Source: Candidatus Marinacidobacterales bacterium
GTDB lineage: Bacteria; Acidobacteriota; Vicinamibacteria; Marinacidobacterales; SMYC01
DNA: 64,000 nucleotides
Direction: 5' to 3'
Assembly (NCBI GenBank): GCA_965224085.1
Contig: CBDCYI010000011.1
Location: 256,001-320,000 of the forward strand
Under the pieces are notes generated by a model. The model was given only the letters and a program-made list of their open reading frames with translations, searched no databases and was not told the origin of the DNA. Positions 1-64,000 of this stretch are shown piece by piece. The position numbers and the translations under genes were made by a program. Positions within the stretch are counted from its first letter, which is position 1; each line of letters starts with the position of its first letter.

Positions 1-567
1 CAGAGGGCACGACCGACCTTCCACCCAAGTCGACGTCAAGTCGTAGAGAACCAAGCTGCCCTGCTGCAGATGGCGTTTCGCCAGTTTCTTCTCTATGGCA
101 GCTTGGCGGCTCAAAAGCCAATCCAGGGCCTCATACAACTCATCCTCGTTGGAGTCTTCAACTCCAACACACTCACCCAAAGACGAAGTCAAGGTCTGTT
201 TCGATAGACCACGGGCCGTGGCCAACTTGGAGCCCGGCTCTACGATTCGCGCCACAATCATCGCCACCACGAGGTCACGCTCTCGGCGCTGGCGGCTATG
301 GATGATTCGCTCGAGGCCAACTTTGCGCAGCGTTCCCAGCACGGCCGCAACATGTCCGTGAGGTTTGCTTCTGGTGATCTCGAATTGCTGAGCCTCACCC
401 AAATCCACGTTGCCCTTCAGCAACTGGCGAAGAGCTTCAATTCGAGCGGGCTTCCACTTCGAGATGTTGGCGACGGTCCTCGTTTTGGGCTTACCGCCTT
501 CGCGGTAGCTTTCGCGAATGAGAATCGCTGGGGGCGAGTTACGGTTCGGCACCTTGGCGATGTACAT
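1..567 (-). CDS. IS1634-family transposase, N-terminal part (runs off window start)
   Basis: Manual translation from ATG at 567: MYIAKVPNRNSPPAILIRESYREGGKPKTRTVANISKW...LVLYDLTSTWVEG, matching the typical IS1634 N-terminus and YD(L/V)TSxY/W motif. Not in the ORF track because it is truncated by the window. Confidence 0.85.
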   Translation of the reverse strand, partial: MYIAKVPNRNSPPAILIRESYREGGKPKTRTVANISKWKPARIEALRQLLKGNVDLGEAQQFEITRSKPHGHVAAVLGTLRKVGLERIIHSRQRRERDLVVAMIVARIVEPGSKLATARGLSKQTLTSSLGECVGVEDSNEDELYEALDWLLSRQAAIEKKLAKRHLQQGSLVLYDLTSTWVEGRSCPL

Positions 568-701
568 GCGCCGACTATACAGGATCTAATCAGCATTATC
601 AACCATACCGTTATTATTACATGCGTACTGATTACACTTAGAACGGCCACATCTGCTTTAAACGTACGGGTTTACATGCGTCTAGCCGGCGGAAGCTCCG
701 T
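1..701 (-). mobile_element. Partial IS1634-like element; left end abuts CTAG (702-705)
   Basis: Transposase plus about 130 bp of non-coding end, terminating at a CTAG that also supplies the stop codon of ORF 702-1214. Confidence 0.6.
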
Positions 702-1178
702 CTAGGCTGCGAACGAGCCTGGCGGGAAATTGTCCTCTAGAATCCCGATCGAGCTCACCGGGGACGTCACCACGGTGCAGTCGTCGCTATGGAGCTCCAT
801 CGATAGGCCTATCCAAATGCAGCTCATCTTCAGAAAGCTTCGGCCCAAGCTGGCGCCTGACAGTGTCACCTGCGCCGCGTCGGCGAAGAGCGAGCCTCCT
901 TGGATCAAGACTTTCGACTTGAACGGTTCGAGGACCGTGATCTGATAGAAGGCACCGGCCGTTTTCACTTGCAGCACCGTTAACGATTCGAGCCTGGTCA
1001 GATTGATGCCTCGACCTTCGTTCAGCTCTTCGGAGAACCCGTCCAGCAAGCAGAGTCGGGGAACACGGTGGACCGTGGATTCGGGTTGGTGCTCACTCGA
1101 GGGTTCTTTGCCCGGGCCGGCCTCGACATCGGGCGTGTGAGGCTCGAGAAGCGCAGTCTTGTTGCTTCGATCGCTCAT
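702..1178 (-). CDS. Hypothetical protein
   Basis: ORF 702..1214; likely start MSDRS (1178) preceded by AGGGAGGG. No recognisable family motif. Confidence 0.6.
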   Translation of the reverse strand: MSDRSNKTALLEPHTPDVEAGPGKEPSSEHQPESTVHRVPRLCLLDGFSEELNEGRGINLTRLESLTVLQVKTAGAFYQITVLEPFKSKVLIQGGSLFADAAQVTLSGASLGRSFLKMSCIWIGLSMELHSDDCTVVTSPVSSIGILEDNFPPGSFAA

Positions 1179-1510
1179 GGACCCCTCCCTTGTTGTTTGT
1201 GGGCCTTCACACACAGATAAGCAATGTGCGTGCCACCTGCGATGGGGCCGCTACACTGCCTAAATGGAGAGCATCGTGGGTAAACTCCCGCATACACTCG
1301 CAAATATTTGATCGCACCGACCTCTAGCTAGAGCCTGTTGCAAAACGTAACCGCTTTCACCGTTGGTTTCAATCCGCGTCCAATCGGGCAGCTGACAGAT
1401 CTGTGATTTGCCGGCGCCAAACGCGCCTGGATCGATCCGCAAGAATTTTCCCAACTATTTTGTATTTGGTCGTTTTTTTCTTGACTTGTAGCCTAAGGGA
1501 TGATATTTAT

Positions 1511-1994
1511 TAGGCGTTATAGGGACCGTTACCAGGCAGTCCGCCCTCTTCTACGTCAACTTCTCCAAACAGGCGTCGCTCATCAAGGATGATCTACTCG
1601 AACCCGTCGACACGCTCCTCGAGGACCCCGAGCTGATAGAACTGACGAGAGAATCGCTCGCTGGTCGTTTCCCGCTCTCACCGCGTACCGGCCGGGTGAG
1701 TATCGCGCCTGACCGCTTGCTCCGCAGCTGTGTACTCAAGCACATCAAAGGATAGGCGTTATAGGGACCGTTACCAGGCAGTCCGCCCTCTTCTACGTCA
1801 ACTTCTCCAAACAGGCGTCGCTCATCAAGGATGATCTACTCGAACCCGTCGACACGCTCCTCGAGGACCCCGAGCTGATAGAACTGACGAGAGAATCGCT
1901 CGCTGGTCGTTTCCCGCTCTCACCGCGTACCGGCCGGGTGAGTATCGCGCCTGACCGCTTGCTCCGCAGCTGTGTACTCAAGCACATCAAAGGA
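1511..1994 (+). repeat. Exact 242-bp tandem duplication of the transposase 5' region
   Basis: 1511-1752 and 1753-1994 both begin TAGGCGTTATAGGGACC and end CACATCAAAGGA. Confidence 0.95.
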
Positions 1995-3197
1995 TGGTCC
2001 TTCCGAGTCCTCGAGCGGGAGATCCGTTCTAGCCTCGTGTATCGGCGCTTCACTCGCTTCGACGACGATTCGATTCCCAACTACTCCACATTCAGTCGCA
2101 ACTTTTCCCTACTCGGTGATGCGTTCGTAGAGAAAATCCATGCCCGTGTGGTCGCTCAGGCTCGAGACGAAAAGGTGGCTACGGGACGCAAGTTACGCAC
2201 GGATACGACGGTAGTGGAGAGCAACATCCATTACCCCACAGATAGCTCACTGCTTGCCGATGGCATCCGGGTGCTCACCCGTAGTCTGAAGTGTATTGCA
2301 AAGGCTTGTGCTCAAGGTGCGCTCAAGGTGGTGGACCACAGCCGATCAACGAAAAACAGGCAGCTTGAGATCGACCGCGCCAGCAAGTCGTTCACCGAAT
2401 CGAGCCAAGTCAAGTTCAAGCAAAGTTATCGCAAGCTCATGGGCACGGCGCGCAGCGTGGTCCGGCAAGCCGACGAGGTTATTCAGTCGCTCAAGAGCGG
2501 AAAGCTTCCGGTCGTGGGTTCGCTGGTGAGCATCATAAGCAATCAGAGCCAACTCGAACATTATCTGCCACTGTGCAAAAAGGTGTTAGCTCAGACAAAG
2601 GCCCGTGTTTTAGGGGGCCATCGTCACCATCCGGACAAGATCGTCAGCCTGTTCGAGGAGCATACGGCCGTGATCCGAAAAGGCAAAACATGGAAGCCGA
2701 CCGAGTTTGGACGACTCGTGCGAATTGATGAGGTGGAGAACGGCATTGTTAGCCACTACGAAGTTGCCGCAGGCAATCCGGCGGACCAAACTCAGTGGAT
2801 GCCCGCGCTGGAGCAACACAAAAAACAGTTCGCTCGTGCGCCGGAGATGGCGACCGCTGACCGCGGATTCTTTTCGGCAGACAATGAACGCAAGGCCATA
2901 GATCTCGGTGTAAAGAAAGTGGTGTTGCCGGCTCGAGGACGACCCTCGAAAAAACGAGCCAAGGTTCAAAAAAAGCGCTGGTTCCGTCGAGCCCTCAAGT
3001 GGCGCGGGGGCGTCGAGTCCCGCATCAGCACCCTCAAGCACCGCTTCGCTATGCTTCGCGCCACCTACAAGGGCGACCGAGGATTCAAGCGTTACGTCGG
3101 GTGGTGCGTTATCAGCCAAAACCTCATATCGATCGCTCGAGTCAAGCGGCGAAGAAAGGACAGCGAAAATGCCGAACCCTCATTCCGATCCACGTAA
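1761..3197 (+). CDS. DDE transposase (ISNCY/IS5-like)
   Basis: RTDTTVVESNIHYPTDSSLL, ADRGF and WRGGVESRISTLKHRF motifs. The frame is open upstream of 1938 (IGTVTRQSALFY...), so the true start is uncertain. Confidence 0.85.
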   Translation: MGTVTRQSALFYVNFSKQASLIKDDLLEPVDTLLEDPELIELTRESLAGRFPLSPRTGRVSIAPDRLLRSCVLKHIKGWSFRVLEREIRSSLVYRRFTRFDDDSIPNYSTFSRNFSLLGDAFVEKIHARVVAQARDEKVATGRKLRTDTTVVESNIHYPTDSSLLADGIRVLTRSLKCIAKACAQGALKVVDHSRSTKNRQLEIDRASKSFTESSQVKFKQSYRKLMGTARSVVRQADEVIQSLKSGKLPVVGSLVSIISNQSQLEHYLPLCKKVLAQTKARVLGGHRHHPDKIVSLFEEHTAVIRKGKTWKPTEFGRLVRIDEVENGIVSHYEVAAGNPADQTQWMPALEQHKKQFARAPEMATADRGFFSADNERKAIDLGVKKVVLPARGRPSKKRAKVQKKRWFRRALKWRGGVESRISTLKHRFAMLRATYKGDRGFKRYVGWCVISQNLISIARVKRRRKDSENAEPSFRST

Positions 3198-3518
3198 ACG
3201 TCGGGACCAGCTCCTACAACAGATTCAACAATATGCGCGAAGGGCGAGGCGATCTTCGGCACACCCTCCGAAACCTATCGTACCTGCGGTACGCCCACTT
3301 GTCGGTGCCACGGGCCCGGGCCAAAGCATGGCCCTCACCTCTATATCAATTTTCGTGGCAAGCACGGCAAGACTACCGGCTACTATGTGCCCCAAGCCGC
3401 ACACAAGCGTATCCGCGAAGGCGTCGCCGCATGGCAGAGCTTGCAGGATTGTCTGCGAGAACTCGCGGACATCAACAAGCAAAATACGCTCGACCGTGCC
3501 CGACAGGCGCGTTCCTAA
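3169..3518 (+). pseudogene. IS-associated small Zn-binding protein (DUF6788-like), frameshifted near 3240
   Basis: MPNPHSDPRKRRDQLLQQIQ, then another frame reads IFGTPSETYRTCGTPTCRCHGPGPKHGPHLYINF...YYVP...ARQARS*. Confidence 0.7.
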
Positions 3519-3779
3519 CAAGCAGTACAACCAACGGCCTCACTCCTGTGCTCAAACAAATGAACGCCTTGACGCTAAACGGGCTTTTGCAACAGCCTCT
3601 AGCTAGTTCCTGTCCAGAAACACCATAACTTGTTGTGTACGAGAGGCCTATCGAAGATGTGGGTATTATACGTTTTCAGTCGGCACCTCGTAGGCTCGGA
3701 AGCGAATGAAAATCTTGGACGAAACGAGAGGCGAATCGTCAGCAATCCATGGCTATAAACGCAGTAAGAGCAATCATTA

Positions 3780-4056
3780 TTATCGTAATAGGTGCCTTGC
3801 CATTACCAACAGGTTGCAGGTGATGATGGAACTCCATACGTAGGATTTGAAAGAAGGCAATGAGCGCCATGTGCATCGGTCGAGACCAAAGACTCGTTTC
3901 AAGAACGAAATGACGCCTTCGATTCCGCAGCGAAATCGCCGTAGGCGTTGATAGACCCAGGAACTCTTGACCATATCGGTCACCGCGAAGTGAGCCTTGG
4001 TAAAGGCAACATCTTCAACTCCCTTGCCTTTGATGGCTTCCAAGTTTGCCTTTGAA
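3780..4056 (-). pseudogene. C-terminal fragment of a second ISNCY-like transposase (element end near 3607)
   Basis: YQRLRRFRCGIEGVISFLKRVFGLDRCTW...YVWSSIITCNL; abruptly joined to unrelated sequence at about 4056. Confidence 0.75.
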
Positions 4057-4454
4057 ACGGCGGCACCGTGATCAACCCCCGCGGGTTAGCGGCACAGCTT
4101 CATGGAGGCGGGCTGCAAGGCGTGGGTCTGGCACGCAGCCAACGGTGGGTTTACGACCCGAAGTGGGGTGTCGCGTTCACGGACAAGCTCGTCAACGCCA
4201 AACCACCATCCATTCTCGACGTTCCCTTGGACATGGGCGCGGGCTTTGTAGATCTGCCGGATCCGACCACGCCCGTCGGAGCGCGGGGAATCGGCGAAGC
4301 GGCGTTCGGATCTGGAGTCGCGGCTGTGGTGTGTGCGGTACAAGACGCCATGGGAAAGGGCGTCTTCAAGCGGACACCGCTTTTGACCGATGTGCTCTTG
4401 AACATGGTCGAACAAAGGCCTCAGGCTTACAACACCCTAACGGCTCACGTTTAA
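4057..4454 (+). pseudogene. C-terminal fragment of a xanthine dehydrogenase-family molybdopterin-binding subunit
   Basis: GTVINPRGLAAQLHGG..QG.G and GARGIGEA motifs; the N-terminus is missing. Confidence 0.8.
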
Positions 4455-5116
4455 CTCCTCATCGACTCGTGTGAGGAGCGCTTTTTGCTGCGCGTTCAGC
4501 CGAACGCCCGGCCGGGCCTTCCGCACCGTCGCCACCGCCTCGTCCACACTCTTTGCCGCGCCGCGCGCCAAGAGGAGGGCGGCGACGAGCGTTCCCGAGC
4601 GCCCATGCCCCTGGGCGCAGTGAACGTAGGTAGACCCGTCGATGCGGTTGACTGTTTCTACGAGCTCTACGAATTGCCCGTCGACAGGAACGGAAGCATC
4701 CAACGTGGGAACGCAGATGTAGTCACGGCCGTTCCGAACACCTTCGGGCTCGGGAAACTCCGCCGTCAAGTCGACCACAGCGTTAAGGTCCGCGGGCAGC
4801 TCGTGAGCGAGAGGACGGCGGCCTAAGTAGAGGCCGGGTGCTACGCGGTTGTAGCAGTCTTCCTTGATAAGCAGCCGTGCCAGATGCCAGATGCCCCAGT
4901 AAAAAGAAAGTAGGGTAGTAGCGCCATGAGCGCCAACGAAGCGATGGTCCCATCGGAGCGTTTTCCGAAGACGCTCGGACCGAGCCCGAAATAGGCGCAA
5001 GCCACGGCGAGGAAGCTCAGACCTGGCCAAATCCAGAGCAAGCGGAGGCCGACACCCTGGAACGCGAAGTAGCAAAAGCTACCGCCTAGAAGGAGGAGCA
5101 GAACTCCGTGTTTCAT
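4437..5116 (-). pseudogene. Membrane-anchored dual-specificity phosphatase, one frameshift near 4910
   Basis: Hydrophobic N-terminus in ORF 4841..5116; VHCAQGHGRS (HCx5R) and VVDLTAEF in ORF 4437..5075. Confidence 0.8.
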
Positions 5117-5490
5117 AGCGTCTCGGACTCGGAAGCGTCGAAGCCCGGGTTCAAGCGAGCCCAGAAAACGCCGTGATAATTTGGGCTTCTCATCTCGAGC
5201 AGGATGAGAGCGATGGTCAAGGGTGTTTGCGAGGCGAGAATTCCGGCCCAGCGCAGCTCATCATGGAAGAGCCAAAACCCGATATTCGCAAGAAAGAGGA
5301 TGCTCCAGAATAGCTCGTAACTCCGGCGGAGTCGGAAGACGTTACAAAAGAGGAAGAAGTGGCCGAGGGTCACGGGAAAAAGAAGCGCCACCGCTCCGAG
5401 GAGCCGCCAGGAGATCCCAGTGGCGAGAGCACACAAGACGATCGCGACGGCGTCCTGCCACCAGAAACGAAACCCAGCGAGGCGATTCAA
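5113..5490 (-). CDS. Hypothetical membrane protein
   Basis: Hydrophobic 125-aa ORF whose stop overlaps the next start (ATGA). Confidence 0.7.
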   Translation of the reverse strand: MNRLAGFRFWWQDAVAIVLCALATGISWRLLGAVALLFPVTLGHFFLFCNVFRLRRSYELFWSILFLANIGFWLFHDELRWAGILASQTPLTIALILLEMRSPNYHGVFWARLNPGFDASESETL

Positions 5491-5613
5491 TGTGCTTAGT
5501 GCTCGCTCTTTCTTGACCTTGCGCCGAGCTTCGCCCGGCGAGCCGTCAGCCCTTTCCGGCCGGGGGAGCGAAGCGAGCAGCAGGGTGCCGATGACCTTCT
5601 TTTCAGCACCCTG

Positions 5614-6518
5614 CTAGACGTTGAGCTCGACGGCGTGCACGGTACCGCTTGCGCCGAGGGTGACTAGAAGCTCGCCGAAACGTGTGTCGAAGTTTCTGGT
5701 CCTGAGGTCGCGACAGGTGAGCATCACATTTTTCTCGTTCTTTCGGATCTGTACCACGTGGTAGAGAGGAGAGAGCGCCCGCATCGCCTGATATTCCGGG
5801 ATCGCTTCGAGAATCGTCGCGTAGTAGGGCCGTCGTGAATCTTCTGGAGACTTTCGCCAGAAAGGCGGCCGCGGATCGCACTCAAGTCGAAGAGGTGGAC
5901 CTCACCGTCGATGGGCCGCGCCCCGATGAACTTCCACGGGATGAAGGCGGTGGGCAGAAGCGACACGGTTCCTTCCGGTGCAAGCCGCCCGGCCCGCCTC
6001 CTCAAAACGATGCGCACCATCCAGTAGACGAAAAGAAAAGCCACGTAAGCGTAGGCCAACCCGAGACCCGGCATCTTGGCCCTAGCGAGGTCAGAATAGA
6101 TGCCGGCCAATGCTGCGACCGTGACGGCGATGAGGGGCAGGTCGATAAAAAAGACCCACTCCCGACAGAAGCGCTTGTCCGAGAACGGCGCCAGAAGGGT
6201 AATGCCGTACGTGTTGCTGAAGTCGAGCACGCTGTGAAAGCACATGCCCAAAGCGAGGCCGAAGGCCACGTGATGGCCGGGAAAGCCGAGCGCGGCCGAC
6301 ACGACATAGGCCGCCGCGGCTATGGCCGCAATGACGGGAAACGCGTGCGAGTACGTCTGGTGGAACTTGAGAAAACTACGACGCCCTGCGATGCGGCTCA
6401 TCGCATCCAGGTCGGGGGCGACCGATCCCATCATGAAGGCGATGGAAGCCTCTGGGTAGTCCGCCATGAAGGGAGCCGCGATGACCACGCCCATCATGCC
6501 ATGCGTGACGATGTCCAT
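5614..6518 (-). pseudogene. Metal-dependent hydrolase (YdjM-like), frameshifted near 5825
   Basis: MDIVTH...GSVAPDLD...HQTYSH...HSVLDFSNTYG..LLAPFS; the C-terminus continues in another frame to TAG at 5614. Confidence 0.75.
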
Positions 6519-6618
6519 GGGAGCTCTGTGTTCTTCAATTGTACCGAAAAAAACGCGCTCACCAGGACTCGCCTCAAAACGCGAACTTCCAGCTCTCTTT
6601 GGTATTATCCCACCACCC

Positions 6619-7980
6619 ATGCGATATGTGCTCTTGTTGCTGGCTGCGCTCGGAGCGGTCTCGATGGCTTCTCCGGCTTTTCCCCAGGCTGGACGCCAAC
6701 ATCGAGTGGTGCGCGTCAGTCCTAGCACCGCGATCAGGCCGAGTGAAGTTTCCGTCGCCATCAACCCAGCGCGGCCCGACAATGTCGTGGCCGTCTCGCT
6801 ACAGGGACGAAGCCCGACAACGGACTACGCCTATGTGAGCTTCGACGGCGGCACGACGTGGGTCAGCGTCGAAGGACCCAACCCGAACGCGCGCACGCAA
6901 GGCGATGACGCGGTCGTGTTCGACGACGCGGGCCAGGCGTTGTGGTCGTACATTTCCTTCAACGGCTTGAGGTCCGAGAGGCCCACGGACGCTGCGAACG
7001 GGATCTTCGTGAATCGTTCCGAAGATGGTGGCCGAAGCTGGTCAGAACCCGTCACCGTCGTGGATCACAAAAACGCGATCGCGCCATTCGAGGACAAGCC
7101 TTGGCTCGTCGCAGGACCCGACAACCGCGTCTACATCGCGTGGACCCGCTTCTCGAAATACGGTAGTGCGGATCTTCAGGAAACAAGCCATATCTACTTC
7201 TCCTTGTCTGAAGACGGCGGCCAAACGTTCGCCGCGCCCTTCCGGGTGTCGGACGCGCCCGGGGACGCTATCGATAGTGATGGCACACTCGAAGGCGTCG
7301 TGCCCGCGATCGGCGTCGACGGCGAAGTCTATTTGGTCTGGTCGGGCCCGCAAGGGCTCGTCTTCGACAAGTCGACGGACGGTGGTTGGACCTTTGGCGA
7401 GGACCGCGTCATCGGGCCGCATCCGGGAGGCTGGGACATCGACATCGAAGGCATCGGCCGGGCGAACGGAATGCCGGTCACGGGCGTCGACCGATCGCAG
7501 GGCGCTTTTCGAGGCACGCTGTACGTCAATTGGATCGACCATCGTCATGGGGATCCCGATGTGTTCGTCACTTATTCGCGGGACAGAGGCGACAGCTGGG
7601 CTCCGCCCGTTCGCGTGCATGGCGATCCGATCGGCAATGGCGCGGAGCAATTCTTTAATTGGATGGCGGTCGACCCCATCGACGGCTCGGTCAACGTTGC
7701 CTTCTACGATCGCCACGGGCACGACACCATGGCGACGGGTGTGACGCTCGCGCGCACCACCGATGGCGGGGCGAGCTTCGAGACCTCTCAGGTAGCGATC
7801 GAGCCGTTCGAGACGAACGACGATGTTTTCTTCGGCGACTATCTCGGGGTCGCAGCCTATGGCGGGCGCGTCGTAATGGTGTTCAGCCACTTCACGACGC
7901 CATCCGACTTGGCGCTCTCCGCCGCGCTATTCCGGTTTCGCTCGGGTCACCCCGCTCACCCAGCGCGACCACTACGGTGA
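6619..7980 (+). CDS. Secreted sialidase-like (Asp-box/BNR) protein
   Basis: Signal peptide MRYVLLLL; repeated SxDGGxTW boxes; DKPW and FFGDY motifs. Confidence 0.85.
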   Translation: MRYVLLLLAALGAVSMASPAFPQAGRQHRVVRVSPSTAIRPSEVSVAINPARPDNVVAVSLQGRSPTTDYAYVSFDGGTTWVSVEGPNPNARTQGDDAVVFDDAGQALWSYISFNGLRSERPTDAANGIFVNRSEDGGRSWSEPVTVVDHKNAIAPFEDKPWLVAGPDNRVYIAWTRFSKYGSADLQETSHIYFSLSEDGGQTFAAPFRVSDAPGDAIDSDGTLEGVVPAIGVDGEVYLVWSGPQGLVFDKSTDGGWTFGEDRVIGPHPGGWDIDIEGIGRANGMPVTGVDRSQGAFRGTLYVNWIDHRHGDPDVFVTYSRDRGDSWAPPVRVHGDPIGNGAEQFFNWMAVDPIDGSVNVAFYDRHGHDTMATGVTLARTTDGGASFETSQVAIEPFETNDDVFFGDYLGVAAYGGRVVMVFSHFTTPSDLALSAALFRFRSGHPAHPARPLR

Positions 7981-8200
7981 GCTCCGTCTTCTACTCGATC
8001 CCGTGCGATGTCAGGACGGCGTTTATCGAACCTGCAACCGTTTTCCTAACGCGGGCACCCGAACTGTAGGAACTTTCGCCTCCGCTGTAGGGGTTTCCAT
8101 ACCACAGTTTCCGGTAAGTGCCTGCAAATTAAAGAACGCCCCGCCGGCACGCCTCTTGCATTATCGGGTCTGAACCCTGGGATAAAGGAGACGTTTGGAT

Positions 8201-8965
8201 ATGAGCACTGCTAAGAGAGGACCCCTTTGTGGAAACCAAGGCTCGGCCTTCGTCATTTCCATCCTTGTACTGTTCATGTTGACGGTCCTGGGGCTGGCGC
8301 TGATGCTGACCACTTCGACCGAGAAGGATATCGCCATCAACTACCGATGGGGACAGCAGGCGTTTTTCAATGCCGATGCCGGGCTCGAGTACGGAAAGAA
8401 CGTGCTCGCCTCCTGGGCGCTCCAAGACGGGGATTTCCGGAACGTCTTGCCGCCCGCTCGAGCTGTCGCTTCGATGACCCTCAAACCGAACGATGTTGGC
8501 GCCTGCGCCGACGAAGCGACGGCCGGTTGCCGAGACTACCAATACGCTATCGACCTGGACGCCGCCACGAAGATGTATATCGGGAAGGTGCTCCGCGACA
8601 TCAATGGGCGGCTCGTGCAATACGACTTCCGTCTACCGGTAGGCAACGACACGCTGAATGACATCGACTTCGATGGCGCCGATGACGTGCAGGGTACCGT
8701 GACCCTTTGGGTGCGCCGGCCGCTCGTCGGCGGTGCCGACTACGTCGACGACGACCGCATTATTCTGACGGCCGAAGGCACCGCGCCCGGCGGTCAGGGC
8801 ATTGGCGCGGGACGCAACGTCGCGATGCGGCGTCTGGAGCAGACGCTCCTGTTTTCGCGGCCCGGCGGCGGCGGCGGCGGCGACAGATATTCGGACGTCA
8901 CGAAAGGCTCCGATACGACGTCCACCGCAGCGGAGGCTGGTCTGGTGGCGGGAGCCATCCAATAG
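8201..8965 (+). CDS. PilX-like type IV pilus assembly protein
   Basis: QGSAFVISILVLFMLTVLGLAL...AFFNADAGLEYG, a PilX N-terminal signature; AAGGAG RBS. Confidence 0.8.
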   Translation: MSTAKRGPLCGNQGSAFVISILVLFMLTVLGLALMLTTSTEKDIAINYRWGQQAFFNADAGLEYGKNVLASWALQDGDFRNVLPPARAVASMTLKPNDVGACADEATAGCRDYQYAIDLDAATKMYIGKVLRDINGRLVQYDFRLPVGNDTLNDIDFDGADDVQGTVTLWVRRPLVGGADYVDDDRIILTAEGTAPGGQGIGAGRNVAMRRLEQTLLFSRPGGGGGGDRYSDVTKGSDTTSTAAEAGLVAGAIQ

Positions 8966-8998
8966 TTTCGAAAGTGAGTGTGTGGGAAGGTTGGGGAA

Positions 8999-11900
8999 AT
9001 GTCTGTAAGCAGAAGTAGCTCCTATGGGAGAAAGTTTTTGAGAAACGTCGTCATGGCGTTCTGTCTGGCGGTGGTCGCAGTAACGTACACAGCGACTTTC
9101 ACCCAGGACATCAATGCACAGGGAGCCAACAACAACGATCCGGCCGATTGCACCATCACCCGAGGTCAAGACCCGTTTGACGTTTTGCACTCCGGCCTCC
9201 GCCACAACGTGTGGTTCGTGCTCGATTCTTCCGGGTCCATGGACGGGAAGCTCCCGGGAACCAATCTAAGGAAGAAAAACGTTGCGAGAGACATCATAAG
9301 GGATCTCATGACGACGCTCGTGGACGCCTCCGGGAGCCCTCTCGTCAACTGGGGCTACTTCCCGTACTCTACTTCTAACCCTGCGGACAAGACTTGCCCT
9401 TCGTCACTTCCGCCTCCGGCTTCCCAGGACCCCAACGGCGACGGTTTCATGGACAATCCCGGCGGCTGCGACGGGCTCAACACGAGTAACAATGTCCACC
9501 CCTCCACCAGCGCATGCGGCGAAAACAACCTAAACGACATCTTCGACGCCATGGACGCCACGAACTTCACTTCAGGAACGCCGATTGGTATCGGCTACGA
9601 TCAAATCAGCGACATCATCGAGGCTGGCTACTTCAACAACCTCGGGCCGGGCCAGAAGAACTTCATCATCCATTTGACGGATGGTCAGGAGACGTGTGAG
9701 TGCCAGACATTTGAGTACCAGAACGGCGGCACCAGCGTCAATATTCGCGGAAGCTCCACCGGATGGGGTGTCACCACGTTCAACGCTTCAGACAACGCGA
9801 GTAGGCGAACTTTCAACGCCGGCCTCAAGGCGGAGGAGTCGCTGCGACAGATCGATCCGGATCTCGATGGCTCGAAGGGCAACATCTTCCTGGTGGGGAT
9901 GGGCCTCGAACCCGATAGAAAGGAGAGGGCGAACCATATCGCATGGCTCGGTTCGGGCGCGAGAATCGCCGGCCGCGAGAATCGCCGGCCGCGATCCGTC
10001 ACTCAAGTTCCCCGCCTTCTTCGGTGATGACCCCGACGAGTTCCTCGCGGTGCTCACGGAGATTATCGGGATCATCTCGACCCCGGACGCCGAGGTCAGC
10101 CTAGGGCAGTCCGTGGTCGGTTCGGTCAAGGAGCTCATCCCGCTCGCCGATTCCACGATCACCAGCGACGACATTCTCGCCGCCCGTATCGCTGGAGCGC
10201 TCGACGAGGACGACACCGACGAGGCACGAGAGATTCGTGCCGCCTTTCCCAATAACATTCTTTTCTCTACGGCGGTTGTCACCCCGGCGTGGGAAGGACA
10301 TTTGAAGGCGTTCAACATCTACGAAGTCGTCGACAAGGGCCTGCCAACAGAGAGACGGGTCGCCGATTTCACGCAGATCTGGGACGCGGGTGAGAAGCTA
10401 CGCGACACCGATCCCGACGATCGGACGGTCCTCTTCAATCGCCTCGGTGACGCGCCTGGCTCTTTTCCGATGAGCTTCGACGTCGGCAGCGTGCAGGCCT
10501 CGGATCTGAACGTCGCCGCAGGCTTTCTCTCGGAGCTCGACGGGACCGGCGCCGAGACGGCCGCGGATGCGGCGGAGATTGTCGTGCGCGTGATCCGGGG
10601 CGAGCGTTTGTCGATGCACCCTACAAACGGGCTGTACCAAGACTCTGGCCGGACCATTCTAAACTTCTCGAAGTTCAAGGCAGATGGGACGACACCCACC
10701 TGGAAGCTCTACGACCCGACCAATGCCGGTCCGACGGTCGTGCTCAACCCGCCTCGCTCGCCCGATGAAAACGGCCCTCTTTATCACGCACCGGAATACG
10801 GGAGCGATTTCGACGTCGGTTTCTTCTGGGAGCACATCAACCGTACCACCGTGGTCCATCTGGGCACCAATGGTGGACCGATGCACGCTTTCCGTGCCGA
10901 AAACGGCGCTGAGCTCTACGCCTACGTTCCGGGCGACGTGCTTCCGAAGCTGGAGTCCTTTGTCCGGCTCGTGGTCAGCCAGCGGAACGGGTACCTCAAC
11001 CACGAGTTCATGGTCGCGAGCGCCGCGTCCGTCGAGGATGCGTTCTTTCAGACGGATCAGTCCTGGCACACTATACTCGCCTTCGGCCGTGGACCAGGTG
11101 GCAAGTATCTATCCGCGCTCGACATCTCGAACATTCCGGATTGGGACGGTACGACAACGAACGAAACTCCGATCGATGAGTCCGATCTTACCCATCTACC
11201 GAGGCTTCGTTTCACCGTCGGCAACGCCGAGGCCACCGTGGACTCCGACGGTCAAGGCGAAAATTATGACGGGCTCGGCGAAACTTGGTCTGTTCCTGTC
11301 ATCGGGATGGTCGCGGAAGGCACGGGCGATCAAGCCGTCTTGTTCGCGGGATCCGGCTACGGATGTGACGGCACGGATCAGGGCATGTACTTCTACGTGC
11401 TGAACCTCGAAGACGGAACCGTCCACAGGAAGTTCGGCCCGATTGGCGACGATAATCAAGCAGCTGTCGACGACAACAGGCTCGTCGCGACACCGACCCT
11501 CTTTTGGCACGATGATCTCGTCACGCGGGTCTATATCGGCGATCTTCAGGGCAAAGTCCACAAGATGGACACGTCAAACTCCGACAAGGCGCAGTGGACC
11601 TTCAACGAGTTCTACGCGCTGGGAGTCGATCAACCCATCTCCGCCCCAATCGCCACTTTCGTGAACGGGGCCTCGCAAGTTCAACTCTTTGTCGGAACGG
11701 GTGGTGACACCCGCGTGAGCTTGGCTTCTGGAGAGTACTTCAAGTTGGTCGGGCTCATCGACGCGGACATAGAGGGGCAGAACACGCCAGGAACGCTCAT
11801 GACGACGACGTCGGGAACGTTCGAGGTGGACTTGCCTCAAGACGAGAGAATCTTTGTCGCGCCGGTGACGGCGCCGACGCCGAACGGTAACGGCGCTGTT

Positions 11901-12236
11901 TTCTTCGCGAGCACCGCTCCTGGGATCGATCCGGTGACGTGCGCGAATATCTTCACCAGCACGCTCTTCGGCTTTGGTGCGACGACGGGTACGGCGGATT
12001 TCGATATGGACGATTCTCAAGCGGGTACGCAGAGCTCGACCCATGTCGCAAACACCAAAGTTACCGGTCTCTTTCATCGAGAGGGGCATCTCTACATCAG
12101 CAAGAGCGGCGGTCTCAATGCGACAGGAAGTACCGAGGTTCGCGGCAGCGACGAGTTCCCGCAGATCTCGGGTGGGGGTACGTTGGGGAATGCCTTAACG
12201 TTCTCGCTGAGCGGCTATCGGTTCTCACCGTTCTAG
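8999..12236 (+). pseudogene. PilY1/PilC-like adhesin (vWA + beta-propeller), frame broken by a 16-bp duplication
   Basis: MIDAS VLDSSGSM and LTDGQE; HAFRAENGAELYAYVP, GETWSVP and YIGDLQG motifs. Removing one GCGAGAATCGCCGGCC copy (9959-9990) fuses the two ORFs. Confidence 0.85.
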
Positions 12237-12251
12237 GCTCGTATGGGCCCG

Positions 12252-12284
12252 ATGCCGCCACGGACGTCACATCCGTGGCGGCAT
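12252..12284. terminator. 13-bp stem hairpin after the pilY1-like gene
   Basis: ATGCCGCCACGGA-cgtcaca-TCCGTGGCGGCAT; the U-tract is weak. Confidence 0.5.
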
Positions 12285-12312
12285 TGGCTCGGCTCGAGTC
12301 TAGAGCCAGGTT

Positions 12313-12870
12313 TTGCCCATGGGACTCAACTTCGTTCGCAACTACCAGGTCTCCGGCGCTGCGAACAACATCGGAGCACAGATGCAAAAGGCGCGGGCCC
12401 AGGCGGTCAAGCTCAACACGCAGCGGGGCGTCTTGCTCAACTTCAACTACCCGCAGGCGGGCATGTATCAGTGGACGAGCCTAGACCCTAATCCGATGAC
12501 GAGCGCCTGGGACAGCAACGTTTATCCTGATTTCAACCCAAAAAACTACGTTGAAGGCGTAGCGGATTTCGGCGCCGTACCCGGAGAGCCCAACAACACC
12601 TTGAACCCGGACCCGGCCAACGGTGTGATGTCGCCGCATGGGGTTCCGACAGATCTTCCAGATGAGCTCTCGTTCGATGCGGGCGGCTCCAATGCTCTGC
12701 TCTTCCGATCCGATGGCTCCGTGCGGGCCGTCAACGCGGGCGGCGCCAGTGGCGCCGGAGCTCTCACGCCCGCCGGGCTCGACTGGCAGCTCACGGTCCG
12801 CGACCCACGAACCAATCTCACGCGTGTCATCACGATTACCCGAAACGGCCGCATCACGGTCCAGGAGTAG
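12313..12870 (+). pseudogene. FimT/GspH-like minor pilin lacking its prepilin N-terminus
   Basis: LPMGLNFVRNYQV...MQKARAQAVK and C-terminal ITITRNGRI; no G-FxLxE leader upstream. Confidence 0.65.
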
Positions 12871-12874
12871 ACCC

Positions 12875-13375
12875 ATGACCATGACGAGCACAACGAAACG
12901 AACCTCCAGCGAGAACGGGTTCTCACTCATCGAAGTGTTGATAGCGATCGTCATCCTGACGATCGGACTTCTGTCTCTCGCGCAGATGATGGTCCTATCC
13001 ACCAGAGCGAACAGCCTTTCCGGGCGCATGACGTCGTGCAGCGGCGTGGCGAAGGAACGGCTCGAGCGGCTCAAGGCTGTTCCGTTCTACTCGGACCCGG
13101 TCGCCAAACTGCGGAACCCGCTACTGGTCGCGGGCGGTGACGTGAACGTCACGGTGGCCAATTTCTCCCAGTTGTACGATTCCGATGGATTGCCGGCGGC
13201 GGGAGGGAACGCGCTCTTCGAGGTGAGATGGCAGATTCAAGACGTCGTGTCGCCCCATCCGATGGAGATGCTTCAGATCCAAACGCGTTGTCTGCCGGCG
13301 AACGGAAATTTGGATCAGTTCGCCACCATCGGCGACGCGGTGTTCACCACCTTCCGCACAGCCAATATCAGCTAG
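12875..13375 (+). CDS. PilV-like minor pilin
   Basis: ENG/FSLIEVLIAIVILTIGLL prepilin cleavage motif; AGGAG RBS. Confidence 0.85.
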   Translation: MTMTSTTKRTSSENGFSLIEVLIAIVILTIGLLSLAQMMVLSTRANSLSGRMTSCSGVAKERLERLKAVPFYSDPVAKLRNPLLVAGGDVNVTVANFSQLYDSDGLPAAGGNALFEVRWQIQDVVSPHPMEMLQIQTRCLPANGNLDQFATIGDAVFTTFRTANIS

Positions 13376-13954
13376 CCGCTTTTTTCCAACGTCTCTATTT
13401 GCACCCGGGAATTCGTGGCGCGAACTGCGGATCACGCCGCGGTTCTGGGATCAAGCCGAGAACGTGGAACGGAAGCTCGGGCAGGTTCAACTCGCTCGTG
13501 CCGCAGCCCGGTAGGACAATCACTTTTGGGCTGACCCTCCTGTTGTAGCGGGGGAATTCCACTATTTTGGCCGTCTCGAAGGCAGAAGCGGCGCTCAACG
13601 GACGGTCGTCCCAATAACTTTGTAATGTGGTAAGTACCATCAATGCTTTTACGTCGAGCTTTAGCTTGAGTTTTGCACTGCGCTTCAGCATCCAACTTCT
13701 GTATCAGAATCTTCCCGCGCTCGAAAAATCGACCTCGAGGACTTCAACGGTCTTACGATTGGCAATGTCATCGTGCGCAAGAAGAAGCTCGACACGGTCT
13801 TGAAGTTTTCTTTTGTGTTGACTTTGTGAAAGGATGCCGGCGCGGTGCGTGCCGGCTGGGCGCCTTCAGGCGCAATCGCTGCTGGCGCCGCTCTCACTGA
13901 CACATGAAAGCTCTATTCCTCGCGACGCTACGAAGTAACGATGTTAAGTTGCGC

Positions 13955-15820
13955 ATGATCGAAAAACGCGTCGCACGAGCTGTTCTTGTCGCGACGAGCG
14001 CGTTCGTGCTGCTCGCGTCGGTGGCCGGCGCGCAAGCGCCGCGGCGATTTGGCGGCGAGTACGACGCGCTCGCGTCCGGCCAGCAACGCCTCATCGCCGA
14101 TTGGGTTTCGAGATTCAACGAGGTGACTGGGGTCGAGTCGGAGCCGGGGGCTTTTTACGACGAGCTCCTAAAGCTCTCCACGAAGACAACCTTCGACGCC
14201 GTGACCCATGCACTGATGGAGACAACGCTCACCGACGAAGCCGGCCTATCGCTCGGGACGGCTCTCGACCTGGTCGAAAGTCTCGAGACGGTCCGCGGGA
14301 AGGTCAAAGGTACCGGCGGGGATCGGCAATTTCGGATGTACTGCGTCTTGAAAGTGGATGCGTTAGAAACGCTCGAGAGAAGCCGCGAGTTCAAACGCGG
14401 GCCGGACAACACCGTTTTCCACAAGGGCTATCCCATCAATTACCGACAGCAGGGTGGTGTGCCCTCGATCCAGATCTCGATAGCGCGCAGCCGGCGCCGT
14501 GCGGATATCGACGTCGACTATCGCTCTTCTTCGTTTCCCTCGGCGCTGTTCAATGGACATTTGAGCTCGTCGAACTCCGATGTGCGGGCGGGCAATAACG
14601 ATGACCGCCACAACGGACGTTGGACCGGACTCGAGAACTGGTGGAGAGACATCTTCGGCATCCGGCTTGCGAGTGACTACGAAGACGCCGTCGCGAACGA
14701 GGCCCTCCAAATCCCTGATGTGCCTCGCGCGGGCAAGGAAACGATCGAGAACATGATGCACGATTTCATGAGCGCATGGCTTCTCGAGGGCAACATTGTC
14801 GAAGCGATGGGTTATGTTTCCGAGCGCGCCTACCCCTGCGTCGCGCTCGACGCTGGCGGCGACGTCGATTTGGGCATGGCACCGTTCACTCTCATGATGG
14901 GGATGGCGGCGGCCTCAGATGACTTTCGAGGGCGCGAGAGTCTCGACGGCTTGGTCGTGGGTATAAGGCTAGCCGACCCTGCGCTCAAGCTCGTGCGACA
15001 GCAACATCATGCGCAATTCGTCATTTATTCCGTACCGGACGACGCCGCGCTCGAGTTCGATTGTGCCAGCCGCCTGAAGCTCAACGAAGAGAACAACCGC
15101 GCGTCGCGGGAATACGGAAACTATTTCGGGTCCACGTTCTTCGTGAACACGTCTGACGGCATGGGGGAGACGGTCGTTCTGCTTTGGGCACGCGAGAACG
15201 ATTACTGGAAGATCGTGTCGTTCGAGTCTGAGCCCATGAAAGAAGATCGGATGGCAGGGCTGCACGAACCGCCGCCGATCGCCGTTTTCCGCATCGCGAC
15301 CCGTGGAGGATTCCGCGCCGCAGTTCATGATTTCATGACGAAGTGGTTCATCACAAAAGATTACGACGGTGCTTTCGACTACATGTCCAAAAGGGCGTAC
15401 TCGTGCTACAACCTCTACCGGGACGAAACCGTTCCGGAAGCGACATCGCTCGAAGAAGCGGGCCGCTACATTCGAGACAGTGTGAAGGAAACGGGTGAGC
15501 GCGTTGGTGCGAGGACGGAGCTAGCGTCGTTCCTCGCCGGTGTGGAGCCGAGTCACTCGGTCGTTCGTGTCATGACCCATCCGGATGAGGAGGCGTTTAC
15601 TCTCGTGGGCGTTCCAAACATCATCGCCGAGTGGGCCGACTGCGCCAGGCGGGATAGGGACGATTCGTTGCCGGATGAGATCCCACTCGACTACGGAGAA
15701 GCGTTCGGCGCGAATTTTCGATTCCGCACGCAAAGTGGTGAAGCGCCGGTATTTCGTACACTTTGGGTAGAAGAGGATGGCGAGTGGAGAATCATCTCAT
15801 TCGACATCGAAGACCCCTGA
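13955..15820 (+). CDS. Secreted hypothetical protein with two tandem C-terminal repeat domains
   Basis: Signal peptide ending AGA-Q; the pattern HDFMxxW...YxSxRAYxC...LWxxExxxWxIxSF occurs twice. Confidence 0.8.
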   Translation: MIEKRVARAVLVATSAFVLLASVAGAQAPRRFGGEYDALASGQQRLIADWVSRFNEVTGVESEPGAFYDELLKLSTKTTFDAVTHALMETTLTDEAGLSLGTALDLVESLETVRGKVKGTGGDRQFRMYCVLKVDALETLERSREFKRGPDNTVFHKGYPINYRQQGGVPSIQISIARSRRRADIDVDYRSSSFPSALFNGHLSSSNSDVRAGNNDDRHNGRWTGLENWWRDIFGIRLASDYEDAVANEALQIPDVPRAGKETIENMMHDFMSAWLLEGNIVEAMGYVSERAYPCVALDAGGDVDLGMAPFTLMMGMAAASDDFRGRESLDGLVVGIRLADPALKLVRQQHHAQFVIYSVPDDAALEFDCASRLKLNEENNRASREYGNYFGSTFFVNTSDGMGETVVLLWARENDYWKIVSFESEPMKEDRMAGLHEPPPIAVFRIATRGGFRAAVHDFMTKWFITKDYDGAFDYMSKRAYSCYNLYRDETVPEATSLEEAGRYIRDSVKETGERVGARTELASFLAGVEPSHSVVRVMTHPDEEAFTLVGVPNIIAEWADCARRDRDDSLPDEIPLDYGEAFGANFRFRTQSGEAPVFRTLWVEEDGEWRIISFDIEDP

Positions 15821-16044
15821 GATATTTCGCGCTGGCGCTACCTCTTGCTACGGACGCTGGGTAGTTTGTCGAGGATGGGCATTGTCCTATTCAGGGTTGA
15901 TGACCGCAGAGATCTCCTCTCGACGATTGCGTTGACGCTCGCGGAAATGCCTTGATGTGCGCGAAGAGTAACATGCGGCCTGGGACGTCCAAGCCGACCG
16001 TCGTCTTGCGGCGTGCGTACGCTTCCAGTAAGTTACGTCACAGC

Positions 16045-16713
16045 ATGGCGAAGCCTACTTTCATCCCATTGACTCAATACCAAGAGTTTCCTGTGGAAGA
16101 AATGCGCCGACGGACCCGCGCTTTTCACGAGCAGCTCTCGAAACGCCGCACCGTGCATGATTTCTCCGACCGTCCGGTGCCGCGGGACATCATCGACGAA
16201 TGTCTACTGAGCGCGGGGACGGCCCCGAGCGGAGCCAATCAGCAACCGTGGCACTTCGCCGTCGTCACCGATGCCACCATCAAGAGAAAGATCCGCGAAG
16301 CGGCCGAGGAAGAGGAGCGGGCGTTTTACAGTGGGCTGGCGCCCGACGAATGGCTCGAGGCGTTGTCCCATCTCGGCACCGACGAGCACAAACCGTTTCT
16401 GGAAAAAGCACCCTATCTCATCGTGGTCTTCGCCCAGAATTACGGTGTCAAACCGGATGGGAGCGCCTACAAGCACTACTACGTTTCGGAGTCCGTCGGG
16501 CTCGCGACCGGCATGCTCATCGTTGCGGTCCACAACGCGGGGCTCGTATCCTTGACCCATACACCGAGCCCTATGAACTTTCTGACCGAAGTCCTTCACC
16601 GGCCGTCTCACGAGCGGGCGTTTTTGATTCTTGTCGTCGGCTATCCGGTGGACGACGTCAAGGTTCCCAAGATCGAAAAGAAGACCCTCGAAGACATCGC
16701 GACGTTCTACTGA
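16045..16713 (+). CDS. Nitroreductase-family protein, iodotyrosine deiodinase (IYD)-like
   Basis: [55 protein letters not shown] and LTHTPSPM match the IYD subgroup. Confidence 0.85.
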
Positions 16714-16732
16714 CGCCGCGCGGAGCGACACG

Positions 16733-17276
16733 ATGGCCTGGATTCACATGATTCCCGAAGCCGAGGCGACTGGCCGGCTGAAAGAGCTCTACGAGAAATA
16801 CACCGAGCCTTGGGGCGGTGTGGACAACATTCTCAAGATACATTCCCTCAACCCGCGCTCGATGGACGCGCATTTTACGCTCTACGTGACAGGTGATGCG
16901 CGGCCGCTCCGATTTGACACGAGAGCAGCGGGAGATGATCGCGATCGTGTCTTCCGTGGTGAACCAGTGCCATTACTGAATCAAACACCACGGAGCGGGG
17001 CTCCGTAATCTCACCGAGGACGACGCGCTCGTCGCGAATCTCGTCGAGAACTGGCGCGACGCCGAGCTCTCCAACGCGGACCGCGCGATACTCGAATATT
17101 CTGAGAAGCTCACGCGTCGGCCGTGGGACATGGTGGAGCTGGATGTTCTCGCGCTGCGCGAAGCAGGCTTCAGCGACAGCGCGATCCTGGATATCAACCA
17201 GGTGACCAGCTATTACGCGTTCGCGAACCGTCTCGCCGACGGGCTCGGCATCGAGCTAGAATCGATTCACACGTAG
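16733..17276 (+). CDS. AhpD/CMD-like peroxidase-related protein, probable selenoprotein (CHYU); 1-nt frameshift near 16888
   Basis: MAWIHMI...VDNILKIHSLNP; second frame REMIAIVSSVVNQCHY-TGA(16977)-IKHHGAGLR...YAFANRLADGLG*; hairpin ACGGAGC-GGG-GCTCCGT at 16990-17006. Confidence 0.75.
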
Positions 17277-17281
17277 GGCTC

Positions 17282-18829
17282 TCAAAGCGAGCCGGAGTAG
17301 TTCTTCTTCAGTAAGTTGCGTTTCACTTTGCCGCTCCCGGTTTTTGGCAGTTCATCCACGAAGAAGACATAGCGGACGCGCTTGAAGCGCGCCGTGCGCT
17401 CCCCGGCAAAGTCGAGAAGCTCGCTCTCGGTGACGCTTCCGCCCACTCGGCGGACGACGGCGGCAGCGGGAAGCTCGCCCCATTGGTCGTCAGGGACCGC
17501 GAAAACCGCGCACTCGGAAACGTCGGGATGTTCGGAGAGCATGCCTTCGAGCTCGGCGGGATAGACGTTGATCCCTCCCGACAGAATACGCTCTTTCGTG
17601 CGACCGACGAGTGTCAGCATGCCTTCGTCATCTGCAAGAGCGAGGTCGCCCGTAAAGCCCCAACCGTCATCGGATTTGAAGTAAGCCCGAGTCTCCTCGG
17701 GCGCGTCGAGATAACCCTCCATCAACACGGGCCCTCGAACAGCGAGCTCGCCCACCTCACCCGGCAACGCGACGTCGCCTTTTTCCGTGAACACGCAATG
17801 CTCGATGCGAGGTCCGGGTTTTCCCACTGCCTGCGGATTCTTCCGGCGCTCCTCGGGATTTTGGCAGAGAAGATGTCCCGTTTCCGTCGAGCCGAGCGCC
17901 TGTACGAACGTCACGTTGGGGAGCGCGGCTTCCGCGCGCTCGAGAAGTTCCTGCGACGCGGGTGCGCCTCCGTAAACGACTTTCCGAAGCCCGTCGAGCC
18001 CGTCGAGCCCGTCGAGCCCGTCGAGCCCGTAGAGATTGAGCCCTTCCAGGAGCATGGCGATTTGAGACGGCACCATGAATGCTCCTGTAATGCCCTTTGC
18101 CGCGACTTGCGCGATCAGCTCCTTTGGGCTCCAACCTCGCAAGAAGATGCACGTGGCGCCCGCGAGAAGTGCTGGTTGGAACCACGTGAAGATGCCCGCC
18201 GCATGGCACAGCGGTGTGGTCACAGCGAGGATGTCCTCTGGGTGAAGCGGGATGTCTTCGACGGCCGCGACGGCGGAGAGGATGCGCGACCGGTGGCTTA
18301 ACACGACGCCTTTAGGGTGACCCGTCGTGCCGCTCGTATATTGGATACAGAACGGATCCTCGGGCCGGATGGTCCGCGCAACGGGGTTATCCGGCTGTCC
18401 TCGAAAGAACGCGTCGAAGTCGGAAGCGTCGATCAGATGCGGTGCCACCCCGAGCTCGTCGAACGTCGCCTCAGCCGTCGGCTTCGTCTTGGTATCGACG
18501 ATCCAAGCTTCGGCCCCGGTTTGGCGGCACACATAAGCGAGCTCGGAAAGGGTGTAGCGGGGGGACACGTGGACCGACACACAGCCCGAGCGGGCGGCGC
18601 CGTAGAAGCCGACGGCGTAGGCGGGCGAGTTGGACAGCATGAAGCCGATCTTCGCTCCCGGTGCGAGGCGCTCGGCGAGCGCGTGGGCGCATTGCTGCGT
18701 CATGCGGTCGAGCTCCGCGTAGCTCACACTCTCGTCGTCGAACACGATCGAGGCGCGTTCGGGGCTGCGCTCGGCCGAGCGGCGGATGATGTCGCCCGTG
18801 ACTCCGGTGGCTGCTGAATCGGCGAGCAT
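17282..18829 (-). CDS. Class I adenylate-forming enzyme (acyl-CoA synthetase)
   Basis: YTSGTTGHPKG, TGDLA, GRTKE and LPKTGSGK motifs; in-frame 9-bp repeat expansion at 17988-18030. Confidence 0.9.
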   Translation of the reverse strand: MLADSAATGVTGDIIRRSAERSPERASIVFDDESVSYAELDRMTQQCAHALAERLAPGAKIGFMLSNSPAYAVGFYGAARSGCVSVHVSPRYTLSELAYVCRQTGAEAWIVDTKTKPTAEATFDELGVAPHLIDASDFDAFFRGQPDNPVARTIRPEDPFCIQYTSGTTGHPKGVVLSHRSRILSAVAAVEDIPLHPEDILAVTTPLCHAAGIFTWFQPALLAGATCIFLRGWSPKELIAQVAAKGITGAFMVPSQIAMLLEGLNLYGLDGLDGLDGLDGLRKVVYGGAPASQELLERAEAALPNVTFVQALGSTETGHLLCQNPEERRKNPQAVGKPGPRIEHCVFTEKGDVALPGEVGELAVRGPVLMEGYLDAPEETRAYFKSDDGWGFTGDLALADDEGMLTLVGRTKERILSGGINVYPAELEGMLSEHPDVSECAVFAVPDDQWGELPAAAVVRRVGGSVTESELLDFAGERTARFKRVRYVFFVDELPKTGSGKVKRNLLKKNYSGSL

Positions 18830-18858
18830 TGTCGACGTGCATTCTATACTCGATTCGT

Positions 18859-18887
18859 TTGCGAGCCGCGACGCGACGTGCTAGCCT
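18859..18887 (+). promoter_or_regulatory. Sigma70-like promoter TTGCGA-17-TAGCCT with extended TG
   Basis: The predicted +1 falls on the A of ATG at 18894, implying a leaderless transcript. Confidence 0.55.
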
Positions 18888-18893
18888 GATACC

Positions 18894-18974
18894 ATGAGTT
18901 CGACCCACGGTTTCATGCCGATCGCTTGTCCCTGTTGCTGTTGTCGCAGGGGAGCGCGCGGCCTCTCGGTCTGA
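18894..18974 (+). CDS. Poly-cysteine leader sORF (MSSTHGFMPIACPCCCCRRGARGLSV)
   Basis: 26 codons with 5 Cys in 6 consecutive codons; ends 78 bp before the ATP-grasp gene. Confidence 0.7.
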   Translation: MSSTHGFMPIACPCCCCRRGARGLSV

Positions 18975-19052
18975 GTGTTTCCCCCCTCTCGCTAGTCGCG
19001 ACGCTCCCCAATATCTGTCGAGGATAGAACTATTTGCAGGAGCAGTACGGCT

Positions 19053-20015
19053 ATGTCACGGATCTACATCATTCACGAGAACGACGATTGGACCGCCCCC
19101 TTGCGGGCCGAGCTGAACCGACGCGCGCTTCCTTTCGAGGAGTGGTTTCTCGATCGGGGAACGATCGATCTCTCCTCGGCACCGCCCGACGGAGTTTTCT
19201 ACAACCGCATGAGCGCCTCGTCCCACACGCGCGGCCATCGTTTCGCGGCGGAGCACACGGCCGCGGTGCTCGCTTGGCTTGAGCGCCACGACAGAGTCGT
19301 GGTCAATGACTCCCGGGCGATGCAGCTCGAGATCAGCAAAGCGGCGCAATACGCTGCGCTCGCGAGCTATGGCATCCGAACCCCCAAGACCATTGCCGCG
19401 ATTGGGCGGGAGGAAATCCTCGAAGCGGCGTGCGGCTTCGATCGGCCGTTCATCACCAAACACAACCGAGGCGGTAAAGGCCTCGGCGTTCGGCTGTTCA
19501 GGAGCCTAGAAGCGCTCCGGAGCTACGTGGAGAGCGACGTGTTCGAAGAGCCGCTCGACGGGATCACGCTGATCCAGAAATACATCGAAGCGCCCGACGC
19601 CTCCATCACCCGTTGCGAGTTCGTGGGCGGGAAGTTTCTATACGCGGTCCGCGTCGACACGTCCCAAGGTTTCGAGCTCTGCCCCGCCGACGAATGCCAA
19701 ACGGGAGACGAGCTCTGCCCAGCGACCGTGAGCGAGCGACCTCGGTTCGAGATCCGGCGCGGATTCGACAACGACCTCCTCGGTCCCTTTGCACAGTTTC
19801 TCGCCGGCAACGGCATAAAGATCGCTGCCATCGAGTTCATCGAGGACCGAGACGGCAACGCCTATGCCTATGACGTCAACGTCAACACGAACTACAACGC
19901 CGATGCGGAGCGCCGCGCCGGCCTATCAGGCATGGGCGCGGTCGCGAGCTATCTCGGCGCCGAGCTTCAGAGGCGCTACCAGAACGTCCTCGAGGCGGTC
20001 TGCGCTTCGCCGTAA
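19053..20015 (+). CDS. RimK-like ATP-grasp ligase
   Basis: KHNRGGKGLGV, LIQKYI and YDVNVNTNYN motifs; AGGAG RBS. Confidence 0.85.
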   Translation: MSRIYIIHENDDWTAPLRAELNRRALPFEEWFLDRGTIDLSSAPPDGVFYNRMSASSHTRGHRFAAEHTAAVLAWLERHDRVVVNDSRAMQLEISKAAQYAALASYGIRTPKTIAAIGREEILEAACGFDRPFITKHNRGGKGLGVRLFRSLEALRSYVESDVFEEPLDGITLIQKYIEAPDASITRCEFVGGKFLYAVRVDTSQGFELCPADECQTGDELCPATVSERPRFEIRRGFDNDLLGPFAQFLAGNGIKIAAIEFIEDRDGNAYAYDVNVNTNYNADAERRAGLSGMGAVASYLGAELQRRYQNVLEAVCASP

Positions 20016-20185
20016 CGGGGATCAACCTCCAAAATCTCTTGAATGTGACCCTCCCAGGCCGAGCGGTCCGTACTCCCGCTGCGCCTCGAACGCCGAGGGT
20101 GTCGGCGACCATGTCCATTGTGGATGTCGAGTCCCTTCTTCACGCCGCCGCCGAGGGGCATCATCACGCGATGTCGTAACGCGAA

Positions 20186-20760
20186 TCATTCGACGCCGGG
20201 AATGGGGAGATGCGCGGGTCCGATGAGGACCGCGTTGATGAAGAGAAGCACCGTTGACGGGTTATACGCGCGGTAACTCGGATCGATGAGCACGATGGAC
20301 TCCCCAAGATCTGCTCGACGCCGTTGTCTTTCTCCGCGGCGAGCAGTGGTAGGCCTCCGCGAGCGCCGCGTCGCTCGACGACAGCTCGTCGCCATGGACG
20401 GAGTGCAAGAACCACGATGTTACGAGGAGCGTCCGGACGAGCTCTTCGGCTTCAGATTCGGAGAGCGATCGCGGGTCGGCAAAGCGGCGCAAGTTCGCCT
20501 GGACGGCGTGCGCGATGCGCTCGGGGCTCGCGATGACGAGCACATAGAGCGCACGCCCTTCCCAGCTCTCACCGTACGCGATGAGCTTCGTGCGCTCGGG
20601 TGCGGCTGAGCCAATGCGTGCAAGTAGCGCACGATTTGCGCGTGATCGCTGAGCTCTTCCCCGAAGTCGTGTCCGGCGACAGCTTCGAGGCTGGGGATGC
20701 CCCGGTCGTAATCCGTGCCTGGCGCAATCTCCGGCCTCGCGCTTTGCAGCGCGAGCCCAA
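20186..20760 (-). pseudogene. Degraded hypothetical gene
   Basis: Several short protein-like frames in series below xdhC with no continuous ORF. Confidence 0.35.
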
Positions 20761-20778
20761 ATAAGAGAACGGCTCAGG

Positions 20779-21588
20779 TCATTTGTCGGAGGCGTTTTTT
20801 GCGTGCCGCATCCGCTCGCCGGTTCCGGCGCGCTGCAGCATCACGATCTCGGCAAGAATGCTGACCGCGATCTCCTCGGGGGTCTCGGCATTGAGCTCGA
20901 GCCCCATCGGAGAGACGACGCGCGCGACATTTTCGTCCGAGACGCCCGCGGCGCGCAGCTTTTCGACACAGACTTCCCAGCGGCGCCGTGAGCCGATAAC
21001 GCCGATATACGCCGCGGAGGTCGAGAGAAGGGCCGGGAGCCCTTCGAGATCCACCGGGACCGCGCGCGTGGTGAGCAGCACGAAAGTATCGCCATCGATG
21101 GACGTACGCTCCGGAAGCTCCGAAAGCTTGCACTCGATGTACTCGTCCGCGTCGGGCACGGCCTGTGGGCACGCGAAGTCAGGGCGGTCGTCGGAGACGA
21201 CAACGCGAAAGCCGAGCCAGCCCGCGAGATGGGCGACGGCTTTGCCGACGTGGCCGCCGCCGACGATAACCATTTTCGATCGTGGTTTTACAGGTTCCAC
21301 GTAGACCTCCACCTCTCCGCCGCAAACCCCGACATCGCCTTTTTGGATGTCCCGGAACGCATAAGAGAGAATGCGCGTCTTTCCGTCCGCGATGGCAGCG
21401 AGAGACTCGCGGATGACGCGGCCTTCCATATCGCCGCCGCCAATCGTGCCTTCGATGCGGCCGTCACCGAAGACGACCATCTTGCTGCCGTCATGGCGCG
21501 GTACCGATCCTTGCGCTCGGATTACGGTAGCGACGGCGAACGCCCCACCTTCGCGTACGAGCTCAGCGAGTTTCGCGTAAATCGACAC
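20779..21588 (-). CDS. XdhC/CoxF-family molybdenum hydroxylase accessory factor
   Basis: GSVPR..G.KM, GTIGGG, VCGG, GGGHVG, YIGVIGS and ETPEEIAVSI motifs. Confidence 0.9.
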   Translation of the reverse strand: MSIYAKLAELVREGGAFAVATVIRAQGSVPRHDGSKMVVFGDGRIEGTIGGGDMEGRVIRESLAAIADGKTRILSYAFRDIQKGDVGVCGGEVEVYVEPVKPRSKMVIVGGGHVGKAVAHLAGWLGFRVVVSDDRPDFACPQAVPDADEYIECKLSELPERTSIDGDTFVLLTTRAVPVDLEGLPALLSTSAAYIGVIGSRRRWEVCVEKLRAAGVSDENVARVVSPMGLELNAETPEEIAVSILAEIVMLQRAGTGERMRHAKNASDK

Positions 21589-21624
21589 GGTGAAGACGCA
21601 TTCTATAGGACACGGCCGCGAATC

Positions 21625-22854
21625 TCAGGGTACCGGCTGCGGTTGAGTTGCATCGGCCGAAGCACCTCTTGCGGGCTTGCGAATGTTCTCTTCCCAATAG
21701 ACCGGTCGGGCGCCGAGAACCGCCGCGCCCGCCGCGAGGCTCATCACGGCAAGAGGCATGAAGGCGTAGCGGTAGGTCCCTTGCGGGTCGTAGATGTAGC
21801 CCACGACAAGCGGGCCGGTGGCGAAGCCGACCGTGAGGCAGGCCGTCAGGACACCGATCGTGCGACCGAGCACCTTGGGACCAAAGCAATGTTTGGACAA
21901 AACGGGGATGTCGACGATCGCACCTCCGTGAGCGAGCCCGCGCGTCAACACCAAGGCCCCGAGCAAAAACGATCCTTGGACCGGTATGGCGATCAGGATC
22001 GAGAGCGCCATGAGCACGTAGCAAATCGTGACGCCTTTCGTGGAGAGCTTGTCATAGACCCAGCGGAAACCGACTTTGCCGAAGATGCTGAAGAGCGCGG
22101 CGGTCGAGGCGGCGCCCGCGGCCGCAGCGAAGCTCAAGCCGACGTCTTTCTCGAGGTAGAGCACGAAATTCTGTGACATGGCCTGATCTACGAAGCCGAT
22201 GAGCAGGACGGCAGCCACCAGCATCCAGAAGCTTCGCTGCCTCAAAATGGTCGAAAAATCGCCGCTGTCTCCGCTCTGCTCCTGGGCTTGCTCGAAGTCC
22301 TCGTCTTTCACGACCCAGAGAAATGCAGGCAGTGCGATGAGCCAAATCCCGGCGCTCATGAGGGCAGCCGCTTCTCGCCAGCCAAGCGTCTCGATGAGAT
22401 ATCTCGCAAGCATAGGGGTCAGCGTGCCGCCGACACTAGTTCCCAACAAGGCAGCACCCATGGCAAAGCCTTGCTGCTCGCGAAAGCGGCGTGACACGAG
22501 CACCTTCATCGAGATCATAACGCCGACGGCACCGAGCCCGAGAAAGAGACCGATGAAGTAGAACATCGTCAGCGATTGGATAGCGAGGAACGCGATGATC
22601 GCAAGGCCGGACAAAGTGCCCGCGAACAGGACGATTTTCCGAATCGACATCCGGTCGAGGAGAACGCCGAAGAGAAGGCCGATGACGGCGCCAGCCCCGA
22701 ACTTCATGCTCACGATGAGCATCACCTGAGTTCGGCTCCACCCGAACTCATCGATGATCGGAGAGTAGAGCACGGGCATCATGAATGTGGGAGCCCCGAA
22801 CATGAAGACAAGGCAGAGAAACGCTGCGAAAACGACCCACCAGTTCTGGGACAA
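21625..22854 (-). CDS. MFS transporter
   Basis: About 12 hydrophobic segments; G..LDRMSIRK motif A. Confidence 0.85.
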   Translation of the reverse strand: MSQNWWVVFAAFLCLVFMFGAPTFMMPVLYSPIIDEFGWSRTQVMLIVSMKFGAGAVIGLLFGVLLDRMSIRKIVLFAGTLSGLAIIAFLAIQSLTMFYFIGLFLGLGAVGVMISMKVLVSRRFREQQGFAMGAALLGTSVGGTLTPMLARYLIETLGWREAAALMSAGIWLIALPAFLWVVKDEDFEQAQEQSGDSGDFSTILRQRSFWMLVAAVLLIGFVDQAMSQNFVLYLEKDVGLSFAAAAGAASTAALFSIFGKVGFRWVYDKLSTKGVTICYVLMALSILIAIPVQGSFLLGALVLTRGLAHGGAIVDIPVLSKHCFGPKVLGRTIGVLTACLTVGFATGPLVVGYIYDPQGTYRYAFMPLAVMSLAAGAAVLGARPVYWEENIRKPARGASADATQPQPVP

Positions 22855-22868
22855 GCCTCATTCTCCCT

Positions 22869-24134
22869 TCAGCTGCGCATCGTAGCTTCGGCGTGAGCCT
22901 CTGACAAGTGGTCGCGCTCGAGAAGTGTCGCCATGCGAGCCATGCGTGCTTGCGCCCAGAGCCACGTGAGACCGCAACCGAGTGCGCTTCCGAGCACCGT
23001 CCACTGGAGCCCGAAGCTTTCGGAAAGCACGCCAAGGGCGAGCGCGCCCACCGCGGGGCTGACTCGCATGGCCACGCCATAGAGACCCATCACCCGGCCG
23101 CGCATATGGCCGTCCACGGTGTTTTGCACGAGCGTTTGACACGTGATGCTCGTCGCCACGTGACCGAAGCCGATGACGGCCATACAAAGGACTGCGACCA
23201 CGAAGCTATCTGTCGTCGCAAACAACGTCTGGAACACCGCGACGACGAGGAGCGAAGAAACCCCGATGCGGGTGAGGCCAGCCGGGTGGCCGCGTCCAGC
23301 TAGCCAGAGGCTGCTCATGAGCGCGCCGATGCCGACCGCGGCGATCAGGGTCGCGAGGCCTGAAGCACCCTGCTCGAACACCCGATCCGCGAAGGCGGGC
23401 AAGAGGTCGAAGAACGAACGTGCAAAAACAGTCGCAGCAACGATCAAGACCAAGACGGAGCGGACGCCGGCGTGGGTCGTGACATAGCGAAAGCCTTCCT
23501 GGATCTCCGTCCAGATGCTGGCCTCGCTGCGCTCTCTGACTTCGTTTCGAAGCGGCTCGATGCGAAACATGATTCCGAGAAAGAAGAAAAAGCAGAGCGC
23601 GGCGCCCGCAAAGGAGGCAGCGACGCTGAAGGCGGCGATGAGAAACCCGGCTATGGCGGGCCCGATGAAGCGCGCCAAGTTGAACAAGCTCGAGTTGAGG
23701 GCCACCGCGGAGGGGAGATCTTCCAAGCGCACGAGGCTCGGGACGAGAGACAAGCGGACCGGTTGCGCGAAAGCTTGGATGACACCGAGCACGAGAACGA
23801 GCGCGAGCAGAATCTCGGTCTGCAGAAGACCCGTGAACGCGAGGATGGCGAGCGTAGTAGCTTGGACAGACTGCGCGAACTGCGTCCAGCGAATGAGTCG
23901 GATCCGCTCGAAGCGGTCGGCGATGACGCCGCTTACGGGTGCTAAGAAAGTCGCGGGGAGGGCGTCCGCCATCGCCATGATGCCGAGCCACGTGGCAGAC
24001 TCCGTGAGCTCCCAAGTGAGCCAACCAACGCCGACTTTCTGTAGCCAGAAGCCGACTAGAGAGATCGAGCTTCCTGTCGCGTAGAGTCGATAGCTGCGAT
24101 TCTTGAGTGCGTGCCCTATACCGTCGAAAATCAA
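22869..24134 (-). CDS. MFS transporter (MFS_3/DHA3-like)
   Basis: ALKNRSYRLY, GVIADRFER, FNLARFIGPA and MRGRVMG motifs; start codon approximate. Confidence 0.85.
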   Translation of the reverse strand: MIFDGIGHALKNRSYRLYATGSSISLVGFWLQKVGVGWLTWELTESATWLGIMAMADALPATFLAPVSGVIADRFERIRLIRWTQFAQSVQATTLAILAFTGLLQTEILLALVLVLGVIQAFAQPVRLSLVPSLVRLEDLPSAVALNSSLFNLARFIGPAIAGFLIAAFSVAASFAGAALCFFFFLGIMFRIEPLRNEVRERSEASIWTEIQEGFRYVTTHAGVRSVLVLIVAATVFARSFFDLLPAFADRVFEQGASGLATLIAAVGIGALMSSLWLAGRGHPAGLTRIGVSSLLVVAVFQTLFATTDSFVVAVLCMAVIGFGHVATSITCQTLVQNTVDGHMRGRVMGLYGVAMRVSPAVGALALGVLSESFGLQWTVLGSALGCGLTWLWAQARMARMATLLERDHLSEAHAEATMRS

Positions 24135-24195
24135 AGCGATGGATCTTACTACACTCGCGGCCTGTGCTATTCTCCGCCGAAAGATGCCAGATGCG

Positions 24196-24449
24196 ATGAC
24201 TTTACCGACCGACGCGGCGTGGAAGGCCATCGAAGGTGCGTTCGATCTTCAAGTGCACGTCGCGCCGGACGTGATCGAGCGCCGCACCGACGACATCGAC
24301 CTCGCGCGTGATTTTTTGAACCGCGGGCTCAAAGGCTTCGTGCTCAAGTCCCACTACGTTCCCACCGCGGAGCGCGCCCAGGTGGTGGCCCGAGCGAGCA
24401 CGTGGCACAGATGGCCGTCGTCAACACCGCGCGGCTCGTCGAGCTTTGA
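24196..24449 (+). pseudogene. DUF6282-like amidohydrolase-fold gene with most of the middle deleted
   Basis: N-terminus GAFDLQVHVAPD...VLKSH...TAERA joined out of frame to a typical C-terminus QMAVVNTARLVEL*. Confidence 0.6.
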
Positions 24450-24484
24450 CCAGGCCAGCCTCAAAAGGACGAGGGGAGGCGCCC

Positions 24485-24922
24485 ATGAGTGTTGAGCATT
24501 CGGATAACGTGCTCGCCTCCGTCCACGTCTTGTCGAACCGCATCACGCGCGCATTCGAATCGAGGATCGAGGCGCGCTACCGGATCGCCGTCGCGGAGTG
24601 GCGCGTGTTGTTGAGCCTTTTCGGCACGTCGGGTCTGACGGCCAAAGAAATTCACGAGCAGTGGGCGATGGACAAGATGACCGTGAGTCGCGCCGTCCGG
24701 CGTCTCGAGCAAGACGGCCGAGTGAAGCGGCACCGTCATCCCGAGGACGGCCGGAGCTTCGTCTTGGTCGCCACGTCGCGCGGCGTACGGCTTGTGAAGA
24801 AGATCCTTCCGACCGCCGATGTCCGCTACCGCGAAGTCCTTTCCTGTCTCAGCGGACGCGAGCGCACCGCGCTCGAGCGGATGCTAGCGAAGCTCCTTCG
24901 CCACACCGCGAGGTTGAAATAG
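24485..24922 (+). CDS. MarR-family regulator
   Basis: AEWRVL, MDKMTVSRAVRRL, DGRS and T.RG winged-helix motifs; GGAGG RBS. Confidence 0.9.
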   Translation: MSVEHSDNVLASVHVLSNRITRAFESRIEARYRIAVAEWRVLLSLFGTSGLTAKEIHEQWAMDKMTVSRAVRRLEQDGRVKRHRHPEDGRSFVLVATSRGVRLVKKILPTADVRYREVLSCLSGRERTALERMLAKLLRHTARLK

Positions 24923-25039
24923 GCCTAACTAGTATCATGTGATACTATATTGCCGGGAGGTCCGCTATGGTTTGGTTTCTCGTCCCGCAAAAGGCCGATG
25001 CATTTAGGCCGCTACCTCCGCGAAAGCCGCCGAAGGTCG

Positions 25040-25277
25040 GGACGGCGCGGCGATCGAGATCGAAGATCATGGCGCGGGGATACCGGCTTCCGACCTCCCG
25101 CATATCTTCGAGCCGTTCTACCGTGGCCGGCAGGCGCGCGACGACCAAATCGAAGGTAGCGGGATCGGTCTGAGCCTCGTGAAGCATGTGATCGACGCTC
25201 ATGGCGGTACCATCGAGGTCACGAGTCCAGAAGGCGGCGGCAGCCGCTTCACACTCCTACTGCCCGCGGGCGCCTGA
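25040..25277 (+). pseudogene. Histidine kinase HATPase C-terminal fragment
   Basis: Manual translation IEDHGAGIP..DLPHIFEPFYR...GSGIGLSLVK..IDAHGG.I...F.LLLP*; the N-terminus is absent. Confidence 0.8.
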
Positions 25278-25280
25278 GCG

Positions 25281-25964
25281 ATGGCGGGCCGTGTGCTCGT
25301 GATCGAGGACGAGCCTGGGCTGGTGCTTGCTTTGACCGACCGCCTCGGGAGCGTCGGCTACGATGTCGACTGCGCCACCGATGGCGAGACGGGCCTCGAA
25401 CGCGCGATCGACAATGCCTATGACGTCATCATCCTGGACATCATGCTGCCGCGCAAGGACGGCTTCGAAGTCTGCCGCGATTTGAGAAAAAAGGGAGTGA
25501 CGTCGGCTATCCTCATGCTCACGACGCGCGACCGCACCTCTGACAAAGTCGTCGGCCTGAAGCTCGGCGCGGACGACTATCTGACCAAACCGTTCGAATC
25601 CGCCGAGCTATTGGCCCGGATCGAAGCGCTCTTGCGGCGCGTCCCGGCGGCAAGCCAGCTTCCGGACCCGTACCGCTTCGGCGATGTCGAGGTGAAGATT
25701 CGGAGTGCCGCCGTGAGCCGCGATGGCAAGCCCGTCAAACTGTCCGCGCGCGAGTTTACGCTATTGAAGCACTTCATCGAGCATCGCGGGGACGTTTTGT
25801 CGCGCGATGAGCTTCTCGACGCCGTATGGGGCTACAACTTCATCCCGAGCACTCGCACGGTCGATGTCCACGTGGCGTGGCTGCGACAAAAGCTCGAAGT
25901 GGACTCGCGCGCTCCGCGCTTCATCGTGACCGTCCACGGCCTCGGCTACCGCTTCGAAGGCTAG
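25281..25964 (+). CDS. OmpR-family response regulator
   Basis: VIEDE, LDIMLP, GADDYLTKPF and RTVDVHV...TVHGLGYRF motifs. Confidence 0.93.
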   Translation: MAGRVLVIEDEPGLVLALTDRLGSVGYDVDCATDGETGLERAIDNAYDVIILDIMLPRKDGFEVCRDLRKKGVTSAILMLTTRDRTSDKVVGLKLGADDYLTKPFESAELLARIEALLRRVPAASQLPDPYRFGDVEVKIRSAAVSRDGKPVKLSAREFTLLKHFIEHRGDVLSRDELLDAVWGYNFIPSTRTVDVHVAWLRQKLEVDSRAPRFIVTVHGLGYRFEG

Positions 25965-25965
25965 T

Positions 25966-26015
25966 CCCGCCTACGCCCGCCTACGCCCGCCTACGCCCTG
26001 CGGGCTTCGGCGAGG
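25966..26015. repeat. REP-like palindrome with a triplicated CCCGCCTACG unit
   Basis: (CCCGCCTACG)x3 followed by CCCTGCGGGCTTCGGCGAGG, between convergent genes. Confidence 0.55.
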
Positions 26016-26253
26016 TAGGGATGTGGCATCGGCGTGGAGCACCGCGCTGACGATGACGTTCGCAACGATCCAGCCGATCGTTCCGAAGACTCGGATGATG
26101 GGGAACTGCTTCTCCTTGTCGGTAGTGTGGTGAAAGATCGTTGTTGTAGATCTCGAGCATCGAGCCGGCGGAATATCCGAGCGCGAGAATAACGATGAGT
26201 GCCGAGCCCACGATAGCCCACGGTAGCAAGGATTTCGTGTCACGCGATGCCAT
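26016..26253 (-). pseudogene. Nucleoside:H+ symporter (NupG/YegT-like) internal fragment fused to another gene start
   Basis: DKEKQFPIIRVFGTIGWIVA motif; no complete ORF. Confidence 0.6.
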
Positions 26254-26338
26254 GGTCGCCTTCGTTGACCTGAGTATAGAGCGAAGTCCGCGCGCTGGCC
26301 AGTGTGCTTCGTGTAGAATCTAGCGCTTTGGTTTCCGC

Positions 26339-28717
26339 ATGAGAGACATTTTTCCCGCTATTTTTATTTTGGTTAGCCCGCTTTTTACGTCCGCACAGAC
26401 GATTGACTACCGAACGGCGCATTTGGAGCGAAAGCTGCCCGCCGTCCGCGCCGAGCGGACGATCCTCATCGACGGCGTGCTCGATGAAGACGCTTGGAAG
26501 AAAGCGCCGGTCGCCACCAACTTCATTCAGCGTGAGCCCCAAGAAGGCGCGCCCGCGACTTACGACACCGACGTTCGCATTCTCTACGACGACGAGCATC
26601 TCTATGTCGGCGTGGTCGCTTTCGATGACGAGCCCGAAAATCTCATCGCCACCGACCTCACGCGCGACTACAACACCCGTGCCGTCGACTCGTTCGCGAT
26701 CGTCCTCGACACGTTCCATGACCGCCGCAACAGCTACATGTTCCAGACGAATCCCCTTGGCGCGAAGATGGACGGTCAGAGCTTCAACGAAGGCCAGTCT
26801 TTCGACGTCAACTGGGACGGTGTGTGGTATGTGAAAAGCCGCATCGTCGACAACGGCTGGGTAGCCGAGTACGCCATTCCTTTCAAAACGGTGAAATTCC
26901 GCGGACGCGACGAGCAGACCTGGGGCATCAATTTTGCGCGGCGCAATCGACGCTTGAACGAAGAAAGCGACTGGGCGCCCATTCCCCGTATCTTCACGAC
27001 GACGCGCGTCTCGCTCGCGGGCACACTCGATGGGCTCCAGAACATCAAGCCCGCGTCGAGGTTCAAGGTCACACCTTATGCCCGGGGCGACGTCTCGAAA
27101 ACACTCGGTTTCGATCGGACCGCGGACGGGACCGGGGGGCTCGACGCGAAGATCGGCATTGGCAACGGACTCACGCTCGATTTGACCGCAAATACGGATT
27201 TCTCCGAGGTCGAGGCGGACGTTCAACGAGTGAACTAATAAGAAACTCAGGGTGTAGCGTTTGGGGGCAGTGACGTCAAAACCGAGCTCCCTCAGGCGTC
27301 GTGTTGAGCCGGTGCCACCTCCAGAGACTACCGCGTTTCATTCATTCGGGGTGGCCGTCAGGCCGTGGAAAACTTGACGCGTTTCAGTCTTTTTTTTCCC
27401 GAGAAGCGCGACTTCTTTCTGGAGAACTCCGGTGTGTTCCGCTTCGGGCCGCCGGAGGACCCTCGCCGCCGGCGATTTCGGCGCTCGTTCGGTCTCAGTG
27501 GGGGCAGTCTCGCCGGCGGGCAAAGCCGCGGCAACGATCTTCTATTGTTTTTCAGCCGTCGTATCGGCCTCGCGAGCGAGGGGGAGCCCATCCCCGTCAT
27601 TGGCGGCGGCCGCCTCACCGGTCGCTCCGGTCCCTACGAGCTGGGCTTTTTGAACATCCAGACCGGAAAAGAGCCGCTCATCTCGAACGGGTCGAACGGG
27701 TCGAACGGGGACAACTTCACGGTGGCCCGCGTGAAGCGCAATATCTTCCAAAATTCGGATATCGGGTTCATGTTCATCAATCGAGAGACGATGGACTCCG
27801 ATCATTTCAATCGCAGCATTGGCGCCGACGCGAATTTGAGGCTCAGCGCTCAGATGGATGTCAATGCCTATATCGCGAAGACGGCGACCCCGGATTTGGA
27901 GGGGGACGATCTTGCGGGCCGGGTCGCGTATAGCTATAACAGCCGCTCGATTATTTTCTCGTCTTCGTTCTCGACGCTACAGGACAACTTCAATCCCGAA
28001 GTCGGCTTCGCACCGCGCACTGGTGTGCGCCGCGCGAGCGGCAGGTTTCAATACAATTACCGCCAGCCTTGGGCGCGCGACACGCTGCGCGAGCTCAGCG
28101 CGACCGCCGAGGGAGACTACTTCACGGATCAGGAAAGTAACGTCGTCAGTCGCTATTTCAATTTACGTTTGACTCTCCGGCTCCAGAACGGAGGGGTCAT
28201 CGGTATCACACGCAACGCGAACCTCGAGCAACTTTCGGAGTCCTTCGAGATCCAACCCGACGTCACCATCGAGCCGGGCTTCTTTACATTCGACGACACT
28301 TCCATTTTTGTCTTCACCGATCCGAGCCGCTTGGTTTCGAGCAATGTCCGCATTACGCGAGGCGGTTTCTATTCGGGGACGAAAACCTCCTATTCGCTGG
28401 GAGCTTCTTTGAAGCTCGGTCCGCGATTCACCGCGCAAGCCAGTTGGGCGCTCAACGACGTCGATCTCGCCGAAGGTGCGTTCACCACGCATCTTCTGAC
28501 AACGCGCGCGAGCTACAGCTTCAGCCCATCGATGTTCGTTAACGCCTTGATTCAGTACAACAGCATCACGGATGAGCTCTCGAGCAACGTGCGTTTCAAT
28601 ATTATCCATCGTCCCTTGTCGGATATTTTTGTCGTGTACAACGATCTCCGAGACGATCAGGGCCGCGTGGTCGATCGCGCGCTCATCGCGAAATTTACTT
28701 ATCTGTTCGATTTCTAG
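26339..28717 (+). pseudogene. DUF5916/CBM9-like outer-membrane protein interrupted by a 138-bp insertion
   Basis: NTDFSEVEADVQRVN|LTRFSLFFPEKRDFFLEN is split across two ORFs; the paralog at 48194-50470 has the motif intact. Confidence 0.88.
27237..27374. mobile_element. 138-bp non-coding insertion with duplicated AACT
   Basis: AACT at 27233-27236 and 27371-27374; removal restores GTG AAC TTG ACG CGT. Confidence 0.75.
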
Positions 28718-28727
28718 GAGGACCGTC

Positions 28728-30164
28728 ATGTTTTGGAAGAGGCGCTTGTTCATCGGTTTTGGCCTAGTTATTAGCATTGGCATTATCACTCTCACTTCCG
28801 CGACGACGCGCGCTCAATCCAGCCTTGCCGATGACTACCGAGAGGCCGCGGGCCGCGTGATCGGCGCCGCCATGACCGACGTCGAAGGCTGGGAGAAGCT
28901 CGAGCACCTTACGATCGATATCGGCCATCGATTGAGCGGATCCTCTGGGCTCGAGCGCGCCATCGATTGGGCTTTCGATCGCATGAAGCGCGAGGAGCTT
29001 CACGTGCAAAAACTTCCGGTGAAAGTGCCGCATTGGGTGCGGGGCGAGGAATCCGCGCGGCTCCTAGCACCTGTCGAGCGCGCACTACCGATCTTGGGAC
29101 TCGGCCTGAGCGTCGGAACGCCCGCGGCCGGCATCAATGCGCACGTCGTCGCGGTCACGAGCTTCGATGAGCTCGACGCACTCGGACGCGAGAAAGTCGA
29201 AGGGAAGATCGTCCTCTTTGCGGTCCCGTGGATGGGCTATGGACACACCGTGCGTTACCGCTCCGCGGGTGCCTCCCGAGCGGCGGCGCTCGGGGCGGTC
29301 GCGGCACTCGTGCGCTCGGCCACCGGCCGCAGCTTGAGCACACCGCATACCGGCGCGATGCGCTACGACGAAACGTTTCCAAAGATTCCTGCGGCTGCCG
29401 TAACCGTCGAAGATGCCGAATGGATGCGACTCGCGATCGATCACGGACAGGACGTGCGTGTGCATCTTTCGATGGGCGCTCAGATGCTTCCGGACGCGGA
29501 CTCGTTCAATCTCGTCGCCGAGATCCCAGGGCGCGAGCTGCCGGACGAGGTGGTCGTCATGGGCGGACATTTCGACTCGTGGGATGTCGGGCAGGGTGCT
29601 CACGATGACGGGGCGGCCTGCATGGCTGCATGGCATGCGCTGACACTCGTGCATCGTCTCGGCCTAAGGCCGCGACGGACGCTGCGCGTGGTGCTGTGGA
29701 CGAACGAGGAGAACGGTCTCCGCGGGGGGAGGGCTTATCGCGAGTGGGTGGGCGACCGAATCGACACTCATGTCGCCGCTATCGAGATGGATGGTGGGGC
29801 CGAGCGGCCGATCGGTTTCGGCGTCGGCTTGCGTATAGGCGAGGGCGACGGCTCGGATGCGGCCTACCAACGCGCGCTCGAGCTGCTGACGCCCATCGGG
29901 TCGCTACTCGACGGGATCGACGCTGGCATCATGCAACGCGGCGGCGGGGGCGCGGATATCGGACCTTTGATGAATGATGGTGTTCCCGGACTCGCCCTCC
30001 GCACCGTCGGTGAGCACTACTTCGATTGGCACCATACCCAGGCGGACACGCTCGACAAAGTGGACCTTCAGGATTTCCGGCGCGCCATCGCGATGCTAGG
30101 AGTCGTCGGCTATGTGCTCGCCGACATGCCGGGCACGCTGCCGCGTGGCTCGGGCAAAAAATAA
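28728..30164 (+). CDS. M28-family peptidase (carboxypeptidase Q-like)
   Basis: GGHFDSWD, GAHDDG, NEENG, EMDGG and YFDWHHT.AD motifs; signal peptide. Confidence 0.9.
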   Translation: MFWKRRLFIGFGLVISIGIITLTSATTRAQSSLADDYREAAGRVIGAAMTDVEGWEKLEHLTIDIGHRLSGSSGLERAIDWAFDRMKREELHVQKLPVKVPHWVRGEESARLLAPVERALPILGLGLSVGTPAAGINAHVVAVTSFDELDALGREKVEGKIVLFAVPWMGYGHTVRYRSAGASRAAALGAVAALVRSATGRSLSTPHTGAMRYDETFPKIPAAAVTVEDAEWMRLAIDHGQDVRVHLSMGAQMLPDADSFNLVAEIPGRELPDEVVVMGGHFDSWDVGQGAHDDGAACMAAWHALTLVHRLGLRPRRTLRVVLWTNEENGLRGGRAYREWVGDRIDTHVAAIEMDGGAERPIGFGVGLRIGEGDGSDAAYQRALELLTPIGSLLDGIDAGIMQRGGGGADIGPLMNDGVPGLALRTVGEHYFDWHHTQADTLDKVDLQDFRRAIAMLGVVGYVLADMPGTLPRGSGKK

Positions 30165-30667
30165 TTTTGACAGGATTAGTCATGATCGGTACGAGGCAGT
30201 TGATGGCGGTACCGTGTCGCAATCGAAGTTGGAACAGCTCAAGCCCCGAGCTCCATCTCTTCGAGCGAGCCCGCCACGAGCACCCGGTCCAAGTAAGCAT
30301 CCAGCTCTTCGAGCGATTCCAACGCTCGTACTCGGGCCGCGGTCTCCTGGGGAAGAGGACCAAACCTGGAATTGAGGAACCGTAGCAACGTATCGCGCTT
30401 TCCTTCGAGAAGGCCCTCTTCACGCCCCTTCTCCATCATTTTGTCAGCCCAGGTGAGTTCCATCTCTTGTGCCTCCCGATACTCGTCTTTCGATAGTAGC
30501 CCGCGAAAGCTTTCCTCCTGATGGGCAGCGAGCTCAAAATAGGTCTCGATGACGTTCACCAACAGGAACTTCGGCGCATCGTCCAAATCGCTCTTTCCAA
30601 CCCGCTGCATCATCGAGGCCTTGAGCAGAGGCTCGTCGACGTGGCGGCGGTCCATCAGAGCCGCTAG

Positions 30668-32669
30668 CCCATGTTTACCCTTTATGGGCACCCTAACGCT
30701 CGTAAGTGACTGAATTCAAAGGAACGGGGGTTGAATTTGCCCAAAACGTAGAGACAGATATTGTGCTTTTAGCGCCATTAATACGTTGTAATCGTGGACA
30801 ATGATATGTAGTATGCGTGAGGACAGGTTATGTTCTTCCGCATCGTTCGGGCCGCAGGCGGCAAAGGGGTTCAACATGAGTATGTCCGCCTGGTCGAGTC
30901 GTATCGGGAGCACGGCAAGCCGAAGCAACGCGTAGTGTGCAACTTGGGGCGCAAGGATCTCCTAGTTGCCAATCTCGACTCCCTCAATCGGTTGCTTGGG
31001 GCCGGTGAACCGGCCGACACCGAGCGAGCAGCCGAGCAGATCGCGGGGGCAGACGCGTGGGATTGGGGTCCGATGGTGGTGACGGCGACGCTGTGGCGCG
31101 AGCTCGGACTGGAGCAGATTCTCGACCGGCTCGGAGGCCGCGGCAAGCGCGACGGAGTGGCGCTAAGCGAGCGAGCTTTGGTGCTGGTCGCCAACCGGCT
31201 ATGTGCTCCGTCAAGCGAGCACGGTCTGGCGCGCTGGCTCGAGACCGACTTCGTCTGCGACCGGCAGGGGCGGCGGTGGGTGCCGCAGTGGCGCGATGAT
31301 GGGGAGCGGCGAGCGAGTCGCTCCCCGCGGGTTCGCGTGGAGTTTTGCCAACTCAAGCAATGGTACCGAACGCTCGACCAGCTGCATGCCCGCAAAGAAC
31401 AGATCGAGAAAGAGCTGTTTTTGCGCTTGCGGGATCTGTTTTCGCTTGAGGTTGACATGGTGTTTTACGACCTGACGTCGACGTACTTCGAAGGTCAAGG
31501 CCCTCCGGGGCTCGGCGCCCACGGCTACAGTCGCGACCGCAGACCGCGTAACCGGCAAGTGCTTGTCGGTCTGGTGATGGTGGACGGTTGGCCGATCGCC
31601 CACCATGTTTTCGCCGGCAACTGGCGTGACGCGAAAACGGTGCCGCAGGTGCTCAACGATCTCAACGAACGATTCGGTTTGCACCGCGTGGTTTTTGTCG
31701 GCGACCGAGGGATGGTAACGAGCGACAGCCTGGCGGTGGTGCGCTCGCGCAAGCAGGGCTATCTCGTCGGGCTGCAAAGACGACGGCGCGAGGAGGTCTA
31801 TCGTTACATCGAGCGCGCCAGCGGAGAGTGGATCGACTGCCCTGGTGGCATCACGGTGAGCGAAAAAGCCGAGCCACCTAAGACTCGTGTGCAAGAAGTC
31901 CGCTCCGAGCAGTCTGGCGTGCGCATCTTCGTCGTTCACAGCGACGAAAGGCTCGCCTACGAGCGCGGGCAGAGGCTGCGGGCCATGGGACGTGCCCGTG
32001 CGGCATTCGAGGCCCTTGAGCGCCGCGTGCGCGAGGGACGATTGAAAGCCCCCGAGAAAATCGGTGCCGCCGCCGCGCGCATACAGGCACGCCACCACGG
32101 TCACCGTTACTACGACTGGGAGTACAAAAACGCTCGCTTCCGCTTCTTCGAGCACCCGGTCAACCTCAAGCGCGAGCAAGCCTACGAGGGTAAGTACGTT
32201 ATTCAAACCGAGGAGCAAAACCTCTCTCCGGTCGACGCCGTGCGCCTTTACAAGGACCTAAACGAGGTCGAGCGAGCCTTCTCATGCCTTAAGGATGTCA
32301 TTGAGATGCATCCCGTTTACCACCAGACCGATGAGCGTGTGGAGGCACATCTTTTCGTAGCTACGCTGGCCTTCCTTGTGCATCGGGCTCTTGAGAAAAA
32401 GCTCAAGGTCGCCGAACTCGACCTGTCCGCAACCGAGGCACTACAAGCGCTACGCTCGGTCCGGCTCGTCGACTTACAGCTGGGTTCTGGGCGGACCAAG
32501 CGCGTCGTCACGCGCGGCACCGCTCGCGCCAACTCGATCCTGACTGCACTCGGAATCGTTGAACGCGACCCGCCAGCCTTCTCCGAGGAGGTGCTGTCAG
32601 CGTAGAGACAAACCGCGGATCTCAGTCCTTTGTTTATGATGACTTAGAGACCTAAAAGGGAAACATGGG
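30668..32669 (+). mobile_element. Complete IS1634-family element (2002 bp)
   Basis: IRs CCCATGTTTACCCTTTA and TAAAAGGGAAACATGGG; CTAG duplication at 30664-30667 and 32670-32673. Confidence 0.93.
30830..32605 (+). CDS. IS1634-family transposase
   Basis: YVRLVESYR, FYDLTSTYFEG, GDRGM and YKDL.EVERAF..LK motifs. Confidence 0.93.
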   Translation: MFFRIVRAAGGKGVQHEYVRLVESYREHGKPKQRVVCNLGRKDLLVANLDSLNRLLGAGEPADTERAAEQIAGADAWDWGPMVVTATLWRELGLEQILDRLGGRGKRDGVALSERALVLVANRLCAPSSEHGLARWLETDFVCDRQGRRWVPQWRDDGERRASRSPRVRVEFCQLKQWYRTLDQLHARKEQIEKELFLRLRDLFSLEVDMVFYDLTSTYFEGQGPPGLGAHGYSRDRRPRNRQVLVGLVMVDGWPIAHHVFAGNWRDAKTVPQVLNDLNERFGLHRVVFVGDRGMVTSDSLAVVRSRKQGYLVGLQRRRREEVYRYIERASGEWIDCPGGITVSEKAEPPKTRVQEVRSEQSGVRIFVVHSDERLAYERGQRLRAMGRARAAFEALERRVREGRLKAPEKIGAAAARIQARHHGHRYYDWEYKNARFRFFEHPVNLKREQAYEGKYVIQTEEQNLSPVDAVRLYKDLNEVERAFSCLKDVIEMHPVYHQTDERVEAHLFVATLAFLVHRALEKKLKVAELDLSATEALQALRSVRLVDLQLGSGRTKRVVTRGTARANSILTALGIVERDPPAFSEEVLSA

Positions 32670-33354
32670 CTAGGGCTGTGTAGAGCACATTGCTCTTCTC
32701 AACATACTCTTCTGCCTTCAGCGGTGCCAGTCTCAAGCTCTCGTAGCGAAACCTCAGCCGCTCACGCCCCATGAGCGTGATTTGGAACTCCTCCTCTGTC
32801 AGAGCCTGTCCTCCTCCGCGTAGAAACGGCACGATGGGAAGAATCGGTATTTGATGACGCAGCCAGAGCAAAGCGTGGTAGTTGTACATCCTTCGTTCGA
32901 AATCCTGCTCTTGGGCCGCTTGGACTTCGACATGAACGAGAATGAGCTCGGCGTCTCCTTCGAGGGTTTTGATCTCAGCGACGACGTCGGCTTCCCGCCG
33001 TCTGCCCTCTGGAAGGTCCATGAAGAGCTCTTTGTCCAAGAAACGAAGCGTGTCGAAGTCGAGGCGCTTCTCTGCGTCCGGATAGAACATCTGCAAAAAC
33101 TCACGAAATAGGCCTTTCAGAAGATCCTTGAATAGTTGGTCGTGACCCATCTGAGCTGTCTCCCTGTGCACAACAGACGACAAACTCAGGGACAAACCTC
33201 CTTTCCTCCTCCGATTTTCTTCCGGCGACCGGGTGTTAGAATTGCCGACGACGTGATCGGCCAAACGCTTGCCCACTGCAAGATCCTGGAGAAGATTGGC
33301 CAGTGCGGAATGGACTCCCCACGCCGGATCAAGAGAAAACGTTCTTCGTAATAG

Positions 33355-34623
33355 TCATCCGCGATTCGCTTTTTTTGTGGGCCACCGGGAGGGGTCGTAA
33401 AGGGTTCCTTGTCGAAGCATCGCAATGGCGATGGGGAGAATGCGGTCCATGACGCCTCTGAGAGCTCTGGCATGGCTGTGGCCTCTGTCACGAAGCCGGT
33501 CGTAGTGTTCTTTGAAGTGGGGGTCGTGCAAAACGGCAGTGCGTGCCCAATGGTGGAGAGCATTATTGAGGGGCAAAGAGCGAGCTCTCCTCATCAGGAT
33601 CGTTGGTCGCAACTGACCGCGCTTGCCGCTCTTTTTTGTGACAGGAGCAATGCCGCCGAGAGTCCTGAAGGCGTTGAGATTACGGAGCCGAATGGGGTCG
33701 TGGGCATAGCAGAGCACGGAGGCGAGCACGTAAGCACCGACGCCGGGCAAAGAGGCAAGAATGGCAGGGTCGGAGCAATGCTCGTCGGTTAGTGCTTGCA
33801 CGCGCTTGAACCACTTCTCGAGATGCTGGTCGGAGGCACGACGATGTTGTCGAACGAGGAGCAACTGCTGGAGTAGTAGTTGGAGATGCTCGGCGGTAGC
33901 TTGAGTGGTTGCGGTTGCGACCCGGAGAGGTTTTTGTTTGAGGGTATCGAGGATCTTCTCGGGTTTTAGACGTCGGATGCGGTGTTTTTGAGCGAGGGTC
34001 TCAATGGAGTGGCGGCTAAGAGGGTTGGGGCTGGATTCGAAGAAGAGTTTTAGGAGCTCGCAGAAAAAAGCGTCGAGAGCCTTGTCCTTTGGCGCGAGCG
34101 AGACGAGGTGAGGCCAGCAACGAGTAAGGAGTTCTCGGATCTGCGAGCTGAGGGCCACATGGTTTTTGACGAGTTGGTCGCGGGTACTCAGCAACCCGCG
34201 CATAGCGAGGATCTCCGTAGGTGGGAGATGCAAGCGCTGAAAGCGGTGGCCGTCGGTTCTGAGCGAATCGGCGAGAACGAAGGCGTCTCGCCGATCATCC
34301 TTGGCGCCGCTCATAGAATGCCGGTCGCGGAAACGGTCGACCTGCTTGGGATTGATGGAGAAAATGGCGATGCCGTGGTCAAGAAAGAGCTCGACGACGG
34401 CCCCATGAGGTTTTTCGATCGCCACCGCGATGCGCTCGGTATCTTGCGAGGTCTCTTCCAAAAGCCAGTCGATGGTTCCCGATAGTCCTTCGCGGCTATG
34501 GGGGAAGCCTCTCTCCGCCAAGAAGTTACCTTTGGCATCGACCACACTGGCCAAGTGAAGCCATTGACCCAGGTCGATACCGACGAAGAAGTCGTATTTG
34601 AGTTGATTCATGGAAGAACTCAT
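33355..34623 (-). CDS. IS110-family DEDD recombinase/transposase
   Basis: FVGIDLG (D), AIEKP (E), KDDRRDA (D,D), LPGVG and APVTKKSGK (Ser). Start at 34623 or 34611, not 34686. Confidence 0.93.
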   Translation of the reverse strand: MSSSMNQLKYDFFVGIDLGQWLHLASVVDAKGNFLAERGFPHSREGLSGTIDWLLEETSQDTERIAVAIEKPHGAVVELFLDHGIAIFSINPKQVDRFRDRHSMSGAKDDRRDAFVLADSLRTDGHRFQRLHLPPTEILAMRGLLSTRDQLVKNHVALSSQIRELLTRCWPHLVSLAPKDKALDAFFCELLKLFFESSPNPLSRHSIETLAQKHRIRRLKPEKILDTLKQKPLRVATATTQATAEHLQLLLQQLLLVRQHRRASDQHLEKWFKRVQALTDEHCSDPAILASLPGVGAYVLASVLCYAHDPIRLRNLNAFRTLGGIAPVTKKSGKRGQLRPTILMRRARSLPLNNALHHWARTAVLHDPHFKEHYDRLRDRGHSHARALRGVMDRILPIAIAMLRQGTLYDPSRWPTKKANRG

Positions 34624-34635
34624 TTCCGCCAGCGC

Positions 34636-34772
34636 ATGTGATGTTTCATCGGCCCCTGTACTGGCGCTCGAAGCGCAACTCCCCACTGGATGTCCATCAC
34701 AAAAGAATTGCCGGCACGCATGTCCATTCCTGGCGCTAGGAGCGCAGGGCGACGTATGGCGTTGCCGGCAAG
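34636..34772 (-). ncRNA. Predicted IS110 bridge RNA (target-binding loop, then donor-binding loop)
   Basis: Two stem/internal-loop domains, each with a UGCGCU-nnn-AGCGCCAG hairpin. Guides ACGUCGCCC/GGAAUGG match the target flanks; GUGGGGAGU/GUACAGG match the element ends. RNA ends are approximate. Confidence 0.88.
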
Positions 34773-34818
34773 CTGCTGACGAAATCGAAAATAGTCCAAG
34801 CTCATCGTGATATTTGCT

Positions 34819-35235
34819 CTACCATGGCAATCGGAGTTGTCGCGCGATGCCACGAGTTCGTGCTCGGTTTTTTCTCGGTAGTTTCGGGCGAAGCACGTCC
34901 GAGAGTTTTTCTCGAATGTAAAGAACATAAGGCGGGTCTAGATATTGACTTTGCACTTCCTGGAGCACAGGTGAAAAATAACGAAGGGAGCGAATGGGCT
35001 GCAGTGGCTCCTCATGTTCTTGTAGCTCCCTACGAGCGCAACCCAGAAGTAGGGCACACTCGAATTCGTGTAACGGGACTCCTTGGCGGTAGAGCTGCGT
35101 CGCGATGAAGCGGTCGTCGCGCCGTGGCCGCTCAGGTGTGTTCGGAATGGAAAGATAGAGGTCCAAAATCGTCCGGACGTAATTGTTTTCTGTCAGAGCA
35201 TCGCTCGTGAGCGGTTCATTACCCAGCTTCGACAT
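34819..35235 (-). CDS. IS110 cargo ORF-B, hypothetical 138-aa protein
   Basis: ATG overlaps the ORF-A end; GGAGG..AAGG RBS; YVRTILDLY...IRSLRYF...Y. Confidence 0.8.
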   Translation of the reverse strand: MSKLGNEPLTSDALTENNYVRTILDLYLSIPNTPERPRRDDRFIATQLYRQGVPLHEFECALLLGCARRELQEHEEPLQPIRSLRYFSPVLQEVQSQYLDPPYVLYIREKLSDVLRPKLPRKNRARTRGIARQLRLPW

Positions 35236-35632
35236 CCTTTAGCCTCCCGCGTCGGCCGCAGATACAGCATTTGGCATATCTGATACTGTCAATCTTCGTT
35301 TTCATTGAATGAGCCATCGGGCCACTAGCTTGAATTTCACGAACTCCTAGACTGCCAGAATTACTGGGGTGAATGAACCCTTGCTCCGTCACTATTTTCG
35401 CCGCCTGGCGTAGACGATAATTCTGTTGCCGAGCCGCGTGGAGTTTTCGTGAGTTGAAACCTTTCTGGTAATTTCGGTTATTTTCGCGCTGGTTCTCTCG
35501 CCGGGTTTCGTCACGGCAGGTTGGACCGCAGTAGCACTGTCCCTGGTAACATGACTTGCAGATGAAGAAAGGCATCCCACAGCTTTTGTTGCGGCAGAAA
35601 AGCCGGAGAAGAACGACAGGTTTGGTGGCCAT
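35219..35632 (-). CDS. IS110 cargo ORF-A, Cys-rich Zn-finger-like basic protein
   Basis: CRNKSC..F.ICKSC.QGQ.YCGPTC, a basic helix (RQQNYRLRQ) and C-terminal CCICG; start 35632 (or 35729). Confidence 0.8.
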   Translation of the reverse strand: MATKPVVLLRLFCRNKSCGMPFFICKSCYQGQCYCGPTCRDETRRENQRENNRNYQKGFNSRKLHAARQQNYRLRQAAKIVTEQGFIHPSNSGSLGVREIQASGPMAHSMKTKIDSIRYAKCCICGRRGRLKDVEAG

Positions 35633-36098
35633 TCGGAACTCAGCAAAGTGCTGGACGATGGCCGCCCGGATGTGAGAGGCTAGCTTCAACTTGTAGTGGA
35701 GCGCCTCCTCCGGGGGCCATCCAAACATCAGAGCCCCGGTCGTTTGTAGCGGCTGGGGCTCACTATTGTCGCACAGCAGGTTCACCCTCTTCTTGCCGGC
35801 GCGAGACGATCTGACTGACTCGCGCCAAAGGCGCGAGAGGATGCTGGCCTCGCGCCAGAGGCGCGGGATGAGGCCTTGTACACAGACATTTCCTACCGAC
35901 TCTTCCCGCAACACACGCTTTCGCTGCACTGATGCTTCGGCAAGCGTACAGGGTGACGTTTATCTGGCCCAGGACACGAAGCTCGGTCGCAGGGTTGCGC
36001 TCAAGGTTCTCCCTCCCGCGCTGGCGGAAAGCGAAGCGCGCCGGGCTCGCTTCAAACGTGAGGCCAAAGCCCTCGCAGCCCTGAATCATCCGAACATC

Positions 36099-36245
36099 AC
36101 GACACCGTCTCGAGCGCTATCAAAGCGTGCGGGAGCTTGAAGGTCGACGCGGGCGCGGTCCTCACCGCGCATTCGTCGGGATCGCTGACGTAAGGCGTCG
36201 GATCGTCCAACGGCCACACCATCACGATGGGCCTGTCGCGGATTA
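36099..36245 (-). pseudogene. Class D beta-lactamase/transpeptidase-like fragment
   Basis: Manual translation ...[19 protein letters not shown] (SxxK at 36136-36147), abutting the kinase remnant. Confidence 0.6.
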
Positions 36246-36259
36246 GCGGCGCGACCTAC

Positions 36260-36907
36260 TCAGTCCGCGGCGGCGCCGGTGCCGATGGCGCCCAGCGACA
36301 CGAGCCAGATCGAGAAGGGGATCGCTCCTAGCGGAAAGAGGAACGACCACCCCGAGTCTCGGGTGAGGACCGCGATCGGTGGGGCCGCGCCGTACACGAG
36401 ACCGCCGAGAATGCCCACGACGGCCAGGGGACGCGCCAACATCACCCAACGCCATCCGACGCGCCCAGCAACGACGGCAGAGGACCAACATAGCACCGGA
36501 TAGGCCACGACGGAGAGCATCAGGTGCGTGTCGAGAATGGGCGTCGCGCCGCCTGCCGAGAGAGCGGCCACATCCATATCCGCGATCAGATGGAAGAACG
36601 CTTCGACGGACCAGAGCGCGCTCCCTACGACGGCCCACGTCATCGCCCGTCCGGCCCGTCGGCGAAACGCGTCGTCGCGTCTGGCGAGGACGAAGGCGAT
36701 CACGAGGAATACGGCTCCCGCGAGCGTTAGCCAATGGGAGAGCGGCCAAGACGGATCCGAAAGCATTGCCACGAAGTGCGCATCGAAGCCGGCAGTTGGA
36801 TCACCTGGCGGGTGGTTCATGCCGCCCGCCACGAACAGCACCCCCGCCACGACCATCGCAGCCCGCCACGACCACGATTGGCCCGCCTTGGTGCTCGATG
36901 CAGACAT
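36260..36907 (-). CDS. Hypothetical membrane protein
   Basis: 215-aa ORF with about 6 hydrophobic segments and a GG..HP motif. Confidence 0.75.
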   Translation of the reverse strand: MSASSTKAGQSWSWRAAMVVAGVLFVAGGMNHPPGDPTAGFDAHFVAMLSDPSWPLSHWLTLAGAVFLVIAFVLARRDDAFRRRAGRAMTWAVVGSALWSVEAFFHLIADMDVAALSAGGATPILDTHLMLSVVAYPVLCWSSAVVAGRVGWRWVMLARPLAVVGILGGLVYGAAPPIAVLTRDSGWSFLFPLGAIPFSIWLVSLGAIGTGAAAD

Positions 36908-37269
36908 GGTGCGAGGAATCTACCAGATCCTCCTTCTGATGGCCAATGCGTCGTGGAATTGAGGAATAGGAACTTTGACTCCAAGCACCTCGTGTACTGG
37001 CACGAACTGGAGTGCTCGGGAGTACGGAACAGCGGGATGGATGGGGAGAGTCCGTCCTAGGGCCAGCACCCCGGTGTTGTTTTGTGCCGAGGCGGTTCCT
37101 AGGGGGCGCCGGGCGCAGACGGGTATCGCGCTGGGACGGGTGCGGTGTTGTCAGGTCGCTGGTTGTGGCGGAGGAGCTCGGCGTAGATGGGCTATAGCTC
37201 AGCCCTCGCCGATACCGGTTCAGGCGCACCGTGGGGTACGGCGAGGACTTACATTCTGGGTGTCTGGGT

Positions 37270-37663
37270 CATCCCCGTCGAAGGTGTTGACGCTAGACAT
37301 TTGGCGACGCCAGGGTCTTTGCCAGATTGGTCGCCGGATGGGCGATTCATCTCCTTTCCTTTGAGGGTCCCCGCCGCGTCCCGGCAGATGGGGGAATCCT
37401 GAGCAGTTAGCGGAGGCGGAAGCGGTCGAGGGCGTACGATGGTCGAAGGATGGCCGCGGATCAATTTCTGCAGAAGCACCGATAGCGGAAGAAATTTCTG
37501 GGAGGTGTCGGCCGAAGGCGGGGCGGAACGAGCTCTAACCGAGCTCGAGGGCAAGCGAGGCATCGCGAATAGGTGGGCCCTGTCAACGGACGGACACTAT
37601 CTCTACTTTGTGTGGCAGGAGGAGTTCGGAGACATCTGGGTCATGGACGTCACCCAAGATTAG
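37270..37663 (+). pseudogene. TolB/PD40 propeller C-terminal remnant
   Basis: PDWSPDGRFISF and STDGHYLYFVW...DIWVMDV* in broken frames. Confidence 0.55.
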
Positions 37664-37696
37664 CGAACGCCACTCTCGCTCGCTTCTATTGACTAC

Positions 37697-37724
37697 CTAT
37701 AGGAGTTGTCGTGTACTCCTATAG
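37697..37724. promoter_or_regulatory. Inverted repeat, likely PadR operator
   Basis: CTATAGGAG-N10-CTCCTATAG just upstream of the padR start. Confidence 0.6.
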
Positions 37725-37740
37725 TCTAGCTGTAGAAGTC

Positions 37741-38357
37741 ATGATGAGAGCATCGAAGACCGACGTCCCGCCTGGAACGCTCGAGCTCCTGATTCTGAAG
37801 ACTCTGTCTCTCGAGCCCATGCACGGGCTCGGCGTGTCGAAACGGCTCGAGCAGATCACCCGCGGCACGTTTCAAGTGAACCCTGGGTCGTTTTTTCCCG
37901 CGCTTCATCGTATGGAGCAAGAAGGGTTCCTGGAAGGTGAGTGGGGTCGCTTGTAGCCCCCGAAAGATTTAGTCTCGGCTTGCTCGGTACATTCGGGATG
38001 ACGGGGTTTCTCCTGGCGCTCGTCGGTGTATACGGCGTCTTGTCCCACGTGGTAAGCCTGAGGCGACAGGAGTTCGGTCTTCGTATTGCCCTTGGTGCAC
38101 GAACGGTGGAGATCGCACGCATGGTGCTCGCGCGGGGAACGCGAGTCGTCGCCTCCGGGGTCGCGATCGGTCTCGTCGCTGCCATCGGTCTCGCCCGCCT
38201 CATCGAGAGCCTGCTCTACGCGGTCAGCCCGACGGGTCCCGCGACCTATGCGATCGTGGCGGCGCTCGTTCTCGCGGTCAGTCTCCTAGCGTGTGCCGTT
38301 CCCGCCTACCGGGCTGCGCAGATCGACCCAATGAAGACGTTGCGCTTGGAGCAGTGA
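37741..38357 (+). pseudogene. Truncated PadR fused to the C-terminus of an ADOP/FtsX-type ABC permease
   Basis: GTLELLILKTL...HG.G...GS..PALHR.E..G...EWG, then ...GVYGVLS..V..RRQEFGLRIALGA...PAYRAAQIDPM..LR. Confidence 0.85.
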
Positions 38358-38526
38358 CGGCGAGACACACGACGAGCGCCACCCGCGCTGACGATGAGAT
38401 GTTACTGCTTGTCGTGAACTCGTCTCGCATGGGGTGTGCGGATACACCGGATAGCGAGCCGTTGAGGTCTCGAGTTCAGATGACGTCGATGCGCACCTTG
38501 CGTTCGCGCTCATTTGATTCGGCCGG

Positions 38527-39873
38527 CTAGATTGCCTTCGCGACGCTCACGATGGCTTCGAGGCTCTTTTCGACGTCCTCTTCGGTCGTTGCCCAGGACG
38601 AGACGCTGATGCGCATCGCGCCTCGGCCTCTCCAGTTGGTGCCGCTGCACCAGCACGTGCCCTCCTCCTGCACCGCGGCGATGACGCGCTCGGTCTGCTC
38701 GTCGCTTCCAAAGGAGACGAGCACTTGATTGAGCACGACGTCGTTGAGGATCACGTAGCCCGCGCCGTGGAGGCCGGCCGCGAAACGGCGCGCGAAGCGG
38801 CAGTGGCGTTCGATGAGCTCTCGCAAGCCCGAGCGGCCCAGAGATAAAAGCGCCGCCCAGATCTCTACGCCGCGGGCACGCCGCGAGGACTCGGGCGTGT
38901 AGTCGCAAGGCTGGCGCTCTTCGCCTTTCGGCAAATAGGCCGCTGTAATCGAGAGCGCTTGGCGCGCGGCCTCCGGGTCACGATAAAGCGCGAGCCCGTT
39001 GTCATAGGGTACGTTGAGCCACTTGTGAAGATCCGTAGCGATGGAATCGACGTCGGCGATACCCTCTGTGAGCTGGCGCGTCTCGGGCGAGGCCGCTGCC
39101 CACAGACCGAAGGCACCGTCGAGATGAATCCACGCCCCCGCGTCTCGTGCGCGTGCAGCAATCTCCGCTACGGGGTCGAAGCTTCCTGTGTTGACGTTCC
39201 CAGCTTGCAGGCAGACGATGCTTGGCGCACGTAACGTTGGAAGCTTGTCCGCCCGCACCCGTCCTTGTCGGTCGACGGGTACTTTGATGACGCGCTCTCG
39301 GCCGAAGCCGACGAGTGCGAGCGCTTGCAATAGAGTCGTATGGGCTTCGGCCCCCACGATGACTTGAACTTCAGGAGCACCGAAGAGTCCCTGCGCCTCG
39401 ACGTCCCATCCGACCTTTTCTAAAACCGCGTGCCGTCCTGCGGCCAAGCCGGAAAAGTTGCCCATGGTCGTCCCCGTGACGAAGCCGCCGCCCCAGCTCT
39501 TCGGTAGATCCAGAATCTCGCGAACCCATGAGAGCGCGGTGTTCTCGATCGCGGCGGCGACGGGTGAGCCGATGACAAAATGCGCGTTTTGATCCCACGC
39601 ACCCGCGAGCCAATTCGCGGCCAAACTCGCGGGGAGTGCTCCGCCAGTCACGAATCCAAAATATCGAGGTCCCGCATTCGCAATCGTGGCGGGCGATCCC
39701 CATTCGTCGAGTCGTTGCAACACTTCCTTGGGTGCGGTGGGTGCTTCCGGTAGCGCGCCTAAAAAAGCTCCCAACCTTGCGATCGCATCGGGTCTCGGCT
39801 CGACCGGGCGATCGGAAAGGCCGTTCAAATAGTTGACCGAGCGCGTGAGCGCATCAGAAAGGAGATCCTTCAC
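38527..39873 (-). CDS. PLP-dependent group II decarboxylase
   Basis: PRYFGFV, IHLDGAFGL and ATDLHKWLNVPY motifs. Confidence 0.9.
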   Translation of the reverse strand: MKDLLSDALTRSVNYLNGLSDRPVEPRPDAIARLGAFLGALPEAPTAPKEVLQRLDEWGSPATIANAGPRYFGFVTGGALPASLAANWLAGAWDQNAHFVIGSPVAAAIENTALSWVREILDLPKSWGGGFVTGTTMGNFSGLAAGRHAVLEKVGWDVEAQGLFGAPEVQVIVGAEAHTTLLQALALVGFGRERVIKVPVDRQGRVRADKLPTLRAPSIVCLQAGNVNTGSFDPVAEIAARARDAGAWIHLDGAFGLWAAASPETRQLTEGIADVDSIATDLHKWLNVPYDNGLALYRDPEAARQALSITAAYLPKGEERQPCDYTPESSRRARGVEIWAALLSLGRSGLRELIERHCRFARRFAAGLHGAGYVILNDVVLNQVLVSFGSDEQTERVIAAVQEEGTCWCSGTNWRGRGAMRISVSSWATTEEDVEKSLEAIVSVAKAI

Positions 39874-39888
39874 TCTTCGATTCTAAAC

Positions 39889-39912
39889 AAAAAAAGGGGG
39901 CCCAGGGCCCCC
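39889..39912 (-). terminator. Intrinsic terminator for the minus-strand sORF
   Basis: GGGGGCCC-T-GGGCCCCC followed by T7 on the minus strand. Confidence 0.75.
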
Positions 39913-39938
39913 TGTGTCCGGAGAGAAACGAAGGAAAA

Positions 39939-40088
39939 TTAATTGGCGCCTTTATCGGCGTTGGCCTTCTGATTCTTGTTTCTCTCGCGAGTTTTGGCGC
40001 GTGTTTGCGCGGCGAGGCGCCGAAAATAGCGCTGCCTCTCGGCCCAACCGCCGCGCCTTCTTCTGGCGAACATATTGTGTGCGTACAT
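39939..40088 (-). CDS. Unannotated 49-aa basic small protein
   Basis: MYAHNMFARRRRGGWAERQRYFRRLAAQTRAKTRERNKNQKANADKGAN*; AAAGGT RBS; own promoter and terminator. Confidence 0.6.
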   Translation of the reverse strand: MYAHNMFARRRRGGWAERQRYFRRLAAQTRAKTRERNKNQKANADKGAN

Positions 40089-40124
40089 TGCTTGCTACCT
40101 TTGCTTTTTCTGTCTCTTTGTATG

Positions 40125-40152
40125 TTAGACGTACGAAGCGGGGGTAAAGTTC
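40125..40152 (-). promoter_or_regulatory. ECF sigmaE/AlgU-like promoter
   Basis: GAACTT-N17-TCTAA on the minus strand, ahead of the sORF. Confidence 0.55.
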
Positions 40153-40180
40153 CCCTCTTTTTACGATAAGCTCCTCCGCT

Positions 40181-41096
40181 ATGACCGTGCGTTACAACTT
40201 GGTCCCTCGCCGGCCCTACTCGCTCGCCCGCACGGCCGCGCGTCTCGCACGCTTTCCCGAACGTGTCGATCGCTTCGAGGATGGTGTGTTTCGCCGGCTT
40301 GTTCTTCGTGAAGCGGAAGCCACTCCTTCTGCAAGTCCGCCAAGAGGGATCGCCGTCACGAGCCACGCTTCGGCTAACGCTCCACGGTGATGTCGCGCGA
40401 TCTCAGGAAGCTCGGACCGCGGCGGCCGAGGTGCTCGATCGCGTCCTCGGTACCTCGACCGACGTTCGACCTTTCTACCTACGCTTCCGGGACGATCCGT
40501 TGCTCGGGCCAATGATCAGCGAACACTTTGGCTTGCGCGTCGCCGGGCGTTTGCGGCTTTGGGACACACTGATTCAGATCGTGCTATCTCAGCAAATCAA
40601 CTTGACGCTTGCGCACGATATCCTCTGTGAGCTCGTGCAGCGCTACGGCCGAAGTGCTCGTCTCGACGGCGCGCGCTATTTCTCGTTTCCCACGACCCGT
40701 CGTTTTGCCGCACTCACCGAGACGGAGCTTCGAGGGTTTCGATTGAGCCGTGCTAAAGCCTCGACACTCATAGGGTTGGCGAGAGCGTTCGAGGCAGGAG
40801 AGATCTCCGACGGAGCGATCGGCGACATGGACAACGAGAAGGCCGTTGAGTCTCTGATGTCGTTCAAAGGCGTGGGACGATGGACCGCGGAGTTCGCGCT
40901 TCTTCGAGGGGGCGCGCGCATGGATATCTTCCCCGGCGGGGATCTCGGCGTCGTGAAGTATTTGGCGCGAGATATGCTCGGGCATGAAGGCGCGGCGAAA
41001 GAAGAGGAGATGCGTCTCTTCGCTGAACGCTGGCGTCCTTATCGAGGGCTCGCGCTCATCTATGCCTATGCCGAGCTCGCACGGAGAGGATCGTGA
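40181..41096 (+). pseudogene. alkA: AlkA-family DNA-3-methyladenine glycosylase, frameshift near 40300
   Basis: LSQQI, KGVGRWTAE, FPGGDLG and WRPYRG HhH-GPD motifs; the N-terminus lies in ORF 40181..40390. Confidence 0.8.
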
Positions 41097-41665
41097 ATAC
41101 CCCGGGCCACGCCGTCGTCAACTTGCTCGTTTTAGGAAAACGCGATCGCCGGTCTCTCTTCGCGCCGGTCGCGTTCGGCGCTGTATTGCCGGACCTACCG
41201 ATGTTCGTATTCTACGCCTATCAGAAGAGCTGGCTAAAAACACCGGAGCGGGTGATCTGGGCCGACGCCTATCACGATCTCAGCTGGCAAGCCTTCTTCG
41301 ATGTCTTCAACTCCTTGCCGCTTTTAGCACTCGGGGTGCTTGTGGCGCGCCGGCTCGCGCGCCCACACGCCGCGGTACTCTTTCTCAGCATGATGCTGCA
41401 CGCCGTTTGCGATTTCGCGCTCCATCGCAAAGACGCGCACCGGCAGTTTTTTCCATTCTCGGATTGGCGTTTTCAAAGTCCAGTCTCTTACTGGGACCCC
41501 CGGCACTATGGCGGCATCGTTACGACGATCGAGATGGTCGTGGTCGTCGCTGGAGCGGTCGTGCTTTTCAAGCAATGCCCCGGACGCGGCCCTCGCGCTT
41601 TTCTGGGCCTGATCCTTCTGTGCTACGCGGTCTACATCGGTTATGCGCTCGTCGTCTGGGCATGA
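41093..41665 (+). CDS. Hypothetical membrane protein (metal-hydrolase-like)
   Basis: MNTPGH, GAVLPD and LH..CDF.LH..DAH..F.P motifs; coupled to the upstream stop. Confidence 0.75.
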   Translation: MNTPGHAVVNLLVLGKRDRRSLFAPVAFGAVLPDLPMFVFYAYQKSWLKTPERVIWADAYHDLSWQAFFDVFNSLPLLALGVLVARRLARPHAAVLFLSMMLHAVCDFALHRKDAHRQFFPFSDWRFQSPVSYWDPRHYGGIVTTIEMVVVVAGAVVLFKQCPGRGPRAFLGLILLCYAVYIGYALVVWA

Positions 41666-41861
41666 CGGAGCACCCGAGCCACGTCGGGCAGCAGTGCTTG
41701 CGCCAGGCCGAGCGCGGGAATACGATTGGCGTGGCGGTCGACCCGTACGTCGCTTCAGCGGCCACGATCAAAAGCACCGTAGCTCCTGTCATCGACACTC
41801 TCTCCAGAACCGCCGGGGCGACTTCGAAGGCTCGGGAACGACTTGCCGAACAAGGAGGAGA

Positions 41862-42527
41862 ATGATGCTCAGGCAAAAAAAGCGTGCAGGGCTCTTGGTC
41901 ATCCTCTTGGGGGTGTCTTGTACGGGTGGCGAAAACGAGGTCGTTAATTCGTTCTTGGCCGCCATACAAAGCGGTAACGAATCTGCCGCTAAAGCAGTCT
42001 CAGTGGTCGAGTTTGCGGGAGAGGTCGTATCTTGGGAGATCGTCGAGGTCGGTCCGACGTTGACGGAGCCTTTCGCGCTCCCGGAGCTCGACGACAAGAG
42101 GTCCAAGCTCTCCCGTGAGCGCAGGCAGTTGGCCGAGCAGAACGCGTTCTTCGTGCAAGATCACAGGAGCGCCTTCGACGAGTACGAGGCCAAGCGTAAG
42201 GACGAGCCGGAATACGAGTTCGAGGGAGAGATGGCGGAATTCCAGAAGCAATGGGAAGAGAGGCGTGGCAAGCAGGAAGAGGCCGACCGTGTTGCGATCG
42301 ATTTGGGTAAAGAGATCGATAGCTTGCGTTCGGCCGCCCGGCTCTCGGTGAATGTCAACGTCAATGAGAAGTTCGTGGGCGAAGTCTCTGGGACGGAGCT
42401 GACCCTCAGAGTCAATGACGGGTCGTCTGAAAAGACCCATACGTTCACGCTGCAAAAGTTCAATATCGTCGACGCGGGACGAAACCTCAGCCCCATCGGG
42501 CGCTGGGTTATCACCGACATCAGTTGA
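41862..42527 (+). CDS. Hypothetical lipoprotein
   Basis: AGGAGGAG RBS; lipobox LGVSC; coiled-coil middle region. Confidence 0.75.
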   Translation: MMLRQKKRAGLLVILLGVSCTGGENEVVNSFLAAIQSGNESAAKAVSVVEFAGEVVSWEIVEVGPTLTEPFALPELDDKRSKLSRERRQLAEQNAFFVQDHRSAFDEYEAKRKDEPEYEFEGEMAEFQKQWEERRGKQEEADRVAIDLGKEIDSLRSAARLSVNVNVNEKFVGEVSGTELTLRVNDGSSEKTHTFTLQKFNIVDAGRNLSPIGRWVITDIS

Positions 42528-42719
42528 TACGCGTCGTTGTCGGTCGTCGTTCCGGGCGTAGCGGACACCTGAGCGCCCGATGCGACGCTCGCGAGCGGTT
42601 TTGCCACGACGGTCGTCGCTTGGTTCGCGTCGTCCGAGAAGTGCTCGAGTCTCGTGGCCGAGCTCCCGCGGGAATGAGAGCGCCGCTGTGATAGCATCTT
42701 CGCTGGGCAAACACATAGG

Positions 42720-43146
42720 AACCTCTTTCGATGCTCGAGCTTTCGAGCCTTCCCCGCGGCGCGGTCGCGAGCGGCCTCTAACACAATCTCGTTCTTTTGG
42801 GAATCCGCCGCCCGTTTGTCTTCGAGCTTCCGGTGACATCGAGATGCTCGAATCGACGGGGCTGATTCTGACTCCGCTCTTACCGCATGACGGCGCAACG
42901 CTCGACGAGCGAAGGCTCATGGCTTCAGACCGGCTCCTCATTTTCAGCGACGGGATGTACGAAGTGCTGGACTCGCGCGACCACGAATGGGGCGTCGAGG
43001 GTCTGACCGAAGCGCTGCAAGCGACACGCGACGCGAGCCCGCCGGAAGTGCTCGACGGGATCATGGACCGACGGCGAGACCACGCAGGGGGCCGTCCCCT
43101 GGATGACGACGCAACCGTTGTTTTGATCGAGCGGCTTGCCGACTAG
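42720..43146 (+). pseudogene. SpoIIE/PP2C phosphatase C-terminal fragment
   Basis: GNPPP, LLIFSDG..E and DDATVV motifs; N-terminus degraded. Confidence 0.7.
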
Positions 43147-43869
43147 TCGGGCTCCGGCTCGAAGGGTGGCACGAGCAGAATCTCGATGCGGCGGTTCTTT
43201 TGGCGTCCCGAGTCGGTGTCGTTGCTCTCGCGCGGGTGGTACTCCGAGAGCCCGCTGGCGGACAGCATCGTTGGGTCCAGATTTGCCGTTTCCTGAAGAA
43301 AGCGAACGACGTTGACGGCGCGGTGCCGCGGAGAGCTCCCAGTTCGTTGGGAAACGCTCGGCGAGACGACCTTCGATGGGAACATTGTCAGTATGTCCCT
43401 GGACTTGGATCACCCGGTTCGCGTTCGCGAGGACGGAAGCGACTTTCTCGAGCACCGCCTGGCCTTCCGGCTTGAGCGTTGCTTGACCGGAGTCGAAGAG
43501 AATCTCGTCCACCATGTCGACACGCAGTTGACCGCGCAGCCTTTGGACTTGAATCTGGCCGTCGGCAATCTCCTGCTCGAGCTCGGCAACGAGCTCGTCC
43601 TGCGTCGACTGAAGCTCGGCGAGGACCGCTTCTTTGGCCTGCACTTCGGCTTCGAGCTCCTCGCTCTCGGCTCGAACCTCATCGAGCAAGTGCTCGAGGT
43701 CCGCAACGCGGCTGTTTAGGTCCGCCCGCTCGTGTGCCATCAGGCTGGCCTCCCGCCGCGCGTCTTCGAGCTCCTTCGTCTGCGGCTGGTAGTAGAGAAC
43801 GAACGCTGCGGCCAGAACCGCGGCTACGATGAGCAGGATGGCGAGGAGGCTCAGCAGAAATCTACCCAT
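43143..43869 (-). pseudogene. OmpA/MotB-family protein, frameshift near 43325
   Basis: ILFDSG, VQGHTDN and NWELS, then RAVNVVRFL...NRRIEI in the second frame. Confidence 0.85.
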
Positions 43870-43991
43870 GGCTTTCTCCTAATTCTCGTGTTCCTCCGAT
43901 GTGTGAAGGGTACGGATAAAATTATCTTAACAAAAGGCGAGCCCCATTTACGTGTTGCAAAGTTTGCGCAGTGAGGCGTCGCCTCGCGCGC

Positions 43992-44891
43992 TTACTTTAG
44001 CGCCGCGTCCGCGACGAAAGCGAGGTGTTTCCCGGACGGGGAGACCGCGAGCCGCTTGATGTTTCGAATGCTGGACGCCGACCAGTCAGCGGCTTCACCC
44101 CACGCGCTGGACTCACCGTGGAGGGTCGCTCGGTACAGCTTGCCGCCTCGAGCCATGACCAACGTTCCGTCGGGAAACCAGGCATGGTCTTCGCTGCCTT
44201 CGAGCGTCGCTATCAGCGGGGTGACCGCTCGTGTTCTTGGGTGTAGCTCGCGAATCCACCATGTCGCATCGCTCTTGTCGACGAAGCTCATGGTGTCGCG
44301 TTCGGGAATCTTGTGAAGCGAGCGCCCCGGGTCGTTCTTTACTATCGTCGCTTCGCCTGTCGCGGCATTGGCCAGGCGCAAGGTAGGAGGCCTACCCAGA
44401 ACGAATAAGAGAAGCGTTCGCTCATCTCCCCAAACGTGGTAGCCGACGGGCGCGACGTCCGGAAGTACGAGGCTCGGGCCGGCTCCGTCGAGCGAAAAAC
44501 GCCAGAGCCTTTGCCTCTCGTCCTTCTCGACGCGAATGACCGAGAACGCGTCGCTCCCCGGTATGGGTGTTGCCGAGTATTCCGACTCCGGAGTACGGGT
44601 CACAGCACGGGTCGTTTGCGTGTCGAGATCGTAGAGCATGATGTCCGTCTGCCCGTCGGTCTGGAAGCTCGTAAAGAGAACACCCTCACCATTCGGTAGA
44701 AAAGCCGGTTGGTTGTCGTAGCCCTGCCGTCGCGTAATATTTCGAGGCGCTTCGCCGAGGCGGAGTCCATTGGCGCTCGGTGTCACTTCCACGAGATAAA
44801 TGTCAGTCGGGGGAGGGCCTGTCTGGGTAAGACCGGGATCGGGCCGAACTAGAAGGAGCGCTGCTGCTATCCAGGAAATCTTATTCGTCAT
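43992..44891 (-). CDS. TolB-like beta-propeller protein
   Basis: Signal peptide; GYDNQPAF, SEYS.TP and RLAVSPSG motifs. Confidence 0.8.
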   Translation of the reverse strand: MTNKISWIAAALLLVRPDPGLTQTGPPPTDIYLVEVTPSANGLRLGEAPRNITRRQGYDNQPAFLPNGEGVLFTSFQTDGQTDIMLYDLDTQTTRAVTRTPESEYSATPIPGSDAFSVIRVEKDERQRLWRFSLDGAGPSLVLPDVAPVGYHVWGDERTLLLFVLGRPPTLRLANAATGEATIVKNDPGRSLHKIPERDTMSFVDKSDATWWIRELHPRTRAVTPLIATLEGSEDHAWFPDGTLVMARGGKLYRATLHGESSAWGEAADWSASSIRNIKRLAVSPSGKHLAFVADAALK

Positions 44892-45039
44892 GGGAACCTC
44901 GGTCCGTGAGATAGGCGACGACGGCCGCCGCCTCGTCATCGGTGAGCCATTGCCATCCCGCTTCTCGCTGCATCCGCCTCACTGTACGCGCCCACCAAGC
45001 GCGGTCCTGATCGTGATCGTAGATTCGTTCGTGATTGTG

Positions 45040-45368
45040 GCGCAATCACGAGCACACTCAATGCGCTCTCGGTGAAGGTGCCGAGCGGTGCTTGCCGGAT
45101 CCAGGAGACTTGGTTCCGCGTAGCGTCGCAAAGTACGACGTCGAGAAGGCCGTCCTGGTCGAGGTCGACGATCGCCAGATTGGTGATCCACGGTGGCGGG
45201 TCGGCCGGCGGATCACCGATTGTGCTCTTGTCCAAAAAGTCGACGATGACGCGCTTCATGCGTGCGATCTTCCCGGCGAAAGCGGGAGTCTCAGAAGCGG
45301 GATCGTTTTCGCACGCGCTCAACAAGAGGTTCAGCCCGAAGGCCCCGATGACGATGACGCGCTTCATG
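45040..45368 (-). pseudogene. FG-GAP/VCBS lipoprotein remnant
   Basis: Lipobox LLSAC; VDLDQDGLLDV; a 30-bp direct repeat at 45242-45271 and 45350-45379; truncated. Confidence 0.65.
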
Positions 45369-45446
45369 CGTGCGATCTTATCGCAGCGCGGGAAGCGGCG
45401 AGAGGGCGTTACAATGACGGGCGATTCCGAACGCGCAGGAGGATCT

Positions 45447-46280
45447 ATGTGGAGCAAGAGGCATCCATCGAAGAAGTGGCTCACGGTCGTGGTGATGTGT
45501 ATCGCAGCGTCGGCGATGAGCCAAGAGCGGTTGGATGTGGCCAACATGCCTCGTCCGATCGAGGCGCTCGACAGCGTCTGGATCGAAGAGCTGACGATGA
45601 TGGAGGTGCGCGACGCGATCGAGGAAGGGAAGACGACCGCGCTCATCTTGACTGGCGGCATCGAGGAGAACGGCCCTTATCTCGCGACCGGCAAGCATAA
45701 CTACGTGCTGCAAGTGATGGGCGAGTCGATTGCTCGCGAGCTCGGAGATGCATTGGTAGCACCCATCGTTACGCTCGAGCCCGGGAACCCGGAGCGCGTG
45801 CGCACGCCGGGCACGATCTATTTGTCGCGCGAAACCTACAAATCCTTGCTCAGGGACATCGCGACGAGCTTGAAAACCCAAGGTTTCACGGACATCTTCT
45901 TGCTCGGTGATAGCGGCGGGAACCAGACGCCGATGCGAGAGGTCGCCGAGACTTTGATCACGGCGTGGGGTCGAGGCCTGACGCGGATCACGTTCATTCC
46001 GGAGTACTACAATTACGACGATGTGCGTGAGTTCGAAAAAAACGAGCTAGGCATTCACGAAGTGCTCGAGGGGTTGCACGATGACTACTACATTTCCTCG
46101 ATCATGATGAACGCCGATCCGACTTCCGTGCGCATGGAACAGCGCATCAAAGCGGGCAAGTTTGTCATCAACGGCGTGAGCCTGGCACCTGCGGAGAAAA
46201 CGATCGAGAACGGGAAAAAGATTATCGCGTTCCGGACCGAAGCCACCGTTGCGGCGATTCGGAAAGCTCTTGCGCGCTAG
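45447..46280 (+). CDS. Creatininase-family protein
   Basis: WIEELT..EV, TGGIEENGP, GKHN and LGDSGGN motifs; AGGAGG RBS. Confidence 0.88.
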   Translation: MWSKRHPSKKWLTVVVMCIAASAMSQERLDVANMPRPIEALDSVWIEELTMMEVRDAIEEGKTTALILTGGIEENGPYLATGKHNYVLQVMGESIARELGDALVAPIVTLEPGNPERVRTPGTIYLSRETYKSLLRDIATSLKTQGFTDIFLLGDSGGNQTPMREVAETLITAWGRGLTRITFIPEYYNYDDVREFEKNELGIHEVLEGLHDDYYISSIMMNADPTSVRMEQRIKAGKFVINGVSLAPAEKTIENGKKIIAFRTEATVAAIRKALAR

Positions 46281-46411
46281 ATAGAGAGTTCTTCACGAGC
46301 GAGCCAACGACACCCGTCAGTTCTTTGTGATTTACTCATCGCCTGTTTCGGTGACGCCGGCTCTTGAGCGCCGATGCGCTCGTCGGCTACGGCTGCGCTT
46401 TGAATGGGGCG

Positions 46412-46849
46412 CTACTTCAGAATCACACGCAGGTGGCTCGACTTGGCATCGGTCACGGACGCGATCGGAATGCCCCTATCGAAGGTCGCCAAACAACCGT
46501 CGTGTTCCACGGCGAGGCCCAGGAGATAGACATCGGTCAGCTGTCGGTAGCCTTGAACGTGCTGTGTTCGAAAGCGTCTTTCGTCGCGCATGGAGAGGGA
46601 GTCTTTCCAAAAGATGTGCTCGCTTCCGCGGCACAACGTCAATAGCCGATCGCTAGCGTCATGGATGGTCGTGTGGCGTCCGGGGTAACCTGGATTCGAC
46701 AAGACGCGTATCAGGCCGTTCTCGGTGAGCGGACACGTGGCCCACCCCGATCGGCTCGACTCCGCGAACCAATCGTGAGCTGCTTCGTGGTGGATGTGCT
46801 CCGGGTCGAAAAGAGCAACGAGGACGTTCACATCGAGGAGCGCAGCCAA
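46412..46849 (-). CDS. vapC: VapC PIN-domain toxin
   Basis: LLDVNVLVAL, CPLTENG, LTDVYLLGLA and LATFD motifs. Confidence 0.9.
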   Translation of the reverse strand: MAALLDVNVLVALFDPEHIHHEAAHDWFAESSRSGWATCPLTENGLIRVLSNPGYPGRHTTIHDASDRLLTLCRGSEHIFWKDSLSMRDERRFRTQHVQGYRQLTDVYLLGLAVEHDGCLATFDRGIPIASVTDAKSSHLRVILK

Positions 46850-46857
46850 GGAATCCC

Positions 46858-47091
46858 TCAGGGTTCGTCGAGCAGTCTCTCGACATCTTTCGAGCTGACA
46901 GGTCGTGAGCCGTCCCGAGGCGGCAACAAGGGCACTCCGTTTCGCATCGTGATCCCATCATCATCCTTGCGGCCAAGTGCTTTACGCGCCAACTCCGAAA
47001 GTATTCTGCCTGCTGTGGTTTTACGGAGTGCTGCAAGTTCCTTCGCCGCGTTCAACACGTCGTCGTCAATGTCTAATGTGGTTCGCATCAT
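46858..47091 (-). CDS. vapB: VapB/CopG-like antitoxin
   Basis: MRTTLDIDDDVL RHH-type N-terminus directly upstream of vapC. Confidence 0.88.
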   Translation of the reverse strand: MMRTTLDIDDDVLNAAKELAALRKTTAGRILSELARKALGRKDDDGITMRNGVPLLPPRDGSRPVSSKDVERLLDEP

Positions 47092-47225
47092 GAATCTATT
47101 GTATCATCATTCATCAGATGCGTGATGACTAGGACGATGTGCGTGGTAAGATTACCGCCTTCCGGACCGAAGCCACCGTCGCGGCAATCGGAAAGCGGCT
47201 TGCGCGCTAGATAGAGAGGTCTTCA

Positions 47226-47774
47226 TTGGACGTCTATTTCGTCATCAATATCGATAGCGACCCAGACCCGGAAGACACTCCGCGCCACGACGATGCGGTG
47301 ATAGAGAAATACCGCATCATGAAGAGCATCGTCGAGGAGCGCGTCGACGGCAAAGGGACGATCTGCGTTCAGACGAGCCCGATGTATCGCGATCGTTTCT
47401 TCGAGCCTCAGTTTCTCGATTTCTGGCGCGGGTGGGTGCCGGACGGCGGCGACTTGACGCTCCATCCCGAGGAGGACCTCTATTCGACGCCCGAGACTCG
47501 CCTCGCGCGCGGGTCCTATTACGGCAACGCCGCGCACATGGAGGCTGTGATCCGCCCCAAGGTCGAGTTCATGAACGCGGAAGGATTGCCGTTTGCGGCC
47601 TACAAAGGTGGTTATCACGGACTGACGATGGATATCGTCCGCATATTGGAGACAGTGGGAATTCCTATCGAATTGACCTGTGCTCCAGGGATCGAATGGC
47701 CGGAGAAATTAGGGCCTGGGGTGATGCGCCGACGAGCGCTTATTACATGTCGCCTGAAGGCCGACATCGCCTGA
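47226..47774 (+). pseudogene. Truncated hypothetical protein (deacetylase-like fold)
   Basis: INIDSDPD and LTLHPEE motifs; breaks down after about 47705. Confidence 0.55.
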
Positions 47775-47999
47775 AGGCCGACACGTGCACCGTACTCTCC
47801 CTGCGAAAGGTCGCTCGACGAGGGACGTCCGCCATTCATGAGCTCCCAGGTTTGTGTGTCGACGTCGAAGGACACAAGCACAGCGACGCGACTGTTCTCG
47901 GGCCAACGTTCGGCGACGAGGCTTCGACCGGCTGAAATTTCAGAAGCGAGAGTGCGCAAACTCTCTTCGCTCATCTGCCAACCCGGGTGCTCGGTCATG
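47767..47999 (-). pseudogene. Polysaccharide deacetylase (PuuE-like) N-terminal fragment
   Basis: WP...VAVLVSFDVD...LSQGEYGARVG, ending at a 17-bp duplication. Confidence 0.75.
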
Positions 48000-48193
48000 G
48001 TGCGACGAGCTCCAGCGCGGGGCCGACGGCGCTCAAAGGTCCGCTGATGAGCTCGCACTCGAATCCCGTGCGCGCTGAATAATCCGCCGTCGTTCCGCTG
48101 AGCCAGCCGACTGTTCCGTATTCATGGGCGCGAACCTCGCCGACAGAAACGCCGTGGGTGACGCTGACTGCCAGCGAGAGAGCGAGCATCTGA

Positions 48194-50470
48194 CTAGAAA
48201 TCGAAAAGATAGGTGTACTTCACGACGAACGACCGGCCGATGAGGTTGGGAACGACGACGCCGGTGTCCGGATCGATTCGGGTGAAGTTCGCGATGTTGC
48301 GCTGATCGTTGTAAACGAAGAACAAGCCGGTGCCGCTGCGATTCAGCAAGGCAAAGCGGACGTTCGAGGAGATGTCGGCGGTCTGGCTGTTGTACTGGAT
48401 CAGCGCTTGGATGTTCATGAGAGGCGTGAACGAGTAGTTGAACCGCACCGGAACGAGATCCGTCTTGAAGTCACCTCCGGGCAGCTTGACGTCGTCGCGG
48501 CGCCAGCCGACGCTCGCTTGAATCTTTGCGCCCACGCGGGCGTTAATCGTCACGTTGTATTGGTTGAAGTCCCCATCATAAAAGTCTCCCCACTTGTAAC
48601 GCACGTTGAAGAAAAATGGGGCGCTCGGATTGCCGGTATATGACAGCGTCCATTCGTTCCACGTATAGAAGCCGGGCGGGATGACGACGGAATCGCCACT
48701 CGGATCGCTATAGACGGGGAACGGGGTCACCGGACGATCTTGTTTACGATCGAGCGTCATCCCGAAGCGGCCGCCGGCTTGCTGCTGGATCTCGACGAAG
48801 TGGAAATGTCCCGACGAAGTCTCGACCAAGCCGTCGAAACCGTAATGCGCGCTCCACGTGGCATGGGGCGATAGGCGGCGAATCCAGGGATATTTTTTCG
48901 GTTGGTAGTCGAGAAAGAACCGCGCTTGCGGCTTGCGAAAGCCGCGGCGAGGAACGAAACCCGCTTGCGCGTCGAAACGTTCACCGACTTGGGTGTAGCC
49001 GACATGGCCACTCCACCAGTTGGTGGCGTATGTGACGAGGGCGCGGCCGGCATAGTCGGTGCCGAGCTCTCCAGACGATGTCGTGCCAGCCAGGAACGTG
49101 AAGAGCCTCGTGTTCACGGTGAGCTGGATATTGGCGTCGACGCCATATGCGCGGTTGTTGTGGGCGAGCTCGGGCGACGTCGCGCCCGTTTGCTGGCGGT
49201 TGACGAAAATGCCGCCAAAGTTCGAGCGGCCGACCTCGCGCTGGACTCGCGTGACAAAAAAGTTTTCCGCTGGCGCGATGAGATCTCCCGTACGGTCGTT
49301 GAACGCCTCCCGGGTTTGCATGTCCAGGACGCCGACGTTATACGCGCCGACTTTCCCGCTCATGCGGGCGCCGCCGAGAATAGGGATCGGGATCCCGCTT
49401 TCGAGACCGATGCGCCTCGAGAAGAAAAGATCGACTTCTCGGGGGGCTCCGAACGAAAAGGTCGAGGCGTTCTCGAGAAAGAACGGGCGCTTTTCCGGAA
49501 AAAAAAGCGGAAAGCGGGTCAGGTTGACCTGCTGCTCGTCTGCTTCGACTTGAGCGAAGTCGGTGTTGACGGTGAAGTCCGTGGTGAGGTTGGGCGTCAG
49601 GCCCCACTTCGCGTCGATGCCGATCTCGAAATCACTCTGTCTCTGGTCGGATGCGGCGAGGTTGTCCTCACCTGTGCTCCCGAGGCCATATGGCGTCACT
49701 TTGACGTCGCGTCGTCCCGGAAGCTGAAGGCCTTCGAGCTTGGCCGCGAGCGAGACGCGGTAGATGTCGTAGCCGCGGGGGATGGGTGCGAGGAACACTT
49801 GCTCGTTTTTTCGGCGGATATTGCGAAGTACGTTGAATCCCCAGATTTGGTTGTCGCCGGGCGTGTAGCGGAGCGTTTTCAGCGGGATGGCCATCTCGGT
49901 CTCCCAACCGCGCTCGGTGATCGCGGAGCGCACGGTCCAATTGCCATCCCAATTGGGGTTCCAACCGCTGACTTGACCGCGCCGGGCCCCGCCCTGGCCA
50001 GACTGGCGAGTCGTGCCGCCCGTCCGACCTTCACCTGCGACTTGCCCGTCATATTCGATACCGACGGGATTAGTGCCGAAAAGAAATCCGTTCTGGTTGT
50101 CGTTGAATGTGTCGAGGATGATTTGAACAGAGTCCGTCTCGTTCAGTTGCCCGTCGCGGCGGCTGTCGGTGACGAGAATCTGGCTCGGATCGGAATCGAA
50201 GAGAATGATGCCGACATAGAGTGTGCTCGGGTCGAGAAGAAGCCGGACCTCGGTGCGTTCACTAGCGGGTGCGCCCTCGATCGGGTTTTGTTGGGTGAAG
50301 CCGGTATGAGGCTCGGCGTGGGTCCAAGCCTGTTCCCTGACGCGGCCGTCGACGACGACTTCGACGCCGTCCTCGAGATTTTGGACGGTCAGCGATCGGG
50401 TTGCGGCACTTTCGAGAAGCGAAGGGGAAACGAGCGAGGCAGCAACGATCGCCAAGGCGACTTTACGCAT
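48194..50470 (-). CDS. DUF5916/CBM9-like outer-membrane protein
   Basis: Signal peptide MRKVALA; NTDFAQVEADEQQVNLTRFPLFFPEKRPFFLEN; C-terminal YLFDF. Confidence 0.9.
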   Translation of the reverse strand: MRKVALAIVAASLVSPSLLESAATRSLTVQNLEDGVEVVVDGRVREQAWTHAEPHTGFTQQNPIEGAPASERTEVRLLLDPSTLYVGIILFDSDPSQILVTDSRRDGQLNETDSVQIILDTFNDNQNGFLFGTNPVGIEYDGQVAGEGRTGGTTRQSGQGGARRGQVSGWNPNWDGNWTVRSAITERGWETEMAIPLKTLRYTPGDNQIWGFNVLRNIRRKNEQVFLAPIPRGYDIYRVSLAAKLEGLQLPGRRDVKVTPYGLGSTGEDNLAASDQRQSDFEIGIDAKWGLTPNLTTDFTVNTDFAQVEADEQQVNLTRFPLFFPEKRPFFLENASTFSFGAPREVDLFFSRRIGLESGIPIPILGGARMSGKVGAYNVGVLDMQTREAFNDRTGDLIAPAENFFVTRVQREVGRSNFGGIFVNRQQTGATSPELAHNNRAYGVDANIQLTVNTRLFTFLAGTTSSGELGTDYAGRALVTYATNWWSGHVGYTQVGERFDAQAGFVPRRGFRKPQARFFLDYQPKKYPWIRRLSPHATWSAHYGFDGLVETSSGHFHFVEIQQQAGGRFGMTLDRKQDRPVTPFPVYSDPSGDSVVIPPGFYTWNEWTLSYTGNPSAPFFFNVRYKWGDFYDGDFNQYNVTINARVGAKIQASVGWRRDDVKLPGGDFKTDLVPVRFNYSFTPLMNIQALIQYNSQTADISSNVRFALLNRSGTGLFFVYNDQRNIANFTRIDPDTGVVVPNLIGRSFVVKYTYLFDF

Positions 50471-50525
50471 GGTGCATGAGTTTCTTTTCTGTGATTCCGC
50501 GTACGCCCAACCTATTTTAACGCAG

Positions 50526-50790
50526 TTAGGAACCGCCTGCGGAATATTGTGCTCGAGGTGAACGGCCCGTGAGCCGCGTGTACATCTGATAGCCGAGCCA
50601 TCGAAAGGGCTCGGGCGGAATGAAGCGAAGATCTTGCTGGTAGAAGGGGAGCCCGCGCCAACGCTCGTCCGCGTCGCTGTAGATACCGGTGAGGACTTTC
50701 CCCGCGAGATTGGCAAGTGTGACGCCGTGCCCGCTATAGCCGAGCGCGAAATAGACGTTCCGGTCTCGATCAAGCCAAAGACGCCGTCGA
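50526..50790 (-). pseudogene. FAD-dependent oxidoreductase (PuuB/DadA-like) C-terminal fragment
   Basis: [13 protein letters not shown]...G motif and IPPEPFRW. Confidence 0.7.
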
Positions 50791-50853
50791 TCCGTCTCGC
50801 GTCGCTTCGTAGATAAGAATCCAGTCATTGGCGGCGCCCATGCTATCTCGGGC

Positions 50854-52257
50854 TCAGGAGGCTCCGTCTCGTGCGTCCGTCAATAGTTCGATGAGAGCGT
50901 CGATGTCCTCTTCGCGGTTTCTGAAGTTCGTGATGCAGGCCCGAAGAGCCGGGGTCGTGTCGCCGAGGCTCATGATGGATATCCAAGTTTTTCCGCTCGC
51001 GATGACGCTTTCCGCCATGGCCTTCAAATAGGAAAGCTCGCGTCCCTCAGGGTGCGAGGCGTCCTGGAAGCACGCGACCGGAAGCGGCGTTTGGTTGACG
51101 AGAGCGAAGCCGGCCGCCTCGAGCTTTTTTCGCAACACGCTGCCGAGCCGCACCATTTCTCGAATCGTTTGTTCATAGCCTTCCCATCCAGCGACGAGAA
51201 GAGAGAGAAACAGCTTCAACCCGATGAAGCGGCGCGTCCACTGCATCGAGCTTCGATGCGGCTCGACGATCTCGACGCCGTCCTTCGCGCGCGGCATGTA
51301 GCCTGCGTCGATCGAGAACGTGCGCTCCGCCATGTCCGGATGGCGAGTGAAGAACATGCCGGCGCCCATGGGCACACTGAGCCACTTGTCCGCTTGCTCG
51401 ATCCCCGACAACGTCTGACGCATCTCCGGGAGTAGCGCCGCTGCGCCGCCCCAAGCCGCGTCCGCATGGACCCACACGCCTTCCTCGTGCCCGACTTTTG
51501 CGATCGCGCCCACGGGATCTACGAGACCTGCGCCCGTGGTACCGAGCGTCGCGACAACGAGTAGCGGGATGTCGCCGTTCGCGCGATCCTTTGCGATCTG
51601 ATTCTGCAATGCGCTCGGATCCACCACGTATCGTTCGTCGAGCACGACATGGCGCACCGCGTGAGTGCCGATCCCAGTGAGCCGTGCCGCCTTGACGAAA
51701 GAGTGGTGGCTCTCGGGCGAGACGTAGACGAGCGGGCGCCCATCGAGCGTCCGGGCCCCGTCCTCTCCGAAGCGTGGGAAGCGCCGCATGAGCGCCATCA
51801 GGAGGGCGGTGTGATTGGCCTCGGCCCCGCCAGATGTGAAAGACCCGGAGCACGTCTCGCGCGCGTAACCGAAGCGAGCTCCAATCTCGCGGATCAGCAT
51901 CTGGTCGACTTCACAGGCAAACGGGGCATGCGTCCACGCCGCGAGCTGAGGATTGAAAGCTGCGACGAGCGTATCCGCCGCGATGCTCATGGTCGTGGTG
52001 GCGGGATTGAAGAGGCCGAAATAGCGCGGGTGACCGTTATGCACCTGGTGGTGGCGGAGTCCCTCGACGGCGAGCGCGAGCGCCGCTTCCGGATCTATCG
52101 GCCGATCGAAGTCGACTTGCGAGAGGAGGACGCGGGGGAGCTTGGGGTCCATCGAGGGCGATACGGGGAGCTTTTCTAAATCTTCCGCGAGGGCCTCGAC
52201 GGCGTCGAACGTCTTCTTCCACAGGGCAATTCGGGATGCGCGCGGCAGCTCTAACAT
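50854..52257 (-). CDS. PLP-dependent group II decarboxylase with an apparent in-frame deletion before the PLP lysine
   Basis: [18 protein letters not shown] and VHADAAWGG motifs; reads [11 protein letters not shown] where ADSxxxDxHKW is expected. Confidence 0.8.
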
Positions 52258-52427
52258 GCCGCGATTATAGCGAAGCGGCAATAATGCGTGGACACACCGG
52301 GCGGGGCTGACAGCAAGAGATTGGGGGCGGTCCCGCCCGGAGCACTAGACAGACTAGAGCAGTTATCGGCGCCGGCAGTCATGCAGCCGAGTAAGTAAAA
52401 GCCCTCGGTAGAGAGGTGACGCTACTC

Positions 52428-52461
52428 AAAAAAGAAAGGGGACCCGTCTGGGTCCCCTTTC
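52428..52461 (-). terminator. Intrinsic terminator
   Basis: GAAAGGGGACCC-loop-GGGTCCCCTTTC followed by a T-tract on the minus strand after ORF 52476. Confidence 0.85.
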
Positions 52462-52475
52462 GGTGCTTTTGAGCG

Positions 52476-54053
52476 CTACCGTTTGAAGAAGTAGCGAATA
52501 CCGCCCATATAGAGATAGTTGTTGTCAATCATATTGAGCATCGATGTGAACAATCGGCCTTCGATGAAGAACTGGGCCTTTTCGGTCACGTTCCAACCGC
52601 CGTGGACGAAGAGGCTACCGTCGACCGTGTCACTATGGTTGAAGTCCCAGATTCCGACGCCCGCACCGATGAAGCCGGCCTCGAAGAGCTTGTCGATGCC
52701 GATATCGGCGAAGACGCTCGTGTTCTCCGAGTCGCGCAAGTTGATCGCCACACCGCCCTGTCCGAAGACTTGAGCGGCTCCGTCGGCGATAGGATAAGCG
52801 ACGCCGAACGTGCCGCCGACGAGAACCGCCGAGCGATCGTGCAAATCCGATTCGCCTTCCGTCGGTGCGTCCTCGATACCCGGACGCCAGCGGCGCTCGT
52901 TACCCACGAAGAGCGTGAAGAACGGGTCGAGCTTCGCTTCGGGTTTGGCGAAGTTGTAATCCGCCTGGCAGGTCGCGGTCATGCTGCGATCGTCGACGAC
53001 TTCGCCTTCGAGCCGGTAGCGGCCATATTCGGCCATCAGGAAGGTGGAGCTGCACTCGGCGTCGAGCGACATCGTGTCGATGAGCTGCTCGGAGCCTTCG
53101 AGGGGCGTGTGGAAAATCTTGACGGTCTTGCTCGTCAACGAGCCGACGCGCGTCGCGCTCGAGCACATGTCGATACCGAAGCTCGCGCGTCCGGCCTTGG
53201 GTGTCGGATCCATCGGCGGCGGCGTGAGCTGCAAATTGCATGTGGGCTGGCACGGCTCGAGATTCAACCGCTCCGTCGTCGTGCGCGTCCTTTCGGAACC
53301 GCGTAACACGGTAGCGCTGAACGTATAGGCGCCCGCGTCGGCCAGCTTGCCTTCCCAGCGGTAGCTGGCGCCAGCGCGGCTCGGGCTCAAGGTCTCGCGT
53401 TGGCCGCTCGGGCGCGTCAACGTGAGCTCGAGGCTTGCGCCCTCGGGCATGCCGCCCGGTGTCGAAACGTCCACTGTGACGTTCGCGCCCGTGCAGCTAT
53501 TCGGGCTTTGAACGTTCACTCGGGGACCCGCCAGGCCAGTAATCGGCGGCGGTCCGACGGTCCTCATCTCGATGAGAGACAAGTTGCCGCAAGCTTTTGG
53601 GATCAGGAAACGATGCTCCTGCCCCCTCGACTCGAACCGAATCTCGAAAGCTTCGAAAGGATCGCTCCCGGCCCAGCGAAGACGGCCGGTCGGCTGCACG
53701 ATGCCGTTCTTGCGTACAGCCATCCACTCGAACGTATGGCCGACGGGATATTGGGCTTCGCTGAAGCTCCCGCTCTCGACAGCATTGAAGAGGTCGTCGT
53801 GGTCGCCCGGCCAATTCGCGTCGTTGAGAACCTTTTCGTAGTCCGCCCGGTTCTCACGAAATATACGCTTGAGCTCGTCTCCGTCTTGAGGGCCGGGCTT
53901 GAAGACCGCGTTGCTCGTCCCGAGCCGACTAAAGTCCTGATATTCCTGGCCGACGGCCGTATTGGCGAAGAGCGCCGCTCCGACGAGAGCGACGAGCCCC
54001 ACGGTCGAGGGCAGCCGGAGCAGCGGCGAACGGTGACACAGTGACATGATCAA
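52476..54053 (-). CDS. Secreted/outer-membrane hypothetical protein
   Basis: Signal peptide, Cys pairs and a beta-barrel-like C-terminus ending GGIRYFFKR; AGGAG RBS. Confidence 0.8.
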   Translation of the reverse strand: MIMSLCHRSPLLRLPSTVGLVALVGAALFANTAVGQEYQDFSRLGTSNAVFKPGPQDGDELKRIFRENRADYEKVLNDANWPGDHDDLFNAVESGSFSEAQYPVGHTFEWMAVRKNGIVQPTGRLRWAGSDPFEAFEIRFESRGQEHRFLIPKACGNLSLIEMRTVGPPPITGLAGPRVNVQSPNSCTGANVTVDVSTPGGMPEGASLELTLTRPSGQRETLSPSRAGASYRWEGKLADAGAYTFSATVLRGSERTRTTTERLNLEPCQPTCNLQLTPPPMDPTPKAGRASFGIDMCSSATRVGSLTSKTVKIFHTPLEGSEQLIDTMSLDAECSSTFLMAEYGRYRLEGEVVDDRSMTATCQADYNFAKPEAKLDPFFTLFVGNERRWRPGIEDAPTEGESDLHDRSAVLVGGTFGVAYPIADGAAQVFGQGGVAINLRDSENTSVFADIGIDKLFEAGFIGAGVGIWDFNHSDTVDGSLFVHGGWNVTEKAQFFIEGRLFTSMLNMIDNNYLYMGGIRYFFKR

Positions 54054-54324
54054 CTCCTGTTTGGTATCGTGATGGAGTACGGGAAGCTGTGTTTCCTGAT
54101 GCGCTGGCGCGGCAGGAGCGCATCGTCCGATGTGGAACGGTTAACCCGTACGACAAAACTCGTCTTTGAGAGCGCTTGGCTCTCGAGTAGTCTCCTTGAA
54201 TAGCCTGCAGATGTGTCCAGGCTCTTCCGAGCCTGGCGAGTTTCTAAGTGTACCTCACGCTGGAACTTGTGTAAACAAGAAGCCCGCGCTGGCCTAAAAT
54301 GTGGACGCTCCAGGAGGCTCTAGC

Positions 54325-55128
54325 ATGATCGGATCGAAAGTGACACGAAGAGGATTCTTGGGTGGTGGCATGGCAATGGGCGCGAGTGTCGTGGCCGCAA
54401 CCGCGAGCGCACAGGCTTTCGAGCTGGACGAAGTGACGATTTCCGGGCTCCAGCAGGGCATGGCGTCGGGACGCCTCACGGCACGCTCCATCACCGAGCT
54501 CTATCTCGGCCGCATCGACGCAGTAGACCGGCAAGGGCCGGCGCTCCGCTCCATCATCGAGACGAATCCCGACGCGCGACGCGGGCGTTGTTGAAAGGCT
54601 GCGCCAGGCAGGTGCCATCCTGCTCGCGAAGACCAATTTGAGCGAGTGGGCCAACTTCCGATCCATGCGCTCGTCGAGCGGTTGGAGTGGGCGAGGTGGC
54701 CAGTGCAAGAACCCCTACGTTTTGGATCGCAATCCGTGCGGCTCGAGCGCCGGTTCCGGTGCCGCAACGTCCGCCAATCTCGGCGCCATCGCGTTAGGTA
54801 CGGAAACGGACGGCTCTGTCGTCTGTCCTTCGAACGCGTGCGGCCTCGTTGGCATCAAGCCGACCATCGGTCTCGTGAGCCTCGCGCCGGGATCATCCCG
54901 GTCGCGCATAGCCAGGACACGGCCGGACCCATGACCCGCACCGTTACGGACGGTGCGATTATGCTCGGGGCGATCGCTGGCGTCGACGCACGAGACGACG
55001 CGACGCGTGCGAGCGATGGCCACGCGCATGCCGACTACGCGCCGTTTCTCGAGCCTGTTGGGCTCCGGGGCGCACGCATCGGCGTCGCGCGCCAATATTT
55101 TGATTTCGCGAAACTCTCGCGGGAGTGA
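54325..55128 (+). pseudogene. Tat-exported amidase-signature enzyme, internally deleted and truncated
   Basis: TRRGFL; KTNLSEWAN, CGSSAGSG, GTETDGS and GIKPT..DTAGPM spread across three frames. Confidence 0.85.
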
Positions 55129-55157
55129 GTGCGGAGGTGGTACGGTAGAGCCGCAAG

Positions 55158-55730
55158 GTGGAGACTCTCAAACAATATCTTCTAGCGTTCGGCCTGCCCG
55201 GACTGTTCTTGATCGCGTTCATGGACTCTGCGGGCGTGCCGCTTCCGGGCGGCGTCGATCTCGTGGTCATGGTGTTGTCGTGGCAGCGTCCCGGCATGTT
55301 CATCCTCGTAGCGCTCCTCGCGGCTATTGGATCGACCGTGGGTTGCTGGGTTCTCTACCGCATTGCACGCGTCGGTGGCGACGCCATGCTCGCCCGCTTT
55401 CCGAAAGAGAAGCAGGAATGGGTGAAGGAGAAGGTGCACCGAAACGACATCCTTGCGGTGTCGGTGGCGATGCTCGGCCCGCCGCCTTTTCCGACCAAGC
55501 TCTTCATTCTCGTAGCGGGCATAGTGCGCATGGACTGGCGCCGCTTCGTTGCGGCCGTCTTCGTGGGCCGCTTCGTCCGTTTCTCGGCGGAAGCCTATCT
55601 CGCGGTGCGGCTTGGGGATCAAGCGGTGGAGACGTTGCAGCAGCACTATCCGAGCATCGGCCTCGCGCTCGTGATTGGTGTCGCCCTCGTTCTCGCGGGA
55701 CGCCGTTTCACGCGCCGGGCGCCGGCGTAG
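55158..55730 (+). CDS. DedA/VTT-domain membrane protein
   Basis: GLFLIAFMDS, PPPFPTK.F...AG and GRFVRF motifs. Confidence 0.85.
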   Translation: METLKQYLLAFGLPGLFLIAFMDSAGVPLPGGVDLVVMVLSWQRPGMFILVALLAAIGSTVGCWVLYRIARVGGDAMLARFPKEKQEWVKEKVHRNDILAVSVAMLGPPPFPTKLFILVAGIVRMDWRRFVAAVFVGRFVRFSAEAYLAVRLGDQAVETLQQHYPSIGLALVIGVALVLAGRRFTRRAPA

Positions 55731-55736
55731 TCGGTC

Positions 55737-56165
55737 ATGTTCACAACGCTGCTCCTGCTCGTTGCTCTCGGCGGGCTCGTCGGTTGGCTGGTCGCGCGCT
55801 CGCGTGGGCGCACGAGGATGCGTGTGGCGCGCGAGCTGATTCCCGAGATTCGAGAGCTCATCGACTCGTCGGATCCGAAAGGCCTTTCAGACGGTGAGCC
55901 CGTCGCGGCAAAACGCTACGAGGCCGAACAAAAGCGATTGCCTCAAGTCCTTCCGAACGATTCGTTGTGTGCGGTGGAGACGTTTTATCGGTGCATCGAC
56001 TCTTATCGGTCGGCGCGCACGCACATGGCTCGGTCCTTCTCGGAGATTGACACGATCAGCCTCGGCGATCGCATCCGCGCCAAAGATGGACGCGATCGAT
56101 GTTTGAAAGACGTCTATCTTACGGGTGAAGCAGCCGTTCAAAAGCTCGAGACGCTACTCGGCTAA
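55737..56165 (+). CDS. Hypothetical protein with an N-terminal membrane anchor
   Basis: 142-aa ORF in operon spacing. Confidence 0.65.
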   Translation: MFTTLLLLVALGGLVGWLVARSRGRTRMRVARELIPEIRELIDSSDPKGLSDGEPVAAKRYEAEQKRLPQVLPNDSLCAVETFYRCIDSYRSARTHMARSFSEIDTISLGDRIRAKDGRDRCLKDVYLTGEAAVQKLETLLG

Positions 56166-56175
56166 AGGAGAGCGC

Positions 56176-57309
56176 ATGCGCTATCCGCTGATTCTGATGC
56201 TGCCGTTTCTCGCGGCGGGCCAGGGGAGTGATGTCTATTACCCGGAGCGGGGCGAAGCGTGGAAAAAGCGCACGCCCGAGTCGATGGGACTCGACGCGAC
56301 GGCATTGCGCGACGCGATCGCCTACGCCGAGGCCCACGAAACCTCCATGCCGCAGGACCCGGGCGCCTATCTGCGCGACCGTTTCGAAGGGCAAGCCGAT
56401 CAGGACATTGTCGGCCCGACCAAGGAGCGCCGCGGCGTCAACGGCATCGTGATCTATCGCGGCTATATCGTTGCGGAGTGGGGCGATACCCCCCGCGCGG
56501 ATATGACGTTCAGCGTGACGAAGAGCTACCTCTCGACCGTGGCGGCGCTCGCCGAGCGCGACGGTTTCTTGCCCGACCTCGATCGCCGAGTCAGACTTGA
56601 GGTTCTGGGTGGTCTCTTCGACTCTCCGCAGAATCGTGACATCACGTGGCGGCATTTGCTGCAGCAAACGACCGAGTGGGAAGGGACCCTATTCGGAAAA
56701 CCCGACACCGCGGACCGGCGCCGCGGCATCGATCGAACGCTGCAGCGTCCCGGGACGTTTTGGGAGTACAACGACGTTCGGGTGAACTTGCTGGCGCTGA
56801 GCTTGCTCCGCTTGTGGAAGAAGCCTCTCCCGGGGATCTTGAAAGCAGAAGTCATGGATCCGATTGGTGCTTCGGATACGTGGAGCTGGAACGGCTACGA
56901 CACGTCCTATGTCGAGCTCGACGGCCGGCGCGTGCAATCGGTGAGCGGCGGCGGCCATTGGGGCGGCGGCCTGTTCATCAGCACGCGCGACCATGCGCGT
57001 TTCGGCTATCTTTTTTTGCGCAACGGACGATGGAGGGATCGGCAGATCTTGCCGGAAGATTGGGTCGCGCGAGCGACGACGCCGGTCGCCATCCAGCCGA
57101 ATTACGGCTTCATGTGGTGGCTCAACACGGGCCGCGAGCGTTTCCCGAGCGCCCCGGAGTCGAGCTTCTTTGCGCTCGGCGCCGGCTCGACGAGCACGAT
57201 CTGGGTCGACCCGGAGCATGACCTCGTGGTCGTCTCGCGCTGGGTCGAAGGCGATGACGTGGACGGCGTGATCGCTCGCGTTTTGAAAGCGATGGGCGGA
57301 TCGGACTAG
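56176..57309 (+). CDS. Serine hydrolase, beta-lactamase/NylB family
   Basis: SVTK (SxxK), HLLQQT, WEYND and RDHARFG motifs; AAGGAG RBS. Confidence 0.88.
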   Translation: MRYPLILMLPFLAAGQGSDVYYPERGEAWKKRTPESMGLDATALRDAIAYAEAHETSMPQDPGAYLRDRFEGQADQDIVGPTKERRGVNGIVIYRGYIVAEWGDTPRADMTFSVTKSYLSTVAALAERDGFLPDLDRRVRLEVLGGLFDSPQNRDITWRHLLQQTTEWEGTLFGKPDTADRRRGIDRTLQRPGTFWEYNDVRVNLLALSLLRLWKKPLPGILKAEVMDPIGASDTWSWNGYDTSYVELDGRRVQSVSGGGHWGGGLFISTRDHARFGYLFLRNGRWRDRQILPEDWVARATTPVAIQPNYGFMWWLNTGRERFPSAPESSFFALGAGSTSTIWVDPEHDLVVVSRWVEGDDVDGVIARVLKAMGGSD

Positions 57310-57340
57310 CCCTCTACTTCGTGGGTGCGAGGCGCTCGAG

Positions 57341-57799
57341 CTATTGGAACCAGTTGAAGACGACCTGGAACTCCGTCGTCGAACGGTCGGTCACGACCAA
57401 AAAGCGCTCTCCGTCGGGCGAGACGTCATAGTAGGTGCCAAATCCGTAACCGCTTCGGTCGAACGGCTGCTCGTGGAGCACCGTGGGAGTCGATGCTTGA
57501 AACTCAAGATCGTCCATCCACAATTTCGATGCGGGCGTCACCGATATCGCGTAGACGCTCGCGAGGGTCCTTCACGAAGCACCGCTCTAGAAGCTTTCGG
57601 ATCCTCGGGTCGAGGCTTGCTGTAAACCGCGACCAGTCCGGCTCCGTCTTGATCACCGCGGCAAGAATCTCCGAGACGTCTTCTCCTCGAAACGCTTTCA
57701 CGCCCGTCAGCATTTCGTAGACAACACTGCCCTACCTCCCACGCCGAGAAGAGACAGGATCTCGTACTCCGCGAGTTTCGTACCGGACGCCAAGCTCAT
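57341..57799 (-). pseudogene. Ser/Thr kinase-TolB gene collapsed by two large internal deletions
   Basis: MSLASGTKLAEYEILSLLGVGG | GSVVYEMLTG...RERLRDIGDARIEI | YDVSPDGERFL...VVFNWFQ*. Confidence 0.88.
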
Positions 57800-57810
57800 G
57801 TCCATTCGCC

Positions 57811-58632
57811 TCATACAACCGTGTGGCGATCGAGCCCCCGTGTCTGCACGACGCGCGTAGAGATCTCCTCGACCGATGTAGTGGTCGTGTTGATGAACGG
57901 GATGTCGAAGGACTTGAAGAGCGCCTCCACCTTTCGCACCTCGGCGCGGCACTGCTCGATCGATGCATAGCGGCTCCCCCTGCGGCGCTCCTCGCGGATG
58001 CTGGCGAGGCGCTTTGGATCGATCGTCAAACCGTGCAACCGTTCGCGAAACGGTGCGACGGGCGCCGGAAGCTTTGAAGTCGAAAGGTCCTCCTCGGTGA
58101 TCGGGTAGTTGGCCGCGCGTATGCCGAAATGCATCGCGAGGTAGAGGCACGACGGCGTCTTTCCGGAGCGGGACACACCCACCATAATAATGTCCGCTTT
58201 GTCGTAATCCTTGATGCGCGCGCCGTCGTCGTGCTGCAGGCTGTAATCGATCGCCGCGATGCGCGCCTCGTAGGAAGACAAATTGCTGATGCGGTGCGAG
58301 CGCGTTCGCTTGACGACGGCCTTCGCGCCGAGCGCCTGCTCGAGCTGACTCAAGAAGCCTTCGAAAAGATCGAGGATCAGGCCTTGGGATTCGTGGATTT
58401 GGTAGCGGATCACAGGGTCCGCGAGCGTGCTGAAGACGAAGGGCATTTCGCCATCGGCCTCGGCGGCCGCGTTGACCTGGGCCACGACCGCCGCCCCCTT
58501 TTCCGGAGTGTCGATGTAAGGTATGGTAACTTCTTTATAGTCGGGCGCGGTCTCGAACTGCGCGAGCAGGCTATGGCCGATAGTCTCGGAGGTAATCGCG
58601 GTGCGGTCGGAAACGTAGAACATGGTGCGCAT
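57811..58632 (-). CDS. ppsR: PEP synthase regulatory protein (kinase/pyrophosphorylase)
   Basis: [21 protein letters not shown] and GVSRSGKTP...ANYP motifs. Confidence 0.92.
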
Positions 58633-61012
58633 GTCGAAACTATCTTACGTCAAACCTCTCCACGAAACCGGGATGTCGGATGTCGGCGTCGTCGGTGGCA
58701 AGAACGCGTCTCTCGGCGAGATGATCCACCACCTCACCGAGGTCGGCGTCCGGGTGCCCGGAGGCTTCGCGACCACGACGGACGCTTTCCATCTGTTCTT
58801 GAAAGAAGCCAGGCTCGACGAGCGTATCCACGACACGCTCGAAAAGCTCGATGTCGAGGACGTCCACGAGCTCGCGCGCGTGGGCCGCGAGATTCGGAGC
58901 GCGGTCGAACAAGCGCCGCTTCCCGACGCTGTCGCGTCCGCTGTCCACGAAGCGCTCGAAGCGCTCGATGAGGGGGACGCGTTCGCCGTGCGCTCTTCTG
59001 CCACGGCGGAGGATATGCCCGAAGCGTCTTTCGCGGGCCAGCAGGAAAGCTTTCTGAACGTCGAAGGTCTCGACCACGTTCTCGTGGCGATCAAGAAAGT
59101 GTTCGCCTCGCTCTTCAACGACCGCGCCATCGCCTATCGAGTGCATCAGGGATTCGAGCACCGCGAGGTCGGGATCTCGGCGGGCGTGCAGCGCATGGTG
59201 CGGAGCGATCTCGCCTCGAGCGGGGTCGCCTTCACGCTCGACACGGAATCCGGTTTCGAGAACGTCGTTTTCATCACCGGAAGCTACGGTCTCGGTGAAG
59301 CCGTCGTCCAGGGGGCGGTCAACCCCGACGAATTCTATGTCTATAAGCCGAATCTCGAAGCGGGACGGCCGGCCGTTCTCTCGCGCATGCTCGGCGAGAA
59401 AGAGACGAAGATGATCGATGCCGACGGCGATCAGGTCGAGGAAAGAGTCCGCTCCGTCGAGACCTCCGCCGAAGAGCGCGCGCGGTTTGTCCTCACCGAT
59501 GACGAGCTCGAAGAGCTAGGGCGCCAGGCGCTCCTCATCGAGAGGCATTACGGCCGTCCCATGGATATCGAGTGGGCCAAGGACGGCGTCGACGGGCAAA
59601 TCTACATCGTGCAGGCGCGCCCGGAGACGGTGAAGAGCCGCGGCGACGGCCAAGTGCTCGAGCAGTATCGGCTGAAAACGCAGAGCGAGGTCCTTCTCGA
59701 AGGCCGCGCGGTAGGGCAGAAGATTGCTTCGGGAAAAGTGCGCTTGATCGCGGATGTCGAGGATATGGACACGCTAGCGCCGGGCGAAGTGCTCGTGACG
59801 AACATGACCGATCCGGACTGGGAGCCTGTCATGAAACGCGCTGCCGCCATCGTCACCAATCGCGGCGGGCGCACCTGCCACGCGGCCATCATCGCGCGCG
59901 AGCTCGGTGTTCCCGCGATCGTCGGCAGCGTCGAGGCCACGAATCTATTGCATACCGATCAAGCTGTGACGGTGAGCTGCGCCGAGGGCGATACGGGATT
60001 CATCTACGATGGCGCACTCGAGTTCGACGTAAACAGGATTTCTCTCGACGCGATGCCGGAGGTTCCGCTCGACGTGACGATGAACGTGGGCAACCCGGAA
60101 AGGGCTTTTCACTTCGCCTCGCTCCCGAACGCCGGCGTCGGGCTCGCCCGGCTCGAGTTCGTCATTAATAATATGATCGGCGTTCATCCACGCGCACTTC
60201 TCGAGCTCGACGACCTGCCCGCGGACTTGCAGGCGGCGGTGCGCGAGCGCATCCGTGGCTACCCGGATCCGGTCAGCTTTTACGTGGACAAGCTCACCGA
60301 GGGGATCTCGATGCTCGGCGCGGCCTTTCATCCAAAGAAAGTCATCGTCCGCTTGTCGGACTTCAAATCCAACGAATATGCGCACCTTCTCGGGGGCGCG
60401 CGTTACGAGCCCAACGAAGAGAACCCGATGATCGGCTTTCGCGGCGCGTCTCGCTACGTCTCGGAAGAGTTCTCCACTTGCTTCGCGCTCGAGTGCCAAG
60501 CCGTGAAGCGCGTGCGGGAAGAGATGGGGCTCGACAACGTCGAAGTCATGATCCCCTTCGTGCGCACGCTCGACGAGGCTCGAGCCGTCATCGAGGCGCT
60601 TCGCGCCAACGGACTCGAGCGCGGAAAGCACGACCTCAAGCTCATCATGATGTGCGAGATCCCGTCCAACGTCATCCTCGCCGATGAATTTCTCGAATAT
60701 TTCGACGGCTTCTCGATTGGCTCGAACGATCTCACCCAGTTCACTTTGGCTGTCGACCGCGACTCCGCGCTCGTCGCCGCGACTTTCGACGAGCGGAACG
60801 ATGCCGTCAAGAAAATGGTCCACGAGGCCATAGTGGCGTGTAATAAAGCCGCGAAGTACATTGGGATATGCGGGCAGGGACCTTCGGACTATCCAGATTT
60901 CGCGAAGTGGCTCCTGGACGAAGGTATCGACAGCGTTTCACTCAATCCCGATACCGTCGTCGAGACTTGGCTTTTTCTCGCCGAGCAAGCTGGCAAAGGG
61001 GAAGTAGCGTGA
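58631..61012 (+). CDS. ppsA: Phosphoenolpyruvate synthase
   Basis: [30 protein letters not shown] and [10 protein letters not shown] motifs. Confidence 0.96.
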
Positions 61013-61704
61013 GAAATCGTGTTGTTGCGGCAGTGCTTCTTCTCGTCGCCGGCTGCGATTCCGGTCCCACCTCTACGACGCCGACGCCTCCAGTGGCGCC
61101 CGCGCCGCTACCCACACCCGATGCCACCGCGAGCTATGTCGTGACCTTCGCGGCTACCTGGAGCGCCGCGACCCATCCCAACATGTTCCCGTCGAACCCA
61201 CACTTTTCGGGTCTCATCGGCGCGACCCATCGCGCGGGCATCCGTTTCTGGACCCCCGGCGGGATCGCGTCAAACGGTATCGAGGCGATGGCCGAGCTGG
61301 GCTCCAAAACGCCGCTCGACGTCGGAATCGGGCGCGCGATGACGAACGGCAACGCAGAGCACCTTCTGTCCGGCGGCGGCATCGCGCGCTCGCCAGACAA
61401 CGTGACGCTTGCTTTCGACATCAGCGTCGAGCATCCGTTCGTGACCCTCGTCTCGATGATCGCGCCGAGTCCCGATTGGTTCGTCGGCGTGAGCGAGATG
61501 AGCCTGTTCGACAACGGTGATTGGGCCGACGAGATCGTCGTCGAGCTCGAGCCCTACGATGCCGGCACCGATAATGGCAACACCTACAACGCGCCCGACA
61601 GAGACACGGTGCCACGTATCCCGATTGCGCACCTCGAAGGCCCACCGTTGGCCGTAGGCGGTATCGTGCCTCCGGTCGGAACGTTCACGTTTCGGCGGCA
61701 GTAA
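61009..61704 (+). CDS. Spondin_N-domain lipoprotein
   Basis: Lipobox VAGC; [22 protein letters not shown] and PYDAGTD motifs; GTGA overlap with the ppsA stop. Confidence 0.85.
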
Positions 61705-61859
61705 GCCGTCGTCGATTCGCTGCATTTCGTAACACCTCGTCCGAACGAGGTCCCGTGTCCTTAGAAGCGCTGGCAACCTCGAGTGATAGTCGAGCTCCGC
61801 GCACACCTGTTCGTCGCACGACCCGCCGCAGAGACAGTGCCCCGGCGGTAAAATAGGGC

Positions 61860-62097
61860 GTGACTTCCAAATCGACACCGGAACAACGACGGCGAGCCCG
61901 GCGCAATGGGGCATTCACGCGAGTACTTCGAGGAGAACGAGAACCACGAAGGGACGAGCATACGTTGTCTTTGTCTACTGCCGAGCGCATGGCCATGGTG
62001 TGGCCGTTGACGCTCGAATGTCTTGCTTGGACAGGTGCGGATGCAGACGAACCAGACTTCAGAGATCTGTTTGCCGCGTTAAACGACGCGGACGCTG
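61860..62097 (+). pseudogene. Remnant of an antitoxin-like ORF fused to a nucleotidyltransferase start
   Basis: ERMAMVWPLT...W, then DFRDLFAALNDA, then truncated. Confidence 0.4.
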
Positions 62098-62134
62098 CAA
62101 CCCCACCTTTAGCGCCGAACGGAGCGGTCCCTCC

Positions 62135-63164
62135 TCATTCGACGAATAGCTTCACTTCGCCGCTTTCTTTCAGCGACGTCACCGCTTGGTCGATGCCGTC
62201 TTGAATCGCTTGCTGCTTCAAATGTTGCTCGATCCGCGGATGCACATCTTCGTAAGACATCAGCTGTCCTTCGATCTTCTCCGACAGCTTGATGATGTGG
62301 TAGCCGAACTGTGTCTCGACGACGGAGCTCAGCCCGCCAGGTTCGAGCGCGAAGGCGGCTTGCTCGAAGGGCGGTACTGTTTGACCGCGCGTCACGGTGA
62401 GCCCGCCGCCGTTTTGCGCTGAGCCTGGATCTTCAGAATGCTCCCGGGCGAGCCCGGCGAAATCCGCCCCGGATTTGGCTTCTTCCAAGATGCCTTCGAT
62501 AGCGGTGAGCACGGTGGCTCGCTCCTCGGCCGTCGCCTCCGGACTGACGCTTTTCAGTATGTGGCTCAACCGCAGCTGCTCCGGCTGGCGCATTTGTTCT
62601 TGATTCTCGTCGTAGAAGCGTCGTTTCGCTTCTGGAGTTACGTTCGCTCGACTGACGATACCCGTCTCGATCAATTTCTGGATGCTCAGATTTCGCTGGA
62701 CTTCATTGCGTAGTTCGTCAAGGGTCATGCCTCGAGTTTCGAGAGCTTGGTCGAACTGATCGGGTTGCGGGAAGCGGCTCTTCATGTTGTCGAGCTCTCT
62801 ATCAACGTCGGCGCTCGCCACAAGCATGTCTCGATCGCGGCTTGCCTGGTAAAGAAGCTGCGCGCCGACCAGTTGATCCAGGACTGTGCGATAGAACGCG
62901 ATGGTCTTGGGGCCGGGGGTTCCGCCCATTTGCGCGTCGGCGCCGGCGATACGCTCGAGAAGCTCGGTTTTCAGGATCGCTACCCCGTTCACGGTCGCGA
63001 CGATGTCGGGGAACGTTTCGGGGTCGGCCGGCTCTTCATTCACTTCCAGAGCCATGGTGGCTTCGGGAGCCACGTCGGGCTCTTCTTCGTTTTTTGTTGT
63101 TGGAGCAGGCGGTGATCCCGAGAGCCAGCAAGCTAGCTGCGAACATGTTCAGACGTGGGTACAT
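62135..63164 (-). pseudogene. Parvulin-type peptidylprolyl isomerase lipoprotein (SurA/PrsA-like), frameshift in an A6 tract near 63092
   Basis: Lipobox ITAC lies in a different frame from SHIL, FAGLAREHSED.GS...GG.L and TQFGYHII. Confidence 0.85.
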
Positions 63165-63309
63165 AAAACACACGGGTTTCCTTCCTCTATATCAGGTTTT
63201 TGGATGTCCGTCGCGCGTCATGCGTGGTCGGGCCATCATACGGTGAACAGCGCCGAACCCCCAATTCGCTATCGCCTGAGCACCGCCGGGCGGGCGAAGT
63301 AATCCGCCG

Positions 63310-64000
63310 CGAGCGGATGGGCGTGACCGGATAGCCGTATTGACCTTCGAGCACGAAGCGCGTCGCGCCTGCGGAGCTGGACGAAGTCGGCGCGTCCCAA
63401 GCGAGCGCCACTTCGGCACGTCGTACGTGCCGAACGTTGCGGCATCCGAAATTGACACCGCCTTCGACCCAGCCGGTATCGGTAGCGACGACCTCGGCGC
63501 CTGTCTGGCGCGCGAGTTCGTCGAGCGTGTCGTGCATCTCGGATGGGTTCTGGTCCACGGGAAAGATAAGCGTTCCCGAGGGATAGGTCCGCCCGCCTTG
63601 CTCGATCGTTTTGTCGGAGCTCAATACGCGAAGATCGGCGCGGAGCGCTCCTGCCAGCAAACGCCCGGCCGCGGCCGTGCCCCAGGGCGCGAGGTAGGCG
63701 ACCCGCGCCCGGCCTCCCGTGATCGTCGCGGGGGTCACGCGCTCGCTCCCCGCGGGGCCGAAACTACCGGTGGGTACGACATCGCAGGTGACCGTCTCGA
63801 GGTTGAACAGCTGCGGCAACGACCAGCCCGTAACGTCGTAGATCTCGCTGGGAAGATTTCTCTTGCGCCGGCGCTCTTGCTCTTCCAGAAAGTCATCGCC
63901 GAGCGGGACGTCGGCGTCGAGGATCGTTCGAATGAGCCGCTTCGCCGGCTGCGCGAGCTCGACGATCAGGCTTCCTGCGGGAAAGTCGCCGCTGCGGCCG
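63310..64000 (-). pseudogene. Internal part of a large M14-like zinc carboxypeptidase; enters from the window end and is truncated near 63310
   Basis: EIYDVTGWSLPQLF and AGATRFVLE..Y motifs; the frame degenerates after about 63310. Confidence 0.6.

Follow-up and report, generated by a model that had tools for sequence, protein, structure and literature searches.

The element and the kinase gene it occupies

The window, a stretch of 64,000 nucleotides from a Candidatus Marinacidobacterales bacterium (Acidobacteriota), contains an IS110-family element lying in a gene for a Hanks-type Ser/Thr kinase. The element proper spans 33314–35950 on the minus strand (2,637 bp), antisense to the kinase fragment; the interval 33253–36098, delimited as one feature in an earlier note made from the sequence alone, is kinase fragment plus element. 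All three open reading frames (ORFs) of the element are intact, as in three genome copies in total. The kinase flanks were considered as a possible part of the element and ruled out because they differ from copy to copy.

The kinase 5′ fragment (33253–33313, plus strand) encodes VIGQTLAHCKILEKIGQCGM and the first G of the next Gly codon, ending in GGAATGG (33307–33313). The 3′ fragment (35953–36098, plus strand) takes up bases 2 and 3 of that codon in GTGACGT (35953–35959) and continues through ...ALNHPNI to 36098, where kinase-like sequence stops. Between element and flanks lie the two copies of a 2-nt core (33312–33313 and 35951–35952), GG in the sense of the kinase and CC in that of the recombinase, which is present at both junctions of all full copies. 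When the element and one core are removed in silico, no long target duplication is left and the reading frame is restored, 33253–33313 joined to 35953 onward reading through the junction as the note had proposed. The rebuilt site, GGA ATG GGT GAC GT, differs from the guide described below at a single position, a synonymous C/T exchange at the third base of a Gly codon, and the flanks bear out the note on this point as well. Its further suggestion that excision could return an intact kinase fails for the window copy, because the reconstructed ORF stops 62 codons past the junction; the interrupted gene is truncated 49 codons past the insertion point. The window fragment is not long enough to appear among the Pfam matches; it reads ...LNHPNI after the junction and carries Cys at the second Gly of GxGxxG. 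At the genome copies designated C5b and C4a, the Pkinase matches set in right at the junctions, from profile position 13 on, and tblastn kinase matches start at the G after GGM in two related loci, L001 and L017.

The right end (RE; 33314–33354, minus strand, 41 nt) finishes in ...GTGGGGAGT, and the left end (LE) tip region (35633–35950, minus strand) starts with TGTACGCTTGCC in the recombinase sense; inspection of the tips, TGTACGCTTGCC and ...GGCGTGGGGAGT, shows that neither is an inverted copy of the other. The RE carries a −35-like TTGATC at 33327–33332, at a distance of 14 nt from the tip; most relatives have TTGAC[AC] in its place. A scan for sigma-70-like promoters within the element gave 0 sites.

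The recombinase (33355–34623, minus strand) is a DEDD/Ser enzyme of the IS110 transposase type with 422 aa from the Met at 34623. Its N-terminal DEDD RuvC-like domain matches PF01548 (E = 3.1e-31, residues 35–192, profile 1–155 of 155), its C-terminal Tnp domain PF02371 (E = 1.2e-11), and the protein scores 162.6 bits against NCBIfam NF033542, ‘IS110 family RNA-guided transposase’ (cut-off 140). Matches to IS621 and ISCro4 structure chains were returned by phmmer, which aligned ‘kkSGk’ of the recombinase with ‘yeSGs’ of IS621, the Ser-Gly of the catalytic loop; the roles of S241/G242 in IS621 are described in PMC11208158.

The bridge RNA

Just upstream of the recombinase, between it and two accessory ORFs, the element encodes an RNA (core 34638–34771, minus strand) which, as predicted from its sequence, is a canonical two-loop bridge RNA: an outer stem with the target-binding loop is followed by an outer stem with the donor-binding loop. 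The predicted fold comprises four helices, with two internal loops closed by stems. Across 34 distinct sequences, the 29 pairs are 98.3% paired and seven show compensatory changes, a level that 0 of 500 shuffles attained. A scan of 30000–40000 against Rfam 15 at E ≤ 1 gave no match, and Rfam may hold no bridge RNA model.

In the target loop, the left target guide (34747–34755, minus strand) reads ACGUCGC plus core CC and the right target guide (34722–34730, minus strand) GGAAU plus core GG, with AC directly after it. On the plus strand, these sides of the loop appear as ‘gggcgacgt’ at 34747–34755 and ‘gtccattcc’ at 34722–34730, and taken as a whole they specify GGAAT-GG-GCGACGT, that is, GGA ATG GGC GAC GT (G-M-G-D-V), as the note had read them. 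The AC after the right target guide could pair with the final two RE bases in a handshake-like manner, a concept described for such extension pairing in PMC11208158; inspection of the 5′ side of the loop against the window flank revealed no pairing beyond 14 nt. In the donor loop, the left donor guide (34678–34686, minus strand), GUGGGGAGU, is identical to the RE tip, and the right donor guide (34653–34661, minus strand), GUACAGG(GG), is complementary to the LE tip CC-TGTAC. The latter pairing covaries with the LE, GUAUAGG occurring with CCTATAC in four loci and GUACAGG with CCTGTAC in 29.

Copies in the genome

A census of the genome found 13 copies or remnants of the element, eight of them in kinase Gly-loop codons and five outside kinases. 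One of the non-kinase copies lies in a PD40/amidohydrolase gene, at a site with mismatches to the guide at 5 of the 12 positions outside the core; targeting is therefore leaky. A second subfamily, 85–91% identical, carries the guide GGT ATG GGC GAA GT (guide B) and has all three of its copies in kinases. For sites no more than two mismatches away from the window's guide (guide A), kinases account for 3 of the 4 that are occupied and for 4 of the 73 that are empty (P = 0.0018, Fisher test). Well-matched sites also stand empty, namely a perfect guide B site (C5:176698) and three guide A sites with one mismatch.

Related loci and guide evolution

The clade was defined as 42 loci in public data with a recombinase at least 60% identical, and 98 more distant IS110 loci served as the outgroup. 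The bridge RNA is present in 42/42 clade loci. Every clade locus with any recoverable flank (38/38, collapsing to 37 distinct sites) is inserted at xGxGGM|GxVY, in different kinase genes, the RE-side flank reading G.G[GA]M in 31/31 and the LE-side flank G.V[YFWH] in 31/33, with the element antisense to the kinase in every case. A kinase was found nearby by tblastn in 27 of 42 clade loci vs 0 of 98 outgroup loci. The proposal of the earlier note that Gly-loop codons of Ser/Thr kinases act as a recurring landing pad is thus upheld by the eight of 13 genome copies together with these loci, and the enrichment of the element and its relatives in kinase subdomain I, which had been set as the test beforehand, is strong. 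That the bridge-RNA guide is programmed against the Gly-rich-loop codons of Ser/Thr kinases is supported.

Variation among the guides is confined in 41 of 42 loci to target positions 3, 9, and 12, the third positions of codons. The exception, L100, has a guide codon swapped to ACC (Thr), and its own site, GGM|GTVY, matches. Mismatches between guide and site are restricted to positions 3, 9, 11, and 12, with a load of 0–1 in the left 7 nt (31 sites) and 0–3 in the right 7 nt (33 sites). Agreement between guide and site exceeds expectation at position 3 (19/31 vs 9.7 expected, P = 0.0004) and at position 12 (16/33 vs 11.0 expected, P = 0.019), and is no better than chance at position 9 (15/33 vs 12.5 expected, P = 0.22). 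On the recombinase tree (39 rows, leaving out L017, with its truncated recombinase, and L096, L098, L099, and L100, where the contig recombinase ORF is below 380 aa), wobble states vary between nearly identical recombinases.

Accessory proteins

The two ORFs between the bridge RNA and the LE tip are an ORF of 138 aa (34819–35235, minus strand), predicted to form a five-helix bundle, and a Cys-rich ORF (35219–35632, minus strand) of about 137 aa from the Met at 35632, whose frame is open to 35929. Eight Cys residues are invariant in the Cys-rich protein, for which the prediction gives a zinc ribbon and a pair of long helices, with a CxxC at the C-terminus. Both ORFs are clade-specific (38/42 and 35/42 clade loci vs 0/98 in the outgroup), stand in a fixed position, and are conserved across the clade down to 35% identity. 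Searches of both against Pfam, NCBIfam, and PHROGs gave nothing above noise, and a Foldseek search of the PDB with the AlphaFold model of each protein returned no match at E ≤ 0.001. The best VIA-align Z scores were 6.1 for the 138-aa protein, with helical bundles of the AAA+ lid and DnaD-like kinds, and 5.4 for the Cys-rich protein, where only its long helices aligned. Both lie below what the tool rates as meaningful for helical proteins, and no function was therefore drawn from them. The homologue search with the Cys-rich ORF returned only 14 close relatives; one of the accessory proteins belongs to a very large unannotated family, which also adjoins or is fused with other recombinases. A role in regulation or in the control of directionality is our guess.

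Proposed mechanism and alternative explanations

These results make it very probable that the locus represents a clade of bridge-RNA-guided, IS110-type elements specialised for GGN-ATG-GGN-GAN-GT (G-M-G-D/E-V) in the Gly-rich loops of Hanks-type Ser/Thr kinases. By analogy with IS621, the element would leave in circular form, its RE joined to its LE across the core, and this junction would place the conserved TTGAC[AC] box 16–18 nt upstream of the LE tip as a putative promoter. The donor loop (GUGGGGAGU, GUACAGG) matches the right and left tips around the CC core, and the target loop (ACGUCGC-CC, GGAAU-GG) matches the two sides of the insertion site. The RNA would bridge the RE–LE junction and the kinase site, and the recombinase, again as in IS621, would exchange strands at the core, with the GG that straddles the Met and Gly codons as the centre of recombination. 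Both clade-specific accessory proteins are part of the element. Selection on the kinase protein would keep the target constant, and dozens of paralogues per genome offer it, so that a landing site should always exist; the loss of any single paralogue would probably be cheap for the host, and drift or retuning of the guide would be allowed only at degenerate codon positions.

A more far-reaching reading, which we regard as doubtful, would make the element an obligate ‘kinome parasite’ with its guide locked to a protein motif, synonymous retuning, accessory proteins that adapt the bridge system to a place within coding sequence, and kinases that precise excision would render switchable. Synonymous retuning of the guide would let the clade follow the paralogues of each new host, and the accessory proteins might, for example, regulate how the distant bridge RNA is expressed or in which direction recombination runs. 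If true, the clade would be the first RNA-guided system in nature to be directed at the signature of a protein family instead of a DNA repeat, and it would drive the turnover of kinomes in Acidobacteriota.

It is very unlikely that the site is picked by a protein, for instance the Cys-rich accessory protein or the recombinase, with only incidental complementarity to the RNA. The restriction of the accessory proteins to the clade would fit such a scheme, as would the greater frequency of kinases among occupied sites than sequence match alone predicts and the second layer of target recognition beyond base pairing described in a preprint on ISPpu10. Against it stand the covariation of guide and site, including the codon swap of L100 that is mirrored in its site and the above-chance agreement at positions 3 and 12, together with a loop architecture and a donor-guide/end covariation that are those of bridge RNAs. 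Moreover, six short-LE members without the 138-aa ORF (L001, L085, L089, L090, L094, and L095) still sit in kinases. An auxiliary protein contribution to site choice may nonetheless exist beside the RNA guide.

Equally improbable is that the element serves as a reversible on/off switch of host kinase genes, its precise excision restoring the frame. Excision of IS110 elements is described as scarless in PMC11208160, the frame at the window copy is restored in silico, and beyond copy C5b the downstream kinase domain keeps an open frame of 245 codons. Most of the interrupted kinases have decayed, however: in addition to the window gene, that of C4a is frameshifted and lies in two Pkinase pieces, that of C9a is truncated, that at the C9:748k remnant is frameshifted, and that of L093 has an in-frame stop. 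One genome kinase bears an 8-nt scar of imprecise element loss, and both junctions of the window copy are bridged by contigs of three studies. Excision is also reported to be less efficient than insertion (PMC13626964), and according to 10.64898/2026.08.31.748434 it may leave the donor site intact.

The remaining alternative, that a single ancient kinase insertion was inherited and multiplied as duplication or segmental copying spread its host gene, the association being shared ancestry, has next to no probability and is already contradicted: for all that the kinases form a large paralogous family here (61 Pkinase matches) and flanks are common to L061/L062 and to L063/L065/L067, the window, C4a, and C5a elements are 100% identical in kinases with unrelated flanks, the identical L065/L066/L067 and L073/L075/L076 adjoin different N-terminal kinase sequences, 37 distinct sites occur among 40 loci, and flank divergence lies far above element divergence, the reverse of the prediction.

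Comparison with known systems

Among known systems, IS621 (IS110 group, E. coli; PMC11208160, PMC11208158) shares with the present element the two-domain recombinase, the RNA upstream with its target loop before the donor loop, the left target guide of 7+2 nt, the 2-nt core at both junctions, and the 2-nt handshake-like extensions. The core is CC here and CT in IS621, and the right target guide has 5+2 nt within a 14-nt target, in contrast to the four-base right target guide and 11 positions given for IS621 in PMC11208160. The RNA is encoded about 1.18 kb away from the LE tip, with the two conserved ORFs between, which is why the element measures 2.6 kb vs about 1.5 kb for IS621. The target is a protein-coding motif rather than a REP element, and the similarity between the recombinases is distant (E = 2.2e-7). 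ISPpu9 and ISPpu10 of Pseudomonas putida and other REP-targeting IS110 members resemble it in their reported RNA-guided insertion into a short genomic repeat of many copies, but the targets described there are intergenic palindromes that the genome keeps for its own reasons, whereas the repeat used here would be owed solely to the conservation of a protein-family motif, and the guide shows codon periodicity.

The IS4321/IS5075 and IS1111-attC groups, of the IS1111 branch, likewise belong to the IS110 superfamily and use a specialised landing site that is under functional constraint. The sites in question belong to other mobile elements and are not host protein-coding motifs. A similar evolutionary logic, that of a motif which the host cannot change, underlies homing endonuclease genes, inteins, and group I/II introns, which sit in conserved catalytic motifs where the target encodes an essential protein motif. 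These splice out and the host gene stays functional, whereas the present element breaks the gene, depends on the redundancy of paralogues, and would recognise its site by RNA–DNA pairing instead of a protein. The target of IS4321/IS5075 is listed in PMC11208160 as the Tn21 terminal repeats, and the same source places the RNA of the IS1111 branch in the RE, another point of difference. The cargo-bearing expanded IS110 loci described by Hu et al. (bioRxiv 10.64898/2026.08.14.744561) also exceed 2 kb and contain extra genes, but the cargo reported there is variable and mostly plasmid-derived, as opposed to the two small, fixed, and conserved ORFs found here. No account of IS110 elements that target kinase genes came up in a literature search, though supplementary tables of natural targets might hold cases; the word ‘kinase’ has 0 occurrences in PMC11208160, the main text of 10.64898/2026.08.14.744561, and 10.64898/2026.10.21.760802.

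In the literature consulted, the natural targets described for bridge RNAs are either repeats of the REP type or the termini of other mobile elements. A guide aimed at an ATP-binding-loop sequence that dozens of paralogous kinase genes must keep would represent a different strategy, in which the three-base periodicity of guide variation offers a direct readout of target-protein constraint and a natural experiment on guide evolution. The confinement of tolerated mismatches to four positions provides a tolerance map for a bridge system with a 14-nt target, and tool builders gain a bridge recombinase from nature whose core is CC and whose right target guide is extended. The clade also defines an IS110 architecture of three genes, two of which encode uncharacterised proteins specific to it. 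Eight kinase genes in one genome carry the element or a scar, which suggests pruning of the large Acidobacteriota kinase repertoires by such elements.

Occurrence in public data

A search with the 151-nt RNA through 401 genomes of the phylum, in which two candidates were scored per genome, gave matches in only three besides the source, all short (35–51 nt) and over the donor-loop region, a figure that is a poor guide to how rare the RNA is. L017 and L001 each come from a genome with a single copy; the metagenome contigs are short, with a possible bias towards single-copy insertions. The contigs of four public runs, compared with the window, showed no circle junction. A contig of run X10 that joins 33312 to 35953 was considered as an empty site: an extra A replaces the core G, the shorter side has 25 nt, and the depth is 5.7. 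It most likely derives from another kinase gene or organism and was therefore not counted as an empty site. The window stretch or part of it is present, as contigs, in 20 of 24 public runs from nine studies.

The Inserted Element and Its Boundaries

The short kinase-like reading frame at 33253-36098 is interrupted by a 2.6-kb insertion, and alignment of the flanks of its copies sets the boundaries of the element at 33314-35950, with GG at either junction (33312-33313 and 35951-35952). The inserted DNA contains three ORFs, every one on the minus strand, of which the recombinase ORF (33355-34623/34686) matches both IS110 transposase domains (PF01548, E = 3.1e-31; PF02371, E = 1.2e-11), scores 162.6 bits against the NCBI "IS110 family RNA-guided transposase" model (cut-off 140), and shows distant similarity to the solved recombinases of IS621 (E = 2.2e-7) and ISCro4 (E = 1.9e-6). 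The two accessory ORFs, one of 138 aa (34819-35235, minus strand) and one Cys-rich (35219-35929, minus strand; core 35219-35632), gave no family match. The left tip is followed by ~1.18 kb holding these two ORFs and then by the RNA, which does not lie at the left tip itself. All the features of IS110 and bridge-RNA membership that were open to testing were found in the element.

Bridge RNA Structure and Guides

A stretch of 200 nt separates the 138-aa ORF from the start of the recombinase, and its predicted fold comprises two internal loops, each closed by stems. In the sense of the recombinase strand, the first loop carries ACGUCGC-CC on the 5' side, then a small hairpin, and GGAAU-GG-AC on the 3' side, and the second has GUGGGGAGU and GUACAGG-GG flanking a second hairpin. 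Since the right end also finishes with the nine bases GUGGGGAGU, and GUACAGG is complementary to the CC-TGTAC of the left end, the second loop was assigned as the donor loop. The sides of the first, the target loop, read GGAAT-GG-GCGACGT in the kinase sense, which is the GGA ATG GGC GAC GT that the earlier note had proposed as the guide; the occupied site is likewise as proposed, GGA ATG GGT GAC GT, its single difference from the guide falling at the third position of a Gly codon. The AC that follows the right target guide pairs with GT, the last two bases of the right end, as expected of a target-loop handshake guide. This layout is that described for the IS621 bridge RNA, in which left guides are reported in the top-strand sense, right guides are complementary, the core occurs in all four guides, and the right guides are followed by two additional "handshake" bases (PMC11208160, PMC11208158).

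Among 34 distinct RNA sequences, the four-helix structure is 98.3% paired, with compensatory changes in 7 of the 29 base pairs, a number reached in 0/500 shuffles. Both outer stems and the first hairpin were recovered independently by RNAalifold, and an Rfam search of 30000-40000, which takes in the RNA, returned no match. Sequence comparison establishes the recombinase family, the RNA structure, the core, and the complementarity of donor and target guides with covariation. The element differs from IS621 and the REP-targeting members in its target class, its 14-nt target (right guide 5+2 nt), its CC core (recombinase sense), and its three-gene layout.

Kinase Targeting among Relatives

A scan of species-representative genomes provided 60 loci, two of them close (L017, from a Candidatus Marinacidobacterales MAG, 90% identity; L001, from an uncultured Acidobacteria MAG, 62%), and a metagenome scan provided 80 more on short contigs, with identities of 60-94% for L061-L100 and at most 44% for the remainder. 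The RNA is present in 42/42 close loci. When element ends were placed by each locus's own donor guides and the flanks then read, the right-end flank translated as G-x-G-[GA]-M in 31/31 cases and the left-end flank as G-x-V-[YFWH] in 31/33, the two misses coming from a contig that breaks off two codons in and from an in-frame stop in the kinase. The suggestion that kinase subdomain I serves as a recurring landing pad was thus upheld, all 38 loci with any flank lying in a kinase Gly-loop, at 37 distinct insertion sites and with the recombinase antisense to the kinase in every case. Identical elements are held by different kinases (e.g., L065/L066/L067 and L073/L075/L076). Using four kinase domains as tblastn queries, a kinase was detected at 27 of the 42 clade loci (recombinase at least 60% identical) versus 0/98 outgroup loci; the outgroup RNAs that aligned (L004, L127, and L132) carry other guides, and the flanks are non-kinase in L004 and L127, the two with a recovered flank.

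In a table of 14 target positions by 42 guides, positions 1, 2, 4-8, 13, and 14 are invariant, the third position of the non-degenerate Met codon included, and three or four different bases are seen at each of positions 3, 9, and 12, where the Gly, Gly, and Asp/Glu codons have their third base. L100 is the sole exception: its guide is GGC ATG GGT ACC GT (G-M-G-T-V), and its site, ...GSGGM/GTVYAAEDTKLSR (the solidus marking the insertion point here and below), carries the same whole-codon change. Mismatches between guide and site occur only at positions 3 (12/31), 9 (18/33), 12 (17/33), and 11 (3/33, at Val-codon sites). Guide and site agree more often than in shuffled pairings at position 3 (19/31, expected 9.7, P = 0.0004) and position 12 (16/33, expected 11.0, P = 0.019); at position 9 they do not (15/33, expected 12.5, P = 0.22). 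In the recombinase tree, almost identical recombinases have unlike wobble states (L061 versus L062, L080 versus L081) and kinase targeting is found on either side of the deepest split, which argues for an old kinase association in which the guide has often been retuned, only where the protein code permits. The fixed orientation, the recurrent kinase site, and the codon-periodic guide variation are established by these aligned loci. The element represents a clean case, drawn from nature, of an RNA guide directed at the signature of a protein family; literature searches and the main texts of key papers yielded no report that IS110 elements target kinases.

Copies and Site Choice in the Host Genome

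A BLASTN search of the host genome (6.87 Mb, 12 contigs) with window 33200-36150 returned a dozen full or partial copies, and the mapping that the earlier note had called for placed 8 of 13 element copies or remnants in kinases, in a genome with 61 Pkinase matches. Subfamily A, with the window's guide (guide A), comprises copies that are 98-100% identical, the majority above 99.6%. Its members occupy kinase Gly-loops in the window, at C4:1682510 (PVGKGGM/GEVYKAKDTRLDRTVAIK), and at C9:115777 (LGSGGM/GDVYRAK), C4 and the like being host contigs; those outside kinases are at C11:626411, within a PD40 and amidohydrolase gene, in a fragment adjoining an RNB ribonuclease gene, and at C5:803837, C5:333081, and C5:1945125. 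Subfamily B is 85-91% identical and bears guide B, GGT ATG GGC GAA GT (G-M-G-E-V), which departs from guide A only in the third base of two codons; its copies are in kinases in 3/3 cases, at C5:1762838 (KLGAGGM/GVVYRAKDTRLNRIV), C11:764571, and C4:1482112. A third, decayed subtype at C9:~747900-748790 (L142:2440-3290), 74-77% identical, retains the left part only, its tip having a 1-nt deletion, and adjoins a frameshifted kinase (GEVYRAR...). The window copy and two others, C4a and C5a, are 100% identical A copies with three intact ORFs each, pointing to recent transposition. In contigs of three studies, the depth of the element is about ten times that of its flanks and both junctions of the window's copy are bridged. 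In one copy, C11c, the 290 nt next to the left tip are missing; the element breaks off at an inverted 39-nt stretch that comes from the right end of another copy (C11:766918-766956), which suggests nested or recombined copies.

With guide A and the core held fixed, a count of the empty sites in this genome gave 0 perfect, 3 one-mismatch, and 70 two-mismatch sites, 4 of these being real kinase loops. Kinases account for 3 of the 4 occupied sites within two mismatches of guide A (Fisher P = 0.0018 versus empty sites, on small numbers), so that sequence match alone is insufficient to explain the kinase excess; either a further layer of recognition exists or insertions elsewhere have been purged. 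The simple targeting picture is countered by a kinase Gly-loop at C5:176698 (minus strand) that matches guide B at 14/14 positions and is unoccupied.

Proposed Mechanism and Fate of the Interrupted Kinases

By analogy with IS621, the element would leave as a circle whose junction would supply the promoter, and the RNA would bridge donor and target before strand exchange at the core. Within the right end, 14 nt from the tip, TTGAC[AC] is conserved in most relatives (among L001-L100) and reads TTGATC in the window (33327-33332). In a circle, this -35-like motif would precede the T[GA]TAC[GT]CT of the left tip by 16-18 nt, forming a promoter only after circularisation, and for IS110 circles a promoter is reported as rebuilt over the junction of right and left ends (PMC11208160). 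No sigma-70-like promoter was found within the linear element, and in the circle the bridge RNA would lie 1.2 kb downstream of the junction. A target that is constrained by its protein, multicopy, and individually dispensable would assure landing sites in kinase-rich hosts.

A reversible kinase switch serving the host is not supported, given that the majority of the interrupted kinases are decayed and that excision is reported either as inefficient (PMC13626964) or as leaving the donor site intact (10.64898/2026.08.31.748434). At the window locus, the kinase frame begins with a GTG start at 33253 (VIGQTLAHCKILEKIGQCGM) and is picked up again at 35953, continuing through ...LNHPNI. Joining the flanks in a script, minus the element and one GG, did restore the reading frame as the earlier note gave it; the intact kinase that it suggested excision could restore did not follow, as the restored ORF ends 62 codons past the junction and is kinase-like only to 36098. 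Together with the Cys in place of the second glycine of GxGxxG, this marks the gene as a remnant not revivable by excision. A scar, counted among the 13 copies or remnants, is seen at C11:655213 (L143:2680-3000, C11:~655180-655500), where the kinase reads ...ILEPIGK-CGTACAGG-GTGAGGTCTAT: in place of the GGNGGNATGG codons stand eight bases derived from the left tip of the element, a change that leaves a frameshift and is consistent with imprecise loss of the element through a deletion that joined two GGCAAG microhomologies.

Past ...LNHPNI, kinase similarity is gone from the window frame, a stop follows at 36140 (window 36099-36260), and BLASTN against the host genome found no repeat boundary there. 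On the other side, an ORF at 32644-33276 (minus strand) that weakly matches the YhgA-like "Transposase_31" family (E = 3.3e-5, 24 bits, cut-off 21) stands between the kinase, whose start codon its 5' part overlaps, and an IS1634-like element. The latter carries an IS1634/IS4-like DDE transposase gene (30830-32674, 591 aa, PF01609) and ends near 32674; its terminal ~75 nt are found ~28 times over C4, C5, C9, and C11, indicating a host genome heavily loaded with a second IS.

Accessory Proteins

The 138-aa ORF, modelled as five helices (mean pLDDT 79.9, pTM 0.69), is present in 35 of the 42 clade loci, down to 35% identity, and in 0/98 outgroup loci; elements with a short left end (~615 nt) are without it, yet lie in kinases. 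The Cys-rich ORF (38/42 clade loci, 0/98 outgroup loci) is conserved over a core of ~135 aa, in which eight cysteines are invariant, and its AlphaFold model (mean pLDDT 71.7) comprises a small beta ribbon, two long helices, and a C-terminal CxxC. Fold searches with the accessory protein models gave no informative match. A stand-alone Cys-rich paralogue of 131 aa at C11:499720-500115 (L141:3221-3616), with no IS110 recombinase seen beside it among the ORFs scanned at L141, adjoins an RHH antitoxin/PIN toxin pair and a PD40 protein. A profile search among 1.84 billion sequences retrieved 3,593 cluster representatives of the Cys-rich protein at E <= 0.001 (2,205 at E <= 1e-10), and 3 of 10 longer relatives compared with Pfam run on into Mu-transposase C-terminal/IstB, IS110 transposase, or tyrosine-recombinase (phage-integrase) domains, which together point to a mobile-element-associated protein that is widespread and lacks annotation.

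Follow-up and report, generated by a model that had tools for sequence, protein, structure and literature searches.

A probable bridge RNA more than 1 kb from the left end of an IS110-group element that inserts into protein-kinase genes

An element of the IS110 group found in the window (the whole stretch of DNA that was analysed, 64 kb) is very probably an insertion sequence that works with a bridge RNA and is, or was until recently, active. The RNA is identified by comparison, because the matches between its guides and the element junctions are unique to copies of the element, its stems carry compensatory changes, and its guides covary with the ends of the element and with the flanking DNA. 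The clade to which this element belongs inserts repeatedly at one conserved spot in protein-kinase genes, and its members commonly carry two small protein genes, here named ORF-A and ORF-B.

Results

Ends, copies and coding content of the element

On the minus strand the order of the element is left end (LE), ORF-A, ORF-B, bridge RNA, recombinase and right end (RE). The RNA comprises a target-binding loop (TBL) with the guides LTG and RTG, and a donor-binding loop (DBL) with the guides LDG and RDG. The features are the following:

33312-35950, minus strand: whole IS110-family element, 2,639 bp with one copy of the CC core counted
35959-35953, minus strand: left target half (LT) ACGTCAC, followed by the core CC at 35952-35951; matched by LTG at 8 of 9 positions
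35946-35950, minus strand: right-donor half TGTAC, with which the left end begins
35219-35728, minus strand: ORF-A, 169 aa from the ATG at 35728; the frame is open up to a GTG at 35929
34819-35235, minus strand: ORF-B, 138 aa; its start overlaps the ORF-A stop
34638-34771, minus strand: putative bridge RNA core, 134 nt (TBL 34771-34708, linker, DBL 34700-34638)
34747-34755, minus strand: LTG, ACGUCGCCC, 7 nt plus core
34724-34730, minus strand: RTG, GGAAUGG, core plus 5 nt
34678-34686, minus strand: LDG, GUGGGGAGU, 9 nt, stopping just before the core
34655-34661, minus strand: RDG, GUACAGG, core plus 5 nt
33355-34623, minus strand: IS110-family recombinase, 422 aa from the ATG at 34623 (MSSSMNQLKYDFFVGIDLG...)
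33328-33333, minus strand: TTGATC, -35-like box within the right end; the core ends 15 nt further on
33322-33314, minus strand: left-donor half (LD) GTGGGGAGT, followed by the core CC at 33313-33312; right end of the element
33307-33311, minus strand: right target half (RT) ATTCC

The left junction reads ACGTCAC-CC-TGTAC (35959-35946) and the right junction GTGGGGAGT-CC(-ATTCC) (33322-33312, or to 33307 with the flanking half); CC is present at both, as in a scarless insertion that leaves a copy of the core on each side. When the flanks in the window are joined with a single CC, an in-frame protein stretch is recovered on the plus strand. The genome holds four full-length copies with 99.8-100% identity, each at a different site, and their identity stops at the core, which supports the ends of the element without recourse to the guides; there are also partial copies and a diverged B subfamily at 85-86% identity. 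A terminal inverted repeat was not found, the best pair near the ends being 14 nt long at 93% identity, not terminal on the right and close to chance expectation. The locus C9:747934-748786 was considered as progenitor of the ORF-A/ORF-B module and was rejected, since it proved to be the degraded and truncated remains of a B-like copy inserted in a different kinase gene.

The right end reaches 42 nt past the recombinase stop codon, and its -35-like box, which reads TTGAC[CA] in relatives, may be part of a promoter. A promoter scan across the element returned no sigma-70-like site, and the four terminator-like sites present in it are no more than those found in shuffles.

The recombinase shows an N-terminal DEDD (RuvC-like) domain and a C-terminal Tnp domain, matching the Pfam families DEDD_Tnp_IS110 (PF01548, 2.8e-31) and Transposase_20 (PF02371, 1.1e-11), and it scores 162.8 bits against the NCBIfam model NF033542, 'IS110 family RNA-guided transposase', whose cut-off is 140; these searches were run with 33355-34626, which includes one extra codon. 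Distant matches were obtained with the transposases of IS621 (8wt6, E = 2e-7) and ISCro4 (9t56, E = 2e-6). The relatives of the recombinase taken from metagenomes are the best 80 of 162.

Guides and their matches at the junctions

The first-pass annotation had read, on the minus strand and about 1.2 kb from the left end, an RNA in which a TBL is followed by a DBL. The sequence agrees with this reading, the two loops are seen in that order, and the measured distance is 1,179 nt; the position of the proposed interval, 34636-34772, also holds, and its limits are 1-2 nt too wide at each end, because the RNA string that was printed covers 34771-34638 (134 nt). The coordinates of the four guides were exact. 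LTG matches LT plus core at 8/9 positions, the single difference being a G opposite a bottom-strand T, and LDG matches LD at 9/9; RTG is the exact reverse complement of CC+ATTCC (7/7), and RDG that of CC+TGTAC at the left end (7/7). The CC core and the 7-nt RTG and RDG (core plus 5) were likewise recovered. The proposal that LDG stops short of the core is also borne out: LDG is followed by U-G instead of C-C, the base that comes next in most members being this U and not the core complement, and only two members (L068 and L069) have one extra C.

As a control for chance, the four guide matches were searched for with the right order and spacing, and on both strands of the 64-kb window they occur at one place. 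Along the 6.87-Mb genome the four matches are found in order at seven places, all of them A-type copies of the element, of which the genome carries seven identical RNA copies. LTG equals the consensus LT plus core of the genome's own insertion sites, and this consensus also fits the prediction made from RTG. Both strands of the target flanks, and both strands of the joined ends, are complementary to loop strands around the shared core.

Structure and conservation of the RNA

The RNA is composed of two internal-loop modules located 5' of the recombinase gene, the target loop first, and it stops 14 nt upstream of the recombinase start codon. The fold of the single sequence is marginal (z = -1.86, with 10 of 200 shuffles equally good), and the structure is accepted on the basis of covariation. 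The comparison across homologous elements that had been suggested along with the first reading gave compensatory changes in the stems: in 34 relatives, 98.5% of the cells of the 32 base pairs are paired, and both sides are altered in 7 of these pairs, a value that none of 500 shuffles reached and that slid controls (0-2) did not approach. RNAalifold recovered the outer stems and the TBL hairpin, and folded the interior of the DBL differently. A possible basal helix formed by CAGC (34778-34775) and GCUG (34633-34630) is 91.9% paired and shows no covariation; in the 20 nt 5' of the RNA the subgroups differ, with no conservation.

The RNA region is present in 40/40 metagenomic relatives, with 84-96% nucleotide identity (their recombinases are 60-94% identical). 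An Rfam scan of 33000-37000 at E <= 1 gave no match, so that no curated family recognises this RNA. Contigs from metagenome libraries labelled as RNA (X15-X17 and X19) cover parts of the recombinase, RNA and ORFs of relatives; in X17, one contig of 288 nt is identical to 34874-35161 (ORF-B), and in X19 a contig of 333 nt lies across 34459-34769 with 43 differences. These are not counted as expression, since they are contigs only and DNA is possibly present in such libraries; stretches that no contig covers are equally uninformative.

Covariation of the guides with ends and flanks

The first-pass annotation had staked its claim on guides that follow the flanks in homologues, and in the homologues analysed they do so. 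On the donor side, the RDG variant GUAUAGG pairs with the left end CC-TATAC in the four loci (4/4) whose left end was found, and the common RDG GUACAGG goes with TGTAC ends in the remaining 26/26; the LDG variant ...GGGAAGU accompanies the right end ...GGGAAGT in 2/2.

On the target side, RT is fully Watson-Crick paired to its own RTG at 24 of 42 junctions, which are not independent events in every case and some of which may come from chimeric contigs, as can arise where metagenome contigs run through repeats; none of 20,000 permutations reached 24, and the other 18 sites carry a mismatch. For LT, 222 of 273 positions are Watson-Crick paired, compared with a permutation mean of 208.4 (p = 0.0003), and when wobble is allowed no permutation out of 20,000 was as high. 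Counted by whole sites, 3/39 LT are fully Watson-Crick paired (p = 0.66, not significant), and 17/39 are fully paired with wobble allowed (p = 0.063). Target matching is loose, and two insertions in the element's own genome show poor matches (LT TAGTAGC with RT ATATC in one, LT CCGAAGC in the other). Within this same genome, the RTG of the B subfamily, GGUAUGG, is found with RT ATACC in 2/3 copies, compared with 0/7 A copies; at the locus L020, RTG GGGAUGG is found with RT ATCCC. The positions 5' of LTG and of RTG show no covariation with the flanks (p = 0.51 and 0.95), and an invariant A two positions 5' of LTG is always opposite a T, neither side being variable.

The target is a kinase glycine-loop motif

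The target corresponds to the antisense strand of the codons GGN-ATG-GGN-GAN-GT (G-M-G-D/E-V), which belong to the glycine loop of Ser/Thr kinases. The right flanks end in ...GxGGM in 30/30 cases and the left flanks read G[EV]VY...VAIK in 24/25; the flank of L020 matches the Pkinase profile with E = 2.6e-42, starting at profile position 13. The natural guide variants differ only at three third-codon positions of the kinase motif, and wobble pairing also falls at third-codon positions. Taken together, the sequences show what appears to be a guide RNA specialised on a protein-coding motif and diversifying only at synonymous positions. This target is unlike that of IS621, which is a REP-type repeat. 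Since the target is made of glycine-loop codons, a large paralogous gene family supplies many near-cognate sites; the number of empty sites in the genome (0 exact, 3 with one mismatch and 107 with up to two) is uninformative in this respect, because it is within the range obtained with shuffled patterns (18-161).

Two small proteins encoded between the left end and the RNA

ORF-A is rich in Cys, with invariant residues C45, C50, C57, C60, C67, C71, C154 and C157 followed by two long basic helices. ORF-B, with 72 homologues, is modelled as a five-helix protein (pLDDT 77.5) with the invariant motif IRSLRYF. Neither protein belongs to a family in Pfam or NCBIfam, where lenient thresholds gave noise only, and neither model found a fold match in the PDB at E <= 0.001 (best values 1.1 for ORF-B and 6.4 for ORF-A); the Atlas clusters in which they fall are unnamed. 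The predicted complex between both proteins had a score of 0.00, which is informative neither way.

The two genes had been described as cargo that separates the RNA from the left end. They do lie between the two; the term cargo, nonetheless, does not suit a conserved pair of which each member is present in 34/40 metagenomic relatives. In the six relatives that miss ORF-A the contigs end short upstream. The same two small families are found in IS21-type elements (L012, L014, L018, L130-L158) with the arrangement ORF-A-istA-istB-ORF-B, where ORF-A precedes istA and ORF-B comes right after istB, an IstB-like gene adjoining ORF-B in 24/27 loci. The transposition machinery of these elements is unrelated (the DDE transposase IstA and the ATPase IstB), and neither a bridge RNA nor an IS110 recombinase was found in any of the 27 IS21-type loci that bear ORF-A/ORF-B. 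Conversely, the only ORFs of the element described here are ORF-A, ORF-B and the IS110 recombinase, without istA or istB.

Discussion

A model for transposition

In the model that we propose, LTG and RTG of the TBL (the 5' module) would pair with both strands of the target ACGTCGC-CC-ATTCC, LDG and RDG of the DBL (the 3' module) would pair with the joined ends GTGGGGAGT-CC-TGTAC of the excised circle, and the DEDD/serine recombinase (33355-34623) would exchange strands at the common CC core. Across the circle junction, the conserved -35-like box of the right end and a -10-like TACGCT located 17 nt away may form a junction promoter, from which ORF-A, ORF-B, the RNA and the recombinase would be transcribed in that order. 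That the RNA is produced and bound by the recombinase, as well as the chemistry of strand exchange, is proposed by analogy with IS621. The natural variation of the guides suggests that the RNA may be programmable.

Alternative interpretations

The conserved stretch could instead be the 5' leader of the recombinase mRNA, with a role in translational or stability control, and the matches at the ends could be subterminal DNA sites for a protein. Its end only 14 nt before the start codon would suit a leader, as would the lack of an own promoter for the RNA in the scan of the element. A leader, however, has no reason to follow the flanking target DNA, with which RTG and LTG covary, and in this stretch the LTG/RTG and LDG/RDG arrangement matches both strands of the target and of the donor, within the internal loops of two covarying modules; moreover, RNAs of this kind are an established feature of the IS110 family (Durrant et al. 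2024, PMC11208160). We consider a leader very improbable. Even less credible is that the mobile unit is a canonical IS110 of about 1.5 kb (RNA plus recombinase) nested in a remnant of ORF-A/ORF-B, which would make the 2.6-kb boundaries wrong. This arrangement is suggested by distant relatives of canonical size, in which a similar donor-loop scaffold stands just 5' of the recombinase (35/40 loci, partial similarity). It is contradicted by the four full copies, identical up to CC-TGTAC upstream of ORF-A, by RDG, which fits the CC-TGTAC end and no site near the RNA, by the flanks, which join into the kinase reading frame, and by 30 metagenomic loci in which the same left end precedes the RNA by 605-1,155 nt.

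The role of ORF-A and ORF-B is a separate matter. They may be passengers that came from an IS21-type element and have no role in IS110 transposition, the RNA merely tolerating its distance from the left end; we would place this somewhat short of an even chance. IS110 loci that bear cargo are common according to the main text of Hu et al. (2026, bioRxiv 10.64898/2026.08.14.744561). ORF-A carries a frameshift in the B subfamily and in two otherwise intact A copies, ORF-B is truly absent from five relatives and from L020, where the cognate junctions are still there, and relatives with 38-44% recombinase identity have neither gene (0/40). Against a passenger origin stands the synteny, which is held in the clade while both proteins have diverged to 30-40% identity, together with the dN/dS of ORF-B between the A and B subfamilies, 0.30, near the 0.22 of the recombinase, and the linkage of the same pair to a second, unrelated transposase system. 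Because the pair is tied to two transposase systems, genes that serve the element fit better than cargo that benefits the host, and we read ORF-A and ORF-B as a conserved accessory pair that probably co-evolves with the element. It is possible, though we advance it as a doubtful proposal, that they are protein cofactors of RNA-guided bridge recombination, an accessory module that IS21-type elements and this IS110 clade would each have recruited. Both types of element work through abutted-end or circle junctions, and as a cofactor the module could control the formation of the circle, the directionality of the reaction or the access to transcribed kinase genes.

Comparison with known systems

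The element resembles IS621, as described in the article of Durrant et al. (2024, PMC11208160), in several respects: a recombinase with DEDD and Tnp domains, an RNA encoded upstream of it, a target-binding loop placed 5' of the donor-binding loop, a 2-nt core shared by target and donor, LTG and LDG in the sense of the left halves with RTG and RDG as reverse complements of the right halves, and a right end that supplies the -35 box of a promoter formed at the circle junction. In contrast with that description, the core is CC and not CT, RTG pairing covers 7 nt and not the 4 of wild-type IS621, and LDG does not include the core, which is part of all four pairings in IS621. The IS621 RNA is formed by about 177 bp of the LE and starts from the junction promoter, whereas 1,179 nt separate the left end from the start of the RNA described here, with two conserved protein genes in between. 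The recombinase is also distant from that of IS621, which it exceeds by about 100 aa and matches only in the C-terminal domain (E = 2e-7).

[quoted passage not shown] The present RNA precedes the recombinase gene, and the search for terminal or subterminal repeats gave nothing above chance, unlike in IS1111 elements, which have subterminal inverted repeats; what is shared with their seekRNA systems, as described by Siddiquee et al. (2024, PMC11187229), is a DEDD transposase that is guided by RNA and recognises both target and donor. Closer in size are the expanded IS110 loci (Hu, Xie, Yang, Rubin, bioRxiv 10.64898/2026.08.14.744561), which, in the main text of that report, exceed 2 kb and enclose additional coding sequence between boundaries set by the guides, a second transposase being absent. 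They are reported to form a continuum of sizes and to carry an adaptive cargo that is variable and plasmid-like, in which AMR is the most enriched; here, one fixed pair of small genes keeps its order and position across the clade, and mobility of the whole unit is indicated by the four near-identical copies. The words 'zinc', 'hypothetical' and 'Acidobacteri' are absent from the main text of that report. Our literature search found no paper on conserved accessory proteins of IS110 elements or on targeting of a kinase motif; this clade or CC-core orthologues may be listed in Supplementary Data 2 and Extended Data Fig. 5 of Durrant et al. or in the supplements of Hu et al.

Implications

Bridge recombinases are in development as programmable genome-writing tools and are described as a recombinase plus an RNA only. 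If ORF-A and ORF-B are cofactors, bridge recombinases would not always be two-component systems, as has been assumed. Two conserved small proteins shared with IS21-type elements are testable candidates for accessory factors in bridge recombination. The element also provides a natural CC-core system in which the RNA scaffold is more conserved than the protein, its guide variants point to positions that may be open to re-programming, and its RNA appears to work, or at least to persist, more than 1 kb from the circle junction. As a probable and clear case of an RNA guide that directs a mobile element to a conserved motif in the coding sequence of a large family of paralogues, it bears on the finding of multi-copy targets for IS110 elements and on the loss of kinase genes in these bacteria. 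A separate observation, from an alignment made to locate element ends, concerns distant multi-copy relatives in the same taxonomic order (G019, G031, G033, G034 and G035), which sit in GC-rich palindromic repeats.

Organization of the element and its copies

The IS110-family element of Candidatus Marinacidobacterales has the following features, read on the minus strand:

35959-35946, minus: left junction ACGTCAC-CC-TGTAC (sequence reading)
35728-35219, minus: ORF-A, Cys-rich (reading frame)
35235-34819, minus: ORF-B, overlapping the ORF-A stop (reading frame)
34771-34638, minus: structured stretch of 134 nt, 14 nt before the recombinase gene
34623-33355, minus: IS110-family recombinase gene (Pfam and NCBIfam matches)
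33322-33307, minus: right junction GTGGGGAGT-CC-ATTCC, 42 nt past the recombinase stop

The recombinase matches the Pfam families DEDD_Tnp_IS110 and Transposase_20, and scores 162.8 (cut-off 140) against NCBIfam NF033542, 'IS110 family RNA-guided transposase'; it resembles the IS621 and ISCro4 transposases of known structure weakly (E = 2e-7 and 2e-6, respectively), and in the C-terminal domain alone. The genome carries four full-length copies of the element at different sites (99.8-100% identity), three further copies of this A type that are deleted or truncated and retain the RNA, and one right-end fragment. A B subfamily (85-86% identity) is represented by one full copy, two 5'-truncated copies and an old left fragment. 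The identity between copies ends at the CC core, and the window flanks, once joined, give a kinase reading frame; the copies, the identity limit and the joined flanks support the element boundaries beyond the guide matches.

The three defective A-type copies (genome G000, C9:115777-118256, C5:333081-334703 and C5:1945125-1946508) lack, respectively, 174 bp within ORF-A/B, about 1 kb of the recombinase, and all sequence beyond the RNA. The RNA is identical in all three, which might be mobilised in trans.

A covarying bridge RNA

The first-pass annotation had read a bridge RNA with a target-binding loop (TBL) and a donor-binding loop (DBL) upstream of the recombinase gene. The left and right target guides (LTG, RTG) and donor guides (LDG, RDG) lie where it had placed them, with the matches it gave (LTG 8/9, RTG 7/7, LDG 9/9, RDG 7/7). 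The position of the RNA also stood, but the interval given for it overshot by 1-2 nt on either side, since the printed RNA string corresponds to 34771-34638. In a scan of both strands, the four matches in order occurred once in the window and seven times in the 6.87-Mb genome, every time in an A-type copy.

The single-sequence fold of the RNA region is marginal (z = -1.86), and covariation was examined in homologues. A recombinase scan of metagenomes gave 162 relatives, from which the best 80 were taken; 40 of these have 60-94% protein identity, and the RNA region is present in each of the 40, with nucleotide identities of 84-96%. The alignment of 34 distinct sequences combined 31 of these 40 loci with the window, the B subfamily and L020, a locus in a different genus of the window's family. 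L085 was left out because its contig starts inside the RNA, and L054, L055, L058, L059, L064, L071, L078 and L084 because their guide set is the same as that of a kept locus. A five-helix structure tested on this alignment has standard pairs in 98.5% of the cells and two-sided, compensatory changes in 7 of its 32 pairs; shuffled alignments gave a mean of 2.6 and never reached at least 7 (0/500), and controls with slid partners gave 0-2. The compensatory pairs are located in the TBL outer stem, both inner hairpins and the DBL outer stem. RNAalifold, unaided, recovered the outer stems and the TBL hairpin, and paired the DBL interior differently. An extra basal helix of 4 bp is possible, with no covariation seen in it. 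From the sequence comparisons, the stretch 34771-34638 is very probably the functional bridge RNA of the element.

Guides covary with element ends and with flanks

The variable loop-strand positions are LTG 3 and 6 and RTG 3, together with RDG 4 and LDG 6 in a few members. Using end-finding anchors that permitted either variant, the left end was located in four of the five loci with RDG GUAUAGG, and all four read CC-TATAC; the remaining 26 left ends read CC-TGTAC, all with RDG GUACAGG. Both loci with LDG ...GGGAAGU in which the right end was located have ...GGGAAGT-CC. An extra LDG C able to pair with the first core position is present in L068 and L069, and an extra U at the same spot in L065, L074, L075 and L084; within the clade, the left donor guide therefore does not keep a constant register with the core.

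For the target, 42 right (RT) and 39 left (LT) half-sites were compared with their own guides (31 and 30 metagenomic, the rest from the window's genome and L020), bearing in mind that junctions within one element family are not fully independent. The RT is fully Watson-Crick paired with its own RTG at 24 of 42 junctions, or 28 of 42 with wobble, and none of 20,000 permutations was as high. Paired LT positions amounted to 222 of 273 (permutation mean 208.4, p = 0.0003), and to 242 of 273 including wobble (0/20,000 permutations). The number of fully paired LT sites was not significant (3/39, p = 0.66; with wobble 17/39, p = 0.063). Absence of covariation between guides and flanks had been named as grounds for abandoning the bridge-RNA reading; such covariation is found. 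These pairing statistics argue that target recognition is real and would tolerate a mismatch, in agreement with the 'zero to two mismatches' given for natural IS110s in a passage of Durrant 2024 (PMC11208160). Contigs spanning repeats may be chimeric, which would weaken the covariation signal, not produce it.

In the window's genome the A subfamily, with RTG GGAAUGG, has RT ATTCC at 3/7 right junctions and ATACC at 0/7; the B subfamily (RTG GGUAUGG) has ATACC at 2/3; and L020, with RTG GGGAUGG, has ATCCC.

The target encodes the glycine loop of protein kinases

Read as its reverse complement, LT-core-RT is GGN ATG GGN GAN GT, which codes for G-M-G-D/E-V. The three target-guide positions that vary fall exactly on the third bases of the Gly, Gly and Asp/Glu codons, and at LTG position 3, U can pair with A or G (Glu codons) and G with C or U (Asp codons). 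The flank of L020 encodes a protein kinase (Pkinase, E = 2.6e-42, from profile position 13), and for the window flank the match to the corresponding profile positions is weak and falls below the cut-off (E = 1e-4). Every metagenomic right flank of sufficient length (30 of 30) ends in ...Y.IL..LG.GGM, and 24 of 25 left flanks carry G[EV]VY...VAIK, with a stop codon in the 25th. In the window's genome such kinase motifs were recognized by eye at 6/9 insertions. In the literature searched, no paper on kinase-motif targeting was found.

In all clade members amenable to checking (window 33307-33311 and 35953-36140, L020, and the flanks of L049-L088), the insertion lies in the codons for the glycine loop of a Ser/Thr kinase. 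The kinase remnant of the window, read on the plus strand, ends about 60 aa past the loop, at 36140; the gene has therefore been broken a second time. Same-order recombinases at 30-41% identity (L034-type; L022, L027, L028 and copies, from genomes G034, G031 and G033) are multi-copy and inserted in GC-rich palindromic repeats (GCCCGCCGCAGGCGGGC-like), in contrast with the coding motif used by the window's clade. Insertion into palindromic repeats is the classic IS110 habit.

ORF-A and ORF-B, a conserved pair and putative accessory module

The bridge-RNA interpretation is supported except for two labels. 'Programmable' is an extrapolation from natural guide variation. ORF-A and ORF-B had been called cargo; their order and position are conserved and both families also occur in IS21-type elements. 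ORF-A is present in 34/40 metagenomic relatives, the six misses being contigs that extend <700 nt upstream from the RNA. ORF-B is also present in 34/40; of the six others, five genuinely lack it, with 605-616 nt separating the RNA from the left end, and the sixth is a cut contig. L020 has ORF-A without ORF-B. Order and position are unchanged down to about 30-40% identity of the two proteins. Between the A and B subfamilies, dN/dS is 0.30 for ORF-B and 0.22 for the recombinase; constraint on ORF-A is weaker, with frameshifts in the B subfamily and two A copies. Among the best 80 of 162 relatives, the 40 at 38-44% recombinase identity have neither ORF-A nor ORF-B (0/40), and 35 of these 40 show partial similarity to the donor-loop scaffold.

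ORF-A has invariant cysteines (C-x4-C-x6-C-x2-C-x6-C-x3-C, plus a C-terminal C-x2-C) followed by two long basic helices. ORF-B, with 72 homologues detected and none with a family name, is modelled as a five-helix bundle (pLDDT 77.5). Neither model had a match in the PDB.

Outside the clade, in IS21-type elements, the tight array ORF-A-istA-istB-ORF-B is found at loci L014 and L018, and istA-istB-ORF-B at L012. ORF-B occurs in 23 of 401 same-phylum genomes, often in up to 10 copies (the set includes the window's own genome, and the positives include it and the unpublished G103). Of 27 loci inspected, 24 have an IstB-like gene adjoining ORF-B, and none has an adjoining IS110 recombinase. Since ORF-A and ORF-B are conserved in the clade and tied to IS21-type elements, they are read as an accessory module common to two unrelated transposon types.

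Homologues flank istA-istB in several phyla (Acidobacteria, Gemmatimonadota, Acidimicrobiia; L012, L014, L018, L130-L158). At L013, L016 and L017, longer proteins of 250-375 aa have the ORF-B domain (IRSLRYF motif) at their C-terminus, and their N-terminal part looks by eye like a winged-helix DNA-binding domain; no transposase adjoins in the stretch read.

Comparison with IS621 and a proposed mechanism

Bridge RNAs and IS110 recombinases have been known since 2024. Unlike IS621, the window's element has a CC core, an LDG that covers nine left-donor nucleotides and stops short of the core, an RNA 1.18 kb from the left end, and two extra genes. Its RTG is 7 nt long, whereas wild-type IS621 pairs 4 nt, and longer RTGs are known in IS621 orthologues (both from passages of Durrant 2024, PMC11208160). 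The CC core, 7-nt right guides, short LDG and displaced RNA proposed in the first-pass annotation were all seen. IS110 loci with extra genes appear in a preprint (Hu et al. 2026, bioRxiv 10.64898/2026.08.14.744561); as described in its main text, these carry variable, plasmid-like cargo, in contrast to the fixed accessory pair found here, and a term search of that text returned nothing pointing to the window's clade. Relative to the literature searched, the novelty lies in the conserved three-gene IS110 architecture, which includes accessory genes of IS21 type, and in a target that is a coding motif.

Following the IS621 model, as outlined in part of Durrant 2024 (PMC11208160), the element would leave as a circle in which the right end (RE) is joined to the left end (LE) at the CC core. 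The donor loop would pair with GTGGGGAGT and, on the opposite strand, with CC-TGTAC; the target loop would pair with ACGTCGC-CC and CC-ATTCC within the kinase gene, and the recombinase would exchange strands at the CC core. The right end has a conserved -35-like TTGAC[CA] (TTGATC in the window, 33328-33333), and a -10-like TACGCT/TACTCT follows after 17 nt, on the far side of the predicted circle junction (window 35950-35943); the pair is present in 20 distinct relatives and the window. A promoter scan of the linear element gave no consensus promoter. The putative circle promoter would read ORF-A, ORF-B, the RNA and the recombinase gene.

Other features of the locus

A GC-rich hairpin, CGCGCC-TYT-GGCGCG, occurs twice in the part of the left end that precedes the ORF-A ATG (35865-35851 and 35837-35819, minus strand), and once in the B subfamily; a 13-nt exact complement of the hairpin lies within the recombinase gene (34086-34098). 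Much mobile DNA is found in the neighbourhood, and beside the element lie a DDE_Tnp_1 transposase (591 aa; 30830-32605, plus strand) and a Transposase_31/YhgA-like protein (210 aa; 32644-33276, minus strand).
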